Source: a virus (lineage: Duplodnaviria; Caudoviricetes). Taken from it: DNA of 64,000 nucleotides. Shown here piece after piece: positions 1 to 64,000 of the stretch. The position numbers and the translations under genes are program-made. The notes under the pieces are model-generated. The model saw nothing but the letters and a program-made list of their open reading frames with translations, was not told the DNA's origin and did no database searches. Within the stretch, counting starts at the first letter, position 1. Every line of letters begins with the position of its first letter. The stretch lies in the IMG/VR virus record IMGVR_UViG_3300032269_001670, positions 1 to 64,000 of that record, one strand, 5' to 3'.

Positions 1-96
1 AAGACTGCCTGCGTCGCATTCTCGTGGGGAAATCGGCCCTTGACGGCGCAGCAGATGGGCCATATACTACTGATGTGGTAGCTGAAGGAGGTTCCG

Positions 97-381
97 ATGA
101 ATAGCGATTTGCCACTGAATATTGCGGCGATCCGACGCGGATGCACCGAGGTTAACGATGTCATCGCGGCATCGAAGCCAGACAATGGAAGTGAAGAGGC
201 GCGCCGTGCTGTCGCTCCGCTGATTTTCCATCAAGCTGCGGCCAACTTGCGAAATGGCGAGTTTGCAGCACTTGATCCGGAGATTTGGTGGCAAGTTGCC
301 GAGGCGATGCAGTACTCCGTTGACTGGTGGGCTCTTACCGGGGATATGCATGAAGTGATTCCTGGGGGAGATCGCCTGTGA
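97..381 (+). CDS. hypothetical protein
   Basis: 94 aa ORF with upstream AAGGAGG; stop overlaps next start. Confidence 0.6.
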   Translation: MNSDLPLNIAAIRRGCTEVNDVIAASKPDNGSEEARRAVAPLIFHQAAANLRNGEFAALDPEIWWQVAEAMQYSVDWWALTGDMHEVIPGGDRL

Positions 382-626
382 GCAAGCAAAGCGGAGATGC
401 CAGTAAGGAGCTGCGCGCCCAACAGAAAGAGCGCTATGCAAAAGTCTGGCAGTTAATTAAGGAGTCCGGGGTGAAGCGACGATGGGTCGCCATGCATCTT
501 GGTGTATCCTATGGGTATCTGAACCAGGTCCAGTACGGACACGCGCCGATGACGGCGGAGATGCGACGACGACTGTCCGAGTATCTTGGTCTTAGTGAAG
601 CCGAGCTTTTTGGCTCGGAGAAGTGA
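378..626 (+). CDS. XRE/Cro-like HTH DNA-binding protein
   Basis: RWVAMHLGVSYGYLNQVQYG...RRLSEYLGLSEAELF resembles an XRE HTH. Confidence 0.7.
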   Translation: MSKQSGDASKELRAQQKERYAKVWQLIKESGVKRRWVAMHLGVSYGYLNQVQYGHAPMTAEMRRRLSEYLGLSEAELFGSEK

Positions 627-634
627 GGTTAGGA

Positions 635-1282
635 ATGGCTTACGATAACGCACCGAAGAAGAAGTTTGCAGAAGACTACATTGATGTAGCGGAGCGTCTC
701 CGCGCTTGGTACGAAGCATATCCAAACGCCCGAATTGAAACGAGCATCGTTTCGCACACTGATAGCCGCGTGACGGTGAAGGCACTAGCATTTCGTGGCG
801 ACACAAGCGATCCCGATGTTTCTGGAAGGCCGCGACCATACGGCTTTGAGGAGCGCCCCGCAGGTGTTGGCCACTCCTCCATGGCAATCCCAGGCAGCAC
901 GCCATATACTCGCGGCAGCGAGGTGGAGAATTGCGAAACCTCCGCAGTCGGGCGAGCCCTTGTCATGGCCGGTCTTCCATCCAAGAAGGTTGCGTCAAGC
1001 GATGAGATCCGAGCAAAGGGCGGCACAACTGCCAAGCCATCTCCGGCGATGCAAGAACGCGAAAAGCACAAGATTGACGATGAGGCAATTCTTCGCGCAG
1101 CCCAGAGCAACTTTTCTGAGGATGCAGCGCTGCTTGATTGGCGCGATGCCATCAGCGGGGCAGGAAATGCAACTGAACTTGCAGCCGTAGCACAGCAGAT
1201 TGCCGCATCACAGCTTGATGCCGACCAGAAGCGCTATCTGGGTCAGTACTACACCGCACGCAAGTCAGAAATCGGCGCCTAA
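635..1282 (+). CDS. Rad52/Sak-like single-strand annealing protein
   Basis: YIDVAERLRAWYEAYPNARIETS...ENCETSAVGRALVMAG pattern; next to exonuclease and SSB; ATG at 635 after RBS. Confidence 0.7.
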   Translation: MAYDNAPKKKFAEDYIDVAERLRAWYEAYPNARIETSIVSHTDSRVTVKALAFRGDTSDPDVSGRPRPYGFEERPAGVGHSSMAIPGSTPYTRGSEVENCETSAVGRALVMAGLPSKKVASSDEIRAKGGTTAKPSPAMQEREKHKIDDEAILRAAQSNFSEDAALLDWRDAISGAGNATELAAVAQQIAASQLDADQKRYLGQYYTARKSEIGA

Positions 1283-2142
1283 TGCGCGAGCACGTCAGCA
1301 TTAGCGAAATCCGCGAGTTTCAGTCCTGCCCTCTGCGCTGGTGGTACCGGTACGAGAATGGACTATGGACCGAAAAGACGAGCTCGTTCTTCGCGCTCGG
1401 TACTGCGGTACACGCGGGTCTCGCCAACTGGTATGAGCCGATCAATGGGGGCAAGAAGACGGGCGACCTGACGATGCCGCTGAAGCTGTACAAGGCGACG
1501 TTTGCCGATGAGTCTGCCAAGGTCAACTGGGCCGATGAGTCCGACAAGGACCCGATCAGCCAGTCCGCACTTGGCGAAGATATGCTCAAGGCGGCGATCT
1601 TTGAGGGTGACGATTGGACGGCGAAGGCGGTTGAGCGTACGTTCATGGCCGATATCTCCCACAGCCGCCTTGGAAAGCTTCCGATCAAGCTAAAGTCGGT
1701 TCTGGACATGGTGACGAACACCAACGATGTGGTTGAGCACAAGACCGCAACACGAAAGTGGGAAGAAGGCCGAGAGCATGGAGACATTCAAGCGACAGCC
1801 TACGTCTCTGTGGTTCGTCAGAACTACGACCATGATCCGAAAGTGACGTTCAACATCGTCAGCAAGCACTCAAAGGGTCCAAATGTGGACCGACGCACCA
1901 CCACCCGGACGCAAGACGACATCGACCGTCTGTATGTGACGGTTCGGGCGATGCTCGACGCCAAGGAGAAGGGCGCGATTTATCCAAACCCAACCGCGTT
2001 CGCACATGCGACGTGTGAGTTCAGGAAGTTGTGTGACAAGTGGGAATCTCATCCTCAGCCACTGCCGGAAACGGCACGTGGGATGCTTACGGTGCTGCCA
2101 TCCATCCGCCAGTCAGCGCTGACGAAGATGTACGGCGAGTGA
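1282..2142 (+). CDS. PD-(D/E)xK RecB/Cas4-like exonuclease
   Basis: SISEIREFQSCPLRWWYRY, LDMV...VVEHKT, QATAY, C-terminal CEFRKLC. Confidence 0.8.
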   Translation: MREHVSISEIREFQSCPLRWWYRYENGLWTEKTSSFFALGTAVHAGLANWYEPINGGKKTGDLTMPLKLYKATFADESAKVNWADESDKDPISQSALGEDMLKAAIFEGDDWTAKAVERTFMADISHSRLGKLPIKLKSVLDMVTNTNDVVEHKTATRKWEEGREHGDIQATAYVSVVRQNYDHDPKVTFNIVSKHSKGPNVDRRTTTRTQDDIDRLYVTVRAMLDAKEKGAIYPNPTAFAHATCEFRKLCDKWESHPQPLPETARGMLTVLPSIRQSALTKMYGE

Positions 2143-2447
2143 ACGATCTCGTCTGGTGGCGTAAAGAGATCGAATCCGCGAAAAATAAGCAAGGCCGAAT
2201 GGGCGACTTCTACACCGCAATGACCGGCAAGAAGCTTGTTCGCAGCGAGTACGGTCGGATCTTCAAGTTGATGCAATCATTCCCGGGCGGCATCCCGGGG
2301 CTCATGTCCGCGATTTGTGAGGCCGCAATCAGGGACCTCGATGGAGATCCCATCGCGTATGTGCAGAAGTTGGCCGATAGTCCGCGCTGGAAGGCTCCGG
2401 TCGCGGGAAGGAAGAAGGAGAATTACGATGGGATTATCCAGGATTGA
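2139..2447 (+). CDS. hypothetical protein, possibly a replication-initiation partner
   Basis: GTG start overlaps upstream stop; directly precedes the DnaC-like gene. Confidence 0.55.
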   Translation: MNDLVWWRKEIESAKNKQGRMGDFYTAMTGKKLVRSEYGRIFKLMQSFPGGIPGLMSAICEAAIRDLDGDPIAYVQKLADSPRWKAPVAGRKKENYDGIIQD

Positions 2448-3099
2448 CCCAAACGTTGATTTCGCGGTGATTATGACCCCAGAAGGGGCCGTGATGCGCC
2501 GGAATGACGAGCCACCTGCCCCGGAGGTTGCAGAACAGCGTCTAGAAAAGGCCGGTGTGGCACCTCGGTATGCAAGTGCGTCGTTTGCAATGCTGAAAGA
2601 GCTCCCAGAGGCCAAAACGGCGGTAAAAGTTGCCACAGAGTGGGCAGATGCACCGCTCACGGACCGGGGATTCTTCTTTGTTGGCACGCCGGGGGTTGGA
2701 AAGACCTACTTGGCGGTCGCGGCATTGCGAAAGAAGGTTGAAGCGGGCCTGTTGAACGCAAAATTCATCAATGTGCCGCTCTTTTTGGACAAGATTCGCA
2801 CCTCGTTCAAGTTTTCGGACGATTCTGCTCAGGCAGAGTTTGATTTCTTGTGCAATCGGGCCTCACTCGTCGTTTTGGACGACTTTGGCAAGGAGCGCGC
2901 GACTGATTGGGCGACCGAACGGCTCTATGTGCTTGTCGAAAGCCGCTATTCCAAGATGTTGCCGGTCATTGTGACGTCAAATCGGACGCTGGATGAGCTG
3001 AATGACCTTGGATACGGTGCAACGGTGTCACGTTTGACCGAAATGTGCACGGTTGTCAAGGTTGGCGGGTCAGATTTGCGGCCAAAGTTGCGCGTATGA
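2428..3099 (+). CDS. DnaC/IstB-like AAA+ helicase loader
   Basis: Walker A GTPGVGKT, Walker B LVVLDDFGKE, IVTSN, SRL motifs. Confidence 0.85.
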   Translation: MGLSRIDPNVDFAVIMTPEGAVMRRNDEPPAPEVAEQRLEKAGVAPRYASASFAMLKELPEAKTAVKVATEWADAPLTDRGFFFVGTPGVGKTYLAVAALRKKVEAGLLNAKFINVPLFLDKIRTSFKFSDDSAQAEFDFLCNRASLVVLDDFGKERATDWATERLYVLVESRYSKMLPVIVTSNRTLDELNDLGYGATVSRLTEMCTVVKVGGSDLRPKLRV

Positions 3100-3485
3100 C
3101 CGAACGCTCGGTTGCTGCACCACTCGAACTGACGCTGATTGGGCGTCCACCGAGCTGGAATGCGGCGTATCGGGCGCGAAAGTCATACATTTTCATGACG
3201 CGCGAGGCAAAAAGTTGGAAAAAGCTGACGACGATCCTCGCGCAAACGGCAGCAGCGGACCAGCAGTGGAGTTGCGGCCGTGATACAATGCTCGTCGTCG
3301 ACGTATGGATCTACGTGAAGCGTGCGATTGACGCCGACAACATCTTGAAGCTCACGCTCGACGCAGTTGCGGCGGGTATCGGGATCAATGATGCACGGTT
3401 CCTGCCAAGGGTGTGGGAGCTGAGGAAGAAGTGCGATGAAGAAAAGATCGTACTGAAGATTACGGAGGTAGAATACGATGATTAA
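3096..3485 (+). CDS. RusA-like Holliday junction resolvase
   Basis: PPSWNAAY...DADNILKLTLDAV...INDARF. Confidence 0.75.
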   Translation: MTERSVAAPLELTLIGRPPSWNAAYRARKSYIFMTREAKSWKKLTTILAQTAAADQQWSCGRDTMLVVDVWIYVKRAIDADNILKLTLDAVAAGIGINDARFLPRVWELRKKCDEEKIVLKITEVEYDD

Positions 3486-3861
3486 GGTTCAGTTGATTGG
3501 TAATGTTGGATCAAATCCGACGGTTCGAATGACACAGAAGGGGCGCCAGGTCGCCAACTTCAATGTCGCAGTACACGGTGCAAAGGATGCAAACGGAGAA
3601 GAGAAGTCGACGTGGTATCCCATCTCTTGCTGGGACGGCCGGGCAGAGCTCGCCGATAAGATCGTCAAGAAGGGCGACCTTATTTGGATCGAGGGCACGC
3701 CGGATATCTCAACGTGGACCGACAAGAACGATGTCGAGCACGTAGAGATTGCTATCACCGCAAAGTTTATTCAGGTCCTGCGTCGCAGCTCCAAGGGAAC
3801 CGAGGAGTCCGCTCCGGTTTCCGGCGCAATGCAGCAGTCGCTTGAGGAGCTCCCGTTCTAA
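3478..3861 (+). CDS. ssb: single-stranded DNA-binding protein
   Basis: VQLIGNVGSNP, KKGDLIWIEG, acidic tail ending ELPF. Confidence 0.9.
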   Translation: MIKVQLIGNVGSNPTVRMTQKGRQVANFNVAVHGAKDANGEEKSTWYPISCWDGRAELADKIVKKGDLIWIEGTPDISTWTDKNDVEHVEIAITAKFIQVLRRSSKGTEESAPVSGAMQQSLEELPF

Positions 3862-4082
3862 TGACACAAGAACTTGATCTTCCCAAGCTGTCCGCCGATA
3901 TCGATAAGGCGCTAAGCCTGCCCAGTGGTCCGGAAAAGGAGAAGCTCTCCAATGAGGTTTTGCAGACCCTTTCCTCTCTCATCTCGGCAATGTCGAAAAT
4001 TGCGGAAAAGATCGGCACACCCGTGGACTCAACCTCACACAAGGTTGGTACACGCAGTGCTGGACGCTCCAAGGTGAACTAG
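3861..4082 (+). CDS. hypothetical protein
   Basis: 73 aa ORF, start overlaps ssb stop. Confidence 0.5.
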   Translation: MTQELDLPKLSADIDKALSLPSGPEKEKLSNEVLQTLSSLISAMSKIAEKIGTPVDSTSHKVGTRSAGRSKVN

Positions 4083-4215
4083 CCTATCATTGCGCCCCCC
4101 ACTCACTCCGGCGTAAAATTTTTAAGAAATTTGGCGTAGGGGCTGGGGAGTCAATCACCTTTGCAGAGGGGTTGGAGAAATCCAGCCCCTCTCGCCGTCT
4201 TACAAGGAGCCCACG

Positions 4216-4521
4216 ATGAGCAATGCAGTATCCCCGTTGAACATTCCGGATGAACTACGTAAGGGTCCAACGATCCTCGACTTCTATGCTGATTGGTGCC
4301 AGCCTTGTAAGGCCATCAGTAAAGAGCTTGAGCGACTCAAGACACTGCAGCCACGTGTGAACATCGTCAAGATCAACGTTGACAACCATCAATCGCTGGT
4401 GCAATCCTATGAGATCAAGAGCATTCCCTTTGTCCTCTACTACGAAACAGCGGGAACCGCACCAAAGCAGCTCACCGGCTTCGTCAAAGCAGAAGAGATG
4501 ATCCGCCGTTTTGGCCTTTGA
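4216..4521 (+). CDS. thioredoxin
   Basis: LDFYADWCQPCK (CxxC), KINVD, IKSIP; RBS AAGGAG. Confidence 0.9.
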   Translation: MSNAVSPLNIPDELRKGPTILDFYADWCQPCKAISKELERLKTLQPRVNIVKINVDNHQSLVQSYEIKSIPFVLYYETAGTAPKQLTGFVKAEEMIRRFGL

Positions 4522-4583
4522 GGAGAGGGATTATCCAATCCCCGCCCAAACTCCGCTCTGCGTGGCTCCTAGGGGCATCTACG

Positions 4584-4659
4584 GGGGGTGTAGCTCAACG
4601 GTTAGAGCACTGAGCTTATATCTCAGCGGCTCCTGGTTCGAGTCCAGGCTCCCCCACCA
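4584..4659 (+). tRNA. tRNA-Ile (anticodon UAU)
   Basis: Cloverleaf: anticodon stem CTGAG/CTCAG, loop CT-TAT-AT (TAT at 4617-4619), T arm CCTGG-TTCGAGT-CCAGG, encoded CCA. Confidence 0.9.
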
Positions 4660-4796
4660 CCAATCTGCTATGCTTTTGCCAGCACGCTGGACCTGAAAGG
4701 TATTGCTCCCTATTTTCATGTCGGGGGGTGACCATATCGGGCCTTTAAGCGTCAGCGCTGCCCCTTGCGGGTTGGTCCAGGTGCTATACTCTCCCT

Positions 4797-5192
4797 ATGA
4801 AGTCTGTCTCACGCTTTATGCACTACGTCGAAATCAACCAGGCCAACGGCTGCTGGGAGTGGACCGGCGCCTTTGACCGGAGTGGGTATGGTGCATTCAA
4901 GGATCAGGGCAAAAAAATAAATTCGCACCGGTGGAGCTACCGTCATTTTAAGGGCGAGCCACCGAAGGGGTTGGACATCGATCACCTCTGTCGCATCAGG
5001 AAGTGTGTCAGCCCAGAGCATCTAGAGGCAGTCACGCGAAAAGTCAACGTCCAGCGTGGTCTTGCTGCGCAGGAGCGAAAAACCCACTGCATTCATGGAC
5101 ACGAATATACGCCAGAGAATACGTACCGATATCCGAGTGGCGGACGTGAGTGTCGGACGTGCAAGTATGATGGTGGACGCATTCCGGAGTAG
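4797..5192 (+). CDS. HNH homing endonuclease-like protein
   Basis: CWEWTG...SHRWSY...IDHLCRIRKCVSPEHLEAVT..N, C-terminal THCIHGHEYTPENTY..CRTC; TGn-TATACT 6 nt before ATG (leaderless). Confidence 0.85.
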   Translation: MKSVSRFMHYVEINQANGCWEWTGAFDRSGYGAFKDQGKKINSHRWSYRHFKGEPPKGLDIDHLCRIRKCVSPEHLEAVTRKVNVQRGLAAQERKTHCIHGHEYTPENTYRYPSGGRECRTCKYDGGRIPE

Positions 5193-5257
5193 CTCAGTGG
5201 TAGAGCGGGCGACTGTTAATCGCCTGGTCGTAGGTTCGAGCCCTACCTCCGGAGCCA
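5183..5257 (+). tRNA. tRNA-Asn (GUU)
   Basis: TCCGGAG/CTCCGGA acceptor stem, CT-GTT-AA anticodon loop, GGTTCGAG T arm, encoded CCA. Confidence 0.95.
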
Positions 5258-5502
5258 CGTTGTGCGTGATCCCGAGTCACCTCCGGAGTCACGCCCGGGA
5301 GTGATAGAAGGATAGAGTGAAGGAAGGATTGAATAAAAGAGTGATGGAAGGATTTAGGTATTTTAAAAAAATCCAGGCCAGGCGTTGCCCTTTGCTGTTT
5401 TTGTGGGGAGAGGGGTTGAGGGGATCTGGTGAAATGTTGAACTCTGCGCAGCGCTGACCCCGCCCGGCCACCTCGACGAACGGTCAAGGGGGTTGAGGCA
5501 AC

Positions 5503-5538
5503 AAGAAGCCCCACCCCCCGTAGGGGGCGGGGCTGCTT
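5503..5538 (-). terminator. intrinsic terminator (cassette A)
   Basis: GC-rich stem, UACG loop, U-rich tail on minus strand, about 20 nt past the ORF stop. Confidence 0.75.
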
Positions 5539-5556
5539 GGTTCCGAGCTTCTCGGT

Positions 5557-5778
5557 CTAGTTGCTCAGGTGGAGACCGATCTCCTCGCCTACGATCCACG
5601 CCGCTACGAAGAGACCGAAGCCAGCGAACCCGCCAACAATCGCCATACCTGGACTCACCCAAAATCCGGTGCCGCCGACCACTACGCCGAACCCGCCGTC
5701 GTAGCCGAACGCCCCACCGAGGACGATAGCCCCGAGCGCAATCGTTGCCACCATCAGAGCTTGTGCTGCCTTGCTCAT
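5557..5778 (-). CDS. small Gly-rich membrane protein
   Basis: 73 aa with 2-3 hydrophobic segments; own promoter, RBS GAAGGGAG and terminator. Confidence 0.75.
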   Translation of the reverse strand: MSKAAQALMVATIALGAIVLGGAFGYDGGFGVVVGGTGFWVSPGMAIVGGFAGFGLFVAAWIVGEEIGLHLSN

Positions 5779-5828
5779 TTCGTTTCTCCCTTCGTCGGTT
5801 CGGGTCTGTGCCTACCCCCGACACATAG

Positions 5829-5856
5829 AGAATAGCGCAACCACGGCAGGAGTCAA
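5829..5856 (-). promoter_or_regulatory. sigma70-type promoter
   Basis: TTGACT-N16-TATTCT. Confidence 0.7.
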
Positions 5857-5917
5857 GAGGTAAGCTCAGGCGAGGCCGACCCCGACCGCTGCCCTCAACC
5901 GGTGCCTACCTACCCAT

Positions 5918-6012
5918 TAGTTCGTGGGGTCAGGGGTAGCGCGCGAGTAATGAATGAATGATGAATGATGAATGAGTGATGAAATGGGGTATGGGGTGAA
6001 GGGGTAAGGGGT
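5918..6012 (+). repeat. spacer: TAGTTCGTGGGG, (TGAA/TGA)n and four GGGG tracts
   Basis: GGGGTATGGGGTGAAGGGGTAAGGGG at 5986-6011. Confidence 0.9.
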
Positions 6013-6039
6013 GAATCAGAAAAATCGATGAACGGGCAA

Positions 6040-6073
6040 CAAGAAACCCGCCCCCGAAGGAGCGGGTTTCTTG
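6040..6073 (-). terminator. intrinsic terminator (cassette B)
   Basis: AAGAAACCCGC..CCGAAGG..GCGGGTTTCTT; cUUCGg loop on minus strand. Confidence 0.85.
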
Positions 6074-6090
6074 CGCCCGAAGGCTACCGA

Positions 6091-6555
6091 CTAGCAGCCG
6101 CGCTGCGGCTCCATCTTGACCTGCTCCTCTCCTGCGATGAGCCACGACACGAGCCGAGTCAGGTTCACGCCACGATGCGCGTGGAACGAGGCGCGCTTCA
6201 CACACGCCGACCCTTCCTTCCCCGCGTACTCGCAGAAGGTCGTGATGCCGTACTCAACAGGAGCCGAGATCACCAACGAGAGCGAAGGATCGCCAGCCTT
6301 GCTCAACCAGACACCGAGGGCGTGCTCGTCGCGGTTGATCTGCCCAGCCACGCGAACCAGTACCGAACCCGACTCAGCGACCGCCTCAGTCTTTACCCGA
6401 CCGAGAGCCTTGTGGTCAGCCTGCCGCCTCGAAGCAGAGGCAACGCGGCGAGCGCGCTCCTTCTCCGTGGTCGGCTTCGTCCAGTAGGTCAGAACGACGA
6501 CCTTCCCACCGGACTTCTTGGCGGCTTCCAGACCCTCTTCGTAGGTCATTCCCAT
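6091..6555 (-). CDS. hypothetical protein, paralog of 10152-10643
   Basis: 154 aa from ATG at 6555; C-x9-C-x6-H-x-H; ends in GC. Confidence 0.8.
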   Translation of the reverse strand: MGMTYEEGLEAAKKSGGKVVVLTYWTKPTTEKERARRVASASRRQADHKALGRVKTEAVAESGSVLVRVAGQINRDEHALGVWLSKAGDPSLSLVISAPVEYGITTFCEYAGKEGSACVKRASFHAHRGVNLTRLVSWLIAGEEQVKMEPQRGC

Positions 6556-6612
6556 TTGGTACTCCCTGTCGGGCGGTTGCCTAGCGGCTCCCTCTATGCT
6601 CCCGACACAAGA

Positions 6613-6641
6613 AAGATACACCCACCGAAGCCAGAGCGCAA
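6613..6641 (-). promoter_or_regulatory. sigma70-type promoter
   Basis: TTGCGC-N17-TATCTT. Confidence 0.7.
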
Positions 6642-6699
6642 GCCCGACCCATCAGGCGCAACGCTGCCCGCTCATCGACATTGCCCGCCTTTGGCCCTT

Positions 6700-6961
6700 T
6701 GTTCTTGGGGTGAGGGGTAATGATGATGATGAATGATGAATGATGATGAATGATGAATGAGGGCTGAAAAAGAAGCTCCGCGCTCATTGACCGAGTCTCG
6801 ACAGAGCAGCCCGAAGGTTGACTCTTGCCGGACAACGAGTCGTAGTTCTTGGGGTCAGGGGTAAATGGTGGGGTAAGGGGTAAGGGGTAGATGATGAATG
6901 ATGAACGATGATGATGATGTCGATGAACGGGCAGCGATGGGGTAAGGGGTGGGGGCAGGGG
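6700..6961 (+). repeat. double spacer with G-tracts and TGA microsatellites
   Basis: (TGA/TGAA)n at 6721-6759 and 6891-6927; five GGGG at 6851-6887; four G-tracts at 6939-6961. Confidence 0.9.
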
Positions 6962-6991
6962 TGAAGGCCTTCACGATGACCAGACACAACC

Positions 6992-7032
6992 CAACAAGAA
7001 ACCCGCCCCCCGAAGGGAGCGGGTTCCTGTTG
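6992..7032 (-). terminator. intrinsic terminator (cassette C)
   Basis: Near copy of the 6040-6073 terminator. Confidence 0.85.
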
Positions 7033-7050
7033 CCCGAGGCTCGACGAAGG

Positions 7051-7545
7051 CTAGCCCGTGATGATGGCACCCTTCCTGCGGTTCTCAATGCCCAACGCCC
7101 ACGCCAGATCGCCGTAGCGAGTCCGAGCGTCAGCGAGCATCTGAAGATCCTCTGGGCGCTGCTCCCAGAGCGCAACGATGGTGCGGCGTGCCGACTCGGT
7201 GAGGTCTCCGAACTCCTCTTCGTCGTAGCCCGTCGAGTAGTGGGCAGCGTCATCTACCAACTCGCGGAACTCTGCTGGATTCATCACCAAAACCACCCAA
7301 CCCTCGTTGGTGCCGTTCGTTGACCGAATCTCGACGGAGACGAAGTCAAGGTCGCGGCTCGTGTGGTCGTCCCAGAAGCGACCCGAAACCACGAGAGCCT
7401 TCGCAGCCTTGCCAAGCGTGCGGATAGCAGCATTCGCAGCGGCGTGCTCCTCGTCAGTGATGGAGAGCAGGACGGAGCGGACGATTGCCCGCACCTCGAC
7501 GAGACGCTTCTCGTTGCTCTCACTGCTGAACGGATTTCCGTCCAT
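7051..7545 (-). CDS. hypothetical protein
   Basis: 164 aa; RBS GAAAGGGG; own promoter and terminator. Confidence 0.75.
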   Translation of the reverse strand: MDGNPFSSESNEKRLVEVRAIVRSVLLSITDEEHAAANAAIRTLGKAAKALVVSGRFWDDHTSRDLDFVSVEIRSTNGTNEGWVVLVMNPAEFRELVDDAAHYSTGYDEEEFGDLTESARRTIVALWEQRPEDLQMLADARTRYGDLAWALGIENRRKGAIITG

Positions 7546-7596
7546 TGTGTACCCCTTTCGTCAGGGCGGGTCTGTGCCGACAACCCCAACACCGAA

Positions 7597-7625
7597 AGAC
7601 TACATCGACAGACGGGCAGCGTCAA
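7597..7625 (-). promoter_or_regulatory. sigma70-type promoter
   Basis: TTGACG-N17-TAGTCT. Confidence 0.75.
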
Positions 7626-7667
7626 ACCCGACGCACCAGACGCAACGACCGAACCACCTATGAAGTC

Positions 7668-7915
7668 GTAGTCCTTGGGGATAGGGGTACGCCCGAAGTA
7701 ATGGCCTGATGATGATGACCTGATGATGATGACCTGATGAATGAGAACTGATGAATGATGACCGCTACCGGTGCTGAGATTCTCAAAGCTACACAAGAAA
7801 CGACCCCGTAGGAACGACGGAGAGGCACGGAAACGAGTAGGCCTATACCAGAACACCTAGAAGTTTTGGGGTAAGGGGTACGGGGTAAGGCCTAAGGGGT
7901 GAGGGGTAATGAGTG
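7668..7915 (+). repeat. double spacer with G-tracts and TGA repeats
   Basis: (TGATGATGACC)x2 and TGAA repeats at 7706-7760; five GGGG at 7868-7906. Confidence 0.9.
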
Positions 7916-7921
7916 AGGCCA

Positions 7922-7960
7922 TAAAGAAACCACCCCCACCCCGAAGGGTGAGGGTGGCCT
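7922..7960 (-). terminator. intrinsic terminator (cassette D)
   Basis: CCACCC..CACCCGAAGGGTG..GGGTGG with TTTCTTT tail on minus strand. Confidence 0.8.
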
Positions 7961-7983
7961 CAGTTGCCCCCAGCCGGAGAGGA

Positions 7984-8340
7984 CTACCTCTCAAAGTGTG
8001 TCGGCCAGACCTTTCGTGGCTCCTCTACGGCTACGACGAAGGCCAACGGCTTCCCGTCCAACTCAACCCACGAGCCGTTCAGGCCAGCAACACCGGCTTC
8101 GGTCATCACCTCAACAGCCCAAGCAGGAGCGTCCTCGGAAGAGTCGGACTCAGGGCCGAACTCACGAACCGAGTCAATCTCAAGCACCGCGCCGATTGCC
8201 TGAATCATTCCGCGCACGGTGGGCATCACATCACCAAAGGTGTCGGCCTCGGTTTCGTCATACGACCACCCGCTCGCCAGATTGACCCGCTGACCGCTAC
8301 CGGTGTCGGGCTTTGGTACGAAGACCAAGAAACGCCACAT
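7984..8340 (-). CDS. hypothetical acidic protein
   Basis: 118 aa; RBS GAAAGGGG; own promoter and terminator. Confidence 0.75.
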   Translation of the reverse strand: MWRFLVFVPKPDTGSGQRVNLASGWSYDETEADTFGDVMPTVRGMIQAIGAVLEIDSVREFGPESDSSEDAPAWAVEVMTEAGVAGLNGSWVELDGKPLAFVVAVEEPRKVWPTHFER

Positions 8341-8390
8341 AGCGTTCCCCTTTCTGTGCTACTCGGCCGAGCATAGCGTCCGAGGAGTTG

Positions 8391-8419
8391 AGTGTAGCCG
8401 GTGGTGGGCAACAGCGCAA
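8391..8419 (-). promoter_or_regulatory. sigma70-type promoter
   Basis: TTGCGC-N17-TACACT. Confidence 0.75.
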
Positions 8420-8460
8420 GCGAACGCTGACCGAGTCCAGGAATCTATTCTTTAGGTTGT

Positions 8461-8662
8461 TAGTTCTTGGGGCTAGGGGTAATGGGGTATGGGGTAATGA
8501 ATGATGAATGATGACTGATGATGCTGGACTAATGAATGATGACCGCGACCGGCCACAACCAAGAGCGCGCAGCTCGACGCGAACCATTGACCCTGAGCCG
8601 GTATTGGGGCAACGGGGTATGGGGTCAGGGGTCGGTGGGGGTCAGGGGTGAATGATGAATGA
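8461..8662 (+). repeat. double spacer with G-tracts and TGA repeats
   Basis: TAGTTCTTGGGG; four GGGG at 8469-8494; six G-tracts at 8606-8648. Confidence 0.9.
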
Positions 8663-8668
8663 ACGGAT

Positions 8669-8706
8669 AAAGAAGAAGCCCCACCCCCGAAGGGGCAGGG
8701 CTTCAT
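8669..8706 (-). terminator. intrinsic terminator (cassette E)
   Basis: GAAGCCC..CCCCGAAGGGG..GGGCTTC; UUCG loop. Confidence 0.85.
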
Positions 8707-8728
8707 TGACCGCTACCGGCCGCGTCGT

Positions 8729-9040
8729 TCAGTTGTCGAGGTCATCACCGAACTGGTAGCCGCACGGCTCGCAGTAGTCGCCCGACCAGCCAGCCATCGC
8801 GTCGCACTTGGGGCAAACGCCCGAGGTGCTCATCTCGGTACAATCGACCCAGGCTGAACGCTCGTCATCGAGCAGGAACTCCCGCGCATCGTCGGCGGTG
8901 TCGGCGTTGTACGCCGCCAACTCCGAAGCCAGCGCAATCAGGGCTGCCGTTGCCTCTGACCGGCCAGCGTGCCACGAGCGGTGCGTCTCGTTCTCCCAGA
9001 CCACCTCGACCAGCCAGAGCGTCTTCTCCGTGTCCGTCAT
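8729..9040 (-). CDS. hypothetical protein with C-terminal zinc ribbon
   Basis: 103 aa from ATG at 9040; CPKC-x9-CEPC. Confidence 0.75.
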   Translation of the reverse strand: MTDTEKTLWLVEVVWENETHRSWHAGRSEATAALIALASELAAYNADTADDAREFLLDDERSAWVDCTEMSTSGVCPKCDAMAGWSGDYCEPCGYQFGDDLDN

Positions 9041-9083
9041 TTCTGTTCTCCTCTCTGTACTACCGGCAACTGCCGGCACCCGA

Positions 9084-9113
9084 AGTATACGCGGCCGGTC
9101 GCGGTCAGCGCAA
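9084..9113 (-). promoter_or_regulatory. sigma70-type promoter
   Basis: TTGCGC-N18-TATACT. Confidence 0.75.
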
Positions 9114-9124
9114 GTCCGAACCAT

Positions 9125-9360
9125 AGAGGAGAGAGAAGGGAGAGAGAGGAGAGAGAGTAGAGAGAAGTAGTTCTTGGGGTGTGGGGTATGGGGTAATGAT
9201 GAATGAATGATGAATGAGTGAATGATGAACTGGTGAATGATGAATGACGCTGACCGAATCCCGGTGAGCGTCGAGCTACGACCGAATGGAACGACGGACG
9301 GAGTGGCCTAGTTCTTGGGGTCTGTGGTGTGGGGTCTGGGGTCTGGGGTCTGGGGTGAAT
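9125..9360 (+). repeat. spacer: (GA)n tract, TAGTTCTTGGGG twice, TGAA repeats, (TCTGGGG)n
   Basis: GA-rich 9125-9166; TGAA/TGA 9196-9247; five GGGG at 9317-9355. Confidence 0.9.
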
Positions 9361-9380
9361 AATAGCCTGATGAATAGCAC

Positions 9381-9422
9381 CAACAAAAAGACCCCACCCC
9401 CGAAGGGGTGAGGCCTTTGTTG
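9381..9422 (-). terminator. intrinsic terminator (cassette F)
   Basis: CACCCCCGAAGGGGTG core with U-tract on minus strand. Confidence 0.8.
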
Positions 9423-9440
9423 CCCGTTCGCCGGCAGCGT

Positions 9441-9824
9441 TCAGAAGGGAGCGGCTTCCTCGTTCTGCTCGGTGTAGGCCTTGCGCGCCATCGTCCGCAT
9501 CTTGCGGATAGTGCGCTCATAGCGAGCACTGCTCTGCTGGTAGCACGAGGCCACCCACTCCATCAGTTCGGCGTCGGTCGTCCACTCCCAGAAGTCGAGA
9601 GGGAGAACGCCGAGGAGCGGGGCGGCATCGCCACCCTGCCAGAGGTGAACCTCGTTCACGGGCGCAGCCATCCCGTAGAGGATGGCCTCATAGCGGATCG
9701 CCTCGCCGTTGCCCGAATCCCGGCGAACGACCACCGACCGCTGCCAGAGCGAACCGCTGCGCTCGCCTTCCTGCTCATCTCCGAGAACTACCGAGAGGGT
9801 AGCCTTCTCATTACTCTTGGCCAT
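9441..9824 (-). CDS. hypothetical protein
   Basis: 127 aa from ATG at 9824; RBS AGAGGAG. Confidence 0.75.
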   Translation of the reverse strand: MAKSNEKATLSVVLGDEQEGERSGSLWQRSVVVRRDSGNGEAIRYEAILYGMAAPVNEVHLWQGGDAAPLLGVLPLDFWEWTTDAELMEWVASCYQQSSARYERTIRKMRTMARKAYTEQNEEAAPF

Positions 9825-9874
9825 TGCTGGTCTCCTCTGTGCTCGTCGGTGGAGCATTGCCACCGAACACCCCA

Positions 9875-9903
9875 AGTTTACCGGCACACAGGCAACAGCG
9901 CAA
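9875..9903 (-). promoter_or_regulatory. sigma70-type promoter
   Basis: TTGCGC-N17-TAAACT. Confidence 0.75.
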
Positions 9904-9944
9904 CAGGCCACCAACCGAACGACGACCGAGCGGCCAGTCAGTCA

Positions 9945-10083
9945 GTTAGTTAGTTGGTTAGTTCGTGGGGGTGCGGGGGGAATGAGTGGGGAGTGAATGA
10001 GTAATGAGTGAATGATGAATGAGGCCTGAACTATTGGTGGGGGTGTGGGGGTGTGGGGGGTGCGGGGTGAAATGTTGCCCGTG
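9945..10083 (+). repeat. spacer: (GTTA/GTCA)n, TGAA/TGAG repeats, G-tracts
   Basis: Four G-tracts at 10039-10067; TGAAATGTTGCCCGTG at 10068-10083. Confidence 0.85.
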
Positions 10084-10102
10084 AAAAGCTCTGACGAAAT
10101 GA

Positions 10103-10137
10103 TGAGGCCGCCACCCCCGACGGGATGACGGCCTCGG
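10103..10137 (-). terminator. terminator-like hairpin (cassette G)
   Basis: GAGGCCG...CGGCCTC stem; weak U tail. Confidence 0.6.
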
Positions 10138-10151
10138 TTCCGGTCGGACGA

Positions 10152-10643
10152 CTAGCAGCCGCCGATGCTCTTATCCTCAACCTGCTCCTCGCCGCCGATC
10201 ATCCACGACACAAGGCGGGTGAGGTTCACCTCGCGGTGGCCGTGGAACGCGGCGCGCTTCTCGCACGCACTACCCACAACTCCCGCGTACTCGCACGCCG
10301 TAGTCCAGCCGTACTCGGTCGGAGCCGACAGCACCAGATTGACGCACGGCTCACCCTTCTTGGTGATGTACACGCCGAGCGGGTGGACATCGCGGTTTAC
10401 CTGACCCGCAACGCGGAACAGGAACGACACGCGCCCCTTCTCATCAACCACCTGCTCGCCCGTGGTCTGAACGCGACCAAGTGCGCGGTGGGTAGCAGCA
10501 CGAGCAGCGGCCTTCTTGGCGCGCTCCTCAAACTGCTTCTTGGTGGTCGGCGCGCTCCACGCCGTCAGCACGACGATCTTACCGCCGGACTTCTTCGCCG
10601 CTTCTACGGCCTTCTCGTACGACATCCCCTTTGGTTCAGTCAT
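10152..10643 (-). CDS. hypothetical protein, paralog of 6091-6555
   Basis: 163 aa; shared blocks EAAKKSGGK.VVLT.W, RVAGQ.NRD.H.LGV, CEYAG..GSAC.KRA.FH.HR.VNLTRLVSW; ends in GC. Confidence 0.85.
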   Translation of the reverse strand: MTEPKGMSYEKAVEAAKKSGGKIVVLTAWSAPTTKKQFEERAKKAAARAATHRALGRVQTTGEQVVDEKGRVSFLFRVAGQVNRDVHPLGVYITKKGEPCVNLVLSAPTEYGWTTACEYAGVVGSACEKRAAFHGHREVNLTRLVSWMIGGEEQVEDKSIGGC

Positions 10644-10688
10644 AGGTTCCTTCTCCCTACTACTTCATCGGCAAGTGCCGACAGGTAC

Positions 10689-10717
10689 AGGTTAGCCCAT
10701 CAGACAGACGAACGCAA
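10689..10717 (-). promoter_or_regulatory. sigma70-type promoter
   Basis: TTGCGT-N17-TAACCT. Confidence 0.7.
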
Positions 10718-10744
10718 CCGCGACGCGCCAGACGCAACGCAGCC

Positions 10745-10834
10745 GGTCAGTCAGTCTGGGGTGTGGGGTATGGGGTGTGGGGTATGGGGGCGGTATAAAC
10801 CCGCAGTAATAGGCCGCCTGAAATGTTGCCCGTG
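10745..10834 (+). repeat. spacer: (TNTGGGG)x5
   Basis: TCTGGGG TGTGGGG TATGGGG TGTGGGG TATGGGGG at 10755-10790. Confidence 0.9.
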
Positions 10835-10850
10835 TAAAGCTGTACAAAGA

Positions 10851-10892
10851 GAGAGGCCGCCACCCCCGCACAGATGGGAGCGACGGCCTCGG
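10851..10892 (-). terminator. intrinsic terminator (cassette H)
   Basis: GAGGCCG...CGGCCTC stem with pyrimidine tail. Confidence 0.7.
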
Positions 10893-10909
10893 AGCCGAAC
10901 CGGAGAGGC

Positions 10910-11377
10910 CTAGCGGTAGTCGCTCGGCATCACCGGATTGTGGAGTGAGTCAATCCACACCGCGCCAATAAGCGGCGTATCCAAGAGCGTAGACTCAATG
11001 GCCTCAAAGACCTCGGCAGCGATAGGCGACGACTCGCCACCGGTAGCGTCTACGAAGTTAGCGAACGCGACCGGATCGCCGGAGAAGATCGCCGCCTGAG
11101 CGATAGTGATGGTCTTCCACGAATCAGCCTCGTAGTATGACCAGAACGAGCCGCCGGTCTCGTCGTCAGCCCAGCCAATCAGCACCGCAAGAGCGGTGCC
11201 GTAGGTTGGCACATAAGCGATGAGGTCGTCGCCGTCGCCGTAGCGAACATAGGCGCGATAGGCCGCGTCAGCCGGTAGCGTCTGGCGGCAAGCAGGGCAG
11301 ACACCCTGCGACTGGTTGCCGAGGTACTTCTGAACCCACTTCGTCGCCGGAGTGGTCTGGTCAGTTGCGTTGCTCAT
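10910..11377 (-). CDS. hypothetical protein with CxxC
   Basis: 155 aa from ATG at 11377; RBS AGGAAGGAA. Confidence 0.75.
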   Translation of the reverse strand: MSNATDQTTPATKWVQKYLGNQSQGVCPACRQTLPADAAYRAYVRYGDGDDLIAYVPTYGTALAVLIGWADDETGGSFWSYYEADSWKTITIAQAAIFSGDPVAFANFVDATGGESSPIAAEVFEAIESTLLDTPLIGAVWIDSLHNPVMPSDYR

Positions 11378-11426
11378 CTGTTCCTTCCTTCCTGTGCCTG
11401 TGCCGTTGCCAAGTGGCAACAGGTAC

Positions 11427-11455
11427 AAGGTAAGGCCTACCGCGCCAGAAGTCAA
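11427..11455 (-). promoter_or_regulatory. sigma70-type promoter
   Basis: TTGACT-N17-TACCTT. Confidence 0.75.
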
Positions 11456-11563
11456 ACGCCGTTGCGGAGAGCGCAACCGGTAGCGGGTGAGATGTCGCTC
11501 GTGGGGTGTGGGGTGCGGGGTCGCCGGTACAGGTACGGCCTGAATAATGAACTGATAACAACA

Positions 11564-11607
11564 CAAAAAAAAGAGGCCGCCCCCGGCACAGATCGGGGAC
11601 GGCCTCG
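11564..11607 (-). terminator. intrinsic terminator (cassette I)
   Basis: GAGGCCG...CGGCCTC stem followed by T8 on minus strand. Confidence 0.85.
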
Positions 11608-11626
11608 TAGATAACCGGAGCGACGA

Positions 11627-11995
11627 CTACATCGGGAACCCGCCGAACTCTAACGCCTTGATGATGGCGGCGAGTTCGTCCTCGGTGAAACCGCGCAGCT
11701 CGTCGTCGTGAACGAGTGAGCACGTACCGACAAGTCCATCACCGAACAGGTACGCCGGCGCGGACTTAGTAGCGAGAGCCAGAACATCAGACGCGGTGAG
11801 GTTCACGGCCGGCTCAGACTTGAGCAGTCCCTCCTCGTCGGCAATGAGCGCAACCGGCACGCCGCCGATCTTGCCGGAGCCGACTACCTCGACCATCTCG
11901 CACTCAGTCGCAGCGTAGAGGCCGGCGAGTCCCTGACCACGAGCGACGACGGACACCTTGCCCGGAGCAATCCTGAGAACCTGTGAGTCGTTCAT
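11627..11995 (-). CDS. DUF3846-like protein
   Basis: 122 aa; VEVV...LIADEEGLLKSEPAVN..AS...LVG...GFTEDE pattern. Confidence 0.65.
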   Translation of the reverse strand: MNDSQVLRIAPGKVSVVARGQGLAGLYAATECEMVEVVGSGKIGGVPVALIADEEGLLKSEPAVNLTASDVLALATKSAPAYLFGDGLVGTCSLVHDDELRGFTEDELAAIIKALEFGGFPM

Positions 11996-12041
11996 TGTTT
12001 CCTTCCTTTCCTGTGCTTCATCGGGAAGTCCCGACACAGAG

Positions 12042-12069
12042 AGAATACATTACCCACGCCGGAAGTCAA
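12042..12069 (-). promoter_or_regulatory. sigma70-type promoter
   Basis: TTGACT-N16-TATTCT. Confidence 0.7.
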
Positions 12070-12166
12070 CACCCCCCCCCTAAGGCCGGCCTGTCCAAGT
12101 CGAGCGTGTAGCTGGGGGCGTGGGGGGTTGGGGGGTCTGGTACAGGTACGGCCTGATAAATGACCC

Positions 12167-12209
12167 AAAGAAAAACCCCCTCACAGATGCCCGTCTGCGA
12201 GGGGGTGTT
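12167..12209 (-). terminator. intrinsic terminator (cassette J)
   Basis: ACCCCCTC.CAGA...TCTG.GAGGGGGT with TTTTTCTTT tail. Confidence 0.85.
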
Positions 12210-12236
12210 AGACCGGCGGAAAGGATCGCCGGCGTA

Positions 12237-12518
12237 TTATTCGGGGCGCACGAAACGGCCTTCCTCTCCGTTCTCCATCAAGACGAAGTCGGCAAGATGA
12301 CGCGCGATAGCCTCAGCGTCATCATCACGACCAAGCACCGGATAGCCGGCGGTACAACCCTGCGAGTAGTGGTAGCCGTCAAGGTCAAGCTTCCACAGCG
12401 TTCCGCCAAAGTTCACGCCGTCCTCGCTCATCAGCGCGACCCACGACTCGGAGTCAAGGTCAATGCGAAGGTATCCGGCCTCGTCCATCTCGTAAGCCTC
12501 AGTTCCGGTAAGTGCCAT
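12237..12518 (-). CDS. hypothetical protein
   Basis: 93 aa; RBS GAGAGGAGAGG. Confidence 0.7.
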   Translation of the reverse strand: MALTGTEAYEMDEAGYLRIDLDSESWVALMSEDGVNFGGTLWKLDLDGYHYSQGCTAGYPVLGRDDDAEAIARHLADFVLMENGEEGRFVRPE

Positions 12519-12533
12519 TTGTCCTCTCCTCTC

Positions 12534-12707
12534 TCAACCTGCCGGCGCGCACATCGCGTCGGTACAAGGCCAGCCTAGCAGAACCGCGACCAATGCCGCA
12601 AGTGCCGCAAGATACAATGCGCGACGGAGCAGCTGCTCGCGTCGCTGCTGCCGAACCCACGCCTCAGTTTCGCGCAGGTATTCGGCCTTCGTAATCAAAC
12701 TACGCAT
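12534..12707 (-). CDS. small single-pass membrane protein
   Basis: 57 aa from ATG at 12707; hydrophobic ALYLAALAALVAVLLG. Confidence 0.6.
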   Translation of the reverse strand: MRSLITKAEYLRETEAWVRQQRREQLLRRALYLAALAALVAVLLGWPCTDAMCAPAG

Positions 12708-12942
12708 TATCGTTCTCCTCATCAAGCGGATACCCTGCCGACTCCAAGAGGTAGACCGCGCACTCCGCAATCGCGCTCTTATAGTCGCCGAAGGTAGCGC
12801 GCTCTCCGGGGTAGAAGTCGTCAAACGCAATGTCGGGCAGGTCATCAGCCGAGAGGCCAACCTTCACCTCAACCTTGCGCGATACGGCCTCAATGAACTT
12901 CTCAAAGGGAAGCTCAATCATCTCGTTCACATCACGGCTCAT
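12700..12942 (-). CDS. hypothetical protein
   Basis: 80 aa; RBS GAAGGAAGGAG. Confidence 0.7.
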   Translation of the reverse strand: MSRDVNEMIELPFEKFIEAVSRKVEVKVGLSADDLPDIAFDDFYPGERATFGDYKSAIAECAVYLLESAGYPLDEENDNA

Positions 12943-12984
12943 CAGATACTCCTTCCTTCCATACCGGCAAGTGCCGGCTACGCC

Positions 12985-13014
12985 AGACTACACCCGACGC
13001 TAGGCCTGAGTCAA
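12985..13014 (-). promoter_or_regulatory. sigma70-type promoter
   Basis: TTGACT-N18-TAGTCT, overlapping the 3' end of the upstream ORF. Confidence 0.75.
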
Positions 13015-13221
13015 GGCCTCAGTTGGGTCAAACACATCAGGCCGGCCTTCTGCCACCCAAGCGTCAAGCTCCGTGCGCCACTTGTACGGCCGCTCAATGA
13101 GGTCAAGCAACAAGTCGCATCGGTCATTGGTCTCCGCATACTCCGCATACCCGCCGTGAACCATTGCGCGAGCAAACGCCAACACATCAGATTCGTCGTA
13201 AGGCCAATCAAATCGCCCCAT
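13000..13221 (-). CDS. hypothetical protein
   Basis: 73 aa from ATG at 13221; RBS AGGAAGGA. Confidence 0.65.
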   Translation of the reverse strand: MGRFDWPYDESDVLAFARAMVHGGYAEYAETNDRCDLLLDLIERPYKWRTELDAWVAEGRPDVFDPTEALTQA

Positions 13222-13360
13222 TATCTCGTCCTTCCTGTACGCCAATCTCCTCTAAGGCCGATACCTGAGCGTCAGCAAAGCACTCCGCACAGATACGCGA
13301 TTCGTACTGCCGGTCGTCCTCTACTTCACTCCCGCACCAAGAACAAGCGTTCCTACTCAC
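13208..13360 (-). CDS. small zinc-finger-like protein
   Basis: GTG start after AAGGAG; CSWC...CAEC. Confidence 0.55.
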   Translation of the reverse strand: MSRNACSWCGSEVEDDRQYESRICAECFADAQVSALEEIGVQEGRDNGAI

Positions 13361-13721
13361 CCGATACTCCTTCCTTATGAGCCGCATACTCATCGGCTAC
13401 CCTACGAGCATACTGCTTGGCTTCCTCAAAGTCAATCAGCACTTCGCCGTCCTCGTTCTCCCCCCAGACGACCTCGAACCACGGATTATGCGCCCACTCA
13501 ATCAGGCCGCTCTCCTCGGCAGCGGCGAGCTTCTCGTCGGTATCAAGCCCCTTCTCGTCAAGGTCGCTCGTGTACCGGAGAATACTGGTTTCACCAGACG
13601 GCTCTCGGTAGACAACGCGCATCTCTCCGGCTCGGTACACAACGACTTCCTTGTCGGCGGTGAACCATACTGGGTCAGAATCGTGGTACTGCGTAAAGAA
13701 GGCCGCGTCGTTCCTGCTCAT
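13353..13721 (-). CDS. hypothetical acidic protein
   Basis: 122 aa; start overlaps upstream stop. Confidence 0.65.
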   Translation of the reverse strand: MSRNDAAFFTQYHDSDPVWFTADKEVVVYRAGEMRVVYREPSGETSILRYTSDLDEKGLDTDEKLAAAEESGLIEWAHNPWFEVVWGENEDGEVLIDFEEAKQYARRVADEYAAHKEGVSGE

Positions 13722-14026
13722 TAGTTCCACCCAACTTCCTGCCACGCGACAAAGCACTCGTCGCACAAATCCACCGACTCCTCATAGGCGTTCTCATAGC
13801 CGTTCCACCCGTAGCTGAAAGGCCGCGCCTTCACTCCTGCGTGCGACCACTCAGGCCACCGGTTCGCGTTCTCGCAAGTGCGGAACTCATCAAGGCCGTT
13901 GTTGTTCTGGTGCGTACCATCGCCGCAATCAACGCAAGTACCACCAGACAACGGAACCTCACAACCGCAACGGCACGAGCAGGTACTCTCCTGCGGGTCG
14001 CCAACCGGAATCTCAAACAAGTCCAT
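13721..14026 (-). CDS. Cys-rich hypothetical protein
   Basis: 101 aa from ATG at 14026; CSCRCGC, CVDC, CDEC. Confidence 0.7.
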   Translation of the reverse strand: MDLFEIPVGDPQESTCSCRCGCEVPLSGGTCVDCGDGTHQNNNGLDEFRTCENANRWPEWSHAGVKARPFSYGWNGYENAYEESVDLCDECFVAWQEVGWN

Positions 14027-14069
14027 CTGTCCTCTCCTTCCACTACACCGGCAATCACCGGTACAACGA

Positions 14070-14098
14070 ACACTACACCCAACGATTCCTGTCGTCAA
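14070..14098 (-). promoter_or_regulatory. sigma70-type promoter
   Basis: TTGACG-N17-TAGTGT. Confidence 0.75.
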
Positions 14099-14103
14099 GT
14101 ATG

Positions 14104-14538
14104 AAGGGGAGCCGACCAGACACCACATCTGGCCGACCCCCCCAGCTTTCGCGCTACTGACGCTTATCCCCTTTCACAGAGGCAACCTTCGGCTCTCGCC
14201 TGATTGCTGATACCGGCCACCCTGATGGTTAGTCCAAATGCCCCGTATCTTTATCGTCGCGGGCAGTTCGTCTATCTGCCAACTATCCGGCCTCTACCCG
14301 GAACGGATTCATTATGTCCCGGAACCCCTGAGAGCCGTCGCTCCCAGAGATTCCGGTAGGTTGGTCGCTTCCACCGGTATTGGCCATAGCCCCGGCTTCC
14401 GCTTCCCAAGCTTCCTCTCCCGCATTTACAGCAGCGATTAGAGGCCATCACTCGCCTGAACCACTTCGCATTTTTTGGCTGCGTGCTTTGTTCCTAACAC
14501 TCTCACCTAGTCGTCGCGTTCCTAGGATTGCTCCGACA
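14104..14538 (-). ncRNA. candidate large structured non-coding RNA (about 430 nt)
   Basis: No minus-strand ORF of 60 aa or more; promoter TTGACG-N17-GAAACT at 14544-14572; many hand-folded hairpins, several with GNRA loops; long 3' hairpin. Confidence 0.55.
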
Positions 14539-14668
14539 TACGAAGTTTCTCACACCGGTATCACCTCGTCAAGTAAGTTGCGGATAAGGTTTGTGTAAGG
14601 TATCTTAACTATTGGGGGTTTGGGGGTTGCGCCGGTATACGGCCTGGATAATGAATAAGTCGAGCTAC

Positions 14669-14707
14669 AAAGAAAAACCCCCGGTGGGAGGACTCCACCG
14701 GGGGGAT
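14669..14707 (-). terminator. intrinsic terminator downstream of the RadC-like gene
   Basis: CCCCCGGTGG...CCACCGGGGG with TTTTTCTTT tail. Confidence 0.85.
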
Positions 14708-14747
14708 AGGACTCGTGGGGAGGAGGACACCCCCCTACGAGTCGTAG

Positions 14748-15242
14748 CTAGTTCAGGGTGCTGTCCTCAAACATACTCGGCTTCTGTGAGCGGATACTCG
14801 TGAACGCTCCGTTCGCTCCGACGACCAGATGGTCAAGGAACTGAACATCAAGCAGCGTGGCGGCCTTCGCCACATCAGCCGTAAGCCTAATGTCCTCATC
14901 AGACGGCTGATGGTCGCCCGAAGGGTGATTGTGAACCAACGCCAGACCGACCGCGCCCATCATCAGCGCAGAGCGGAGCAGTTCGCCAATCCGCACCGAA
15001 GTTCCGGTCGCCGTACCAGAGTAGATACGATGAATCCCAAGCAGGTTGTTGCGCCCACCGAACGACACGACGAACAAGGCCTCACTCATCTCCGCGTCAG
15101 CGAACTCGCGGAACAGAGCCGCAAGGTCGCGTGGACTCGTGATGACCGCCGACTTGTTGCTGCGTGAGGTGCGCTTCACCGAATACTCATAGGCGTTCCA
15201 CATACCAGTTTCGGCAATGCTATTAGCCTTCCTCTTTGCCAT
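14748..15242 (-). CDS. RadC-like JAB/MPN domain protein
   Basis: ITSPRD, EALFVV, VHNHPSGDHQPSDEDIRLT, LDHLVVG. Confidence 0.9.
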   Translation of the reverse strand: MAKRKANSIAETGMWNAYEYSVKRTSRSNKSAVITSPRDLAALFREFADAEMSEALFVVSFGGRNNLLGIHRIYSGTATGTSVRIGELLRSALMMGAVGLALVHNHPSGDHQPSDEDIRLTADVAKAATLLDVQFLDHLVVGANGAFTSIRSQKPSMFEDSTLN

Positions 15243-15250
15243 AAGTCCTC

Positions 15251-15595
15251 CTAGTAATCCTTGACGAGAATCTTTTTGTCCTCGTTCTCTGGCAACTCTA
15301 CCACCAATCCGTAGTAGTCGCAATACTGCTTGATGAGGTCGAGTGCGCGATGCCCACCAGACCACCCCAGATAGCACTCATCTGAGTCGGTATCGCGGTT
15401 CTGGTCGTGGTAAAAGAAATACACCGGATCGCTAATGTTGTCCGCATCAGCCATCAGACTAAGCTCCGCTGCGGTACAGGTATTACAGCACCACCGACCA
15501 ATCTTTTCTGGCCCATACACATAAGCCTCGGTGTCGCGGAACATCGTCATCAGAAGGTCGTCTAACGAATCCCAGAAGTCAATGTACGGCCTCAT
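15251..15595 (-). CDS. hypothetical protein (possibly DUF6891-like)
   Basis: 114 aa; FFYHDQ...YLGW...GLVVE...KILV. Confidence 0.6.
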   Translation of the reverse strand: MRPYIDFWDSLDDLLMTMFRDTEAYVYGPEKIGRWCCNTCTAAELSLMADADNISDPVYFFYHDQNRDTDSDECYLGWSGGHRALDLIKQYCDYYGLVVELPENEDKKILVKDY

Positions 15596-15795
15596 CAGTA
15601 AGTCCCCTCTCCGCCGCAGCCACACTCGCCCTCGTAGCAGGTTGCCCCTTCCGAAAGCAGCATCGCGCAGCCATACTTCTCGGAGCGGTGTTCCTCGCAC
15701 GGATCGCAGTACCACTGAACGATACCGGAAGCGTTGTTATCAGCCCAATAGCCGTTCTCTACGACCTGCTTACAGGTGTCGCATTGCGTTCCCAT
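15595..15795 (-). CDS. small Cys-rich protein
   Basis: 66 aa; CDTC, CDPC, CYEGECGC. Confidence 0.65.
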   Translation of the reverse strand: MGTQCDTCKQVVENGYWADNNASGIVQWYCDPCEEHRSEKYGCAMLLSEGATCYEGECGCGGEGTY

Positions 15796-15843
15796 TGTCC
15801 TCTCCTCTCCTACTAGCTAGATAGCCGAACCCGGCTACGCCTA

Positions 15844-15872
15844 ACACTAAACGATAAACGCAGCCGGGTCAA
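15844..15872 (-). promoter_or_regulatory. sigma70-type promoter
   Basis: TTGACC-N17-TAGTGT. Confidence 0.75.
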
Positions 15873-15875
15873 ACC

Positions 15876-16385
15876 CTACTTCTTGGCGAGCATCCCCTCA
15901 ATGCGCTCGGTCATCTTGCGCTCCTGATCCAGCAGGAACCACGGCTCCACAATCGCGGAGTGCGTATAGGTGCGCTGGCCTGAGAGCCGGAACATCTTGC
16001 CGCCAACGAACTCCCACTTCCAGAAGTCGCCGTCCTCGCCCTGCCACTCGTAGTCGCCATCCTCAATGAACGGCGCAGCAGCCGCGAAAAACACTTCTTC
16101 CTGACCAATCTTGTTCTCGTAGCAGGTGATCACGAGATCGCCATTGCTATCGTCAATGATCGTCTCAAAGCCGAGCGCAACGAATACGGCCTGTGTATCA
16201 GGGAGCGTTCGCAAGTCCTGTGGCATCCACGAGAACCACGAAGAAGTCCTTTCCCCGCCGCCGTATGATCCGCCACGCTTCGCGTTATCCGGAGCTTCTT
16301 GAAGCGCCATCATTGCCTCATACGCCTTGCCAAGATTTTCCGCCTTGATACGAAGGCTTCCGTTTCCTGAAATGTAGTATCCCAT
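15876..16385 (-). CDS. hypothetical protein
   Basis: 169 aa from ATG at 16385; RBS GAAGGAGTAGGA. Confidence 0.75.
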   Translation of the reverse strand: MGYYISGNGSLRIKAENLGKAYEAMMALQEAPDNAKRGGSYGGGERTSSWFSWMPQDLRTLPDTQAVFVALGFETIIDDSNGDLVITCYENKIGQEEVFFAAAAPFIEDGDYEWQGEDGDFWKWEFVGGKMFRLSGQRTYTHSAIVEPWFLLDQERKMTERIEGMLAKK

Positions 16386-16429
16386 TGTCCTACTCCTTCC
16401 TACTTCCTCACGGCAAGTGCCGCAGAGCA

Positions 16430-16458
16430 ATACTAATCTAGTGCGTTGTATCGGTCAA
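16430..16458 (-). promoter_or_regulatory. sigma70-type promoter
   Basis: TTGACC-N17-TAGTAT. Confidence 0.75.
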
Positions 16459-16702
16459 GTACGCGAATCCAATGGTCGGTGCGGGTGTGCCGGTCAATGA
16501 GCGTGTACTTGATGCCAAGCTCCCCAAGAGAGCGCACGAGCAATGATGCGTCAGCATCCTCCTCCAAGAACAGGCGGTCGTCCTTCTGGTACGAGTACGA
16601 ACTGATAAGCCCCTGAATGCCGAGCATCTCTACAAGCTCGCGCTTCACCTCGAGCCATCCGTGCGATGGGTCGTGGTGATAAGTGATAACCAAGTCCTCC
16701 AT
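16433..16702 (-). CDS. conserved-looking hypothetical protein
   Basis: HDPSHGWLEV...ISSYSY...FLEEDADA; RBS TAGGAGG. Confidence 0.75.
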   Translation of the reverse strand: MEDLVITYHHDPSHGWLEVKRELVEMLGIQGLISSYSYQKDDRLFLEEDADASLLVRSLGELGIKYTLIDRHTRTDHWIRVLDRYNALD

Positions 16703-16775
16703 AGAACCTCCTACCGGCTCGTAAGCCGCAATACATACACGGTCAGAAGCCCGACCAGCAACCAGAATAGCACGA

Positions 16776-17219
16776 TCACAATACTTCGCAACCCTTCAGG
16801 TCGGAGCAGATGTGAAGGTATTCCTGCCAATGGCGAACTTCCTCAATCCACCCCTGAACCTCACCATCCTTGTCGATAAGAAACTGCGCTCCGTCGTATT
16901 CCTTCATAGCCTCAATCACCGCCGCGCGAATCTCAAGGTCATCCTTCTTGGCAAGAATCTCCCAAGCATCAAAGCACTCCCAATCACGGATGACCGTACC
17001 GGAGTTATCCCACAAGGCCTCATTGAGAAAGGCCACGCCAAGAAGCTCGTTGAGCTTGCGAAGGATACCCATACCGCCAATGTTCATCCGGTAATAGGCC
17101 GTGTTGCGCCAATAGTCCGGAGCTTCGTCGTTGTCGCCAAAAATCCACGGCGTTGCCTTCTTAGCAAACGCTAGCGACTTCTCCCTGTCCTCGCGCATAG
17201 AGTAAATGTCGTAGCCCAT
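16776..17219 (-). CDS. hypothetical protein
   Basis: 147 aa; MGYDIY...AYYRMNIGGM; RBS TAGGAGG. Confidence 0.75.
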   Translation of the reverse strand: MGYDIYSMREDREKSLAFAKKATPWIFGDNDEAPDYWRNTAYYRMNIGGMGILRKLNELLGVAFLNEALWDNSGTVIRDWECFDAWEILAKKDDLEIRAAVIEAMKEYDGAQFLIDKDGEVQGWIEEVRHWQEYLHICSDLKGCEVL

Positions 17220-17261
17220 ACTTCCTCCTACAACTTCCTACCGGAAAGCTCCGGCAGAGCG

Positions 17262-17291
17262 AGCATACACCCTCCCTACCGGAGTCGTCAA
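17262..17291 (-). promoter_or_regulatory. sigma70-type promoter
   Basis: TTGACG-N18-TATGCT. Confidence 0.75.
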
Positions 17292-17295
17292 GCAC

Positions 17296-17553
17296 CTACG
17301 CGCGCACCTTGCTGGCCTCGTACCGAGTGGACATCGCAAGCTTCTGTTCGTCTGACCAAGGCGGAACCTGATAGTCAAGCGGTTTGCGTGATTCCTCGTA
17401 CGCCCAGTCAATCCATCCTGAAAGCTCCACGAGATCGCGGTTCTCCCTGATGTATCGACGGATGCGCTTGCTGTATGCCGTATGACGCTCTAATGCCTTG
17501 CGGAACCGGACATACGCCCGGTAATCGTCCTCGGTATACAGCTGATCACTCAC
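17296..17553 (-). CDS. hypothetical protein
   Basis: 85 aa; GTG start overlaps upstream stop. Confidence 0.6.
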   Translation of the reverse strand: MSDQLYTEDDYRAYVRFRKALERHTAYSKRIRRYIRENRDLVELSGWIDWAYEESRKPLDYQVPPWSDEQKLAMSTRYEASKVRA

Positions 17554-18002
17554 TTCACTGACCTCCGTACCGGCTGAACTCCGGCCCGACGAAGCACGGT
17601 GTTGATGTATTGCGCGCTGACATCGTAGCTCTTGCCGATGAGCACAAGACGCTCACCGGCGCGATACCGGGTGACGACATCCTGTACGGCATCAGTAGTG
17701 AACTTCGTGCGCTTGCTCGTCGAAAGGCCAGCCGTAAAGAGTGCGTTCCTGATCGTGCTAGTCGAGCAGTTGAACTTCTTTGTGGCCTCAGTAAGTGTTG
17801 GCGAGTGTTCGCGGTAATACGACACGATCTCGTCGTAGTCATACTTGCGAAGCCGCGTGCTATTCAGAATCGGCGGACGATTGACGCCCATCTTTGCGAC
17901 GATCTGCTGAACCCGCTGTCGGGTGATGCCGTACTTTTCCGCGACGGACTGGAGTGTCATGCCACTAAGGTAATCAGTGGCAATGAGATTATTTCGTTCC
18001 AT
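17550..18002 (-). CDS. multi-HTH DNA-binding protein
   Basis: Three HTH-like repeats: TLQSVAEKYGITRQRVQQIV, TLTEATKKFNCSTSTIRNAL, RLVLIGKSYDVSAQYINTVL. Confidence 0.75.
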   Translation of the reverse strand: MERNNLIATDYLSGMTLQSVAEKYGITRQRVQQIVAKMGVNRPPILNSTRLRKYDYDEIVSYYREHSPTLTEATKKFNCSTSTIRNALFTAGLSTSKRTKFTTDAVQDVVTRYRAGERLVLIGKSYDVSAQYINTVLRRAGVQPVRRSVK

Positions 18003-18130
18003 TGCTCTCTCCTGTGAACAATACTGGGAGACGCCCAGCTCGTACGATAACTCTACTGACAGATGTACCATGTCAATCGGTAGAACCTATCGCTATTTCC
18101 TCTTGGGGTGCGGGGTTAGACAATCCGGGA

Positions 18131-18385
18131 ATGACATACTTTGTCGTGTATAAGCCCGGAAAACCTGATACTTGGCACATCACCTCGAGTGCCGGGTTCT
18201 ACGACGTTGCCACTACGCCAACCGAGGCCCTACAAATGATTAGCTCTGACGCTGAGAAACAGCAACCCGGCAACGACGACATTGAGTTTGCCGTCCGGTG
18301 GATCAACACCCCAGATGGATTCCTGGCTCCTGGGGAGGATGATCTTTCGGTGGATCTTCCGGCGGAGTCTTCTCTCCCAAACTAG
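18131..18385 (+). CDS. hypothetical protein, opposite strand to the array
   Basis: 84 aa from ATG at 18131; weak RBS. Confidence 0.4.
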   Translation: MTYFVVYKPGKPDTWHITSSAGFYDVATTPTEALQMISSDAEKQQPGNDDIEFAVRWINTPDGFLAPGEDDLSVDLPAESSLPN

Positions 18386-18433
18386 TGAGTTTTAGAATCC
18401 ATCCTATGAATGCTATGGCGTAGAGCGTTTCGA

Positions 18434-18784
18434 TCACGCCAAGATACCCTCTTGATCCGCACTCTGGCGAAGGTGGTCCATGTATTCCTTCGCTGGCTCG
18501 TCGTACGAAAAGATGCTGACGTTTGCGCCGCGCATCCCCTCAATCCACCCAACAACAACCTGTCCGTGTCGCTCATGGCTGACGAACGGCTCGCCCTGAA
18601 GGGCGATGTACAGGGTGTCATCCGCAAGGTTATCCGAAGCTCCGGCAAGAGCCTCATACAAGGCCGTCCTACCGAACACCCCATCCACCTGCGGGTAGAT
18701 GTCGGAGTAGACAAACTCCTCGCCTGCTCCAACAATCTCGTCAATGGTGTTGCCGTCAATGTACGCGCTGTATACCGGCTTCAT
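18434..18784 (-). CDS. hypothetical protein
   Basis: 116 aa; RBS GTAGTAGGAGG. Confidence 0.7.
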   Translation of the reverse strand: MKPVYSAYIDGNTIDEIVGAGEEFVYSDIYPQVDGVFGRTALYEALAGASDNLADDTLYIALQGEPFVSHERHGQVVVGWIEGMRGANVSIFSYDEPAKEYMDHLRQSADQEGILA

Positions 18785-18786
18785 AC

Positions 18787-19584
18787 TCAACCTCCTACTA
18801 CGCCGCCAAAGTTCTCATCGCAGAACGACTCGAAGGCGGTCATTGGAATCGTATCATAGTCGCGCTCGTAGCTACGCGAGCCATCCTCCTCCTTGTACCA
18901 CGCCTCGTCTGGGAGAGAGTCGTGCTCGCTGCTGTATTCCTGCCGTGAGATTTCGTTGCCCGAGTGATACATCACCTCACCCGCAAAGCCCATACCCGCC
19001 TCACAATAGCGATGCGAAATGGTCAGCGTCGGGAACAGCCCAGAGAGCTCGTGAGCCACAGGCTCCGCAGGACTCCACGCCGTCTCAAAGTTATACGAGG
19101 TGCGACCATCAGTAGCAAGGTCGTCGGCGCGGTCGTTCCACACCTCACCGCAGTTCCACTTCGTCCCCCAGTTGGCAACATTCCAGTTGTACCACCAGTC
19201 GGGGTGCGACGAAATCTCGCCGAGCTTGTGCGTCGGGCAGACCGATGAACCGCCGAATCCGGCAGCAACAAAGTCCTTGATCGTGCCGTTGTCGAGCACT
19301 TCCTTCTCAATGAGTAAGCCGTTCACTTCCCAATGGCCTTCAGCCTTCTCGAAGCCGTCCTCGCCCCACTCGCCGACCTGCGGCTTCGTCTCAACCCAAA
19401 CCTTCTGACAGCCGCACTGGAAGTCATTCTGCGTCTCTGCCGCAGCATAGATAGGGCTATCCGGTGGCGGCACAATCTTGGCAAAGTCGAAGTCGCCGTT
19501 CTCTCCCTTTACTAACGCAATGAGCCGGACGATCTCTGCCTCATCGCCCGTGATGTCCAGTTGATTTACGCACCAGTTTGGCAT
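18787..19584 (-). CDS. YubB/DUF1281 ferredoxin-like domain protein
   Basis: MPNWC.N.L.ITG, FDFAKIVP.P, WY.WNVANWGTKWN, FETAWSP, YCEAGMGFAG. Confidence 0.8.
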   Translation of the reverse strand: MPNWCVNQLDITGDEAEIVRLIALVKGENGDFDFAKIVPPPDSPIYAAAETQNDFQCGCQKVWVETKPQVGEWGEDGFEKAEGHWEVNGLLIEKEVLDNGTIKDFVAAGFGGSSVCPTHKLGEISSHPDWWYNWNVANWGTKWNCGEVWNDRADDLATDGRTSYNFETAWSPAEPVAHELSGLFPTLTISHRYCEAGMGFAGEVMYHSGNEISRQEYSSEHDSLPDEAWYKEEDGSRSYERDYDTIPMTAFESFCDENFGGVVGG

Positions 19585-19624
19585 ACTTTCTCCTACACTT
19601 CCTTACTCCAAGTGGAGTGGTACT

Positions 19625-19653
19625 ACCTTATCGTCTATGTGCTTGCGTGTCAA
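19625..19653 (-). promoter_or_regulatory. sigma70-type promoter
   Basis: TTGACA-N17-TAAGGT. Confidence 0.8.
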
Positions 19654-19934
19654 GCGTGCCGGTGGGCCTCTACAAAATCGCAGCCTGGCAAGAAGCACCA
19701 CCCCTCATCACGAGCTTGCTTGTCCGACATAAATGGCGGATGGAATTCACACTCACACGGAGCGCAGTCCAAGCAGTAGACGAGATAGCCGTCTGGCACA
19801 CTTCCCTCATACAGCTCGAAGTCAAGCACATCGAAGCGCGTGTACGGCATACCATTCCAAGTGCCGATGACCTTCTCGTCGGCGTAGAACACCATGTCTC
19901 CGCACGCAATACACTTATCCATCTGGCCGCTCAT
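19650..19934 (-). CDS. Cys-rich hypothetical protein
   Basis: 94 aa; CIAC, CLDCAPCEC. Confidence 0.6.
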   Translation of the reverse strand: MSGQMDKCIACGDMVFYADEKVIGTWNGMPYTRFDVLDFELYEGSVPDGYLVYCLDCAPCECEFHPPFMSDKQARDEGWCFLPGCDFVEAHRHA

Positions 19935-20476
19935 GATGCCACCTGCGCGTAGCGAATCATCGCGTCGGCTTCGGCATCTGCCTGATCGTAGCCAATGATG
20001 CCGCCCAACGACTCAACAATCTCCCAAGTGTTCTCGTGCGAATCAACGCCGCAGCTCACTGACTTCTCCAAGATGACGCAATAGACTTCACCGCGAAGCA
20101 CGGAGTCTACGACGCTAATCTCGGACTCGGCCTTCGCCGCAAGCTCCTCCTCGGTATACGAATCACCGAGCCAGAACTTCGCCTGATCCTTCTCAATCAC
20201 ATAGAAGCCAATCTGCGCGGAGTCCCACTTATCGGTGAACGGCGTAAGGCTGATGCTCATGCCGGAGTGCGAGAAGCCGTAGACCTTGTGAACATACACC
20301 GCATCTGCCGGTGGCGTGAAGGTGGCGACATTTTCGTCATCCACCGAAAGCTTGACATCCCACGGGAAGCCGTAGTTCGCGGCCTTCTCGCCGGTATAGA
20401 ACTGACCTGCGCGGTCGCCAAGGACATCGTAGCCGTCGGCTGTGTCCTGCTCAATCCTCGTCCTGTACTTATCCAT
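19931..20476 (-). CDS. hypothetical protein
   Basis: 181 aa; HSG.SIS..PF.DKWDS.QIGF; RBS TAGGAGG. Confidence 0.75.
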   Translation of the reverse strand: MDKYRTRIEQDTADGYDVLGDRAGQFYTGEKAANYGFPWDVKLSVDDENVATFTPPADAVYVHKVYGFSHSGMSISLTPFTDKWDSAQIGFYVIEKDQAKFWLGDSYTEEELAAKAESEISVVDSVLRGEVYCVILEKSVSCGVDSHENTWEIVESLGGIIGYDQADAEADAMIRYAQVAS

Positions 20477-20515
20477 ACTGCCTCCTACAACAATACGGCA
20501 ACTGCCGTGCTAACG

Positions 20516-20544
20516 ATACTAATGTGTCGGTATTGTCCTGTCAA
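20516..20544 (-). promoter_or_regulatory. sigma70-type promoter
   Basis: TTGACA-N17-TAGTAT. Confidence 0.8.
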
Positions 20545-20814
20545 CTACCTATCGGCGACCTGAAAGATGAGACGACCGCCACCATTCATCTCGTCGTCCG
20601 CCGAGACAATCACCTCGAACTTGTCGCCGTGAATGTCCTCAATAATAAAAACCGGGAATGGTGGGAAATAATCGTCGCCTTCCTCAACCCGGCCACCAAT
20701 AATCCGCGCGCCGCGCAGCGGCTCAAGCATCTCACTGATGATGTAATGAACTTCCCGATCCTCTGGCAGAAGCTTCTCGCGCTCCTTCACCAGTGCGTCA
20801 TGATCGACTGCCAT
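20545..20814 (-). CDS. hypothetical protein
   Basis: 89 aa; RBS TAGGAGG. Confidence 0.7.
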   Translation of the reverse strand: MAVDHDALVKEREKLLPEDREVHYIISEMLEPLRGARIIGGRVEEGDDYFPPFPVFIIEDIHGDKFEVIVSADDEMNGGGRLIFQVADR

Positions 20815-20823
20815 AATTTCCTC

Positions 20824-21012
20824 CTACTGCTGTGCTACCGGCACAACGATCTCGTCCTCGGGTGAGAACTGATCGACCGGAGCGAGTTCTGCGGTATACA
20901 CTACCTCGACGCCATACGGCGTGTCAAGTAGGGTAGGCCAATCCCAGTTTGCCGGATGATCTGCGCGCTCGTCCACTTCGATAGACAAGCTCACCAAGTA
21001 TGTTCGCGCCAT
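20824..21012 (-). CDS. hypothetical protein
   Basis: 62 aa; RBS TAGGAGG. Confidence 0.7.
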   Translation of the reverse strand: MARTYLVSLSIEVDERADHPANWDWPTLLDTPYGVEVVYTAELAPVDQFSPEDEIVVPVAQQ

Positions 21013-21045
21013 AACTTCCTCCTACACTACACGGCAACTGCCGTA

Positions 21046-21246
21046 CTACTGAGTATCTTCTTCTGGTGTCATCCTGTCAAGTACAAAGGCAAACCGAAAG
21101 GGCGTCTTGCTCCTGGGCTTGTGGGCGGCCTTACACTCCTCGCATACCCACGCGCCGTTCGGGTCTGGTACAAGTGTGTGCCTGATGTTATTCGGGCAGG
21201 TTGGCCACTTGCCTGACTCCCACGAGCTAGTTCGTTTCCGGCTCAT
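21046..21246 (-). CDS. small zinc-ribbon-like protein
   Basis: 66 aa; CPN...CEEC. Confidence 0.5.
   Translation of the reverse strand: MSRKRTSSWESGKWPTCPNNIRHTLVPDPNGAWVCEECKAAHKPRSKTPFRFAFVLDRMTPEEDTQ
21052..21080 (-). promoter_or_regulatory. sigma70-type promoter
   Basis: TTGACA-N17-GATACT. Confidence 0.65.
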
Positions 21247-21457
21247 CGCCTAACTCCTCCAAGATTGAATCGATCATCCGGTCGCCGGCCTCCTGCGCTT
21301 CGGCGGCAATCTCCTGATACGAGCTGTCGATGAAGTGCTCACACTCCTCGGCTGACCAGTGTGGACGCCGACGCTGGATGTCATCTGCCGTCCACTTGAC
21401 CGTAATCGAAATAATCTGAAAGTTCTCCCGGATCTCCTGTTCGCTCATCTCACTCAT
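21227..21457 (-). CDS. hypothetical protein
   Basis: 76 aa; DIQRRRPHWSAEECEHF. Confidence 0.65.
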   Translation of the reverse strand: MSEMSEQEIRENFQIISITVKWTADDIQRRRPHWSAEECEHFIDSSYQEIAAEAQEAGDRMIDSILEELGDEPETN

Positions 21458-21719
21458 TCACAACCACCAGACGGCAGTTGTCGAAGCCACGGGAGCACAT
21501 CCCCGGCTCGTGCTTGTACGGCTCGCTAATAGCTGCCCCACAAGAAAGGCACCACTCCCCGCAGGGGCAGAAGTCATCTGACGCAAAGATGGGGAACGGG
21601 GGATTACCCTCCGAATCCACGGCCGATGAATCAAGCTCCTCCCCAAACCGGGACTGAGCACACGGAACGCAGTGAACGGCTGCATCGTACTGATACGCCT
21701 GAACTGCCCACGCCTTCAT
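21450..21719 (-). CDS. Cys-rich hypothetical protein
   Basis: 89 aa from ATG at 21719; AYQYDAAVHCVPC, CPCGEWCLSC. Confidence 0.65.
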   Translation of the reverse strand: MKAWAVQAYQYDAAVHCVPCAQSRFGEELDSSAVDSEGNPPFPIFASDDFCPCGEWCLSCGAAISEPYKHEPGMCSRGFDNCRLVVVNE

Positions 21720-21776
21720 TAGAAGAACGCTCCGCAGACGATAAAGAAGATGACCCAAAACCACACGCTATTCATA
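21720..21776 (-). CDS. putative 18-aa hydrophobic peptide
   Basis: MNSVWFWVIFFIVCGAFF, with RBS TTAGGAGGG and a 5' hairpin. Confidence 0.45.
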
Positions 21777-21852
21777 CACCCTCCTAACTACTGCGCCAAC
21801 TCGCACACAATACAAAAAATCAACCAAAACAGCACAAACTCCAAGCACCCTC

Positions 21853-22173
21853 CTATGGCTGCTGAATCGTAGATTCGCAGTATACCAGACCATACGATTC
21901 GGGGTCGTGGCCAATGCGGGTCTCAAGCTTCAGGGCCGGCATCTCTACCTTCCTAATGCTCTCGCCACAGTCATGGCACCTGATCTCGGTAATGTCTGGG
22001 TAGCTATACTCCTCCGGGTTTGACTGAACGGCAATCTGCGCTCGCTCACCTTCGCCGATGATAGAGCAGACAACCTCGAGCAGTCCATAGAAGTAGATGC
22101 CATCCCACCATTCATTCGACGCCCGGGACTTCCCGGAGCACCCCTTATGGAGATAGGTCTTAAACGTGCTCAT
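21853..22173 (-). CDS. hypothetical protein
   Basis: 106 aa; CHDC; start overlaps upstream stop. Confidence 0.6.
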   Translation of the reverse strand: MSTFKTYLHKGCSGKSRASNEWWDGIYFYGLLEVVCSIIGEGERAQIAVQSNPEEYSYPDITEIRCHDCGESIRKVEMPALKLETRIGHDPESYGLVYCESTIQQP

Positions 22174-22421
22174 GAGGCCTTCTCAAGCTTGTGCGCCTTA
22201 TCGGTCGCGTCCATACCGACACCGGTAAGCCGCTGCACCTCGGGGCCATCGCCTTCTGCCTGATAGATCCTGAGCGCATCCCCATAGGCAATACACGCAT
22301 CAAGGTAGCTCCGCATCGCCTCTGGATTCTGGGTCTGCTGTGCCTGCATAAACGCATAGGCACCCCGAGCTGCTAAGAACCCTGTGAGCATTCCGTTCTC
22401 GTACTTTTGGCCTGTCGCCAT
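22170..22421 (-). CDS. hypothetical protein
   Basis: 83 aa from ATG at 22421; RBS GTAGTAGGAGG. Confidence 0.65.
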   Translation of the reverse strand: MATGQKYENGMLTGFLAARGAYAFMQAQQTQNPEAMRSYLDACIAYGDALRIYQAEGDGPEVQRLTGVGMDATDKAHKLEKAS

Positions 22422-22571
22422 ACCGGTACCTCCTACTACACACCCCAAATAGGGCAGTACCACCATAGGGGATAGAGAGCCAGCCGTCAAACCCAGCGAT
22501 GGTTAAGGTTTCTTTATCTTGGCTAAGGACGCTCTGCCTGGGGTGCGGGGTGCCGGATAGTAAAGATTCCT

Positions 22572-22712
22572 GAATAACTTCTGAATAATTCCTGAATAAC
22601 CCTGGAATAACCCCGGAATAACTGGAGCTGGTGGAATAACTTGTGCGGAAAATGGCTGGAATAACCTTAGATATGGTAGTTGTGAAGAGGGGCATAAACG
22701 GCCTGGAATAAC
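22572..22712 (+). repeat. GAATAAC direct-repeat array with 11-bp period
   Basis: GAATAA(C) at 22572, 22583, 22594, 22605, 22616, then 22634, 22659, 22706; one more at 22821. Confidence 0.9.
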
Positions 22713-23110
22713 AGCCCACCGTGGCAACCACCCAAATCCACCAGCCAAATATCATCTTCCTGTTCCAGACACCAAACCACCACCCACACGCCACAACCTC
22801 AAACAAACGACCAACCCAGGGAATAACTGGTCATAGCGCAGACAGGAGAACACAGTCCCCAGTACAGGAAGAGTCAGCCATGAATGAAGGCGTTCTTCCC
22901 TACTACGTTCTCTTAGTCGTTCTCTATCCCTATGGAGCTTGTACGGCGCCTGCCTCACGGCACCGTGACCCTCGCCTCACGGCTCAACCGCCTTCGGCGT
23001 TTTCGGGCCGAGCCCGAGGCTCACTGGCGTAGAAGTCCTCAGTGCCAAAATGTAATAACCGCATGGTAAAGTAATCGACCGGAGGGAGACAAACAGCGCT
23101 GACCTGAAAT

Positions 23111-23140
23111 TTGACAGACAAATATCAGGCCTGCTAGGCT
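23111..23140 (+). promoter_or_regulatory. sigma70-type promoter
   Basis: TTGACA-N18-TAGGCT. Confidence 0.75.
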
Positions 23141-23146
23141 CCTCTT

Positions 23147-23300
23147 GGCACCACCGGGGAACACCTATCAACCGGGAAAAGAAGAGTAAGCGAAAGCTTC
23201 AGTGAATCCTTCTGCTTTCGGAAGTAAGGCGGTTCGCCATAACCCGGTGGTGTCATCTATGCCGGTTGAGGAGGGACTCCTACCCCGCCTCCCGGCACCA
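23147..23300 (+). ncRNA. candidate structured 5' leader or small RNA
   Basis: 12-bp helix 23147-23158 with 23243-23254 closing a multi-hairpin domain, then a second long hairpin before the RBS. Confidence 0.5.
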
Positions 23301-23315
23301 TAGTAGGAGGTTAAA

Positions 23316-23528
23316 ATGAAAACACGAAACCTTAGGAAGCAGGCACGCAAGGCCGCCAAGATGCGCGGCCACCAGCTTGGAAAGTTCACCCACCTCATCG
23401 GCACCGGGTGGAACGCGCATAGCACCGCGATCTGCACCAAGTGCGGCGTCGATGTTGCCGTCTATCCCGACCCTGCCCCAAACGGCATTGACATTGCTGG
23501 TGAGGCCGTAGCCCTAGGCTGCCGCTAA
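23316..23528 (+). CDS. small basic protein with CxxC
   Basis: 70 aa; RBS TAGTAGGAGG. Confidence 0.7.
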   Translation: MKTRNLRKQARKAAKMRGHQLGKFTHLIGTGWNAHSTAICTKCGVDVAVYPDPAPNGIDIAGEAVALGCR

Positions 23529-23707
23529 TGGAGCCGATAATCATCCGCAAGGAAGAAGCCCCAACGACGGATCTAAAGTGCCGAGACTGCGACGACAAAG
23601 CTCGTGCCGTTTGGCTTGATGGCGGCGGTGCGGTGCCACTATGCGATCCGTGCGTAGAGGCGCGACGAAAGGTATACCGCCGCAAGTATGCCGTGATGCC
23701 CGGATGA
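23528..23707 (+). CDS. small zinc-finger-like protein
   Basis: 59 aa; CRDC...CDPC; start overlaps upstream stop. Confidence 0.55.
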   Translation: MEPIIIRKEEAPTTDLKCRDCDDKARAVWLDGGGAVPLCDPCVEARRKVYRRKYAVMPG

Positions 23708-23922
23708 GCGCGCCTATTGAGCCCTATATCATGTGGCGGCCTAGCCTGAAGTACTATGCGTGTAACGAGTGCCGAGGAAACTCCGTTGGGTATTACATCA
23801 ATGAACATCGATGGTGGAGCCGACTCTGCAAGGAGTGCATGCAAAAAGCCAAGGATAAGTATGAAACTCAGACCGGCAAGAAAGTAGGGGAAAGTCGGAA
23901 GGCATCCCTAGAGGGGTTATAA
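23704..23922 (+). CDS. small zinc-finger-like protein
   Basis: 72 aa; CNEC...CKEC; ATGA overlap. Confidence 0.55.
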   Translation: MSAPIEPYIMWRPSLKYYACNECRGNSVGYYINEHRWWSRLCKECMQKAKDKYETQTGKKVGESRKASLEGL

Positions 23923-23924
23923 GT

Positions 23925-24323
23925 ATGGCTTTAAAGATTGCCGCTTTTCTTGGGCTCTGGTTTGGAGTCACCGCAGCTATCCTGATCAACACCCCTGCCA
24001 AAGGAACGGATTCCTCTCGGTTTTCTGACCAGTTGGTAGCCCTGCATGAAGAAGTATTTTATTGGCACGAGAGTATGTACATTGGCGGAGCCGGAGCCGA
24101 GTGGAAGCCTGATTGGGACTGGTACATGGACTTGCAGGGGAAGATTGAAAGGTTCCAGGCGGAACTCGACCGTGCCCCCAATAGCTCGTGTGCAAACGAA
24201 GCTCGTGCTATCGTCATCTTGCACTGGCCATGGCTTGCCACAAGTCCTGCTGACATTGCCGGGGTTGAGCTCCGATGGAAGGAATCTATCGACAAACTGC
24301 CGTTATTGTGTGGAGAGTTTTAA
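23925..24323 (+). CDS. hypothetical exported or membrane-anchored protein
   Basis: N-terminal hydrophobic segment. Confidence 0.6.
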   Translation: MALKIAAFLGLWFGVTAAILINTPAKGTDSSRFSDQLVALHEEVFYWHESMYIGGAGAEWKPDWDWYMDLQGKIERFQAELDRAPNSSCANEARAIVILHWPWLATSPADIAGVELRWKESIDKLPLLCGEF

Positions 24324-24335
24324 GGAGGCACGAGC

Positions 24336-24737
24336 ATGACGAAGAAGAAGGTGATTACCGCCGACGACGTGCGAGAGATGAAGGCCATGCTTGACATGGT
24401 GAACTTGTCGTCTCTTGATAAACCATACGGGGAAGATAACGAAGCAACGCTAGGAGATCTAGTCGAGTCCCCGGGGCCATCCCCAGAGGAGCTTAGTCTC
24501 ACGTCTGATATGGTGCGCCTCATTCACGAGATGCTTGAAAGCCTTCCCGACCGGGATCGAGACATCCTTTGTATGCGCTACGGGATCGGCCTGAATCGCC
24601 CAATGACGATGGAGGAGGTAGGCCAAAAGTACAACCTGAGCCGTGAGCGCGTCCGCCAGATTGAAAATGCCGCGCTGACAACGCTCCGGCACCCGAGCAG
24701 GATGCGAAAAATGCGTGCATATTCGGTGGCAGGATGA
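24336..24737 (+). CDS. sigma70 region 3.2/region 4-only protein
   Basis: SLDKPYGEDNEATLGDLV...LPDRDRDILCMRYG...TMEEVGQKYNLSRERVRQIENAALTTLRHPSR; region 2 absent. Confidence 0.9.
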   Translation: MTKKKVITADDVREMKAMLDMVNLSSLDKPYGEDNEATLGDLVESPGPSPEELSLTSDMVRLIHEMLESLPDRDRDILCMRYGIGLNRPMTMEEVGQKYNLSRERVRQIENAALTTLRHPSRMRKMRAYSVAG

Positions 24738-24961
24738 AAGCAAATCGACTTGAGGGAGCCCCAACCCCGGATGAAGTACTCGTTGCGATGCGTGAATACA
24801 TGGACACTTGGAACCGAGCTCCGACGTTCCGCGAGATGACCGAGATCCTTAATTGCGGTCGAAGCACTGTACAACGCGCCGTCAATAAGCTTGAACAGGA
24901 CGGGTGGATTATGCGTCGTCCGTACGGCACGCGCAGTTGGAAGATTAAGCGCATCCGATAA
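24734..24961 (+). CDS. LexA-type winged-HTH protein without peptidase domain
   Basis: YMDTWNRAPTFREMTEILNCGRSTVQRAVNKLEQDGWIMRRPYGTRS. Confidence 0.75.
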   Translation: MKANRLEGAPTPDEVLVAMREYMDTWNRAPTFREMTEILNCGRSTVQRAVNKLEQDGWIMRRPYGTRSWKIKRIR

Positions 24962-24986
24962 TGAAGAAGCCGAAAAGCGCTAAGTC

Positions 24987-25544
24987 ATGAGGATTCGACT
25001 TCGCCCGGCGTACTCAGATGCCGCCTTAGCCAAGCTTTATCAGGTGCCGCACCAGCACGCCAAGTTCCCGGATCACATCCTTAGGGTAAAGATGACCATT
25101 GCGCTGGCTTCGTATTTTCCCAACGTTAAGACCATTGCCGACCTGTCTGCTGGAGACGCGACGATCATCAACGCTATCCACGCGGAAAAACGGTACATTG
25201 GGGACTTTGCCCCGGCCTATGAATTTGTAGGGCCGATTGAAAAAACCATTCACGAAATCCCTAATGTCGATCTCTTCATTTGCTCAGAGACCGTTGAGCA
25301 TTTAGACAACCCAGACGAGGTCTTGGCAATGATTAGCAAGAAAGCAAAGCACCTGATTCTTTCTACCCCGGTTGGGGAGATGAACGATCAGAACCCAGAG
25401 CATTACTGGGGCTGGGACCACGAGGGCGTGCGCGAGATGCTTTTGGCCTCTGGGTTTGCCCCCAAAGCGTTTGCCAACTTCAGGATAATGGGTATAGGCT
25501 ACATGTATCAAGCCTGGGCGTGTGACTCAAAACAAAGGATTTGA
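24987..25544 (+). CDS. class I SAM-dependent methyltransferase-like protein
   Basis: IADLSAGDA, DLFICSETVEHLDNP, LILSTP. Confidence 0.7.
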   Translation: MRIRLRPAYSDAALAKLYQVPHQHAKFPDHILRVKMTIALASYFPNVKTIADLSAGDATIINAIHAEKRYIGDFAPAYEFVGPIEKTIHEIPNVDLFICSETVEHLDNPDEVLAMISKKAKHLILSTPVGEMNDQNPEHYWGWDHEGVREMLLASGFAPKAFANFRIMGIGYMYQAWACDSKQRI

Positions 25545-25570
25545 CAGCCTAATACCCCATACCTTAGAAT
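25541..25570 (+). promoter_or_regulatory. sigma70-type promoter
   Basis: TTGACA-N18-TAGAAT, followed by a GCGGG/CCCGC hairpin and TAGTAGGAGG. Confidence 0.8.
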
Positions 25571-25612
25571 GCAGAAAGCGGGGATGTCCCGCCTAGTAGT
25601 AGGAGGTAATAA

Positions 25613-26026
25613 ATGAATTGCAAGTATTGCGATCCGGCAACAAGCACGGAGATTAAGGTAACCCTCGGCGAGGGCACGATGGGCGTGTATCCCGCACGAA
25701 TCCGCACCGACTATCGTTGGAACGGCTGGCTCTGTCCGGCATTCGATTTCCAGACCGCCCTGCGCGTTGCGGCGGATACCCACCTGCTTGCAGCCGAGCA
25801 CAACGACAAGGGCGACGCGGTAGAGTTCGCCTCCTATAACGCCAGGGATGATGTGTTTATCATGAGCGGCGGTGGCCGCTCGTTCGAAGATGATCTTGTG
25901 GAAATTTCCGCAACCCCGTGCTGTGGGCGCTATGATATTGGTTCAATGAACTGGACATGGGTCGAAGATATGCCAGAGCTTGGCGACGATCCGCAGTTCA
26001 CGGCAACGCTGCCGCTTGAAGGATAA
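25613..26026 (+). CDS. hypothetical protein
   Basis: 137 aa; RWNGWLCPAF...IGSMNWTW. Confidence 0.7.
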   Translation: MNCKYCDPATSTEIKVTLGEGTMGVYPARIRTDYRWNGWLCPAFDFQTALRVAADTHLLAAEHNDKGDAVEFASYNARDDVFIMSGGGRSFEDDLVEISATPCCGRYDIGSMNWTWVEDMPELGDDPQFTATLPLEG

Positions 26027-26036
26027 AGAAGGAGTA

Positions 26037-26594
26037 ATGATGGTCAAGAAGAAGTCAGAAGTTGAGTACATTGAGGTCGTTCGGTACGACGAAGAAGTGG
26101 GAGATGAGTATCTTGCCAAGGTTCCAAAGATTTCTCTGGATGCGTGCCAGCTGTGCGCGTGTGCCGGATGCCTGTCAGACAAGTGCTGCGAGCATCTTGA
26201 ATACTGGAACAGTACAAACGGCAAGCCTGCGCGCTACCAGATTGATGACTTGCGCAACGAGATTGAGCAACGCAATAAGATCATCAAGGCGCTTGAGCAG
26301 CGTTTACAAGCCATTGGGCAGTCGTGCACAGTATTCCTGCGGCGAGATCATGTCGGTGTACTGCCGGAAGACAAGGCATTTATCGAAGTGCTTGGAGCCG
26401 CTGCGTCAATGGGGGTTGCCCATTGGGATCGCCTGATCGCCAACGACGATTATTTGTGCAAGGCATGCAAGTGCAATCTCTGCTGCGAGCGCATGATGGT
26501 CGAGCTCAAAAATAAGCGGAGCATTGGAGACTTTGCAAAAGTCCCGGAGTGCTGCGGCCACAAGGTCAGCAGCTGGGCAGATCTGCCGTTTTAG
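26037..26594 (+). CDS. Cys-rich hypothetical protein
   Basis: 185 aa; RBS AAGGAG; CQLCACAGC, CKACKCNLCC. Confidence 0.65.
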   Translation: MMVKKKSEVEYIEVVRYDEEVGDEYLAKVPKISLDACQLCACAGCLSDKCCEHLEYWNSTNGKPARYQIDDLRNEIEQRNKIIKALEQRLQAIGQSCTVFLRRDHVGVLPEDKAFIEVLGAAASMGVAHWDRLIANDDYLCKACKCNLCCERMMVELKNKRSIGDFAKVPECCGHKVSSWADLPF

Positions 26595-26609
26595 GCGGGA
26601 AGGATAACC

Positions 26610-26936
26610 ATGTGCAACGAATACAACGGTTGGGTTAATTGGGAAACTTGGAACATGGCGCTCTGGATTGGCGAAAGCGATGACGAAAGCATTTTGAGTC
26701 AAGCAAACCGAGAGATTGAAGATTTTACTGGAGAAACGGAAATGGACATCACCGGAGCTACCTGCTCGCTGGCAGAATGGCTACAGACATATTGCGAAGA
26801 AGTGTATCTTGGTCATCTAAACCAGGATGACTTGCGCGGTCCGGCCGCTGATGCCATCTACAGCAGCTACCTTCCTAAGGTAGAATGGCATGATATTGCT
26901 AAACATTACATTCAGGAGGCCTTAAATGAAGCTTGA
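26610..26936 (+). CDS. conserved-looking phage hypothetical protein
   Basis: YNGWVNWETWNMALWI motif. Confidence 0.75.
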   Translation: MCNEYNGWVNWETWNMALWIGESDDESILSQANREIEDFTGETEMDITGATCSLAEWLQTYCEEVYLGHLNQDDLRGPAADAIYSSYLPKVEWHDIAKHYIQEALNEA

Positions 26937-27090
26937 GTTTGCGCAGGATCTTGTGATTATTGGTGGTGGAGCGTTGTTGATGTGGGCCGGAGTCATTGCC
27001 AAAGACCCTATTAACATCGTGCTCTCTGGGGCGTTCCTGCTCTTTGGGCTTGCCACCTTGTACGTAGACGTTCGGCGGAATATCCGGTGA
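26926..27090 (+). CDS. small two-TM membrane protein
   Basis: 54 aa; RBS AGGAGG; two hydrophobic segments. Confidence 0.6.
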   Translation: MKLEFAQDLVIIGGGALLMWAGVIAKDPINIVLSGAFLLFGLATLYVDVRRNIR

Positions 27091-27377
27091 TCGGAGAAGA
27101 CATTCGCTGGTCCCTCGAGCAGGCATGGAGCAGGTATCGCCTCGGGTTGCTAAGCCCTAGTAGTGCTTTATGGTTTTCGTCAAACGCTCCGTGCGAATGC
27201 GGAAATTCAGATGGGTTTAGTTGTTTTAACTCCGAGCATCACGAATGGCGAAGGGTTATGAGCTTGGCCTTCGTGGAAGAGCCGCACCCTGTTGAGCCCC
27301 CGGTATTCGATGCGTGCGATGTGTGCGCGTGCGTTGGATGCTCTGCGGGGAATTGCTGTGAGCATGAGGGAATTTGA
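27087..27377 (+). CDS. Cys-rich hypothetical protein
   Basis: 96 aa; DACDVCACVGCSAGNCCEH resembles DACQLCACAGCLSDKCCEH in 26037-26594. Confidence 0.6.
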   Translation: MIGEDIRWSLEQAWSRYRLGLLSPSSALWFSSNAPCECGNSDGFSCFNSEHHEWRRVMSLAFVEEPHPVEPPVFDACDVCACVGCSAGNCCEHEGI

Positions 27378-27378
27378 T

Positions 27379-27726
27379 ATGTGGAATACGTTGGAGTATA
27401 TTTCCGAACTGCCACCGGAGGCGTTCCGGACCGTAGAATTCAATGGGGACCGTATCGTCTTGCATCAGGTTGGAAGCAAGTGCATCGGCGAGGTTGCGGT
27501 GACACATGAACCGTATTGTCGGCTGAACGTTGAACTCGATGTACAACCGCCGCGTGGCTGGTTCTGGCTCAAGCATTGGAGCGAAAATGAGCCGCTTGTT
27601 CAGGCCCTCCTTGATCAGGGCATCCTTGAGCTTCATGAAAGCGCAATGGAGCCCACCGGGTACGTAGTTTGCCGGGCGGCCAAGCTGAAGCCAAAGACAT
27701 TCACGGCGGAAATCCATGGCGCATAG
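27379..27726 (+). CDS. hypothetical protein
   Basis: 115 aa; WLKHWSENEPLVQALLDQGILE. Confidence 0.65.
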   Translation: MWNTLEYISELPPEAFRTVEFNGDRIVLHQVGSKCIGEVAVTHEPYCRLNVELDVQPPRGWFWLKHWSENEPLVQALLDQGILELHESAMEPTGYVVCRAAKLKPKTFTAEIHGA

Positions 27727-27925
27727 CGGCCATATTGACGGGCATATTCACGTTGACTGCGAAGACAGCGCCCAAGCGACGCAATATTCTGCTTGCGAAT
27801 GCTGCAACGGGTTCCTTGACGAGGTTAAATCTAATGTGTATGAGCTGCAGCAATCCGCCCGAGAGCAGGGTCTTTGCCCCGGGTGTGGCAGCGACTGGTG
27901 CGCCGGAGGGTGCGATGAGGACTGA
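27716..27925 (+). CDS. small Cys/His-rich protein
   Basis: 69 aa; CECC, CPGC, C..GC. Confidence 0.55.
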   Translation: MAHSGHIDGHIHVDCEDSAQATQYSACECCNGFLDEVKSNVYELQQSAREQGLCPGCGSDWCAGGCDED

Positions 27926-28134
27926 TAGGGTGTATGATTTGATTATCACCGCATTGGTCGGTGGGTTAATCTGGTTGCTGGCCAGCGCGGTCGGCGTATT
28001 GTAGAAGGAGTAATCATGGGTACTATTTTCTTTGGAATTGCGTTCTTGGCCATCTTGGTCACCGGGATCAGCGAGTATCGCCGGCATCTTCGTGTCATTA
28101 ATGCCACTCGTTATGCAAAGACCGGGAAGAAGAA

Positions 28135-28431
28135 GTGAGCTATAGCTACACAAAGAAGGATATTCAGGACGGTATCGACGCACTAAACCGGCGCTGCGGA
28201 TTTGAGCCCGGGTCTAAGCTGTGGAGCACCGTCGACGGAAAACAAGTTTCACAGGTTGGTTATTATCACTCCTGGAATAACGGTAGCGGCTTGCAACTTG
28301 TCCAGACCGTCAATGCGCAGGGCGGCCATCGAACTGTCCTTAAGCTGATTGCGAAAAATAAGCGAGAGCTTTATAATTTGATCTGGGCGTACATTGCCGG
28401 CCTTGATGATGGAAAGGGTACACATGTCTGA
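28135..28431 (+). CDS. hypothetical protein
   Basis: 98 aa; GTG overlaps upstream stop. Confidence 0.6.
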   Translation: MSYSYTKKDIQDGIDALNRRCGFEPGSKLWSTVDGKQVSQVGYYHSWNNGSGLQLVQTVNAQGGHRTVLKLIAKNKRELYNLIWAYIAGLDDGKGTHV

Positions 28432-28894
28432 AGAATACACGCTAGAGGTTATTGAGGCCCGAGAGCTACTCGCCGAAGAAAATGGCGAAGAGAAGCCCGC
28501 GCGGTGCCAATTTTGCGATCCGGAAAGCAGCCATGAAGCCATGCTCACGTTGCATGGAATGGATTGGGTTCCAACGTATGGGAGATACTTGAAAAATTTT
28601 GGAAGTGATGAATGGCTAACTTGCGCATTTCCGGCATTTGAAGTCCGCACCATGAAGGCATTCCTTGATGAGCGCATCCAAAGGGATTGGCCAAACTCAA
28701 CTATTGTTATCCTTGATGAGGTAGATGATTCGATTTATGTCGTTGAATCCGGGGTAAAAGACCCTAACGAAGCTGTTGAGCGCATTTACCCAACTGAATG
28801 CTGCAGTCTATACTGGATTGGAAAGCCGTCGTGGCCTTGGACTATTGTTCCCCCGGTATCGGAAGAAGAAGACCCAGACCATCCAAATGCCTAG
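28424..28894 (+). CDS. hypothetical protein
   Basis: 156 aa; RBS GGAAAGGG. Confidence 0.6.
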   Translation: MSEEYTLEVIEARELLAEENGEEKPARCQFCDPESSHEAMLTLHGMDWVPTYGRYLKNFGSDEWLTCAFPAFEVRTMKAFLDERIQRDWPNSTIVILDEVDDSIYVVESGVKDPNEAVERIYPTECCSLYWIGKPSWPWTIVPPVSEEEDPDHPNA

Positions 28895-29102
28895 GATGTC
28901 ATATGGTCGCCCAATAAATCCGCTTGGTGTGTGCAATCATTGCGCAAGAGTTGGACGTGTCTGGGAGTATGGGGCGGACGAACCTGGTCAGCAAAAAAAT
29001 ATCTGCCACGAGTGCATTGGCGCCGTGATTGAGCAGCCAAGTCCGCCAAAGAAAGACCGCAAGAGACGGTCTGGGGATTTGGGCGACCGGTCAGTCGATT
29101 AG
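28887..29102 (+). CDS. small zinc-finger-like protein
   Basis: 71 aa; CNHC...CHEC. Confidence 0.55.
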   Translation: MPRMSYGRPINPLGVCNHCARVGRVWEYGADEPGQQKNICHECIGAVIEQPSPPKKDRKRRSGDLGDRSVD

Positions 29103-29528
29103 CCCAAGGCTGATTGATTGCTTTTGCACCGTCTTATAAAACTTTGATGCGTGCCTAAGAGCTCGTTTAGCAACGCCAATTGGCATGTATTCAGTGGCAA
29201 GCTTAATGTATGTCTCTGCCCACTTTTTTGTGTGGTTCTCTTTTGTAATAATGTGCGCAAGCTCGTGTACGGCCGTATCGACGTCGTTGGCACATAGAGT
29301 TACCTCGCCAAAATCCGTTTCAGCCTCACCCATGGGGTGATGGTCGCCGTAGCTTGATCGACTTTTGGGTGGGTTGTGATAGTGCAGCCGGACAACCGTT
29401 AGGTTGATTTTTCGGGACTCTGCAATGGCCGCAACGACGGTCAACGACTTTCGCCAGCGAGTAAGATCACGCTTGGGCATCTGGACGGGGATAACCAGCT
29501 CAAAAGGGAGATCTTCGTACCACGCCAC
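29091..29528 (-). CDS. zincin-like metallopeptidase domain protein
   Basis: TAVHELAHIITKENHTKKW (HExxH...H); start uncertain. Confidence 0.65.
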   Translation of the reverse strand: MAWYEDLPFELVIPVQMPKRDLTRWRKSLTVVAAIAESRKINLTVVRLHYHNPPKSRSSYGDHHPMGEAETDFGEVTLCANDVDTAVHELAHIITKENHTKKWAETYIKLATEYMPIGVAKRALRHASKFYKTVQKQSISLGLID

Positions 29529-29529
29529 C

Positions 29530-29988
29530 TCATCGGCCCTTCTTTCGCTTTGAACCGCAGGTTGGGCATACATCGCCATCTTCGCCTTCGGTGTTATTGA
29601 GTTTGGCCAAGAGCTTCTGAATATCGTCCTGATCGAATGCCGTGTCGAGAAGGTAGTTCCCAGCATCTGCTTCCTGGAGCAGCGCAAGCAGGGTATCATC
29701 GTTCCAGCTTGCCAGTTCTGCTGTCTTATTGTCCGCAAGAAGAATTGCCTTTGCCCGCTCATCGTCGCAGTCCGCCCAGAAGACCGGGACCTCTTTGATG
29801 CCGCAAATCCGAGCGGCCTGTACGCGATGATTCCCAGCAAGGATGTAACCGGTCGATTTCTGAGCCACGACCGCGCCAAACCACCCGTTCTTCTTGATGC
29901 TTGTAACAATCGCGCCAATATCCCCTTCACGAGGATTATCCGGGTGAAGGATGAGATCGTCGATATTTTCTGTGCTGACTTCTGGCAT
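29530..29988 (-). CDS. ParB/Srx N-terminal domain protein
   Basis: HPDNPR, SIKKNGW, ILAGNHRVQAA, LADNKTAE; C-terminal CPTC. Confidence 0.85.
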   Translation of the reverse strand: MPEVSTENIDDLILHPDNPREGDIGAIVTSIKKNGWFGAVVAQKSTGYILAGNHRVQAARICGIKEVPVFWADCDDERAKAILLADNKTAELASWNDDTLLALLQEADAGNYLLDTAFDQDDIQKLLAKLNNTEGEDGDVCPTCGSKRKKGR

Positions 29989-30152
29989 GGTTCCCCCCTG
30001 ATATGATATGCTCATGGTAGGCAATGGCCTTACTTGTGAGAATAGCCTATACTCGTCTTGGAAACAAGCGCCGGCAATGCTGGCGAGGAGGTAGTTAAAT
30101 GTCTAGTAGACACGTGTCTAGCTCGCTGCTACCGTACCCGGAGGAGGCTCGC

Positions 30153-30860
30153 ATGAAGCTACTGGCACGCAGAGCTCACCGACGATTGTGGACAGTGCTC
30201 GTCGCGCTGGCCGTAGCGGGAGCACTCCTCGTCGCCCCCGCGCCTAGCGTGGAGACGGCTACTGCTCCGGGTGTCCAGTACTATGATTACCCGAAAACCC
30301 CCAATGTTGACGTAGCGTTTAACCGCGCCTATTGGGCCCCTGCTCAAAAAATGATTGGCTTTGGCACAACCTACGATGCCTATCGGCACGCAAGGTCCTG
30401 GTACGATAACCCCAAAACCTGGGTTTCTGTAGATCCCAATAACAAGCAGCTTACAAAGGCCAAGTGCCTGCAGAATCCAAGCTGGGACTGCTACTACCGC
30501 AACATGGGAAGCTGGAGCAAATTGGTTCGCCCATGGAATGGCCTTAAGTACGTTGGAAATATGTACGCTGCCATTGGCCCCGTTCTCCGAAAACGGATTG
30601 CCGAACAGATGCCCCTTTGGCATCAGATTCCCAGCAACAAGCTTTTGATCACGTCCCTAGTGACCCACAAGTCGGTTGAGGTGTGGATTGTTGACTTCTG
30701 TGACTGCCGCCAGAGCCACCCAAGTGGACCTGCGTCAGCGTGGTCTCTGGTAGACTTGTCACCGCAGGTGTGGGCAGCTTTGGGGGCCTATAAAAACGGC
30801 CACAGCGGCTCTAATATTAAAGGATGGAAAAACACAATTGAAGTACGGTTTTTGCCGTAA
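30153..30860 (+). CDS. exported protein with RlpA/expansin-like double-psi beta-barrel
   Basis: Signal-like N-terminus; SVEVWIVDFCDC...LVDLSPQVWAALG...IEVRF. Confidence 0.65.
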   Translation: MKLLARRAHRRLWTVLVALAVAGALLVAPAPSVETATAPGVQYYDYPKTPNVDVAFNRAYWAPAQKMIGFGTTYDAYRHARSWYDNPKTWVSVDPNNKQLTKAKCLQNPSWDCYYRNMGSWSKLVRPWNGLKYVGNMYAAIGPVLRKRIAEQMPLWHQIPSNKLLITSLVTHKSVEVWIVDFCDCRQSHPSGPASAWSLVDLSPQVWAALGAYKNGHSGSNIKGWKNTIEVRFLP

Positions 30861-30869
30861 GGAGGAGTA

Positions 30870-31229
30870 ATGGGCCCAGAACTTGTGTACTTGCTTTCAC
30901 AGATCCGCGTTGGCCGAGAAAACGCAGTTACCTACAAAGAGCTTTCCAAGAAAACTATGTGGAACAGCCGGGCTATTCAAATGGCTGTTGAGGAGCTTAG
31001 GAATGTCTGGGAACAGCCGATCTGCTCCGCGTCCGATAGCCCTGCAGGAATTTATATTGCTACCAGTTCAGAGGAGCTGGATACGTGGGCAAACATGCAG
31101 CGGGAGCGCGCCCGGAGCCTTCTTCGCTCCTCATGGGCCATCCGAAAGATTGCCAAGAAGTGGAAGGTTCAGGAAGACCAGGCCAGAAGGGACAATGCAG
31201 TACCCGGAGAGGTAACCCTCGGCCTATAA
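30870..31229 (+). CDS. winged-HTH protein
   Basis: GRENAVTYKEL...RAIQMAVEELR...PICS...GIYIATSSEE. Confidence 0.7.
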   Translation: MGPELVYLLSQIRVGRENAVTYKELSKKTMWNSRAIQMAVEELRNVWEQPICSASDSPAGIYIATSSEELDTWANMQRERARSLLRSSWAIRKIAKKWKVQEDQARRDNAVPGEVTLGL

Positions 31230-31245
31230 TCTGGTATAGTCTAAC

Positions 31246-31317
31246 GGGGCCGCGTATACGCCAAAGGTCATCATGCCTGAGGGTAACGGCGGGTGAAACT
31301 CCCGCCCGGCTCCACCA
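31246..31317 (+). ncRNA. tRNA-like RNA with alanine identity (G3:U70), resembling a tmRNA tRNA-like domain
   Basis: GGGGCCG/CGGCTCC-A-CCA acceptor stem; GGCGGG-TGAAACT-CCCGCC T-like arm; TGG-TATAGT 5 nt upstream. Confidence 0.7.
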
Positions 31318-31327
31318 AAGGAGAATT

Positions 31328-31549
31328 ATGCCAACATACGACTATAAGTGCGAAAAGTGCGACATCACCCGGGAGACTGTTCGCAAGATGAGCGACGACT
31401 CTAAGGAGCTCTGCTTGGTATGCAATGGCGAGATGCGCGTTGTGTTTAACGCCCCAAAGATTACTTACAGAGGATCAGGTTGGGCATTCCAAGAAAAGAT
31501 TCCCCAGGAAACGCACTTGGTTATTGGATCTGACTCAAAGAAGTCCTGA
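31328..31549 (+). CDS. FmdB-family zinc-ribbon protein
   Basis: MPTYDYKCEKC...CLVC...RVVFNAPKITYRGSGW. Confidence 0.85.
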   Translation: MPTYDYKCEKCDITRETVRKMSDDSKELCLVCNGEMRVVFNAPKITYRGSGWAFQEKIPQETHLVIGSDSKKS

Positions 31550-31880
31550 GCTGACGGGACATATCCCGAATTGCTTTTCCCGGAGTTTCGCCGCGTCCAA
31601 CAATTGACGCAACATCTGGGAGTAAGTCGAGCGGCATAATTTCAGCAACCCAATGTGGTTCCTTGTCGTTGCTGTAATTCCACCAAAAAATCTGCATTGA
31701 CGGAAGCTCAACCCTCTTGCCAACCGATTGCTCAAAATCTCGCCATGCGCATTGCATGCAATCGTCGGGATCAACCGGAAGGCCATAAGACTTCAATCCG
31801 TCTGGTGTTTGGATGAGTGCCGATAAGTGGAGACACTCTGTCTTTTCGCTTACCAGTTTTAGCTCTTTTGAATCCATCAA
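31521..31880 (-). CDS. hypothetical protein with possible HicB-like C-terminus
   Basis: 119 aa; WVAEI...GRGETPGKAI. Confidence 0.55.
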   Translation of the reverse strand: MMDSKELKLVSEKTECLHLSALIQTPDGLKSYGLPVDPDDCMQCAWRDFEQSVGKRVELPSMQIFWWNYSNDKEPHWVAEIMPLDLLPDVASIVGRGETPGKAIRDMSRQLRTSLSQIQ

Positions 31881-32186
31881 ACTCCTACCCCGTATACCCT
31901 GCCCCCGTCGCCCGTCATCCCCGCCATCCCCCCCAGGTCTGGATTGCGCATCCTAGCACACCAAAATCCGAAGTGCCAACTGCTTTGTGGTTCTGCGCCG
32001 CGCCCCAATTTTAAGCACAAAATCGCCCCAATTTTCTAAACCAAAGTATTAACAACATACTCATACCCCGGAACCCTCGCCGCCCGGAGCCCTGAGTCCC
32101 CCCATCCCCCCCTCTCCTTAAAGGTTCTCCCCCCCTTCCCCCAAAAACAAGTTGGCACGTCAAAAGTTTTCGTGTATGATCCCGGC

Positions 32187-33002
32187 ATGGCCAAAAATAA
32201 ATTCCAAAAGCAGCAACCAGAGGCGAAGCCTGCCCCCCAGGGATCGCCAATTTCACTATTTTCGATCACACCCATCATTGACGGGAACGTAAATCATGGA
32301 TACGTGCATTCACTTTTAGGGATTCAGCAGGCCTGCATGTCGGTCGGCATCCCATTTTCCTGGTCGTTTGTCATCGGCAACTCGATGCTGGTTGCAGCTC
32401 GAAACCGGTGTGTGGCCCAGTTCATGAGCAGTACAAAGGCGACGCATATGCTGTTCCTTGACGCAGATATTTCCGTGCGTTGGGAAGACGTTATGGTAGC
32501 TGTCGTTGCCGACAAAGATGTTGTTGCCCTTCCCTGCCTTAAACGGGCTATCGATTGGGACCGAAGCGTCGGCATGATGAGAAAACATCCAGAAGTTCCT
32601 GGACGCGCAATTGAATCGGTGATGGGCATGCCTAATTTTATTTTGGACAAAAATGCTCCCGGCCCAAGTAAAGAAGATGAAGAATTTGGGATTATGGAAG
32701 CAACGCATGCCGGAACCGGAGCGATGATTATTGCGCGCCGTACATTTGAGAAGTATCAGAAAGCTTACCCGGACCGCTGGTACATGGAGGATGTTGCCGG
32801 CGTGACGCATCGGACCGTTGAGTATTTCCGCTATGGGCGCAGAGACAATCATTTCATTGGGGAGGATTACACGTTCTGCGACGACGTACGAGCTATGGGC
32901 GGAAAGATTCACGTTAAGGTTGACGGGCGATCAACTCATGTTGGGCAAGTAAACCTGCGTTATGATTTGGCTGCGCTTAAAGCGCTTGCATCGGAGGCGT
33001 AA
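32187..33002 (+). CDS. GT-A fold glycosyltransferase-like protein
   Basis: ARNRCVAQF, LFLDADI (DxD), GTGAMII, GEDYTFC; TTGGCA-N17-TATGAT 6 nt before ATG. Confidence 0.75.
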   Translation: MAKNKFQKQQPEAKPAPQGSPISLFSITPIIDGNVNHGYVHSLLGIQQACMSVGIPFSWSFVIGNSMLVAARNRCVAQFMSSTKATHMLFLDADISVRWEDVMVAVVADKDVVALPCLKRAIDWDRSVGMMRKHPEVPGRAIESVMGMPNFILDKNAPGPSKEDEEFGIMEATHAGTGAMIIARRTFEKYQKAYPDRWYMEDVAGVTHRTVEYFRYGRRDNHFIGEDYTFCDDVRAMGGKIHVKVDGRSTHVGQVNLRYDLAALKALASEA

Positions 33003-33208
33003 TGGAAATTATCATCGCGTTTTCAATTGGTTTATTTTTGGGGATTGGAGTTGGCGGATCGTTAATGTCTGGAAAAATTGCAGACGCCAAGCACGAGGGA
33101 TGGCAAAGCGGCATGAACGACTTTGCCCAATTGCTGTCGGTCATGAAGCAGGAACAAGAAAAGATTGACGCCGAAAAGGCCCCGGTATTTGGGAAAAAGG
33201 TAAACTGA
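33002..33208 (+). CDS. small membrane protein
   Basis: 68 aa; N-terminal TM segment. Confidence 0.6.
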   Translation: MEIIIAFSIGLFLGIGVGGSLMSGKIADAKHEGWQSGMNDFAQLLSVMKQEQEKIDAEKAPVFGKKVN

Positions 33209-34005
33209 TGGCAGAAAAAAAATCTCCTAAAGTTTTTCTTGTCACGCCAACACTTGATGGAAAAGTGACTGCGGAATACGCGCTGGCAGCAACGCAGCTG
33301 CAGTCTGTGTTGTATTCTCACGGCATTAACTTTCAGCTGCATCTTAACATTGGAAATTCATTGCTCGCTTCGGCAAGAAACAAACTTGCTGACGATTTTT
33401 TGTCCAGCAATGCAGACTATCTTCTGATGGTTGACTCAGACATTGCATACCGAGCTCAAGATGTAGTTGCAGCGTTGCCACACCTCGACGACGCTATTGT
33501 TGCCTTCCCTTGTTCAAAAAAGTTTACAAACTGGGATCGAGTTGCAAAAACTGTGCGCAACAACCCAGACTTTCCTGCGCAGGCAATTTCGGCAATTATG
33601 GGTGATGCAAATTTTCACTTGGGGGAAAGCGATTACCTTCGACCAAACGAGCACGGTTTAGCAAAGGTAAAGTGGATTGGTACGGGCATCATGATGACGT
33701 CGCGCAAAGCTCTGGAAAAGATTATTGCTGCCGAACCAGAGAATAAAACAATGGCCCACAACAAAGTGATTTATGAATTTTTTAGATACGACATGGAGTG
33801 GGAGGAAAAAGACGGCGTGAAGTACAAGGGGTATTCCGGAGAGGATGTTTCGTTCTGCGTGATGGCCAGAAATGCCGGGGTAGAGGTCTACGCCAAGCTC
33901 GATGCGCTTACAACGCACTCAGGATTCATGACGTATCGATTTGACGCAACAGCAGTGGCTAAAATCAAAAAGATTCCCGATGACATCAAGAGGCTAGGGA
34001 CGTAA
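33208..34005 (+). CDS. GT-A fold glycosyltransferase-like protein, paralog of 32187-33002
   Basis: ARNKLADDF, LMVDSDI, GTGIMMT, GEDVSFC. Confidence 0.75.
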   Translation: MAEKKSPKVFLVTPTLDGKVTAEYALAATQLQSVLYSHGINFQLHLNIGNSLLASARNKLADDFLSSNADYLLMVDSDIAYRAQDVVAALPHLDDAIVAFPCSKKFTNWDRVAKTVRNNPDFPAQAISAIMGDANFHLGESDYLRPNEHGLAKVKWIGTGIMMTSRKALEKIIAAEPENKTMAHNKVIYEFFRYDMEWEEKDGVKYKGYSGEDVSFCVMARNAGVEVYAKLDALTTHSGFMTYRFDATAVAKIKKIPDDIKRLGT

Positions 34006-34432
34006 GCCTAGATTCTTTTAACGGGTAGGCATACACCAACCAGTTTGATCTGATCTCTCGCCCCGGAAGATTCTCGTCCTCCACAACCGGCACGTAAGCC
34101 AAAACGTGTTCAAGCTTGGAAAATGACCGCAAAGTGCTGTGGGCGGTCTCTTTCGTGCAAGACACTACTTCATCAGGCTTGGGAATAAATCCAAGCTCAA
34201 TTAGGCCACGAAGCGTGTGAGACGCCGGGTCGCCAAAGTCAAGGACAACCACGTATGGCTCAGGAAGGATGACAGTTGTGAACTCTTCTTCAGCCCGGAT
34301 GCCCAGGTTGTGCAGGATAAACGAGACGCGCTGCTTGCTGATACCGAACATGCGACCGATTTCGTTTGCCGTGTAGCCATCGAGAAACAGCTCGCCGATT
34401 TCTTGGTTCCTTTGATGTTTGACATTAGGCAC
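33986..34432 (-). CDS. HTH (sigma region 4-like) protein
   Basis: GYTANEIGRMFGISKQRVSFIL; RBS AGAGGAG. Confidence 0.7.
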   Translation of the reverse strand: MPNVKHQRNQEIGELFLDGYTANEIGRMFGISKQRVSFILHNLGIRAEEEFTTVILPEPYVVVLDFGDPASHTLRGLIELGFIPKPDEVVSCTKETAHSTLRSFSKLEHVLAYVPVVEDENLPGREIRSNWLVYAYPLKESRLTSLAS

Positions 34433-34588
34433 AGTCCGAGCACTCCTCTACGCTAGATTCATGGATTTCACAGATCATGAACAAGGTAGAGCAACTGGTG
34501 CATACAGTTTCGACAAGGCTAAACGAACACTCCTCTGTACAGCCTTGTGGCTGTTCCCAGTCCAAAAACTCCAGGGGATAATCGCTCA

Positions 34589-34780
34589 TCATTTCACCGG
34601 GCAAGTCTTGTGGCGGTGAGAAAATCGCTTTGCTGACGCGCCACTGTTGGCAATGGAAACCTTCAGCACAGTAGAAATTTGATCAGAACGCATCGTTTGG
34701 CCGCATGCAGTGCACTTTCGCGCAGTCATAACCGGAGCTTTTTTCTCCTTGCTAACCGCAGTTTTTCCTTTAGGTGCCAT
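34589..34780 (-). CDS. small basic zinc-binding protein
   Basis: 63 aa; CTAC...HxxC; RBS GGAGGG. Confidence 0.55.
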   Translation of the reverse strand: MAPKGKTAVSKEKKAPVMTARKCTACGQTMRSDQISTVLKVSIANSGASAKRFSHRHKTCPVK

Positions 34781-35012
34781 GTTCCCTCCAATGTTGGCGG
34801 GGGGCCACCGTTGGCCCGGCAGCTCGTCCGTCGACGTGCCTTGGCCATCCAGCGTAACCCTCCGACGGGCTCTTTACCCCCCGCCTCAGCTGCGGTATAA
34901 CGCCACAGCGCGCCGCGCCACGTTCGGAAGGTGGCGCAGCATTAAAGTATTAGATTGTTACCCGCAAGGTCAATCTCACACGAATCTACAAACTGTGTGG
35001 TATAGTCGTTTT

Positions 35013-35234
35013 ATGGAAATGAATATTCCGCCAAGTCCGCGAGCTGCGGCAATCTGGTACCTTTGGTCTTCGTCCTTTGCGGTCTCCATTGTGTATGCTC
35101 CACGCTGGCCAGATGATGCCGTGCCATATGCGGTGCAGTTCCCAAAGAACTACGATACCGGCGATTTTGTCCGCCTGGACGAACGCGAGGCCCAATGGTT
35201 GATTGACCAGAAAGTGAAGGTTCAACATGACTAA
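35013..35234 (+). CDS. hypothetical protein (leaderless)
   Basis: TGG-TATAGT 6 nt before ATG; overlaps the next gene. Confidence 0.55.
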   Translation: MEMNIPPSPRAAAIWYLWSSSFAVSIVYAPRWPDDAVPYAVQFPKNYDTGDFVRLDEREAQWLIDQKVKVQHD

Positions 35235-35898
35235 AAGGAATCTGCTTATCGTGCCTACAAGAAACCGACCGGAGAAGGCCTTGGAGCTCCTGCAAGAATT
35301 CAACAACACAGCGGAAGACTCCGACATTATTTTTGGTCTTGACGATGACGATACCAGTAACTACGCACCTGAGGTTCGAGAGAAAGCAGTAATCAATCCC
35401 CGGTTGCGAATGTGCGGCACGCTCAACTTGATCGCTAACCAATATGCCAATAAGTACGAGTTCCTTTCGTTTATGGGCGACGACCATCGACCGCGCACCA
35501 ATGGCTGGGATAACCGGCTGATGCTTGGCATTGGATCAAATCCTGGTGTTGCTTGGGGCAACGATCTCCTGCAGGGCGAGCGCCTCCCAACGGCGGTGCT
35601 GCTCTCGTCGTCAATTGTCCGCGCAATCGGCTATATGGCTCCGCCCGAGCTTGTACACATGTACATGGACAATTTCTGGCTGACGATTGGCAAAGGGCTC
35701 GGCAACGCTTTTTACGACGGAGATTGCATCATTGAACACATGCATTTTATTAACGGGAAAGCAGAGAGGGATGCCGGATACATTGAAGTAAATGCTCCCG
35801 AGGTGTTCATGAAAGATTCAGAGGCATATGGAAGGTATTTGACGGAGAGGCTCTTCTCCGATCTCGGAAAGATTCAGAACGTCGACCTCGAAGGATGA
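35227..35898 (+). CDS. glycosyltransferase family 2-like protein
   Basis: IVPTRNRP, FGLDDDD, FMGDDH, YMDN, IEHMH. Confidence 0.8.
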   Translation: MTKRNLLIVPTRNRPEKALELLQEFNNTAEDSDIIFGLDDDDTSNYAPEVREKAVINPRLRMCGTLNLIANQYANKYEFLSFMGDDHRPRTNGWDNRLMLGIGSNPGVAWGNDLLQGERLPTAVLLSSSIVRAIGYMAPPELVHMYMDNFWLTIGKGLGNAFYDGDCIIEHMHFINGKAERDAGYIEVNAPEVFMKDSEAYGRYLTERLFSDLGKIQNVDLEG

Positions 35899-36638
35899 AA
35901 CAAGTCATCTCGTACAGCCTGTATGGTTCAGAGCAAAAATATCTAGTTGGCGCACTTAAAAATGTAGCGTTGGCACAAAAGATTTATCCAGAATATACCG
36001 TTCGTTTTTATGTTTCAGATGATGTCCCGCAATGGCTCATTGATACCCTTGAGCAATTTCAAAACGTAGAGATTAAAAATGCCCCACAAAATAATCGATG
36101 GTTTTCATCTGCTTGGCGTTTTTTAGCTTTTGCTGACCCAGAAGTTGATCTTGTCTTGATTCGGGACGTAGATGCACGATTAACGGTTAGAGAGCGCCGA
36201 GCACACGATGATTGGCTTGATAGCCAGCTGGACTTTCACGTCATGAAGGATCATCCAAACCACAAGCAACCTGTTACTGCCGGGATGTGGAGCGGGTGGG
36301 CAGACAAATTGCGCAACATGTCGACGCTTATGGGCATGTTTATCCAGGAGCGTGGGGAGCAGCCGGCATACGGTGCAGACGAGCTGTTTGTCCGAGACAA
36401 GTTGGTGGAAAAGATTTTGCGAAGCTGCATGATGCACGACAGCTATTTTGAAACCGAGTTGAATCGCCCAAGCGTTAGAAAAAAGTTCCCTACAAAGCTT
36501 CAGAACCCGGCTAATCATGTCGGGGCGGCGCTAGATGAAAATGATTTCTTTCGGTACCCGACAGACGAGGGTCTGTCGGTACTGAATGGTGGAAGTGGTC
36601 GTTTTGAATACGACCTTGATTTGTTGGAGGAGTACTAG
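35895..36638 (+). CDS. glycosyltransferase-like protein
   Basis: ISYSLYG...WRFLA...IRDVDAR...FHVMKDHP.H...AGMWS...DELFV. Confidence 0.7.
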   Translation: MKQVISYSLYGSEQKYLVGALKNVALAQKIYPEYTVRFYVSDDVPQWLIDTLEQFQNVEIKNAPQNNRWFSSAWRFLAFADPEVDLVLIRDVDARLTVRERRAHDDWLDSQLDFHVMKDHPNHKQPVTAGMWSGWADKLRNMSTLMGMFIQERGEQPAYGADELFVRDKLVEKILRSCMMHDSYFETELNRPSVRKKFPTKLQNPANHVGAALDENDFFRYPTDEGLSVLNGGSGRFEYDLDLLEEY

Positions 36639-37513
36639 TGAACATCCTGATCACCGGCCACAAGGGGTTTGTGGGGCAACATTTTCATAAGTTTTACGAA
36701 CAACAGGGTCATCAGATTCTTGGCGTAGACATCGTCGACAGCATGGATGTTCGCAAGTTCTTCCAGATGGCCAATCACACACAGTTTGATCTGGTGATTC
36801 ATCTTGCTGCCGTAGTGGGGGGCCGAGCAAAGATCGAGGGCAACCCGCTCTCCGTCGCCGTAGACCTGTCTATCGACGCAGAGATGTGGCAGTGGGCGAT
36901 TAGGACCAAGCAGCCCCGTGTGGTGTATTTCTCCTCATCGGCGGCCTACCCAGTTCATTTACAAACAAAACAGTCGCACAAGAAGCTTACTGAGTCCGAC
37001 ATTAACCTGGACGACATCCGCAATCCAGACCTCACCTACGGCTGGTCAAAGCTTACAGGCGAGTACCTGGCCAAGTTTGCCGAGGCCGAGGGGGTTCGGA
37101 CGCATATCTTCCGCCCCTTCTCCGGATATGGTGAGGATCAGGCGCTGGACTATCCGTTCCCATCGTTCATCGAGCGCGGACGAAACCGTGACAATCCGTT
37201 TGTGATCTGGGGTGACGGCACGCAAACCCGTGACTTTGTGCACATCAGCGATGTCATCGGCTGCGTCGATGCCGCCGTAACTCAGGACTATCGTGGGCCG
37301 CTCAACATTGGCACGGGTCATGCCACAAGCTTCCAGCAGCTTGGAGAGATGGTGGCCAAGGCCGAAGGATATTTTCCAAAGTTCCAGTTTTTAACCGATA
37401 AGCCCGAAGGCGTCAACTGGAGAGTGGCAGACATCTCTGCTATGCTGCAGGTATACACGCCAAAGATTGATCTTGAGACAGGAGTAAAGCGCGCGCTAAG
37501 CGCAAGGAGGTAA
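36638..37513 (+). CDS. NAD-dependent nucleotide-sugar epimerase/dehydratase
   Basis: ITGHKGFVG, HLAA, FSSSAAY, YGWSK (YxxxK), RPFSGYG. Confidence 0.9.
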   Translation: MNILITGHKGFVGQHFHKFYEQQGHQILGVDIVDSMDVRKFFQMANHTQFDLVIHLAAVVGGRAKIEGNPLSVAVDLSIDAEMWQWAIRTKQPRVVYFSSSAAYPVHLQTKQSHKKLTESDINLDDIRNPDLTYGWSKLTGEYLAKFAEAEGVRTHIFRPFSGYGEDQALDYPFPSFIERGRNRDNPFVIWGDGTQTRDFVHISDVIGCVDAAVTQDYRGPLNIGTGHATSFQQLGEMVAKAEGYFPKFQFLTDKPEGVNWRVADISAMLQVYTPKIDLETGVKRALSARR

Positions 37514-37514
37514 G

Positions 37515-37859
37515 GTGAAGGTTGTTGATTACCCCGCAGGAAGTTTTGAGGCCGAGTTTGAAAAGATTTACAACGAAGCGTTTGAGCTGTTGATCCGGAA
37601 GCAACGCCGGTACGGGAACAGCAACATTGAAAACCTTGGCGTTCATGGCGTTATTAGCAGGATTTCATTTGACAAGATTTCCCGCGCGTTAAAATTTATG
37701 CAGGGCCGCGTTGTCGATGGTAGGGTAGTTCTTGACCCAATTGACGGTGCAAGCGACGAGTCGCTGGAAGATACGCTTCTGGATATTGCAAACTACGCGC
37801 TAATTGCTGTTGCACTACGAAGAAATGTATGGGGCAAGCCACTGGCGGAGGAGCTCTAG
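37515..37859 (+). CDS. nucleotide modification-associated domain 1 (DUF1599-like) protein
   Basis: KQRRYG.SNI...RISFDKISR...ESLEDTLLDIANYA. Confidence 0.75.
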   Translation: MKVVDYPAGSFEAEFEKIYNEAFELLIRKQRRYGNSNIENLGVHGVISRISFDKISRALKFMQGRVVDGRVVLDPIDGASDESLEDTLLDIANYALIAVALRRNVWGKPLAEEL

Positions 37860-37863
37860 ATCA

Positions 37864-38301
37864 ATGCCAATTAGGGAAGTTGTTCTCACCAAGGAAGAGT
37901 TAAGCGATGAGCTTGCGGTCTTGTATCCGGAGCTTACTCCTCGAGATCGAGCACAAGCGTGCGCTCAGGATCTTGGAACAATTACCGCGCGAACTATTGT
38001 TGGTTACATTATGGGAGAGCGCCCACCGGCCACAAAGTTTTGCAGCGACTTCCTGGTCATGCTCAACGAGCGGCACCCTGAGCGCGCATATAAGCTTTCA
38101 CAATCAACGATTCTGCAGTCTACAAATGAAGTGGTCCAGGAGCATAAGCGCGACCTCTTGATGTACGAACGTTCTATCGATAAGATGTGCGCGAGTTGTG
38201 CGGGCAAAACGGTTGAAGAGGGCGGAACATGCTGGGATAGCGTTGAATGTCCCCTTGCCGCGTTTACCAAATATCCGCCGAGAAATGGAGGATCGAAATG
38301 A
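37864..38301 (+). CDS. hypothetical protein
   Basis: 145 aa; C-terminal CASC...C...CPL. Confidence 0.6.
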   Translation: MPIREVVLTKEELSDELAVLYPELTPRDRAQACAQDLGTITARTIVGYIMGERPPATKFCSDFLVMLNERHPERAYKLSQSTILQSTNEVVQEHKRDLLMYERSIDKMCASCAGKTVEEGGTCWDSVECPLAAFTKYPPRNGGSK

Positions 38302-38483
38302 ATGATCTGATTTTTCCGGAGCGATTCTTCCTGGTGCTTGAGCGAGACCGCGAGAGCAACGTGAACATCTGGTCGGTATTTGATCGTGAGAAGCGCCAGA
38401 TGGTTTCAAGCGGATTTGATGAGGACTGGTTATCGGCAGTTGAGGCCGCTCGGAAGTCGATTGATGAGGTAAAGAATGGTTAG
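38298..38483 (+). CDS. hypothetical protein
   Basis: 61 aa; RBS GGAGG; overlapping start/stop. Confidence 0.55.
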   Translation: MNDLIFPERFFLVLERDRESNVNIWSVFDREKRQMVSSGFDEDWLSAVEAARKSIDEVKNG

Positions 38484-38760
38484 CCAGCGAGAGATTCAGC
38501 AAGCAACCAACGATCTTGACGATTTTGTTGGCCTCATGGCTAAGGTGATTGGGGCCAAGCGAAACCAAGAAAAACACAGCGGGTTTTGCGTTATTGCAAA
38601 AAACAAGAAAACCGGAAAGCTTATGATGCACGCAGGAATGATTCTTGGGGAAGATATGAAGCAGATTACAACAAGCCACACTAATATTGAGGAGTGCGAA
38701 ATGCAGGCTTATGCATGGGCTAACCAGATGGTTATTGCGTATGGAGGCAAGCGTGTCTGA
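38476..38760 (+). CDS. hypothetical protein
   Basis: 94 aa. Confidence 0.6.
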   Translation: MVSQREIQQATNDLDDFVGLMAKVIGAKRNQEKHSGFCVIAKNKKTGKLMMHAGMILGEDMKQITTSHTNIEECEMQAYAWANQMVIAYGGKRV

Positions 38761-39112
38761 TCCGCAAGATAAGAAACGGCTGAAGGAGTTCCTTCTTAAA
38801 CACGCCGATACGTGGGTGAGTCAGAAGCTCCTCTCGTCCCAGCTTGGGCTTCCGCGATGGTCTGCATTAATTAACGAGTTGCGTAACGAAGGAAATGTCA
38901 TTGCGCAGCGAATGAGTAACGATGCAACGCCGCTAGTGGAATACAAGCTGAGCACAGCTAAGGCGTCGACCTTAACGGGTTGGGTTTGCAGTAAATGCCA
39001 AAACGTTATTGAAAAGGGCAGGATGGAATCAAATACCCTCTCGCCCAAGCACTCGAACAATTATTGCGTTCAGTGTCGAAAGAAAAGTTTGTTTGAATTG
39101 CGAGGGAGTTGA
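38753..39112 (+). CDS. HTH plus zinc-finger protein
   Basis: WSALINELRNEG; CSKC...CVQC. Confidence 0.6.
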   Translation: MSDPQDKKRLKEFLLKHADTWVSQKLLSSQLGLPRWSALINELRNEGNVIAQRMSNDATPLVEYKLSTAKASTLTGWVCSKCQNVIEKGRMESNTLSPKHSNNYCVQCRKKSLFELRGS

Positions 39113-39114
39113 TA

Positions 39115-39453
39115 ATGGTTGAAAAGATTGAGGAAGTCCTGTATGCAGACGGTTGGGACGACTGCTTGGTTGGTCACGGAAACATCTTTCTTGGATCTGA
39201 CGGCCAGAAGGTGGTTGCAATTTACGACCGAGACAAGATGATTAGGAAGATGGCACAGGAGATTATTGAACAGGAACAGAGCCGAGATCAGGATCAGGCA
39301 GAAGACTTTGACCCTTATCTTGAGGCTGATGAGTACATTTCCTTCAATGTAGAGGGCGCGTACCTTCAACCCGGAATGCCGGTATTTGCTACCTTTGATC
39401 AGCGCGTTGATTTTTCTTCAGCAACTGTTTGCCGGTGCAATTCGTGCGTTTGA
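39115..39453 (+). CDS. conserved-looking phage hypothetical protein
   Basis: ADGWDDCLVG...AIYDRDKMI...EYISFNVEGAY..PGMPVF. Confidence 0.7.
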   Translation: MVEKIEEVLYADGWDDCLVGHGNIFLGSDGQKVVAIYDRDKMIRKMAQEIIEQEQSRDQDQAEDFDPYLEADEYISFNVEGAYLQPGMPVFATFDQRVDFSSATVCRCNSCV

Positions 39454-40418
39454 TTCTTTCTGTTATCGCCTCCGTTTCTTTGCTGTCCTTATCGCTTGGC
39501 GCAGCAAAAGACGGTTATATGGAGGCAACCGATTGGGCCTTAGATCGGCTTGTAGAGCCATCAGATGCTTGGATTGGCGGACGAATTAGTGACGGATATT
39601 CCTGGGATGGAGAAAACGTTGGCGCCGGCTACACGGTCTACGTTGTAGATACCGGCGTGCAGGACACGGAAGAGTTCCCTGGTGGCGTCACCGGAAAGTC
39701 GTTTGTTGGCGGAACATTTGAAGACTGCGGTAGCGGCCATGGAACGCGGGTTGCTTCGTTGGTTGCCGGGGCCGGAGTTGGCATTGCGCAAAAGGCGGCC
39801 GTTGTGTCTGTCCGAGTGCTTGCTTGCAGTGGCAAAGGGACAAACTCCAAGATCATTGCTGGACTTAGCTGGATTGCCAAAAATGCCAACCCAGAAAAGA
39901 GCGTGGTGAACTTGAGCTTTGGCGGAAAGGTCTCGTTGGCAATTGATAACGCGGTGCGGTCGTTGACAGACTTGGGTATTCCGGTAGTGATTGCGGCCGG
40001 AAATGATCGACGTGATTCTAAAAAATATTCACCGGCAAGACTAGGGTGCACCGAAGATCTTGCAATTACCGTAGCTTCCAGCACAATTTATGATTTACCG
40101 TGGACATTTTCTAATTTTGGAGAATGCATCGCATTATACGCCCCTGGTGCTCAGGTTGAGCCGTTTGGGTTTGCCGGCCCACAGATTTCAAGTGGAACAT
40201 CTTTTGCCGCCCCGTTTGTTTCTGGGGCAATTATCGCCTTTGCCGAGCACGTTGAGGGAACCACAGAAGATGGTTTTTACGAAATGATGTCTTACACTAC
40301 AGACAGCATTACAATTTCTAAAAGGCCAAAAACGACCTCATCATTGCTTCAGCTATACGAAACCGAAGATCTTGGAACTCCAGATTTTTGTGATTGGATT
40401 TTCTGCTCAGAAAATTAA
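39429..40418 (+). CDS. secreted subtilisin-like serine protease (S8)
   Basis: Catalytic triad in VYVVDTGV, GHGTRVAS, SGTSFAAP; oxyanion AAGN; signal-like N-terminus. Confidence 0.9.
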   Translation: MPVQFVRLILSVIASVSLLSLSLGAAKDGYMEATDWALDRLVEPSDAWIGGRISDGYSWDGENVGAGYTVYVVDTGVQDTEEFPGGVTGKSFVGGTFEDCGSGHGTRVASLVAGAGVGIAQKAAVVSVRVLACSGKGTNSKIIAGLSWIAKNANPEKSVVNLSFGGKVSLAIDNAVRSLTDLGIPVVIAAGNDRRDSKKYSPARLGCTEDLAITVASSTIYDLPWTFSNFGECIALYAPGAQVEPFGFAGPQISSGTSFAAPFVSGAIIAFAEHVEGTTEDGFYEMMSYTTDSITISKRPKTTSSLLQLYETEDLGTPDFCDWIFCSEN

Positions 40419-41845
40419 TATCGTTTTGCCGAAGTAAAGTAAAAACCAGAACCACCAAGATCAGACGCATAGACCAAGGCATCAACCATGTCGTCGTGTT
40501 GACCGTTTGGAAACGCTAACATCTCAGATTCTAGGTCGGAAATTCCTGGCGCATTATTAACGTGAAAAACTTTTCCTGCTTCGTATCGAGCAGCTAGCGC
40601 CCGGCTTCTGGACACCTTGTCTTTATCAGGACGAACGGCTCGAGCAGGCAAGCTTGTTGTGGACAGGATTTCTCGTACAAATGTGCTTTGATGCTGAACG
40701 GCTTCAATGTTCAAAGATTCAAAGAACCGCACGTCATCAAGCTCCGGGTCTAGGCCCTTAAGCCCAACAAGCCGTTGAGGCCAAAGCATCCGTGGACCGC
40801 GCTCCTCATTAATACTTCCATCATTATTTACGCCAGTAAGCCATGCCCGGTGACCCTCTTGGAGGCGTGCTCTCCAAGCGCCAACGATGTATAAATTGTG
40901 TTCAGAATCTTCCAAAACCTCGACAGCGGCGGTATAGTCGCTTCGCTCGCTAGACGATGAAGCAAGGTCAACGCCTATTCTTCGGGCACCTTCTGGGACC
41001 CGGTCAATACGTTGAAAATAATCATATCGGAAAATGTTGCCGCCCATAGACGTCACGTCGTTTTGGAACTGTAGCATGAAGATTGGCGTGCCAAGTTCCT
41101 GCTTTTTTTGCTCCATATCGGCAACCGTATACATCTCCGGCCAGAGCACTTTGTCATCCTCCAAAGCTCTTCGTTGATAGTGCTGAACGCCTTTGCTAAT
41201 AAGCTCCGCGTAGAAGTCGTCTTCGTGCCATCGCGTTCCGATGTACCAGCGTTTTGCTTTTGGGACAAGCATTGGGTCCACGACTTGCCAATAGGTTTCA
41301 CTTGCCTTTTGTCTTTGTCCAGATGTGGCGTTTTCTTTCAGTCCAACCATGTCGTCTGCAAAAAGAATGTCAAGACGGGCACCGGGCTTAATCGACCCAA
41401 GCCCGTCGGCAAAGCAAGTGGAGTCTTTGCCGAGATTAGCTCCCTTAACCGTCCAGACCTCATCAGTCCACTTTGAGCCAATAACGCCATCTTGCGCCCA
41501 GGGAAACACCTCGGCAAAAAACGGGGACTCAATAAGGGCTTTAATGGCACGAGAACGCGCAAGGGCATCAGACATGACGGCGGTAAGCACGCCAATCCTG
41601 ACTTTGCCCTTAGTCAAGCCAATCATGCGAGCAGCCCGATGAATCAGTTGGGTCGTCTTGGCATGGCCACGTGGCATGAGCACAAGACCCCGGTCGTTTT
41701 TATCCAAGAACTGCTCCATCTCACGAAGATGTCTTGGAAATATCAAACCGCTAACATATTCTGCAAATGCTGCATCGGATGTCTGGGCCTTGACCCGAAG
41801 CCAATCCCGGTAGCTACTATTTACGCTCTTCTGCTGTTCCATCAA
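40415..41845 (-). CDS. terL: terminase large subunit
   Basis: LMPRGHAKT, LFADD, YIGTRWHEDD, IGVDLAS, RuvC-like tail FPNGQHDDMVDAL. Confidence 0.9.
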   Translation of the reverse strand: MMEQQKSVNSSYRDWLRVKAQTSDAAFAEYVSGLIFPRHLREMEQFLDKNDRGLVLMPRGHAKTTQLIHRAARMIGLTKGKVRIGVLTAVMSDALARSRAIKALIESPFFAEVFPWAQDGVIGSKWTDEVWTVKGANLGKDSTCFADGLGSIKPGARLDILFADDMVGLKENATSGQRQKASETYWQVVDPMLVPKAKRWYIGTRWHEDDFYAELISKGVQHYQRRALEDDKVLWPEMYTVADMEQKKQELGTPIFMLQFQNDVTSMGGNIFRYDYFQRIDRVPEGARRIGVDLASSSSERSDYTAAVEVLEDSEHNLYIVGAWRARLQEGHRAWLTGVNNDGSINEERGPRMLWPQRLVGLKGLDPELDDVRFFESLNIEAVQHQSTFVREILSTTSLPARAVRPDKDKVSRSRALAARYEAGKVFHVNNAPGISDLESEMLAFPNGQHDDMVDALVYASDLGGSGFYFTSAKRY

Positions 41846-42335
41846 TCACCTGTAAATTCTCTGCAACCTCATCTGCCCACATCTGCAACCTCTTGGCCAA
41901 CTCTTCCGGTGGAAGATTGTCAATCTCATGGGTGGCTTGATTAATTTGAATAGCCATATTTGTAGTGTTTTTAATGCTTTGGATACCTTCGCCCATGTAG
42001 GCGCCGGTTAACTTAGCAAGTCGGTCCACCACCTCAAGTTGAAGCTTAAGGAATACCGCCTCTTCCTTAGACCCACGAGCCCGAGCTGCACCAGCAGCGG
42101 CCATTTTTCCAATTAAGTTTACTCGCTGTGTAAGTTCCATTCGAGACTGAGCGGCGTCAGGGCCCTCCTCCGACCATTGTTTACGGATCACGTAAATGTG
42201 CTTGCGAACAGTTTCCGTTGACAGCTGCAATGCAGTGGCAATTTCGGGCAGGGGGACGCCTTGAAGGTGCAGTCCCTTGATCTTTTCCCGTAGAGCAGTA
42301 AGCTGCTCGGCGCCTACGCGCCCACGCTTTGCCAT
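41817..42335 (-). CDS. probable terminase small subunit (N-terminal HTH)
   Basis: HTH PLPEIATALQLSTETVRKHI; directly upstream of and overlapping terL; leaderless. Confidence 0.65.
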   Translation of the reverse strand: MAKRGRVGAEQLTALREKIKGLHLQGVPLPEIATALQLSTETVRKHIYVIRKQWSEEGPDAAQSRMELTQRVNLIGKMAAAGAARARGSKEEAVFLKLQLEVVDRLAKLTGAYMGEGIQSIKNTTNMAIQINQATHEIDNLPPEELAKRLQMWADEVAENLQVIDGTAEERK

Positions 42336-42356
42336 AAAGATAGTATACTGGCTCAT

Positions 42357-42608
42357 ATGCTACAGAGCACCCATTGCTACTTCTGCGCACAAATAGAAAA
42401 TCTGTTCTTGACACATGCGTGTGTAAAGTGCAAACAAAATCAATGGTCGTGCCCGCAGCACGCATTGGTTCGGGAAACTTGCTACAATTGCGGTCAGCAA
42501 GAAGCTCTTGTCAGGACATGCCTAAACTGTGGGCAAGAACTTTCTGATCAAAAGTGTAAACTTGTGTGCTCATGCGGCTACTTTGCCTCATGCTCAGACT
42601 ACTACTGA
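42357..42608 (+). CDS. small Cys-rich zinc-finger protein
   Basis: Multiple CxxC; C-terminal CLNCGQELSDQKCKLVCSCGYFASCSDYY. Confidence 0.6.
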   Translation: MLQSTHCYFCAQIENLFLTHACVKCKQNQWSCPQHALVRETCYNCGQQEALVRTCLNCGQELSDQKCKLVCSCGYFASCSDYY

Positions 42609-42615
42609 GGTGCAG

Positions 42616-42957
42616 ATGAACCGAACAAGAATTACTGGCGGAGATCTGCAGCGACTCCTCGCTAAAGACTACCCAGAGTATCGCAGCGTGACGGAGGCTT
42701 GCCGGGTTGCCTCGCCGGATTTTGGCCTTACACCAGAGACCATGCGATGCTATGCGGCAGCAGGGGTCCCCATGCGAAGCAGGGCATATAACAAAATTAG
42801 GTCTAGGCTGATGGCTATCGATCAAGAGGAGGCAGAAGCCATGGTCACGGTCACGGTGGCGACTAAGAAGCTTTCCGAGGCTATTGACCTTCAAGTCAGG
42901 GCCTTTGAGGCTGCGGCCGCGTCGCTTCGCAAGCTCCGAGGCGATCTTAACGGGTAG
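42616..42957 (+). CDS. hypothetical protein with possible HTH and coiled coil
   Basis: 113 aa; RBS GAGGTG. Confidence 0.6.
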   Translation: MNRTRITGGDLQRLLAKDYPEYRSVTEACRVASPDFGLTPETMRCYAAAGVPMRSRAYNKIRSRLMAIDQEEAEAMVTVTVATKKLSEAIDLQVRAFEAAAASLRKLRGDLNG

Positions 42958-43004
42958 AAGGCGGCTACCTTGCGGGTGGCCATGAAAAACCATAGGATTC
43001 CTTC

Positions 43005-43352
43005 ATGAGCAATTCCACTTACGACATTGTCGCGCAACAGGGTTCCGATTATTCCGTTACCTTGACGTACAACGATTCAAGCAACGTGGCGATCAATTTG
43101 ACTGGCTACACTGCTCGGATGCAGGTGCGAAAGGTGGCATCGTCGCCCTATGCGTACCTTACATTGACAAACTCTTCTGGGATGACACTTGGTGGGGCCG
43201 CCGGAACTGTTGCGATTAATGTGCCCGCTGCGGCTTTGGCCAGCATCCCTGCCGGCTCTTACGTCTACGATGTCGAGCTCGTATCAGGCAGTGGAGCTGT
43301 TGTTAAGCCAATTGTTGGGGCGTTTATTATTTCTGCGGAGGTTACTCGATGA
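43005..43352 (+). CDS. virion structural protein (tail-fibre or baseplate associated)
   Basis: QGSDYSVTLTY...NLTGYTARMQVR...YVYDVEL...G.F.IS.EVTR. Confidence 0.7.
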   Translation: MSNSTYDIVAQQGSDYSVTLTYNDSSNVAINLTGYTARMQVRKVASSPYAYLTLTNSSGMTLGGAAGTVAINVPAAALASIPAGSYVYDVELVSGSGAVVKPIVGAFIISAEVTR

Positions 43353-43666
43353 GCGACAACAATATTACAGTTACGCAAAGAAATAATACGGTTTTGGTGC
43401 AAACAGTAAGCCAACCCAATTCTGTTTCAGTGCAAACACCTGGCCCCCAGGGGCCGCCTGGAATTGGTACATTTTCAACGTACACGCACAATCAAGCGTA
43501 TCCAGCCTCAGTTTGGACTATAACTCACAATTTAAACTGCAGGCCAAGCGTAACAATTGTAGATTCTGCGGGTACTGTAGTTTTTGGAGATGTCGAGTAT
43601 CTTAGCGCAAACGAGATTCGCGTGACCTTTGTCGCTGCCTTTGCCGGCAAAGCATACCTAAACTAA
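43349..43666 (+). CDS. small tail-fibre-associated protein
   Basis: YTHNQ..PASVWTITHNL...PSVTIVD...GDVEY...FAGKAYLN. Confidence 0.7.
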   Translation: MSDNNITVTQRNNTVLVQTVSQPNSVSVQTPGPQGPPGIGTFSTYTHNQAYPASVWTITHNLNCRPSVTIVDSAGTVVFGDVEYLSANEIRVTFVAAFAGKAYLN

Positions 43667-43676
43667 GGAGAGAAAA

Positions 43677-45701
43677 GTGGCAACAAAGTTCCTAACCAGC
43701 CTTGATCTCAGCAAAAATGAGTTGCAGAATGCGGTAATCCAGAATCTCGGTACCGCGCCGTCGACGGGTCTCGTTGATGGACTCATCTACTACGACACGT
43801 TCCTTGATGTTCTTCGCGTCTACGCAAATGGCGCATGGGCAACTCTTTCAACTAGCGCAGGCACGGTTACATCCGTTTCCGGAACAGGAGCAATTTCTTC
43901 AACTGGCGGAACCACCCCAACCATCAGCATTGCTGATGGTTCAACCACCGTTAAGGGTGCCGTACAACTAGAGGACTCCGTATCCAGCACATCAACAAGC
44001 AAGGCAGCAACGCCTGCGTCCGTCAAGTCTGCTTATGACCTTGCCAATGGTAAGGCTAACCCAGGCGATACACATTATGTTGGAACTACTGCAGTTGCTC
44101 TAAACCGAGCCTCTGCAAACCTTGCGTTAACTGGTATTTCTAGCGTTACGCTTCCAGGTTCAACTTCGGGTACTGCACAGATTATCCCAACGGCTGTTGC
44201 CGGAACCGGCACCGTCATTACGCTTCCGGCCACAACTGGTACGGTTGCGTTGACCGGAAACAAGCTCAGCGTATTTGCTGCAACATCCTCTTCTGAGCTT
44301 GCCGGGGTTATCTCTGACGAAACCGGTAGCGGCGCTCTTGTATTTGCCAACACGCCAACGCTTGTAACTCCAATTCTTGGCACGCCAACAAGCGCAACAT
44401 TGACAAACGCGACTGGCCTTCCTATCAGCACAGGCGTTTCTGGCCTTGGCACGGGCGTAGCAACGTTTCTTGCCACGCCGTCTTCGGCAAACCTAGTAGC
44501 AGCGGTAACCGATGAGACTGGCTCTGGCGCGCTGGTATTTGCCACCAGCCCAACGTTGGTTACGCCAGTTCTCGGCACGCCAACAAGCGCTACGCTCACC
44601 AATGCAACTGGCTTGCCAATCAGCACGGGTGTTTCTGGCCTTGGAACTGGCGTTGCCACGTTCCTTGCCACGCCGTCTTCGGCAAACCTCATCTCTGCCA
44701 TTACCGACGAGACCGGAACTGGTGCGCTGGTATTTGCTAATACCCCAACGCTTGTTACGCCAACAATTGGCGTTGCCACTGCAACATCCGTCAACAAGGT
44801 AGCCATTACGGCTCCTGCAACAAGCGCAACTCTTGCGCTTGCTGATGGCAGCACGCTTGCAACCTCTGGCGCATATGGCGTTACGCTGACTGCAACCGGC
44901 ACAACTGCGCTTACGCTCCCAATTTCAGGAACTCTTGCCACGCAGGCATATGTTGACGGCGTTGCCACCGGCCTTGACGTCAAGGCTTCGGTTCGAGCAG
45001 CAACAACTGCGAACATCACCCTAAGCGGCGCTCAGACAATTGACGGAGTTTCCGTTGTTGCTGGCAACCGAGTCCTTGTAAAGAATCAATCTACTGCGTC
45101 GCAGAACGGCATTTACGTTGCCGCTTCTGGCTCTTGGACCCGCGCAACTGATGCCAACGAAGATTCTGAGGTAACTGCTGGCTTGTTTACCTTCGTTGAA
45201 GAGGGTGGCACAAACGCAGACAGCGGTTGGATTCTCACGACAGACGGTGCAATTACCGTCGGCACCACCGGATTGACCTTTGTGCAGTTCTCTGGCGCTG
45301 GCCAGGTTACTGCTGGTGATGGTCTTACCAAGACCGGTAATACGCTCAATGTTGTTGGAACAGCGGATAGAATTACGGTCGCCGCTGACTCAATTGACAT
45401 TGCCAGCACCTATGCAGGTCAGTCAACCATCACCACACTTGGCACCATCGGCACCGGTACCTGGCAGGGCACGGCAATTGCCTCAACCTACGGCGGAGCG
45501 CTTCGTTACAACACGAGCGCAACCTGGACTGCTGGGGAGGCTAAGGCAATTACGCACAGCCTTGGAACCAAAAGCGTGATCGTTGCCATCTACGACAGCT
45601 CCGACAACGCCGTCTTTGCTGACGTCGTCACCACAAGCACAAGCGTGGTTACGATCACAATCAGCCTTGCAGGGACGTACAGAGTCGTCGTTATCGGGTA
45701 A
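43677..45701 (+). CDS. tail fibre protein with 65-aa tandem repeats
   Basis: Thr/Gly/Ala-rich; repeat starts at 44316, 44511, 44706; GLDVKASVRAATTANITLSGAQTIDG...RVLVKNQ...NGIY domain. Confidence 0.8.
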   Translation: MATKFLTSLDLSKNELQNAVIQNLGTAPSTGLVDGLIYYDTFLDVLRVYANGAWATLSTSAGTVTSVSGTGAISSTGGTTPTISIADGSTTVKGAVQLEDSVSSTSTSKAATPASVKSAYDLANGKANPGDTHYVGTTAVALNRASANLALTGISSVTLPGSTSGTAQIIPTAVAGTGTVITLPATTGTVALTGNKLSVFAATSSSELAGVISDETGSGALVFANTPTLVTPILGTPTSATLTNATGLPISTGVSGLGTGVATFLATPSSANLVAAVTDETGSGALVFATSPTLVTPVLGTPTSATLTNATGLPISTGVSGLGTGVATFLATPSSANLISAITDETGTGALVFANTPTLVTPTIGVATATSVNKVAITAPATSATLALADGSTLATSGAYGVTLTATGTTALTLPISGTLATQAYVDGVATGLDVKASVRAATTANITLSGAQTIDGVSVVAGNRVLVKNQSTASQNGIYVAASGSWTRATDANEDSEVTAGLFTFVEEGGTNADSGWILTTDGAITVGTTGLTFVQFSGAGQVTAGDGLTKTGNTLNVVGTADRITVAADSIDIASTYAGQSTITTLGTIGTGTWQGTAIASTYGGALRYNTSATWTAGEAKAITHSLGTKSVIVAIYDSSDNAVFADVVTTSTSVVTITISLAGTYRVVVIG

Positions 45702-45710
45702 GATAGGCCT

Positions 45711-48700
45711 ATGACAAAGTTCGTAGGCAATACTATTACCCTTCCAACACTGGCAACGGCCCCGTCGTCCCCGGCAGCTGGAGACACTTATTACAACACC
45801 ACGGACAACACCGCCTATGTCTATAACGGCACATCTTGGGTAGACCTTGCTGCATCCGGCGGAGGCTCAGGCGATATTACCGATGTCGTCGCTGGAGCTG
45901 GCCTCACGGGCGGTGCAAGCACTGGTTCTGCGACTCTTGATGTTGGCGCCGGCACTGGCATCATCGTCAATGCTGACGATGTGGCAATTGATACATCCGT
46001 TGTTGCGCGTAAGTCTGACAAGCTATCCGTATTTGCTGCAACTACATCTGCAGAACTTGCTGGAGTTATTTCAAACGAGACTGGTTCTGGTGCACTGGTT
46101 TTTGGGACTGGACCAACAATTTCCCTTCCAATTATTGACAATCCAAAAATTGGATACACCACCCAGGCAACGGCTGCATCAACGCTGACGCTTACTAGCG
46201 CATCAAACTATTATCAATACTTTACTGGAACGACTGCTTCACAAGTTGTTGTATTGCCAGTCACCAGCACACTTGCACTTGGTCAGCAATATGAGATTAA
46301 TAACAACTCAACGCAATCTATTGCAGTTCAGTCATCTGGCTTAAATGCAATAGTTACTGTTTACCGTGGAATGACTTATCGGTTTACTTGTATTCTTACA
46401 TCAGGAACAACTGCTGCCTCTTGGGAGTATGAAATTGTTGGTGTTAATACTGTTACTGGTGTTACTGGATCGCCTTCAAATTTAGTTTTTAGTTATGCTC
46501 CGAATATTGACCAGGCATATCTAACTTCACCACAAATTTATGGCGGCTTGCAAATGGGGCAGACAACGGTTGTTACCGCAGGGGGGACAACAAACCCAGG
46601 TGGAAGTGGTTCCGTATTCTATAGGTTTACTGGCACATCAACACAAACAATGACGATGCCTGCGTCTTCTGCAAATATGGGATACGCGTGGATTATTCAA
46701 AATTTTAGCACAGGCGATGTTACCGTTAACGCGTCTGCCGGCGGAACGATTGTGGTGCTCAAAACAAATCAGCAAGTACTACTCCACGCAACAAGCACCA
46801 CGCCAACAACCCCTTCGCTGTGGGATATTATTTACCTTGGCGCACCAACTTATACTGGTACTGGTTCAAGCGTATTTGCCACCAGCCCAACGCTGGTAAC
46901 TCCTAATCTTGGGACACCAAGTGCCATTAACCTATCCAATGCAACAAGCCTTGCTGATGCTGCCCTTGCGGCAACGGGAACGGCTGGAACTTACACCAAA
47001 GTAACAACAGACGCTAAAGGTCGCGTAAGCAGCGGTACAACGCTTTCAGAATCTGATATACCAACTCTTAGCACCGTTGGGAAGGTTTCTAACTCCGCGA
47101 CTACTGCTGCGTCTGCAAATACGGCAAGCGCCATTGTTGCTCGTGATGCAAGCGGAAACTTTACGGCGGGAACTATTACCGCAACAACTGTAACCGGTCT
47201 TTCCGCGCCATCTTCAAGCACAGATGCAGTTAACAAGGCATATGTTGATTCGTTCTCTGTTGGACTCAATTGGCACGCAGCTGTTAAGGTTGTGCAAACT
47301 GGAAATACATCAGGAGTTTATACCGCCGGGACGAGCGGATTTGATGGCGGAACAGGCGTAGGTGCATACATTGAGGCTGCCGTCAATGGGCCAATATCTT
47401 CAAGTGCCGTTGACGGATATAGTTCATGGGTTCTTGGAGACCGTTTACTATATGTTGGAAATACTAATGCCACAACTAACGGAATCTACAAGCTTACTAA
47501 CTTAGGAAGCGCAAGCTCAAAATGGCGTTTCACTCGAGCAACAGATTTTGATGGAAGCAGCCCAACAGCAATCGTCATGGCCGGAGATGCCGTCTATGTT
47601 ATTAACGGAACAACTTATGGAAAGAGCGCTTGGGCAGTAAACTCTATTGGAACTGGGACAGATAACAACATTATTGTCGGAACAGATACCATTGATTTTG
47701 CTCAGTTTAACGGTGCTGCAACGCTTACGGCAGGGGCAGGTCTTCTTACCACTGGTAACACCATTGATGTCGTTGCTGGAACAGGCATTACAACTTCAGG
47801 GGATCAAGTATCTATTGATAGCACAGTAGCAACGCTTGCTGGAACACAAGCCATTACCAACAAGACTTCGTACAATAAAGTTGCAATCACAGCTCCAGCA
47901 ACCAGCGCCACTCTTGCGCTGGCTGATGGAAGCACCCTAGCCACGTCAGGTGCATTTTCTACAACGCTAACGGCAACGGCAACCACTAACGCCACGCTTC
48001 CTTCTGGCACCACGACGCTTGCGTCAAATGTAACGACAACAATTGGAGATGTTATTTATGCTTCGGCAACTAGTGTCCCAGGAACACTAGCCAGGCTTGC
48101 CGGAAACACTGCAGCTCAACCGTCATTCCTTTCATCAACTGGTAACGGCACGGCGAATACATCAACTGCATTTACTTCCAGCACCGGTAGCGGCAATGTG
48201 GTGCTTGCAAATAGCCCAACGCTAACAACGCCAAGCCTTGGAGCCGCCACAGCAACCTCAATCAACGGGACCACAATCCCGTCTTCCGCAACCCTAGTCA
48301 CGAGCGTCACTGGCACTGCAAATCAGGTGGTTGCAAGTACAAGTACTGGAGCCGTAACGCTCAGCCTTCCGCAGTCCATTGGCACGACTAACAGTCCGCT
48401 ATTCAAGACCATCAAAATCACACCAGATACTGATGCTTCAATCACATCGTCTGATGGTGAGTTTGTTTATCGGAATGACGAATACTCACGGCTCACCTTC
48501 AATGTTGCAGGAACAGAGAAGCAGGTGTATCCAGTGCCAGGAGCGACATCATCAACTGCTGGCGCTGTTATACTCAGCGCTTCAACCAGCGACACTAGTT
48601 CAACTACGGCAGCAACACCAAGTGCCGTAAAATCTGCATACGACTTGGCCGCAGCAGCCGTGCCACAAACACGCACGATCACTGGATCGTTTCCAGTGTA

Positions 48701-49412
48701 CGCCAACGGAGTGGCTGGAACCGCAATCCCATTGAGCGGAAACATCACGATCAGCGTCGCTGATGCGTCAGCAACAACTTCTGGCGTGACAAATGTGATT
48801 ACCACATTTGACACGACATCACCGTATCCACCCAGCGGGTACGCTATCAACAACTACTACAGCAGCGTGTTGGGAAGTTACGCGGTCACTTCATACTTCC
48901 AGTCAGTTTTCTATGGATCGTCATCGGTTCTTGCAACACATCCGCGCGAAGTACTCACCACGACCAATGCCAACACCAGCGGCACGCTGATCCTGACGCA
49001 GTTCCGTCCGATGAAGTCCTTCAGCGTGACGAACATTTCGGTCACATCAGGAGCAACTGCATCAGCATCGTTGACATACTGCGCCTTCGGCATCTACACG
49101 CGCAGCGGCACAACCTTCACGCGCGTACGAATCACTGCAAGCGACACCACCATCTTCAACACCGCTAACACCAAGTACACGCGAGCGCTGACCAGCACCT
49201 ACTCAGTCACCGCTGGTGTCGAGTACTTTATTGGCGTGCTTCAAGTCGGAACGACAATGGCAACCACGCTTGGGGCGACGGCTCGTGCTGATACAGCAGC
49301 GAACGCCGCAACTGGGGTGCAGGTCTACACGGTCGCCAGCCAAACCACATTAGGTACCGCGCTTACGGGTACAGCCCACGCAACACGTGCAGACTTTGCG
49401 GAGGTGTCGTAA
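45711..49412 (+). CDS. long tail fibre protein
   Basis: 1233 aa, Thr/Ser/Gly-rich; shares modules with 43677-45701. Confidence 0.8.
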   Translation: MTKFVGNTITLPTLATAPSSPAAGDTYYNTTDNTAYVYNGTSWVDLAASGGGSGDITDVVAGAGLTGGASTGSATLDVGAGTGIIVNADDVAIDTSVVARKSDKLSVFAATTSAELAGVISNETGSGALVFGTGPTISLPIIDNPKIGYTTQATAASTLTLTSASNYYQYFTGTTASQVVVLPVTSTLALGQQYEINNNSTQSIAVQSSGLNAIVTVYRGMTYRFTCILTSGTTAASWEYEIVGVNTVTGVTGSPSNLVFSYAPNIDQAYLTSPQIYGGLQMGQTTVVTAGGTTNPGGSGSVFYRFTGTSTQTMTMPASSANMGYAWIIQNFSTGDVTVNASAGGTIVVLKTNQQVLLHATSTTPTTPSLWDIIYLGAPTYTGTGSSVFATSPTLVTPNLGTPSAINLSNATSLADAALAATGTAGTYTKVTTDAKGRVSSGTTLSESDIPTLSTVGKVSNSATTAASANTASAIVARDASGNFTAGTITATTVTGLSAPSSSTDAVNKAYVDSFSVGLNWHAAVKVVQTGNTSGVYTAGTSGFDGGTGVGAYIEAAVNGPISSSAVDGYSSWVLGDRLLYVGNTNATTNGIYKLTNLGSASSKWRFTRATDFDGSSPTAIVMAGDAVYVINGTTYGKSAWAVNSIGTGTDNNIIVGTDTIDFAQFNGAATLTAGAGLLTTGNTIDVVAGTGITTSGDQVSIDSTVATLAGTQAITNKTSYNKVAITAPATSATLALADGSTLATSGAFSTTLTATATTNATLPSGTTTLASNVTTTIGDVIYASATSVPGTLARLAGNTAAQPSFLSSTGNGTANTSTAFTSSTGSGNVVLANSPTLTTPSLGAATATSINGTTIPSSATLVTSVTGTANQVVASTSTGAVTLSLPQSIGTTNSPLFKTIKITPDTDASITSSDGEFVYRNDEYSRLTFNVAGTEKQVYPVPGATSSTAGAVILSASTSDTSSTTAATPSAVKSAYDLAAAAVPQTRTITGSFPVYANGVAGTAIPLSGNITISVADASATTSGVTNVITTFDTTSPYPPSGYAINNYYSSVLGSYAVTSYFQSVFYGSSSVLATHPREVLTTTNANTSGTLILTQFRPMKSFSVTNISVTSGATASASLTYCAFGIYTRSGTTFTRVRITASDTTIFNTANTKYTRALTSTYSVTAGVEYFIGVLQVGTTMATTLGATARADTAANAATGVQVYTVASQTTLGTALTGTAHATRADFAEVS

Positions 49413-49543
49413 TGGCAGTGATCACTGAGCCAGCCTATCTAGACGAGCAAACTGGTATGCTCACCGAGATCGTCCGAGACGCAGAGACTGGCGAGATCAT
49501 CGGCAAGAATGAGCGTATGCCTGAACCAGTTATCGGGAATTGA
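49412..49543 (+). CDS. small protein, possibly a fibre assembly factor
   Basis: 43 aa; start overlaps fibre stop; RBS GGAGG. Confidence 0.5.
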   Translation: MAVITEPAYLDEQTGMLTEIVRDAETGEIIGKNERMPEPVIGN

Positions 49544-49679
49544 TCTCAGAGCTCTATCAAGCCATTGACGCAAAAGACGCATTCTGCTGCCACTATTCGG
49601 CAGTGGAAGAAAATGTAAAGTGTCCGCCGCTGCACAACTGTCAACTGTGCAATGACGTACATCTTGGATAGGGGGAGTT

Positions 49680-49874
49680 ATGGACCAGCAAATTAGTCCG
49701 GAAGCGATGTTTATGAAAATTGGCGTTCTATCGATTGAGATTGATATGATGCGAGCAACAATTGTGCAGCTTAAAAACGAACTTGATGAGGCCCATGAGC
49801 GCATTAAGGAATTTGAGAAGAACACTCCAGTGAAGCCGGCAGTGACGGCTTCTTTTAAATCAATCAGCGATTAA
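49680..49874 (+). CDS. small coiled-coil protein
   Basis: 64 aa; RBS GGGGGAG. Confidence 0.55.
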   Translation: MDQQISPEAMFMKIGVLSIEIDMMRATIVQLKNELDEAHERIKEFEKNTPVKPAVTASFKSISD

Positions 49875-50004
49875 GATAATCTTTCTGTATTAGGAAAGTC
49901 TGTCGGTCATAACCGGCAGACTTTTTATTTGTTGAACGTTAAGTTTTCATCACATATATTGTACCTGTCAATTCCACTTGCGCAGAGCATGATGAGGTGC
50001 AAAT

Positions 50005-50190
50005 GTGACTGCAAGCCAAGCCCACCAAATCCTAGATCGCCTTGAAAAAATCGAGGAAGAAATTTCTGCCATGCGTGTTGAGATGGCAGAAACTCGTGGT
50101 GCCTACCGACTTGCCAAGTTCATCATTGGCATTCTTGGCCTTACCGGCATCAGCAGCTTTGTCGCCTGGATGGCAGGGCAGGGAAAATGA
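50005..50190 (+). CDS. small membrane protein (XhlA/holin-like)
   Basis: Coiled-coil N-terminus and C-terminal TM segment. Confidence 0.55.
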
Positions 50191-51665
50191 GCATCAAACT
50201 AACCTCTATTGCTGCAATTATTTGGCTTACTCTAGCGACTCTTTTCTACGGCGCAGTAGCAAACCCGGTTTCCGGAAGTCAAAATAGCTACGTAGATCGC
50301 ACACAAGATTTTTGGATTACCGTTCCAGAGCAAAGTTTGCTGCATATTTGGACCGACCTGTGCGATAACACCAACAGTGGCTGGTGCGGCGGCATTGTTG
50401 ACTCCATGCTATGGCTGTACGACGGCCAAGGAAATTTGATTGCTGCCAATGACGATTCATATACCGACCACACCGGTGGATATTCTCTTGCATCTACTAT
50501 CCGCGTTTCCGTTCCGGCAGGGGATTATCGCATTCGTGCGGGCGTATGTTGTGGCGATCCAGCGGCCGACCGTTTCTATGGCAATCATTACTACATGATC
50601 AGCAACTTTGAGGCTGAGCTTGCCCCCGGAACACCATCGGCAACGTGGACCCCAACCCTACCGCCAACGCCTACGCCAACCCCTGAGCCGACCCCAACCC
50701 CAACTCCTGAGCCAACCCCGACGCCCGTCCCAGACCCATACCTAAACGCCCCAACTGGACTGCTGATAACTGTTTATAGCGATGGCAGTGTTTCCCTCAT
50801 TTGGGATGCACCAGAGGCAAGCGGTACGAATGTCGAGAGATACGCTGTCTCCTGGACTACCGGAGACGCCCTCGGCTGGGGTGCCGCATCACTTGAAACA
50901 AACATGACAATTTCTAACGGTGTGTTTATTCAGACCGGTGGTGTCAACGCAAATTACACATTCTGGATTAGGGCTGACAATGACACCCTTGGCGTTTATT
51001 CGCCCTCGTCAGTGCCGGTTTCTGTGTTTGTTCCTGCGCCTCCGCCACCAACCCCAAGTCCTACACCTGAGCCAACCCCAACGCCGACTCCTGAGCCCAC
51101 GCCAGAGCCTACCCCCACTCCGACACCAGAACCGCCAACACCAAGCCCCAGCGTGGCTCCTACCCCCCTTCCAGAGCCTTCTGTGACGCCGTCCCCAACA
51201 CCGCGTCCAAGCCATAGCCCGGAGGTAACCCATGTACCAGTTCCGTCCCCGACTCCCACACCCGAGCCGACGCCCGAGCCGACGGCCACCCCTACGGAAT
51301 CTCCGACCCCTTCTGTTGATCCCAGCCCTGTACCTACTGACACACCTGGACCCATTGATCCGGGCGCTGCTGTGGGGGCGGTAACGGAGGCCGTTGGGGA
51401 AGCTGCCGCAGCTATTGCAGACACCATCAGCAATAGTGTAGAAAATGTTGGTAAAGCTGTCACTGCAATTACCAATCTTGGCAAGGACCTCTCGCCGGAG
51501 GAGAAGAAAAAGGCCGCACCGGTTGTGGTTGCGGCTGTTGTAGTGACGCAAGTAGCCCAAGCTGCAGCAGCTGCTGCAAGCGCGGCAAGCGCTGCTCGAA
51601 CGACTGGTGGAGGTGGCTCCACATCGTCTGGCGGTGGAGATAAACCAAGGAGAAACCGCAAATGA
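50187..51665 (+). CDS. exported membrane-anchored protein: PPC-like domain, FN3-like domain, long Pro-Thr repeats
   Basis: Signal peptide; [16 protein letters not shown]; APTGL...SLIWDAP; (PT/PEPT)n; C-terminal hydrophobic helix. Confidence 0.75.
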
Positions 51666-51838
51666 TTAAAAACGCTGTAAATGACATTATTGCAGGTGGG
51701 TGGACAATCTTTGGTTTGGCCATCGCCTGGGCAGTACTTCCAGAGGGTGAGACCCGCGACGTTGTGGGTTCGATCCTGCTTGCACTATCGGGTGCCTGGC
51801 TCATCACCGGCCCCCTTCGCTGGCGCGAAGACGACTAA
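51662..51838 (+). CDS. small two-TM membrane protein
   Basis: 58 aa; RBS AAGGAG. Confidence 0.6.
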
Positions 51839-51853
51839 TCGCCCATAGGGCAT

Positions 51854-51890
51854 AAAAAGAGGAGGGGCCTCATAGGGCCCCTCCTCTTTT
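51854..51890. terminator. bidirectional intrinsic terminator
   Basis: AAAAAGAGGAGGGGCC...GGCCCCTCCTCTTTT between convergent operons. Confidence 0.9.
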
Positions 51891-51907
51891 AGTTTACCCG
51901 ATTATGA

Positions 51908-52321
51908 TCAGCCCTGGTGGCCGTCATCCTCAAGGTTCTGGAGCTCAGCATGATCTTCGTTGGCAAGGGTGCCAGCAAGTTCATCTGCAATTCCGTCTCC
52001 ATCGGTATCGATTGCGCTGCCGGTAATGTGAGCCGTGCTCTCGGCAGCCGCCTTCTCTTCAGCCTTAGCAACCTTAGCCTTGCCAACGCCAAACTTGGCA
52101 TCTTCAGGGTTCAAGGCGCGAACGACTACCTGCAAGCAGGCGGCCAATCCGGCTGAAACTACGGTTCGGAAGTCGTTGCCTGAAATATCAAGCAGCGGAA
52201 TACCAAGACCAAGCGCAACGGCAATTGACGTTGCAATAAAGGCGCGTGCGGCTTCCAGGAGCATCTCGTCGATACCCGTGTTGGCCGCGATCCATAGAAC
52301 TGCGTTCTTAATGGCGCTCAT
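51908..52321 (-). CDS. putative holin
   Basis: Two TM segments; directly downstream of the endolysin; acidic tail with DTDGDG. Confidence 0.6.
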   Translation of the reverse strand: MSAIKNAVLWIAANTGIDEMLLEAARAFIATSIAVALGLGIPLLDISGNDFRTVVSAGLAACLQVVVRALNPEDAKFGVGKAKVAKAEEKAAAESTAHITGSAIDTDGDGIADELAGTLANEDHAELQNLEDDGHQG

Positions 52322-52335
52322 GTTTTCTCCTTTAC

Positions 52336-53079
52336 CTACTTACCGCAAGTCGGGCAAACGGCCGGCTTGACGGGCGCTGGTGCCACTGGGGCCGCCGGCG
52401 CTGCCGCAGGCTTAGGCGCAACCCAACCCTTTGGCGCTGAGATAATAATAACATGCGCATGCGGTGGAGCCTTGTGAGATCCACTTACGCGCTTGCTGTC
52501 GGCAATGGCCTTAAGCTGAGCTTCAGTTACCTGCACGCCAAACTCTTCAGCACCCTTACCCTCTCGGGTTGGGCATGCCCACTGCCATCCATGATCTGCG
52601 CACCAGGCTGCGCTGGTCATGTGGCCGTATCCCTCCGCAAGATGCTTGGGGTCTTTCTTGTAGCCGCCGCCACCCTTACCCCACCACTTAGCCCACTTTC
52701 GATGCCAAGCGCTGATTTCTACCTCAGGTGGAAAGCCTACTGGCTGCTGCACCCAGACGCCAAGTGCCGATCCAGCCTTGGCTGAAGCAACAACGTCTTC
52801 CCAGCTGGTAGCAAATCGAGCTTCGGCGCCAAGGACGCGAGCGGTCTTGATGAGGTCACCAAGTGACGAACCGTTATCGGAAACACCCTGCTTCTCAACC
52901 CTGCCGGTTGCCTTTGCCTTAGCGGCAACCCCGTCAGAAGCACTAAAGTCGTGACCTGGGGCGTACTGAAACACCCACGACACGGCTGCGGCCATAGAAG
53001 ACGGGCCACAATCGTCCAAGATTCCCTGTTTAATTGCCTCAGCGTCAGAATAGAGCTGGGACTTTACCTTGTATCGCAT
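52336..53079 (-). CDS. putative endolysin, peptidase C39-like
   Basis: DDCGPSS (Cys) and YGHM (His); Pro/Ala tail; position after tail genes. Confidence 0.7.
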   Translation of the reverse strand: MRYKVKSQLYSDAEAIKQGILDDCGPSSMAAAVSWVFQYAPGHDFSASDGVAAKAKATGRVEKQGVSDNGSSLGDLIKTARVLGAEARFATSWEDVVASAKAGSALGVWVQQPVGFPPEVEISAWHRKWAKWWGKGGGGYKKDPKHLAEGYGHMTSAAWCADHGWQWACPTREGKGAEEFGVQVTEAQLKAIADSKRVSGSHKAPPHAHVIIISAPKGWVAPKPAAAPAAPVAPAPVKPAVCPTCGK

Positions 53080-53137
53080 AAAATACCCCCTTTGTTATGC
53101 CCTTTCGGCTAGGAGATCATACGGCTCAAGGTGAAGA

Positions 53138-55435
53138 TTAGGCACCAGCCTCAAGTTCTGCGATACGAGTTTCAAGGGCTTGATTCTTGGAAGCAAGCTC
53201 CTTGATTGCCCCGATGAGGAAGACGGGAAGCTGAGAATACTGAACGCTCTCAATCTCCCCAGTCTCTTCGTTGTATCGGCAAATGCGCTTCATATCCTCA
53301 CTAATTGCCTCAACTTCTTCAGCAATCAATCCAGTCATTGTTCCGGTGTCTTCTGTTTTTGCGGTTTCAGGGTTCCACTTAAACGTTACTGGTCGCAGTT
53401 TAATGACGTCGCCTAACGAAATATTAAGGTTGTCAATATCTTTCTTATACCTTCTGGCGGAACTAAACCTTGCAAGTGTTCCATATGCACTTGTAGAGTT
53501 GATATAGAGGTCAGAACTTGATGAGGTTGCGGTAACATTAACACGTAAGTCATCGTTAACAACAAAATAACCTGCTGATGTGCTGTAGTAGATATTTGGT
53601 GTTGAGCCAAAATAAACACCACTTGTTGCGCCAACATAAACAGCTCCGGTAGCAGTAACACTGCTAGTGGCACTAATTGATCCGGTGACTGCCAAAGTGT
53701 CACTCATAGTAAAGTTTGCGCCGTTATGGCTAAGATTTCCAAGGTCGGTATTTGCAGAGTTTCGGAAATAAACTGTTGGGCTTACAGTCCCTCCGCGCAA
53801 ATATATGGCACCGTGATATGTGTAGAAATATCCATTAGCAATCAGTCGATCACCGGTGACGTTTGACCCTGCAGTAAATGCGCCACTCGTGTTTAGGGTT
53901 CCAGTTCCATCAGATGAGTAAAGGTTTGCACCACCAAGAAATACTGGAGTAGTTGCGGTAAGAAACCCAAGTTCTCCATCAGCCAAAACGTCAAGGCCAG
54001 AAGTTCCATATGCGTTAGCGTTGGCAGTCGCTCCAAGAGCCAAAGATCCGGCCAGCACTGCACCAGGAGAACCGGTGCTTGCGCCAGAAGATCCCGTAAG
54101 GGTTTCACCGTAAAACTGATGGATTCCACCGGCATAGTATTGAATATTCGCGTACTTCCTCCAGTAAATAGTCGTACCGGCAGAAACTGCAGTTGTGTTG
54201 TTTGGCTTTGTAATAGTAAATGTGTTTGTTGCAACAGTTTTTACTCGGGCAGTTCCAACAACCAAGTTGGTGTTTGAGCTATACGTTGAAACGTACGTGC
54301 CGACAGAGAGTCCATGTGCGTTGCTTGTTACGGTGATAGTTGTGCTTGATTTTGCTGCAGTTGCAGTTACCGGTGGTTCATTAAGACCAACCGGAAGAGC
54401 AACGATGCTGGCACCAGTTTGCGAGGGTGTTGAGTCAAGGGCAATTCGAGCATTCGTTGAGCTATCACCACCAGTGATTGACGTTGATCCACCAAGGGTC
54501 ACATTTCGGGCAAAAACAGAACCATCGGCATTTTGCGTATACGTTTTAACCACCGGAATTACAACTGGAGCATAGAGAGATGGAAGCGCTGCGCCCAATG
54601 TTCCATCAAATTCTAGGTCTTCTCCAAAACGTTGTTTGAAAGTAAACGTTGTGGTGTCAGGAACAGTAGCAACGTACCAGACACCGTCAAGTGTTTCTGC
54701 CGACCCAGCAATCTCTACGTAATTACCGACAACAAGACCATGTGCTGCGGACGTGACTACGGTAACTGTACTTAGATCTGCGGTGCCAACCGTTGCGTCA
54801 AATACGCGGGAAATGCTAGAAATTGCAATGACTTTTGCAACATACACAGTGCTTGCTGGATCATACAACAGTCCAGAGGTAATGTCTGATTTGCTGTAGG
54901 TAAGGTTATTTCCCAAAACTGTTGCCGATGCATAATCCACCGGGCCGTTTGTTGGGAGATTAAGGCCAACGCCACCAAGCAGTGCCGAGCCATTAAAATA
55001 CAGTCCGGAGACTCGGATATAATCACTAGTCACAATCCCATGTCCAGATGGAAGGGCAAGGGTAATAGTTCCGGATGAGGTAGAAACGCCGGTTGCCGCA
55101 ACGTTTCCTCCAGCAAATCCCATTTGAACTGCGGCGTGATCCTCTGGGGCCCCGGACCATTTAGTATTCCAAGAAGGAACGGTTTGCAGCAAACCAGTGC
55201 GCATCAAGCTTGCGTCAATAACGCCGGCTTTTAGGTAGCTTGCGTTAATAACGCTGCCCGTATCATGCCTAACGCTAACAACCGGCTCCGTTCCGGCAGG
55301 GACAATTTCTCCATCTGATCGACGCTCATCAGCAGCATTGAGAATGGTAATTCCCGTGCTATTCACTTGAACAGCAGAAAACGTAGAGCCGTCACCGGCA
55401 ATTGTTGGTGGTGTCTGAATATTCTCAATAGGCAT
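53138..55435 (-). CDS. tail fibre/spike with C-terminal intramolecular chaperone (peptidase S74-like)
   Basis: SSARRYKKDI...LRPVTFKW...GLIAEEV...VQYSQL...AIKEL plus coiled coil. Confidence 0.85.
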   Translation of the reverse strand: MPIENIQTPPTIAGDGSTFSAVQVNSTGITILNAADERRSDGEIVPAGTEPVVSVRHDTGSVINASYLKAGVIDASLMRTGLLQTVPSWNTKWSGAPEDHAAVQMGFAGGNVAATGVSTSSGTITLALPSGHGIVTSDYIRVSGLYFNGSALLGGVGLNLPTNGPVDYASATVLGNNLTYSKSDITSGLLYDPASTVYVAKVIAISSISRVFDATVGTADLSTVTVVTSAAHGLVVGNYVEIAGSAETLDGVWYVATVPDTTTFTFKQRFGEDLEFDGTLGAALPSLYAPVVIPVVKTYTQNADGSVFARNVTLGGSTSITGGDSSTNARIALDSTPSQTGASIVALPVGLNEPPVTATAAKSSTTITVTSNAHGLSVGTYVSTYSSNTNLVVGTARVKTVATNTFTITKPNNTTAVSAGTTIYWRKYANIQYYAGGIHQFYGETLTGSSGASTGSPGAVLAGSLALGATANANAYGTSGLDVLADGELGFLTATTPVFLGGANLYSSDGTGTLNTSGAFTAGSNVTGDRLIANGYFYTYHGAIYLRGGTVSPTVYFRNSANTDLGNLSHNGANFTMSDTLAVTGSISATSSVTATGAVYVGATSGVYFGSTPNIYYSTSAGYFVVNDDLRVNVTATSSSSDLYINSTSAYGTLARFSSARRYKKDIDNLNISLGDVIKLRPVTFKWNPETAKTEDTGTMTGLIAEEVEAISEDMKRICRYNEETGEIESVQYSQLPVFLIGAIKELASKNQALETRIAELEAGA

Positions 55436-58400
55436 CAGGTTGTCTCCAGTGAAGCATCATTAATGGAGGTTCCACCATCAGATGCCAACGATAGGTCTCT
55501 TGTAATATATAGCCACGCATCGTCGCCAATGCTGCTCAAGGCAGACTGTGGAATATATGACCAGTCGCCATACAGCTTACCACCGTCTGTGGTTTCCGCA
55601 ACAGCACGAATTCTATATTGATAGCGATGAGTATAATCACTGCTTGTATCGGTGTAAGTTGAACCGCCAAATGTCACAGTACCAAGGCTGCCCCACTTGT
55701 TTTGCGCCTGTCCGGCCTTTACTGTCTCATACCAACTGACGGTAAACTTAGTGGAAATTGTTGACTTTGCAGCACTATATGCGGCGATTTCGGCATTTTC
55801 TGGGGCGTACATATTAAAGTACACAATTTGCCCGTTTCTGCTCACATGATCAACCGTCCAGTAGCCATTAAAAGACGGGTTACTTAGCAGGTTTTTCTTT
55901 GCCGGATTGACCCAACCAGCAATTTGGATAATGTCCCCAGCAGAGATATTAGTGGACTGATTGAAATATACATAGCAGCTGGACACCCCGCCAGCAACCG
56001 CAGAACCGCGATAAATTGCCCTTCCGCTTTTTCGAAGCGCAGCCTGCCCAAGAACATTTTTCTTGAGCTCCTGTGATCGTCGTTCAATCTCAAAACGCTT
56101 TACCAACTTGTTCCTAGGATTATTTTGATCAAACGTCCAGTTGATGACCGCAGCAAGATCTACCGTTGTTGCCTTTCCGTCCTGATCCTTACTATTGACC
56201 ACGATATTTGACACCCGTGTTGGTCGGGTCAGCGCAAGTTGTCCTGGGCCAAGGTTTACAGTAAGCTGCTCTCGTTGCACCAACACGATTGCGTTGCTTT
56301 CAAGGGCCGGCTCACCAGAAAGCTGCACAGAATAGTATGCTTCTCCACCGATAAACTTTGTTGTTTGAGATTTTACAACCACTGGCTCAACAACATCAAC
56401 CTCTGTCCAAAAGAATGGGATCACTGAACCAACAGTTAGGCGACCATCTGATGCTGCAGTCGGGTGATCAATCTCATACGATTCAATTGTTTTGCCCGAA
56501 TCGGCAAAAATTGCCTGCGCAGCTAGGGAGGCATCTTCTGGGGTCTCAATTTCTTTGTTAACAGTGGCCGATTCAATGATCTTTCCGTGGGTATTCCAAA
56601 CGCCCTGAACGTGGTCAAAGGTATATCGCAATACCTGACCTGTAACTACGTTTGCAGTAGTCAAATCTCCGGTTGGGTTTATTGCAAAGGGTTTTGCATA
56701 AATATAGACACGGTTTGCAGTACTACCATGCTGCGAGATATTTTGCGGAGTTTCAAATGTTTTCATTGGAATGACTGCATTTAGCGCTGGGTCAAATAGC
56801 ATTTCGACCGTTCCGCCATGCCTAATGCCGTAATCGGCAAAACCAAACTCGCCATCAAGAAGCACAGCTTTTGGATCGGCAAAATATGCAGCGTAGGATT
56901 GACTATGGGTCTCATGATCAAAGTACACTGCACCATACGCAATCTGTGCGTCTGTGGCCTTTACAACGCCCCACACTTTTTCCCAAACATCTGCCTGCGT
57001 TGGGGTACCACCGATGTCGTCCGCAGTGTGCTCGCTACCGTTAGACTTATACCACTGGATTTTTACATGTGTTTTTGTTGGATATCCACTTTTTACCATG
57101 GCGGAGACAAAGAAAACTTGTCCAGTGGTTACTGGGAACTTCTTTGATACCACATGAGCTCCCGTCGTTGCGCTGCAGACTGCCGCATACCCGTATCCGT
57201 ATGGCCCACCGGTTCGTGCAGTTGTTGTCCACGGGCTTTCAAACGTCCAGTCGCGCAAACTTGCATTACCAAACTCGTCTTCTAGCACAGGATTTTCTAC
57301 AAGGTTCTTAACGTCGCGTTTTACGTAGTGGAGATATTTGTTTGCATCCACCCAATATTGGCAACCAGTTTTTTTTGAGATGTAATCCATTGCTTGGCGA
57401 AGTGTCATGCCATTAAATGGCTCTTTGACTTTGCTCACCTCTGATCGTCCTGGGTTATCAGAAAGAAGCTTATAAGTAGACGCTGTTGAAAGAAGCGATC
57501 CAGCAATGGCAAAATAATGAGCCATCCAGGCAATAAACCAATTTCTTTCTTCGACAGGAAGCACTCGGTCAATAACAATAATGTCGCCAATCCAGCCATC
57601 GTAAAACCTTGAGGCAGCAGTAGAGCTATCCCATCCGTATCCAACAGTAAAGCTTGCTGCCGGCCCACCAATGGCATTCGTGGTACCGCTGTAGTTTGTC
57701 GCATTTGTAACGTACGGTGTTCCATCGTTTTTGCAAATTGTCAGGTTGTTTGTTCCTGTTGATGAATCAAGAGATATGTAGATAATAGAAGGAACATTCA
57801 CGGTCAGTGTGAGCCCAGTATTATAGTAAGTACCGTACACCGTGCTAAAAACAACGTTTCCGCTTGAGTTAATCAAAAGCTCTCGGCGCTGCCCTGCATC
57901 CCGCGATCCATGGTGCCAGATAGTTTTATAGCCAGATGCAGGAAAAGAAGTTGGCTGAACAACCGTAATAGCGCTAAATGATTTTGACAACGAAGCAAAG
58001 CCGGTATCCATAACGTCTGCGTAGCCGGTATCGGAAGTTTTTGTATAGTTAGCAGTTGTAAGGGCATAGGTAAAGCTTGTTGAGTCTGGAACAGTATCAA
58101 TCTCATAATAGCCATTGACTGCTGTTTTAGTTACTGCGCGGACATTGACAACTTGGCCCTCGCGGAATCGATGCGGGGCCTTTGTATAAATGGTAACAAC
58201 ATTGGATGCGACTTGAACATAGGCAATCTCGGTGCTGAACCGCGAGGAGAGTCCCTGGTAGCCGGTGGAAGTAAATTTAATTGCCTGCCTACCTCCAATG
58301 TAAGTCAGGGAATCTTCTGGGGCAGTAATGAAAGATGCACTTGGCACAGCTGCTCCTCCGCGTCCAGTGCTTGTTGTCCACGGGTAATTAAATTGCATAA

Positions 58401-60516
58401 GCGCAGCAGTCGCAGCAAACTCACCTGGCGCAGCGTCGGCAGCCGATCTGGTATCGGAAAATTTAATCCAGGCAACGCCACCAGAATTGTATGTTACCGA
58501 TGAAGCAAGTCGCGCGCTTTTACTTGTAATGCTGTTAATGTAGTTTGTTGACGAACCAGTATTTGACCCGCTGTTGGTAAAGAAAATGAGATTGCCCTTA
58601 ACCCTTTTAATTGTTTGCGATCCGTTAAGGCCAGAGGCGGCACCAGTTAGCCCGGAAATAGTAATTGCAGAACCAACTTCAAATGGGTGGCCAGAGCTTT
58701 TCCCAGATTTTGGCGCATACGGGGATACGTTTGCAGCAATTCCAATGACACCAGTATTTTTATAGCGACCATATCGGTATACGCGCCACGGATTTGTTGA
58801 GTAGGCATCTGAAACTGCCCCAGAAACAGCAGAAATGACGGCCCTACAAGCAAAATCTGCTAACCCCTCAACAACGATTACTTCGTTTTGATTAAACCAT
58901 TGCGTTGTTGAATTATACCAAATCTGCGTGACGTTATCTTGACGACGAGCTGCAACAATTCGGAAGCGCTTGCTGTCCGCGTACAAGTTTTGAACTTTAT
59001 CTTGAGCAAGTTGAATATACGTAGCATAAACGTAGGCACTTGCAAAATTTGTTCCATTCATCGTGCTGGAGTTCTTAACTTTAAATGTTGTTGGGGTTGC
59101 CTCCTCAACAACGGAAGCAGCAATGTTTAGAGATCCAACGCCACCGCTTTCTGTGATCCCACTGATGCCAATCACATCACCAACAACCAATGTGTTTGCG
59201 CAGGTATATGTGACATATGCACCGTCGGTGCTGGATGCCGTAATAGGAAACTTCTTCACTGTCATGCCGGGATCGGTTGCGGAGGTAAATCGGATGACTG
59301 TCGAGCTTTGTCGGTCGCATCGGAATGTCTGAGTGAATGACGTCTTTCCTGAGTCCATAAGCATGTTTTGAACATTGACATACTCTCCGGTTACCAAAGA
59401 GTGGTTTCCAAGTGTTGTGAATTCAACGTAATTATCTGTTGTGTTGTAGGAGCCAATAGAAGAAATTACATACCGCTCGTTAAGTGCACTTGTCAGGGCA
59501 ACGCATCGCATGTCTGTTGTGATGTCTGCGGCGACCGGATCAAGAGAAAACCTATTGGAGCTAGTTTTATACTCGGACAATGGCATCCAAAGCTTTGCCC
59601 CAAGGGCGGCCGGGTAGGCCGGGTCTGGGAGGTAGGAAACAGGGCTAAATCGCGTATCATTGAGCTCTTCCTGGACATAGCTACCATTGTAAGTAATCCC
59701 AAGGCTCACGGAATTTCCGCTATACGGGTCAGTAGTTCGAACGTCGCTAAAAAGCGAAGCAGTACTTGGCGTTGCCCTTCCGGATGTTTCGCTACTCGCG
59801 GTATACGGAGCAGTTCCAGAGGCTGTCGCCTTAATCGAAACCTCAGAAAGAATCGAAGAGACAGTCCACGTCCCGTTATAATTTGTTGTTCGGTCGACAA
59901 TGAAGGATTGACCAACAATCATGTCGTGGGCATCTTCCAGCGAAACAGTAATTTCTCTAGTCGAACCAGACCCGCCATCGTTAAGCTTCAAGATCTTTAG
60001 GCCGTTTTTTGCCTTGTCAGTGACCGCTCCACCCTTAATAATCTGATAGTCTTTTACATCATACGGAGCTTTGTATCGGTCAATGACTACCTCGTCAAGT
60101 AGTGCTGTATAGTCCTGGCAAGTAATCTTTGTGGTAATGGCACCGCCACTGCGTTCCCGGGCAACCTGCGTAATAATGCCACCAAAAATTAACGTGCCAC
60201 TTTCATAGATTTGCACTTCAGACCGTGCGGGGATCTCAAAATCAAACGTTGGGTCAGCTAGAGCGGCGGTTGCTTTGGCGATATTTGTGGCCCCGGTATA
60301 CGATGACCATCGGGTATTAGAGATTGGGAACATTGTGTAAATGGAAAAATTTGCGGTCGCCTGCGAGCCATCAGAGCTTTGGGTAAATGTGAACGACTCG
60401 CTCCCGCCATCCAGGAACATGACTCGATTTGTTACGTCAACAAAATCTGACAGCGTTGGATAGTCAAGAAGCTTAGGCTGAATTTTGACTGTAATTGTCC
60501 CAGTAACTTGGGCCAT
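55435..60516 (-). CDS. large minor tail/baseplate protein with repeated beta modules, a LamG-like region and a carbohydrate-binding-like region
   Basis: 1693 aa; follows the tape measure gene; H-x2-3-G...NG.Y.(V/I) repeats; FYDGWIGDIIVIDRVL. Confidence 0.75.
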   Translation of the reverse strand: MAQVTGTITVKIQPKLLDYPTLSDFVDVTNRVMFLDGGSESFTFTQSSDGSQATANFSIYTMFPISNTRWSSYTGATNIAKATAALADPTFDFEIPARSEVQIYESGTLIFGGIITQVARERSGGAITTKITCQDYTALLDEVVIDRYKAPYDVKDYQIIKGGAVTDKAKNGLKILKLNDGGSGSTREITVSLEDAHDMIVGQSFIVDRTTNYNGTWTVSSILSEVSIKATASGTAPYTASSETSGRATPSTASLFSDVRTTDPYSGNSVSLGITYNGSYVQEELNDTRFSPVSYLPDPAYPAALGAKLWMPLSEYKTSSNRFSLDPVAADITTDMRCVALTSALNERYVISSIGSYNTTDNYVEFTTLGNHSLVTGEYVNVQNMLMDSGKTSFTQTFRCDRQSSTVIRFTSATDPGMTVKKFPITASSTDGAYVTYTCANTLVVGDVIGISGITESGGVGSLNIAASVVEEATPTTFKVKNSSTMNGTNFASAYVYATYIQLAQDKVQNLYADSKRFRIVAARRQDNVTQIWYNSTTQWFNQNEVIVVEGLADFACRAVISAVSGAVSDAYSTNPWRVYRYGRYKNTGVIGIAANVSPYAPKSGKSSGHPFEVGSAITISGLTGAASGLNGSQTIKRVKGNLIFFTNSGSNTGSSTNYINSITSKSARLASSVTYNSGGVAWIKFSDTRSAADAAPGEFAATAALMQFNYPWTTSTGRGGAAVPSASFITAPEDSLTYIGGRQAIKFTSTGYQGLSSRFSTEIAYVQVASNVVTIYTKAPHRFREGQVVNVRAVTKTAVNGYYEIDTVPDSTSFTYALTTANYTKTSDTGYADVMDTGFASLSKSFSAITVVQPTSFPASGYKTIWHHGSRDAGQRRELLINSSGNVVFSTVYGTYYNTGLTLTVNVPSIIYISLDSSTGTNNLTICKNDGTPYVTNATNYSGTTNAIGGPAASFTVGYGWDSSTAASRFYDGWIGDIIVIDRVLPVEERNWFIAWMAHYFAIAGSLLSTASTYKLLSDNPGRSEVSKVKEPFNGMTLRQAMDYISKKTGCQYWVDANKYLHYVKRDVKNLVENPVLEDEFGNASLRDWTFESPWTTTARTGGPYGYGYAAVCSATTGAHVVSKKFPVTTGQVFFVSAMVKSGYPTKTHVKIQWYKSNGSEHTADDIGGTPTQADVWEKVWGVVKATDAQIAYGAVYFDHETHSQSYAAYFADPKAVLLDGEFGFADYGIRHGGTVEMLFDPALNAVIPMKTFETPQNISQHGSTANRVYIYAKPFAINPTGDLTTANVVTGQVLRYTFDHVQGVWNTHGKIIESATVNKEIETPEDASLAAQAIFADSGKTIESYEIDHPTAASDGRLTVGSVIPFFWTEVDVVEPVVVKSQTTKFIGGEAYYSVQLSGEPALESNAIVLVQREQLTVNLGPGQLALTRPTRVSNIVVNSKDQDGKATTVDLAAVINWTFDQNNPRNKLVKRFEIERRSQELKKNVLGQAALRKSGRAIYRGSAVAGGVSSCYVYFNQSTNISAGDIIQIAGWVNPAKKNLLSNPSFNGYWTVDHVSRNGQIVYFNMYAPENAEIAAYSAAKSTISTKFTVSWYETVKAGQAQNKWGSLGTVTFGGSTYTDTSSDYTHRYQYRIRAVAETTDGGKLYGDWSYIPQSALSSIGDDAWLYITRDLSLASDGGTSINDASLETT

Positions 60517-60519
60517 AAA

Positions 60520-63500
60520 TTACCTCTTTACGTATCCGGTTGAGCGGAGCGCTCGAGCCTGTGCCGCCGCCACCCTCTCAGCCAATCGATCAATATCTGC
60601 AGCAGAGTTGAGCTGCGGATTATGGATGTTCACTGTACCACTAATTGGTGATCGAGATGGGTGTGCATGCACGTTCGGTGGGGTCATAGATCGTGGGCCA
60701 CCAGTGAGGAGGTCCATAAGGAATCCAGGAGCAGACATTTCTGCCATTGTGCCGCCAATAGTTGCCCCAGTAATTCCCATAGTTTTTAAGAAATCTTTTG
60801 ACAAATAATTACTAAATCCGTTGTTATCTAATGCTTTCAGGCCCCAATTTTGTAAGAAAGTAAGTTTTGACGCCATTTGCACAAACTTACCTGGCTCATA
60901 ACCTGGTTGCCCAAGATTTTCCCATGATTGACCAAGTTTATATGACCATGATCCTTCCTTCATGCCATTTTCTACGTATCGCTCAAGTAGACCTCCCGCT
61001 TTTCCCGCAAGAGCCCCCAATGGTGCTCCGGCGCGCATCAAAAGCATCCCAAGAGCAGACTTCCAGTCTCCGCCCATTTGCCCATTTCTGCCAAAACGCG
61101 CTACGGTCTTTTGCCAATCTTGCATATTGTTTAGGTTATGCATTCCGGAATCACCCGACCCAGTGCCAAAGGCATACCCACCCAGGCCCATATTGACAGC
61201 GCCAAGAGCTCCCGCAGACGAGCGCAACCAGGACGGAAGCTTGTGGTTCGGGACGACACGAATACCGTTTTGCCCAACTTCGATCATCTCCGGTCCGCGT
61301 TCGCCAACCATGAACTGGCCGGCGCTGGAAATCATGCCGCCAGCTGCGCCTCCAGGAAGGATATACGATGGCAGGAATAACTGCGCATTTGCCTGACCAA
61401 GACTCGTTGGGCCACCAGTTCCGCCGCCATAAAGGGCGTTAGTGAGCGCCTCAATCAGGGATTGGTTGTTTGGCAGCAAGATGCCCTGCAGTGCCGTTCG
61501 GAAAGCGGAATCTTGACTCTTTACTTCAGATGCAAAGATCTCTGCGGTATCAGAGATATTGGCCATTTGATTGTTCAAACCAGTAATTGTCTTGACAAGC
61601 AGCGCCCGGATCTCGTCTTGCTTGTCTTGAGCAATATTTTTTCCTCCTCCGGTAGTAAAGTATCCTGGATCAACCTTTCCATTGGCGTACTTTTTGCCAA
61701 GGGCGGCAAGAACGCGCTGGACTGATTTCTTTTGATCAGCAAGATATTTTTCCTTGTACGTCTTTCCGGTAACCTTGGTCTGGCCTCCAGTGTTAAAGAT
61801 GTCAAGGGCATCTTGCGCGGCCTTGTAAAGCTTGTCCTGTCGAGCGGCCTCGGCCGCTTTGGCAATTAACCCAGGAAGAGCTTTGAAGACCTTGGTTACG
61901 CTATTCTGCATGGCCTTCATAAAGCCATCGCCAAAGGACGACATAAACGAGTACCCCTGGCTTTGCGCAACGTCAAGATCAAGGCCGGCAGATGCAAAGA
62001 TGTCTTTAAACTTCTGCTTGGCAGCAGCCGTTCCAATCCTTCCTTCTTGAATTTGCTTCATCAAATCGTCCATCTGCTCTTGGATGGATCGAGCCCGTTC
62101 TGCCTGATCCTTTTGTAGGGCCTTTGCCTTGTCTTCGTAGTAGGTCGTTGTTTCCGTATAAGAAACACTACCCTTGCCGGCTTCAATCGCCTTGGACATT
62201 TGATCCAACTTATTTGTGCCCATCTGGTTGAATAGGTCTCGAGCAGCTTCTCGAGCCTTGCGGGCGCGCTCCAACGGGGCAACAGATGCATCAAAGACAT
62301 CAAGAGCAGCCTCAGCCGCAGCAGTACGCTGCTTCTCCAGCTCTGCCATCTTGTCCATCTCTTCGCGCTGCTGCTTCATGGCACCGTACTGCTCCTCAAG
62401 GACGCCAAGCCGAACCATTTCGCCGTTATACATAACCATAGTGTTCTCAAGGGCATGTGCCTTTTCATCCTCAAGCGCCTTCTTTTCGGCATCAAACATC
62501 TCTTGGATAATTTCCTGAGTTCGTGACGTAAGTCGAGCAAGGTCAGTTTGGAATGGCTCTAACGCTTTCTGGTAAGCGTCCTGAGCTTCTTTTAGCGCTG
62601 CGCCAGTGGCGTCTAGGTTGTCGGAAAGCACCTTTGCAATGGCGTCCTGAGCCTCCTTGCTTCCGCCAGCAAGGTCCTTAAACATGGCTTTAACTTGATC
62701 AACCGTTTTTCCTGTTGCCTTGGCAATTTGCTCAAAGCTGGCCCCCTCAAGGAACATCTTCCCAGCAAGCTTATCGGGGCTTTGAAGAATAAGCGCCTGA
62801 GCATTTTGACGAAGAAGATCTTCCGGGCTGACTTTATCAAGATATTCTTTTTGCCAAGCAGCAAGCTTTTTGACCCACTCATCAAGCTGGTCTTTTATTT
62901 CGCCTTCATTTGGCTGGTAGGCAAGTGCCTGCTCGGGGCTATAGCCATTCTCTATAAGGGTTTTATACAGGGTACTTCCCACTTGCACCTTGCCCGCCGT
63001 GGGCTTTTCTGGTGGAGCAGGAAGGTTGGTCGGAATATTCGGGAAAAGCTTTTGATATTCAGTTTTTCCATAGTAGTCAAGAAGTGTCTGCTGCGACGAG
63101 TATGCGCCTTGATAGTCAGCTGCTGCTTTTCGTTGCTCATCAGTTACTTGTTGATCCATCCACCATCCGACCAAAGCAGAAATTGCTATAAGAACACCAG
63201 CAATGGCGAGACCCATTGTTCCAAAAGCAACTTTAAGAGCATTTCCTGCCATGGCAAGACCGGAAATTCCAAAACCAACCTGTGTCAAACCATCGCCAAT
63301 TGCTGTAAGGGTTTTGCTGTTAAGTGCTGAGCCCATCAGACTTGTAAACATGCCAATTCCCATCATGGCAGTACCAACCATCTGCGCCCTTGCGGCAATA
63401 GCCTTTATGACTGTTTTCAAACTTTCAAGGCTAAGCCCAGTGGTCTTAAGTTTCATCACAAATTGGCCAAGTTGCGCAATTGAGCTCTGATTGGCTTCTT

Positions 63501-63996
63501 TGTAGGCATTGGAAAGAGCGCGCATTCCGGAGGTGCCCATATCCTTCTTTAGAGCTGCCCACTCCACCTTTCCTTCAGCCGTGTTTCTATTGTTGTAAAG
63601 TTCCCTGTAGCGGCCCATAACAAGGTTGGCAGTTTCTGGATTTAGGGCATTATTCCGAACAAAAGCATTCTGGGTTGCCCCAGGAACTAGCGCACCGGCC
63701 GGGATACCAGTAAGTTCCATACCATTTGCTGCGGCAAATTTAGGAAGAATATGCATTGCTGCTCGCATAAGCGCAGGGCTTCCGTACCCCATTCCAGCAA
63801 CCCCAGTTTGCCCAAGCGCCATTGTCGGAGAGGCGCCCATCATTGCCGCCAGCCCCTGTGGTTCATTTACAGAAAGACCATACAGCTTATTTCCGGCATA
63901 CATGCGCTTGCTGGCGCCAAATGCTCCACCCGCGCCCATAAAGCCACCCATGGCTCGGCTGTTTTGCATGCGTTCAAGTGCCTGGGCGGCAGCCAT
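60520..63996 (-). CDS. tape measure protein (5' end probably beyond the window)
   Basis: More than 1150 aa, Ala/Gly/Lys-rich helical, TM-like segment, C-terminal NIHNPQLNSAADIDRLAERV. Confidence 0.8.
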   Translation of the reverse strand: MAAAQALERMQNSRAMGGFMGAGGAFGASKRMYAGNKLYGLSVNEPQGLAAMMGASPTMALGQTGVAGMGYGSPALMRAAMHILPKFAAANGMELTGIPAGALVPGATQNAFVRNNALNPETANLVMGRYRELYNNRNTAEGKVEWAALKKDMGTSGMRALSNAYKEANQSSIAQLGQFVMKLKTTGLSLESLKTVIKAIAARAQMVGTAMMGIGMFTSLMGSALNSKTLTAIGDGLTQVGFGISGLAMAGNALKVAFGTMGLAIAGVLIAISALVGWWMDQQVTDEQRKAAADYQGAYSSQQTLLDYYGKTEYQKLFPNIPTNLPAPPEKPTAGKVQVGSTLYKTLIENGYSPEQALAYQPNEGEIKDQLDEWVKKLAAWQKEYLDKVSPEDLLRQNAQALILQSPDKLAGKMFLEGASFEQIAKATGKTVDQVKAMFKDLAGGSKEAQDAIAKVLSDNLDATGAALKEAQDAYQKALEPFQTDLARLTSRTQEIIQEMFDAEKKALEDEKAHALENTMVMYNGEMVRLGVLEEQYGAMKQQREEMDKMAELEKQRTAAAEAALDVFDASVAPLERARKAREAARDLFNQMGTNKLDQMSKAIEAGKGSVSYTETTTYYEDKAKALQKDQAERARSIQEQMDDLMKQIQEGRIGTAAAKQKFKDIFASAGLDLDVAQSQGYSFMSSFGDGFMKAMQNSVTKVFKALPGLIAKAAEAARQDKLYKAAQDALDIFNTGGQTKVTGKTYKEKYLADQKKSVQRVLAALGKKYANGKVDPGYFTTGGGKNIAQDKQDEIRALLVKTITGLNNQMANISDTAEIFASEVKSQDSAFRTALQGILLPNNQSLIEALTNALYGGGTGGPTSLGQANAQLFLPSYILPGGAAGGMISSAGQFMVGERGPEMIEVGQNGIRVVPNHKLPSWLRSSAGALGAVNMGLGGYAFGTGSGDSGMHNLNNMQDWQKTVARFGRNGQMGGDWKSALGMLLMRAGAPLGALAGKAGGLLERYVENGMKEGSWSYKLGQSWENLGQPGYEPGKFVQMASKLTFLQNWGLKALDNNGFSNYLSKDFLKTMGITGATIGGTMAEMSAPGFLMDLLTGGPRSMTPPNVHAHPSRSPISGTVNIHNPQLNSAADIDRLAERVAAAQARALRSTGYVKR

Positions 63997-64000
63997 GGTC

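Follow-up and report, generated by a model that had tools for sequence, protein, structure and literature searches.

The minus-strand slot between two cassettes at 14104-14572 of the window, by which we mean the whole stretch of 64,000 nucleotides that was analysed, is non-coding, and appears to hold two separable RNA genes of ~200 nt each that have been joined together in this phage. Both modules are conserved structured RNAs, in that compensatory base changes along each of them exceed those seen in shuffled and in slid controls; by sequence comparison, they would make up two new 'orphan' families of structured phage non-coding RNA.

The source virus is an IMG/VR record of 85,707 bp that has direct terminal repeats and a completeness rating of 100%. 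The phage itself is uncultured, comes from freshwater and has a genome of ~86 kb, the window being the first 64 kb of the record. The RNA locus is single-copy in the phage's own genome, and the surrounding region is an array of promoter/terminator cassettes. Upstream, and outside of the RNA, lies a gene for a RadC-like JAB-domain protein (14748..15377, minus strand; Pfam PF04002, E = 2.7e-29) with its scan-called terminator at 14678-14704. On the other side, the 3' boundary of the RNA unit is set by the promoter of the next cassette, TTGACG-N17-TAGTGT (14070..14098, minus strand), which was read from the sequence and is kept in relatives; beyond this sits a 101-aa Cys-rich ORF (13721..14026, minus strand), likewise outside of the RNA and with no Pfam or PHROG match, that served as our anchor for retrieving relatives. 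A tmRNA or tRNA-like element was considered and rejected, as ARAGORN reports just two tRNAs in the window, at 4.6-5.3 kb and thus ~9 kb away from the RNA modules. A DNA search of cultured phages gave no match to the RNA or to any homologue of it, and the E. coli genomes showed no similarity to it. The phage's terminase is <30% identical to that of any cultured phage, and we therefore infer no host; a search with the tail fibre gave no pointer to one either.

Folded as RNA, the 442-nt minus strand reaches a minimum free energy of -184.3 kcal/mol (z = -4.94), with none of 100 dinucleotide shuffles folding as well, while the complementary plus strand sits at z = 0.03. Such an asymmetry between strands is expected if many G-U pairs matter, and therefore points to an RNA made from the minus strand. 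Each half folds well when taken separately, with z = -4.36 for the 5' module (~229 nt; 14312..14540) and z = -3.18 for the 3' half, which holds the 3' module (core of ~177 nt at 14135..14311). Covariation tells the same story for both: the 5' module scores 0.441 as against 0.225 in shuffles and at most 0.18 in slid controls, and the 3' module 0.484 as against 0.195 and at most 0.11, with 0/500 shuffles reaching the observed score in either case, a count which, the sequences being related to one another, is not to be read as a probability. Across 31 distinct sequences of the 3' module, 94.8% of cells are paired (79.3% when shuffled, 29-43% with slid partners) and 21 of the 31 pairs show changes in both partners; realignment of 37 hits to a covariance model raises these figures to 96.5% and 25 of 35 pairs, albeit as a fit to a model built from our own 32-sequence alignment. 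For the 5' module, aligned as 18 distinct sequences that fall into two clades (A and B), 95.4% of cells are paired (84.4% when shuffled); both partners have changed in 19 of 33 pairs, with helix Hf and the 17-bp hairpin Ht the chief sources of the signal. The suggestion, first made from the letters alone, that a structured non-coding RNA is encoded here is thus borne out by strand-specific folding and by covariation: the fold is better than its dinucleotide-shuffled controls, and both modules covary across the homologues retrieved.

The 5' module folds into about six helices on the minus strand. Its first 40 nt can be drawn as a GNRA hairpin, Ha (14525-14534), followed by Hb (14506-14526), or else as an alternative GUCGG/CCGAC helix; neither this helix nor the CCUAG/CUAGG pairing that competes with it changes on both sides, hence the two are not told apart. 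Further along come Hd (14467-14483), He (14414-14444), Hf (14373-14396) and, at the 3' end, the 17-bp hairpin Ht (14319..14356) with its GACG loop at 14336-14339. He illustrates the compensatory pattern well, going from CCUCU..UCGC / GCGG-G-AGAGG in the window to CCGCU..UGCC / GGCG-G-AGCGG in clade B, such that three positions compensate between clades A and B and a fourth does so within clade A. Of the 15 pairs in Ht, 12 have changes in both partners, and its CGACGG tip is invariant despite a freely varying stem. The window copy of Ht has no U-tail; that of clade B is followed by UUUAUU or UAUUUGUU, and there the hairpin and U-run putatively act as an intrinsic terminator.

The 3' module, for which a consensus was drawn up from an alignment of 32 distinct sequences, comprises seven helices arranged about a junction: two hairpins come before it, and after it comes a hairpin with a GCGANA loop and then the long terminal one. 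In the window, again on the minus strand, these are H1 (14283-14305) and H2 (14262-14280); a long-range helix, P1, formed by GACG at 14255-14258 and CGUC at 14159-14162 and flanked by AUAAA(G) and AUAAG; H3 (14209-14249), H4 (14182-14207, GAGA loop) and H5 (14168-14181, GUGAAA loop), the three hairpins enclosed by P1; and then H6 (14144-14155, GCGAAA loop) and H7 (14105..14143). The consensus runs H1, UU, H2, CGN, the 5' strand of P1 (GACG), AUAAG and H3, and continues with CA, H4, H5, a second AUAAG, the 3' strand of P1 (CGUC), H6 and H7. Three hairpins meet in the junction that the 4-bp P1 (GACG/CGUC) closes, and two of the three have GNRA loops. H4 has an internal loop and a GNRA loop, the loop of H5 is mostly GNRA, and that of H6 is GCGANA. 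H3 is the variable member, forming a hairpin with a differing basal stem in 21 variants and carrying a semi-conserved CUAACCA tip. P1 and both AUAAG strands are invariant in all aligned sequences, and it is because neither ever varies that their pairing is unproven by covariation.

The terminal hairpin, H7, behaves differently again. A long hairpin occupies this position in every variant that we folded, despite there being two unrelated stem sequences, and its UGUGGUG apex is kept across different stems in four subgroups. In the 80-kb phages it has a U-tail and is a terminator, whereas phages of 43-46 kb have it without a tail; in the window the hairpin has a weak U-tail (UUCAUACUU), and in relatives a clear U-run follows it. 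H7 is probably the terminator of the fused transcript in the window.

With these alignments in hand, the eleven hairpins that had been drawn by hand can be judged individually, and eight are supported. Compensatory changes back GGA-GCAA-UCC, the 10-bp core of the 17-bp hairpin, GGCAG/CUGCC, GCAAUC[GGC-GAGA-GCC]GGUUGC, CCUCU/AGGGG and GCGAAA; CCUAG/CUAGG shows wobble-preserving changes only, and the long 3' hairpin is supported by retention of its position across two unrelated stem sequences. Two did not stand: CCGGU..ACCGG is contradicted by relatives that read CCGGC...ACUGA, and CCGGGA..UUCCGG joins two different helices, between whose arms most relatives carry a 73-nt insertion.

Could the slot instead encode a protein, or be neutral filler left by recombination among the cassettes, with hairpins that matter only at the level of DNA, with no functional RNA at all? 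There are plus-strand ORFs of 67 and 72 aa in the window, and relatives have antisense ORFs of 120-165 aa, either of which might be taken for a hidden small protein gene. However, the antisense frames often lack a start and are broken by indels, and they are long and open because the sense strand is purine-rich; their variable columns fall 20/21/18 at codon positions 1/2/3, and thus with no codon-position bias. On the sense (minus) strand no ORF of 60 aa or more is found across 14128-14748, as had been stated beforehand, the longest being one of 59 aa with a GTG start (14272-14451); the longest ORFs with start codons span 30-59 aa, and their frame differs among homologues. Indels between close homologues are of 1, 2, 14 and 73 nt, i.e. 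not multiples of three. With no conserved frame, no third-position excess and frame-breaking indels, a protein-coding gene can be rejected for either strand. The extensive compensatory changes, together with a fold asymmetry that points to G-U pairs possible just in the RNA of this strand, leave the notion of a slot without a functional RNA scarcely credible.

The 5' module is predicted to be transcribed from a conserved, TG-extended promoter of the sigma-70 type (14544..14572, minus strand), with a -35 box, TTGACG, at 14567-14572, a 17-nt spacer and a -10 box, GAAACT, at 14544-14549. This promoter had been picked out by eye in the sequence-only reading, and it is indeed there: its TTGAC and TGTGAGAAACT blocks (the latter with TG at -15/-14) are kept in 13 of 13 distinct close homologues around a variable spacer, and conserved blocks about a varying 17-nt spacer are the pattern of a real promoter. 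A generic sigma-70 scan of the window does not call it, because the -10 box matches just three of six consensus positions. Clade-B homologues have TTGACA-N17-GATACT, or the same with TAGTAT or GAGAAT, in the same place. From here, a single primary transcript of ~435 nt would run from ~14540 to ~14105.

That both modules should share one such transcript in this phage follows from two local features, namely a missing linker and the absence of a U-tail on Ht. Most close relatives have the 73-nt insertion exactly between the 17-bp Ht and the AUCCG that follows, and in it we find a terminator-like hairpin, GGGAGUCAGGCC-UUCG-GGCUUGACUCCC, then UUACUCUUU (as read in L005), and a promoter-like site, TTGACT-N17-TACTCT, which is too weak for the scan to call. 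The linker is absent from the window phage and from three close relatives (L014, L015 and L040), in all of which this terminator/promoter-like element appears to have been deleted.

The wider set of relatives makes the separability of the two modules plain. Via the 101-aa downstream ORF we retrieved 26 related viral loci, in which the RNA was sought by BLASTN and nhmmer; it lies upstream of the ORF homologue in most of the 26, and in L022, L023 and L026, whose DNA also has a relative of that ORF, neither module is present within the stretch that was retrieved. More viral contigs came from motif scans, as did about a dozen from metagenomes; some 40 related contigs have the RNA conserved, all of them from virus records or environmental metagenomes and several from lake samples. 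Nucleotide identity of the RNA is 76-91%, including at loci where the neighbouring protein is just 58% identical. A relaxed scan of viral sequences, in which a change in P1 was allowed, yielded 48 new loci and no true homologue among them, and a pattern scan of 185,579 species genomes gave at least 120 matches, the first 120 of which were all chance by nhmmer. One covariance-model hit of 20.6 bits, in a Garicola genome, was rejected, since it sits inside a 558-aa ORF and is part of a coding gene.

In the more distant relatives the modules may be 0.8-2 kb apart, each with a promoter and terminator of its own. In L024 (83 kb) and L025 (33 kb), the 3' module begins 2 nt after the stop codon of a 94-aa ORF, and the 5' module, with a TTGACA promoter and a U-tailed terminator of its own, lies a further 800 nt downstream; in L027, L045, L046, L054 and L057, each of the modules is a promoter-to-terminator unit. 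The scan of L054 called three promoters where 0.3 were expected, and two of these immediately precede the modules; it also called a terminator behind the 3' module, while the hairpin and U-run of the 5' module there were read by eye and not called. In relatives, then, the modules look like independent sRNA genes, running from promoter to intrinsic terminator with no ORF between, a layout supported by the scan in L054 and read from the sequence in L024, L027, L045, L046 and L057. Elsewhere, in five phage subgroups, five unrelated ORFs each have the 3' module 0-6 nt behind the stop codon, and wherever it has no promoter of its own it is always 0-6 nt past a stop codon. Two of the contigs concerned are complete phage genomes, of 43 and 46 kb, that have the 3' module alone, with no 5' module detectable by BLAST; among contigs with a 5' module, the 3' module is also present wherever the sequence reaches far enough.

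These arrangements bear directly on the idea, put forward in the sequence-only reading, of a single 430-nt RNA class. One could still maintain that the RNA is indivisible and that separate copies are its decayed or split derivatives, given that the modules are contiguous in the window, L014, L015 and L040 and that the hairpin intervening between them there has no U-tail. Against this, the modules more commonly have separate promoters and terminators, as they do in the more divergent lineages, both modules remain under purifying and compensatory selection when apart, and the 3' module occurs on its own in complete genomes. We consider an indivisible RNA highly improbable, and take the slot to be two RNAs of ~200 nt each, putatively with their own promoters and terminators in relatives.

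Neither RNA matches a catalogued family. A cmscan of the region against Rfam 15 at gathering thresholds gave no match, and relaxing the search to E <= 10 gave, for the window copy, just one sub-threshold match, of a miRNA model to the terminal hairpin, and for a clade-B module pair and a distant 3' module, sub-threshold matches to hairpins or flanks only; models for ROOL, GOLLD, HEARO, OLE, raiA, RNase P, tmRNA, 6S, SRP, group I and II introns, small ribozymes and riboswitches all failed to match. This check against Rfam had been called for at the outset, and it leaves the RNA without a family. Two of the comparisons that had been raised with it fall away. We found no homology to ROOL or GOLLD, RNAs that are several-fold longer than either of our modules of ~200 nt. 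Nor is this an ORF-less self-splicing intron: there are no flanking exons and no match to an intron model, the RNA begins at a predicted transcription start or directly after a stop codon, and what follows it is a terminator and then the next promoter. Two short stretches, CACGCAGCCAA and CCUAACCA, resemble what we take to be a stretch of the Tetrahymena group I intron; with no intron-model match and with the two words lying in different modules, we put this likeness down to chance.

The reading that we favour, tentatively and with a little less than even confidence, is that both modules act in trans, as stable and specifically folded RNAs of early infection, a role suggested by the architecture of their genes. 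The occurrence of both as ORF-less promoter-to-terminator units would make the RNA itself the product, which speaks against both a role purely in cis for an upstream mRNA and a 5' element that cleaves itself. A classical riboswitch or antiterminator is disfavoured by the promoters that the next cassettes have of their own; and the invariant junction bases, the GNRA loops and the conserved loops of the 'terminator' hairpins point to a fold with a specific shape in three dimensions, one that something recognises. On this basis, the RNAs would be made early in infection from host-type promoters, and would bind or sequester a protein or other macromolecule of host or phage. Early expression alongside host-takeover genes, as had been proposed, is plausible from the position of the slot and the type of its promoter. 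A search for a partner protein by co-occurrence brought none to light: DUF7249 is the only named family common to the four types of phage that have the 3' module, and neighbouring ORFs are unrelated or have no assigned function.

The placement of the 3' module directly behind unrelated stop codons in five phage subgroups, always ending in a long hairpin that in several groups is a terminator, and all of this within an array of promoter/terminator cassettes, is also what might be expected of a cis-acting element, i.e. a 3'-end or leader structure that affects only the RNA carrying it, by shielding the upstream mRNA from exonucleases, strengthening or modulating termination, or modifying RNA polymerase, in the manner of the put RNA of phage HK022, for read-through of the many terminators of the cassettes. 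We take this possibility seriously but think it unlikely. At least four lineages have the module as a stand-alone, ORF-less unit with its own promoter, where no mRNA exists for it to stabilise; read-through is unneeded, since the next cassette is served by a promoter of its own; and a ~175-nt fold with invariant junction bases far exceeds known stabilisers or the put RNAs of ~70 nt.

A related suggestion gives the 3' module an activity of its own, either as a new ribozyme, self-cleaving or processing, that would release it from upstream mRNA, or as a sensor akin to a riboswitch, with control over read-through of the terminal hairpin. The junction, which is complex, has many stems and contains both GNRA loops and unpaired nucleotides that never vary, would suit either, as would the sharp onset of conservation at (A/U)UCCG, directly after stop codons, and the situation in the 43-46-kb phages, where the tail-less terminal hairpin is followed by a ribosome-binding site. 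However, no ribozyme or riboswitch model matched, and where a promoter drives the module the transcript would start at the module itself, leaving 5' self-cleavage with nothing to remove. As for a sensor, a terminator does follow the module, but downstream genes usually have their own promoters, and no conserved alternative terminator/antiterminator pairing was noticed. A ribozyme or sensor strikes us as decidedly improbable.

Conserved loops on freely varying stems, as seen in both of the 'terminator' hairpins, raise the further possibility of an assembly built from RNA only, in which the two modules, or copies of one of them, associate into a larger particle through GACG in Ht, CGUC in P1, the UGUGGUG or CUAG-containing loop of H7 and the GNRA loops, fusion serving to tether the partners. 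The invariant CGUC in the 3' module has its complement in the GACG loop of Ht, and every contig that has a 5' module and is long enough carries a 3' module as well; yet the 3' module does without its partner in complete genomes, the candidate contacts never vary and hence offer no covariation test, and duplex prediction between full-length 5' and 3' modules is uninformative for sequences so long. Such an assembly seems to us a long shot. At the bolder end, we speculate that the 3' module, with its twin-AUAAG junction, could be a new class of RNA with a biochemical activity of its own (a ribozyme, a sensor of a small molecule or ion, or the core of a particle of RNA only or of RNA and protein, onto which the 5' module docks via its invariant GACG loop), that the pair might disable or redirect the host early in infection, and that the fusion seen in the window would then be a single-chain version of a two-RNA complex; taken as a whole, this picture is improbable.

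Comparison with known systems helps to place the two RNAs. ROOL, GOLLD, OLE and raiA RNAs associate into larger RNA particles. Like ROOL and GOLLD (and raiA and OLE), our modules are intricate multi-helix RNAs, detected by covariation, carried by phages and with no function assigned; they differ in having no match in sequence or structure to these RNAs, in being only ~200 nt each, and in turning up here only among virus records and environmental metagenomes. The 3'-UTR-derived bacterial sRNAs CpxQ and SroC, which use the terminator of the upstream mRNA, are short and act with a linear seed and Hfq. The 3' module recalls such families, in that it either runs from just past a stop codon to the terminal hairpin or stands as an independent gene, but it is a folded ~175-nt junction with no obvious seed. 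The put RNA of phage HK022 is a processive antiterminator mediated by RNA, made up of two stem-loops (~70 nt) and acting in cis only; it too is a structured phage RNA that lies behind an early promoter and upstream of terminators in a terminator-dense region, but there is no similarity between it and our modules, and the next cassettes here have their own promoters. RNAs C and D of phage T4 are small, stable and ORF-less, have no assigned function, and lie in a tRNA cluster with processing of the tRNA type. Our modules are likewise phage-encoded, ORF-less small RNAs in a genome that carries tRNAs, but have their own promoters and terminators and sit in an early cassette array at some distance from those tRNAs.

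Phage genomes, to our knowledge, hide many structured RNAs, few of them with folds so elaborate and almost none with a known role. Against this background, the present work adds two compact and well-supported families of ~200 nt, whose architectures are directly testable. Two sources frame it. A cryo-EM study (bioRxiv 10.1101/2024.12.08.627333) bears on the large orphan RNAs of the ROOL and GOLLD kind, which are linked to phages and prophages; and the catalogue of Fremin, Bhatt and Kyrpides (2023; PMC10690425) lists 10,006 structured RNA candidates from IMG/VR, unnamed and without functions. As there, our source is IMG/VR viral contigs and our evidence covariation, and one or both of the modules may already be among the candidates of that catalogue; what is worked out here is the anatomy of the two modules, their fusion and their alternative genomic settings.

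Finally, these settings amount to a set of natural experiments, with modules that are fused or separate, that have their own promoter or sit in a 3' UTR, and that occur with or without the partner, and the modules themselves are well suited to structure probing, cryo-EM, and assays of self-cleavage and binding. Adding the two families to RNA databases would allow freshwater phage genomes to be annotated correctly, in place of a gap or a spurious antisense ORF. If sequestration of a host factor, or catalysis, should prove to be what these RNAs do, they would add an RNA-based tool to the repertoire with which phages take over their hosts.

The 5' and 3' modules of the RNA are separated in most of the close relatives by a 73-nt insert (L005:2636-2708, in one related phage locus), within which are two hairpins, one small and the other terminator-like, and two promoter-type boxes: TTGACT at -35, embedded in the 3' arm of the terminator-like hairpin, and TACTCT at -10. 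This linker is cleanly deleted in the window phage (junction 14311/14312), as it is in three related loci (L014, L015 and L040). Downstream of the RNA, in the promoter of the next cassette, the -35 box and its spacer form an 11-bp hairpin, ACUUGACGAC-AGGAAU-CGUUGGGUGU (14075-14102, minus strand), which is predicted in several relatives as well; such a structure would require single-stranded DNA or a transcript that reads through.

The ORF of this next cassette (13721-14026, minus strand) encodes a Cys-rich protein of 101 amino acids, whose CxC, CxC and CxxC groups look zinc-ribbon-like in sequence, and for which searches of Pfam and PHROG returned no match. Identity is 88-96% among close relatives; more distant ones keep only the C-terminal YGWNGYENAYE...CDxC part.

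The strand opposite the RNA is pyrimidine-rich in the window (14238-14598, plus strand) and likewise in the related loci L005, L010, L012 and L020, and antisense frames therefore stay open, over 67-72 amino acids in the window and 120-165 in relatives; gene-prediction software would be likely to call a spurious Pro/Leu/Arg/Ser-rich protein here. A look-alike of another kind is found in the Garicola koreensis chromosome (L354:1501-1655), where a sequence with GACGAUAAGGA...AUAAGCGUCA at the correct spacing scores 20.6 bits with the RNA covariance model. As this match is located within a 558-aa ORF we rejected it as a bacterial copy of the RNA, and regard it as a chance resemblance that should serve as a caution for later pattern-based searches.

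Only one Pfam-named family, DUF7249 (MCxEYNGWxNxETW...), appears among the genes that phage genome types with the 3' module have in common. Its gene (window 26610-26936, plus strand; G001:12980-13333; G003:15476-15763; G004:37767-38138) follows the RNA at a distance of 0.6-1.8 kb in the smaller phages; in the window phage it is 12 kb away, on the opposite strand. An ORF with a C-terminal Api92-like ferredoxin-like domain (PF18406) immediately precedes the 3' module in the L053 (L053:4326-5153), L058 and L234 phages, and stands 4.2 kb from the RNA in the window phage (265 amino acids; 18787-19584, minus strand); this shifted position illustrates cassette re-sorting.

The -10 boxes found in window positions 11000-18000 and in the related loci (TATGCT, TAGTAT, TATTCT, TAGTGT, TAGAAT) match TAnnnT rather than TATAAT; an actinobacterial host is only hinted at by this pattern, by the many GTG and TTG starts in the mechanically derived ORF list and by weak matches of the terminase and tail proteins to phages of Microbacterium and Curtobacterium.

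Follow-up and report, generated by a model that had tools for sequence, protein, structure and literature searches.

The locus lies in a stretch of 64,000 nucleotides, which we call the window, taken from a complete virus record of 85,707 bp with direct terminal repeats. The phage looks like a long-tailed siphophage: its 3397-aa ORF carries a tape-measure domain, and the genome also encodes an HK97-type portal together with an S78 prohead protease. We considered an N4-like phage as well and rejected it on the tape-measure domain of the 3397-aa ORF and the presence of the HK97-type portal and protease. No integrase was found in the complete 85.7-kb genome, and specifically no tyrosine integrase. 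A blastn search with the 2.5-kb region around the element described here returned no match among cultured phages. Between a promoter-like box and a small zinc-ribbon gene lies a 72-nt tRNA-like RNA gene, whose positions we count from G1 to A72. The features of the locus are as follows.

31232-31240, + strand: extended -10 promoter-like box TGGTATAGT, conserved in relatives as TGnTATAGT
31246-31317, + strand: whole tRNA-like RNA gene, 72 nt, G1 to A72; 103 bits with CM R1
31246-31252, + strand: 5' acceptor strand GGGGCCG, positions 1-7, pairing with CGGCUCC
31253-31259, + strand: unpaired linker replacing the D arm, positions 8-14, with invariant G9, A11, A13, and C14
31260-31284, + strand: middle hairpin, positions 15-39
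31285-31287, + strand: invariant AAC linker 5' of the T arm, positions 40-42
31288-31306, + strand: T-like arm GGCGGG/UGAAACU/CCCGCC, positions 43-61, with a 6-bp stem and a 7-nt loop
31307-31313, + strand: 3' acceptor strand CGGCUCC, positions 62-68, in which U66 is the equivalent of U70
31314-31317, + strand: discriminator A (A69, at 31314) and encoded CCA (31315-31317), the same in all variants
31318-31324, + strand: Shine-Dalgarno AAGGAGA of the zinc-ribbon gene, directly 3' of the CCA
31328-31549, + strand: gene for a 73-aa Zn_ribbon_8 (FmdB-like) protein; Pfam PF09723, E 1.6e-10; phrog_1076
31555-31578, + strand: terminator-like hairpin with a T-rich tail, closing the small transcription unit

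The acceptor stem has 7 bp in the window sequence, and its third pair is G:U, of the G3:U70 type. In tRNA numbering, the acceptor end is that of tRNA-Ala and tmRNA: G1-C72, G2-C71, G3:U70, G4-C69, C5-G68, A73, and CCA. The loop of the T-like arm has no TTC; the equivalents of U54 and A58 are retained, G stands at position 55, and position 56 varies. The middle hairpin consists of a 3-bp base, an internal loop, a 4-bp stem, and an invariant loop CAUCAU, and its segment GGUCAUCAUGC is invariant across the 10 variants that we collected. By sequence and fold, the 72 nt contain neither a D stem nor a 7-nt anticodon loop, and an Ala anticodon is absent too. The element, 72 nt in total, also lacks an mRNA-like domain, pseudoknots, helix 2, and a tag frame, and ARAGORN reported no tag peptide. 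An earlier note, made from the sequence of the window, had described a 72-nt RNA with G3:U70, a discriminator A, and an encoded CCA, and all of these are present base for base. Its T-like arm with a 6-bp stem and no TTC lies at 31288-31306. The note was also right that a D arm is lacking and that the anticodon-like stem is weak, since we found no D stem and only the short hairpin at 31260-31284. The extended -10 that it placed 5 nt before G1 and the Shine-Dalgarno that it placed right after the CCA are both there, at 31232-31240 and 31318-31324.

Five bases, CTAAC, separate TGGTATAGT from G1 in the window. In the relatives, the 5 to 6 nt between the TGnTATAGT box and G1 are freely variable, and it is the box itself that is conserved. 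Judging from this motif, TGnTATAGT probably acts as a promoter, and transcription probably starts at G1 or next to it (G1/G2). The motif is not enriched within the phage genome. The zinc-ribbon gene, which starts with the ATG at 31328, would be co-transcribed with the element as a neighbor and is not a required partner. When the element is folded in its mRNA context, the Shine-Dalgarno is predicted to be unpaired and the acceptor stem closed. We rejected a switch that sequesters the Shine-Dalgarno because this prediction leaves it open. A leader peptide running from AUG (28-30) to UGA was rejected too: most relatives have TGT in place of the stop, and one relative, L045, has lost the SD-like AAGG.

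A conserved RNA module with exact borders

Relatives were found through the upstream 119-aa gene, with structural DNA patterns in IMG/VR, and in one metagenome scan; protein look-ups added more contigs from Logan/ENA. Altogether, 10 distinct variants of the element occur on 14 viral and 8 metagenome contigs, apparently all from freshwater samples. Two wider structural patterns run against IMG/VR returned the same 14 contigs only, and in one structural-pattern scan two of the five matches were due to chance. The family is narrow, its 10 variants belonging to one phage lineage. CM R1, which was built solely from window-family sequences, gives 90-104 bits in the relatives and 103 bits for the element in the window.

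Mean pairwise identity is 92% across the element. It is lower on either side, at 80% over the final 150 nt of the upstream gene and 84% over the opening 150 nt of the downstream one, and the 20-nt spacer 5' of G1 has 68%. RNAalifold returned the three-helix structure without guidance. Pair 45:59 of the T stem is C-G, A-U, or U-A among the variants, a double compensatory change, and pair 46:58 is G-C, A-U, or G:U. The earlier note had made its proposal depend on conservation, and conservation is seen in the identity of the 10 variants together with the double compensatory changes in the T stem. Pair 20:33 of the middle hairpin is A-U, G-C, or C-G and is mismatched in three variants, the only alternative seen at 17:37 and 21:32 is G:U, and the hairpin stem of L045 is fully paired. 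The named structure exceeded all 500 column shuffles, both in percent paired and in covariation score, and every slid control; given that the sequences are few and related, we take this result as supportive rather than as proof. The fold is strand specific, with z = -2.15 to -2.65 on the + strand and -0.37 for the reverse complement. The - strand folds worse because the invariant G:U pairs 3:66, 15:39, and 23:30 become C-A mismatches there. The element is a conserved, + strand-specific, three-helix RNA.

Variation is absent from the 14 acceptor-stem columns, ACCA, GGUCAUCAUGC, and GGGUAAC, and 4 of the 12 T-stem columns are variable. Since the acceptor end is invariant while the T stem varies, the acceptor end is constrained in sequence, beyond pairing, as is the case for identity elements. 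The acceptor stem never varies, and covariation is therefore unable to confirm it. Positions 12 and 51, in the linker and the T loop, are U:A in four variants, A:U in two, G:C in one, and non-pairs in three, which in 10 variants is not statistically distinctive; other column pairs have similar mutual information. We read 12:51 as a possible equivalent of the 19:56 elbow pair of tRNA, a hint of a tRNA-like elbow that is suggestive only.

The element is missing from part of the lineage. In three relatives (L109-L111), TGGTATAGT is followed by six bases and then by AAAGGAGG and the gene, with exactly G1 to A72 missing; their identity, 82-83%, lies inside the range of the element-bearing relatives. 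Another, L108, holds only a decayed remnant of the element (AGTAAACGC). In L040/L041, whose upstream gene is 75% identical, the start of the zinc-ribbon gene overlaps the stop of the gene before it (TGATG), and there is no promoter and no element. Relatives at 67-70% identity (L033-L038) have neither the element nor the zinc-ribbon gene. Because it has been lost in some relatives, the element is dispensable. L045 carries it in another setting, where it starts in the G of a stop codon TAG. The promoter box and the zinc-ribbon gene are absent from L045, the Shine-Dalgarno of a MazG-like gene lies 43 nt 3' of the element, and the stems are the most divergent of all versions. Two gene contexts and a natural absence allele define the same exact borders. 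The context in L045 and the absence in L109-L111 together indicate that selection acts on the G1-A72 RNA, which is not a leader needed by the zinc-ribbon gene. The element is a discrete module with borders at G1 and A72. The lineage provides a natural experiment: at one locus the element is present, absent, or decayed, and it also occurs in a second genomic context.

Detection as tRNA or tmRNA

ARAGORN missed the element with default and with relaxed scores. Its only calls in the genome are tRNA-Ile(TAT) and tRNA-Asn, ordinary tRNAs at 4584 and 5183, and Rfam at gathering thresholds returned the same two. The Rfam tmRNA, permuted-tmRNA, and tRNA models gave no match at E<=10 over the 351 nt around the element; a permissive Rfam scan of these 351 nt gave two chance matches and nothing else. 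As a positive control, the Rfam tmRNA search recovered the RNA of phage DS6A, which consists of a tRNA-like domain (TLD) only, with 34.7 bits and E 1.3e-12. In the 85.7-kb genome, there is no tmRNA-family match at E<=0.1, and the second tmRNA piece for which the earlier note proposed a search was not found there either.

We counted as a tRNA (RF00005) a cloverleaf with D and anticodon arms that scores at least 29 bits and is called by ARAGORN. The element has neither the cloverleaf nor the score, and its rejection by ARAGORN and Rfam removes the ordinary tRNA, one of the outcomes that the earlier note saw as counting against its proposal. What it does have is the tRNA-type 7-bp acceptor stem, the discriminator, the CCA, and a T loop of the U54-A58 type. 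Its T arm departs from that of a tRNA in the 6 stem pairs and in the loop, which has G at position 55 and N at position 56 where tRNA has psi and C. The alanine identity set, G3:U70 and A73, is present and invariant in the 10 variants, and the features of an AlaRS minihelix, G3:U70 plus A73 on a stacked acceptor/T helix, are all found. The D region is a 7-nt linker without a stem, from which the consensus GG..UUCGAC is absent. The architecture of the DS6A type is complete: an acceptor stem, a stem-less D region, a short closed helix, a T arm, and no tag.

The earlier note had read the element as the TLD of a tmRNA without the mRNA-like domain. The architecture, the alanine acceptor set, and the lack of an anticodon arm and of a tag frame uphold this reading. 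Homology does not: there is no Rfam tmRNA match at E<=10, the D-loop motif is missing, and the T stem has six pairs, not five. A TLD-only or CDS-less tmRNA is recognized by closer sequence homology to tmRNAs than to tRNAs (PMC11915505), and the 3' half of the element matches both kinds of 3' end equally, so that by homology it falls outside this class. We file the element as an RNA that works like a TLD-only tmRNA, without a claim of membership in the tmRNA family.

Proposed function and competing explanations

That the element is an RNA gene and an alanine mimic is highly probable. With moderate confidence, we propose that it is a stand-alone, anticodon-less, alanine-type tRNA-like RNA that serves as a decoy, most likely against SmpB and trans-translation. 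Transcription would start at or near G1, from the TGnTATAGT promoter; in the L045 lineage, RNase P would instead excise the RNA from a longer transcript. The 3' end would be produced by a cut in the A-rich stretch past the CCA and then by exonuclease trimming, the usual 3' route for CCA-encoding bacterial tRNA and tmRNA precursors (PMC3968760). No terminator follows the CCA, and a free 3' end needs the predicted cleavage, which would at the same time cost the downstream mRNA its 5' end. Host AlaRS would charge the RNA with alanine, as G3:U70 and A73 on an acceptor/T minihelix are sufficient for charging. Since it has no anticodon and cannot decode, we infer a decoy role, in which the RNA would titrate SmpB, and perhaps EF-Tu or AlaRS, and so weaken trans-translation in the infected host. 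Genes for SmpB, AlaRS, a CCA-adding enzyme, and RtcB are all absent from the phage, and host factors would therefore be used.

SmpB titration is the sole mechanism considered here that has experimental precedent. The tmRNA D-loop consensus contributes to SmpB binding; it is missing in the element, which counts against SmpB as the target. Because of this missing motif, and despite the precedent, we name SmpB and trans-translation as the target only tentatively. In analogy to tRNA-Sec, the 7 + 6 = 13-bp acceptor/T stack of the element may disfavor use by EF-Tu or the ribosome, and a sink would fit it better than a ribosome substrate.

Other explanations share part of this evidence. An RNA charged with alanine for a different purpose seems rather unlikely; it would act as a decoy for anti-phage factors that attack tRNA acceptor ends or tRNA/tmRNA, or as a dedicated alanine donor for non-ribosomal aminoacyl transfer. 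The same structural evidence would serve such a role, and the missing D-loop motif and the lack of an Rfam tmRNA score make SmpB a less obvious partner. The invariant CAUCAU loop suggests an additional specific partner, but no complementary target for it was found save generic ATGA repeats; if the partner is not SmpB, it is this invariant hairpin that points to another factor. Phages do exploit t(m)RNA fragments against defense, and AcrIIIA1 works with such fragments (PMC11662646). However, no tRNA-dependent transferase or tRNA repair enzyme was found among the 93 ORFs or in the neighborhood, no other candidate partner was found in the phage, and both purposes are pure inference. We consider it unlikely that the element acts in cis in the 5' UTR of the zinc-ribbon mRNA, be it as a stabilizer, an operator (bound, for example, by the zinc-ribbon protein), a P1/SD switch, or an RNase P/E processing signal, with a tRNA resemblance that merely recruits processing enzymes. 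L045 carries the element beside other genes, with no Shine-Dalgarno at the CCA; L109-L111 have the same gene, promoter, and Shine-Dalgarno without it; and in L040/L041, the zinc-ribbon gene is translationally coupled and has no leader. In favor of a cis role, the element lies exactly between the probable start of transcription and the Shine-Dalgarno. CUCC (65-68) could pair alternatively with GGAG of the Shine-Dalgarno, but the predicted fold in the mRNA context has the acceptor stem closed and the Shine-Dalgarno free. The sole terminator-like hairpin is 3' of the gene, and transcription must therefore run into the gene; still, a stabilizer or processing signal would need no invariant G3:U70, A73, and CCA. 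The processing signal releasing the downstream mRNA, one of the options in the earlier note, is disfavored for the same reasons, with the gene lacking the element in L109-L111 and the element next to different genes in L045.

Two further explanations are very improbable. One is a non-functional relic, either a decayed tRNA-Ala/tmRNA fragment or an attP core derived from the 3' end of a host tRNA or tmRNA. The 3' half does resemble tmRNA 3' ends near an integrase gene in Pseudomonas phage records, and some relatives have lost the element or retain it in decayed form. We nevertheless rejected this reading, as it is largely refuted by conservation above that of the neighboring genes, with compensatory changes, by the two intact acceptor strands, and by the lack of a tyrosine integrase in the complete 85.7-kb genome; moreover, the 3' half occurs in no species-representative bacterial genome. 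The other is a complete, ultra-minimal tmRNA, a self-sufficient rescue RNA that would enter stalled ribosomes, unfold its own hairpin, and have GCY-NNN-GGG-UAA (30-41) read. With the nascent chain transferred to its alanine, translation would restart at GCY (30-32) and end at UGA (33-35) or UAA (39-41), adding one to three residues before the ribosome is freed. This frame is open in all 10 variants; position 32 is only C or U, which is synonymous for Ala, positions 33-35 are freely variable, and GGGUAA is invariant. The same columns are explained, however, by the pairing of 21:32 (G-C or G:U) and by the internal loop. The frame is enclosed in a hairpin, just 16 nt away from the junction, and such a short open frame is expected by chance. 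E. coli tmRNA has a context upstream of its resume codon; nothing like it is seen in the element, nor are pseudoknots or an H2 helix. A precedent exists in the two-residue tmRNA tags of some bacteria (PMC11915505). If this explanation were true, the element would provide tag-free rescue that shields phage proteins from host tagging, and it would be the smallest complete tmRNA known.

Comparison with known RNAs

The C4 antisense RNA of P1/P7 and the CI RNA of P4 are phage regulatory RNAs with tRNA-like ends that are processed by RNase P. Like them, the element is a small phage RNA in the leader of its operon, and its tRNA-like acceptor/T mimic with CCA would permit recognition by RNase P, whose substrates have been reviewed (PMC11143913). 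The loops of the C4 and CI RNAs pair in antisense with targets in their own transcript, and these RNAs have no alanine identity set. We found no target complementary to the CAUCAU loop beside the element, and only generic ATGA repeats (7.7-8.5 kb). With canonical tRNA-Ala (RF00005), the element shares five identical acceptor pairs, A73, CCA, and the equivalents of U54 and A58; it differs in lacking the D arm, the 7-nt anticodon loop, and the Ala anticodon. Synthetic minihelix-Ala and microhelix-Ala were reportedly shown by Francklyn and Schimmel in 1989 to be substrates of AlaRS. In these substrates, as in the element, an acceptor/T-arm helix is combined with G3:U70 and A73-CCA, which suffice without an anticodon; the rules of alanine identity have been reviewed (PMC9976931). 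Compared with a synthetic minihelix, the element is a natural gene, it has a 35-nt insert made of the linker and the hairpin, and its free CCA end is only predicted.

The TLD of bacterial tmRNA (RF00023; permuted forms RF01849-51 and RF04321) is a closer parallel in layout. Both have the alanine acceptor set, a coaxial acceptor/T stack, a reduced, stem-less D loop, and a helix that leaves the junction at the place of the anticodon stem. The window RNA differs from bacterial tmRNA in being without the mRNA-like domain, the pseudoknots, helix 2, and the D-loop consensus, and in having one extra T-stem pair. When the element alone was searched with blastn, only T-arm/acceptor 3' ends of tmRNA-like sequences were matched. 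One match is the acceptor piece of a two-piece tmRNA of Caulobacter phage CcrPW, which ARAGORN calls and whose T loop is UGCGAUU; further matches come from records of Pseudomonas phages, in one case close to an integrase gene. When species-representative bacterial genomes were scanned with a pattern, 50 loci emerged in which a T loop starting with U-G is followed by CGGCUCCACCA (in a few, by AGGCUCCACCA). On visual inspection, the loci read as tmRNA 3' ends from Caulobacterales and Erysipelotrichaceae, a tRNA-Lys from Opitutaceae, and some tRNA-Ala genes. The T loop of L045, UGCAACU, is identical to T loops among these loci. Since U-G T loops occur in the 3' ends of bacterial tmRNAs and tRNAs, the odd T loop of the element is a natural variant. 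No species-representative bacterial genome in the scan contains the 3' half of the window's own element, which includes the sixth T-stem pair.

The nearest known RNA is the TLD-only (CDS-less) tmRNA of the Mycobacterium phage DS6A (tmRNA Website tmID 11587; PMC4131195, PMC11915505). CDS-less forms of about 65 bp are also found in plastids (PMC11915505). According to the account of Mao et al. 2009 given in PMC4131195 and to PMC11915505, a TLD-only molecule similar to that of DS6A strongly inhibits tmRNA, perhaps by titrating SmpB. CM R1 finds the DS6A RNA at 28478-28560 of JN698994, between gp33 and gp34, with 17.9 bits and E 0.0099. The acceptor stem, GGGGCCG/CGGCUCC, is identical in the two RNAs, including G3:U70, and so is A73. 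Both are phage encoded, intergenic, and about 70-85 nt long; both have a T arm, no D stem, and no tag frame, with a short closed helix where tmRNA has helix 2. The DS6A RNA differs in its tmRNA D-loop motif (AAUGGUGGUCGAC), its T loop UUCGAUU, and its 5-bp T stem. The window RNA shows instead a 7-nt linker, the loop UGNAACU, and a T stem of 6 bp, together with the invariant CAUCAU hairpin. At the 3' end, the DS6A RNA has CUA and the window RNA an encoded CCA.

DS6A is the only phage with a TLD-only mimic in the literature, and its RNA has barely been studied. TLD-only tmRNA mimics are the only known RNA-based route by which phages could disable or redirect bacterial ribosome rescue. The element introduces no new principle; with a promoter that probably starts at G1 and an RNA of 72 nt, it is a compact handle on phage interference with ribosome rescue. 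It illustrates that mimics can drift beyond the reach of ARAGORN and Rfam and yet keep the alanine acceptor set letter for letter. Since such a divergent mimic was missed by both, annotation probably undercounts RNAs of this kind. The element is a strongly divergent version of a known, little-studied phage RNA type, that of DS6A.

Alleles without the element

Relatives of the phage supply natural alleles of the locus. In three relative contigs (L109, at 594-622, L110 and L111), the promoter box and the Shine-Dalgarno sequence of the zinc-ribbon gene are present at the same locus and exactly the 72 nt of the element are missing. At this locus in a fourth contig, L108 (1176-1234), the element has decayed to a remnant that retains AGTAAACGC. 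These four alleles would be useful isogenic-like controls. The element's most strongly diverged copy is found on the minus strand of contig L045 (1649-1720), in a different gene context: its start falls within a TAG stop codon, and it is followed by a MazG-like gene of 115 aa, a phrog_1574-like transferase and one more ORF. Upstream of this copy the contig ends, which leaves the reading frame on that side ambiguous.

The short frame and the loop sequence

A short frame, GCY-NNN-GGG-UAA, occupies positions 30-41 of the element (31275-31286 of the window). It is open in all 10 sequence variants, with UGA as its second codon in the window version. This frame probably arises only as a side effect of the stem, yet a low-probability reading of the element as a complete ultra-minimal tmRNA is based on it.

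The loop sequence recurs in a repeat module:

6685-9410, plus strand: intergenic repeat module, about eight copies

Each unit runs from TAGTTCTTGGGG-TNA-GGGGTAA with GGGGT runs through (A)ATGATGA repeats to a C-rich/GAAGGG hairpin. Across this region there are four copies (7712, 7726, 7755 and 8536) of ATGATGACC, which is complementary to the loop region GGUCAUCAU of the element. On the minus strand these sites read GGUCAUCAU, identical to the loop. The four matches are probably due only to the ATGA repeats.

Other phage genes in the window

4797-5189, plus strand: ORF between the two phage tRNA genes
33989-34432, minus strand: sigma-70 region 4 match (PF04545, E 1.4e-4)
about 24336-24737: sigma-70 region 4 match

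The first ORF, flanked by genes for tRNA-Ile TAT (4584) and tRNA-Asn (5183), looks HNH-like by sequence and is the putative carrier of the one HNH_3 endonuclease match detected among the genome's ORFs. At both sigma-70 loci, the remainder of a sigma factor is absent; the best PF04545 E value among all ORFs is 8.3e-11. If infection alters -35 recognition, extended -10 promoters such as the one upstream of the element could be favored.

Bacterial alanine-type genes and phage DS6A

We also observed alanine-type genes in Opitutia/Lacunisphaera and a Pseudomonadota MAG (bacterial sequences L103, 4402-4427; L106, 5441-5466; and L096, two sites). They have the acceptor GGGGCCU/AGGCUCC, the T loop UGCGACU and GGC within a short anticodon-like loop, and the D region appears to depart from the canonical form. 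Such genes could be atypical tRNA-Ala genes or additional tRNA look-alikes.

In Mycobacterium phage DS6A, whose gene content includes an RtcB-like RNA ligase (gp76) and MazG (gp70), the published tmRNA consisting only of the tRNA-like domain lies unannotated in GenBank record JN698994, at 28478-28560 between gp33 and gp34, and its 3′ end is CUA, not CCA.
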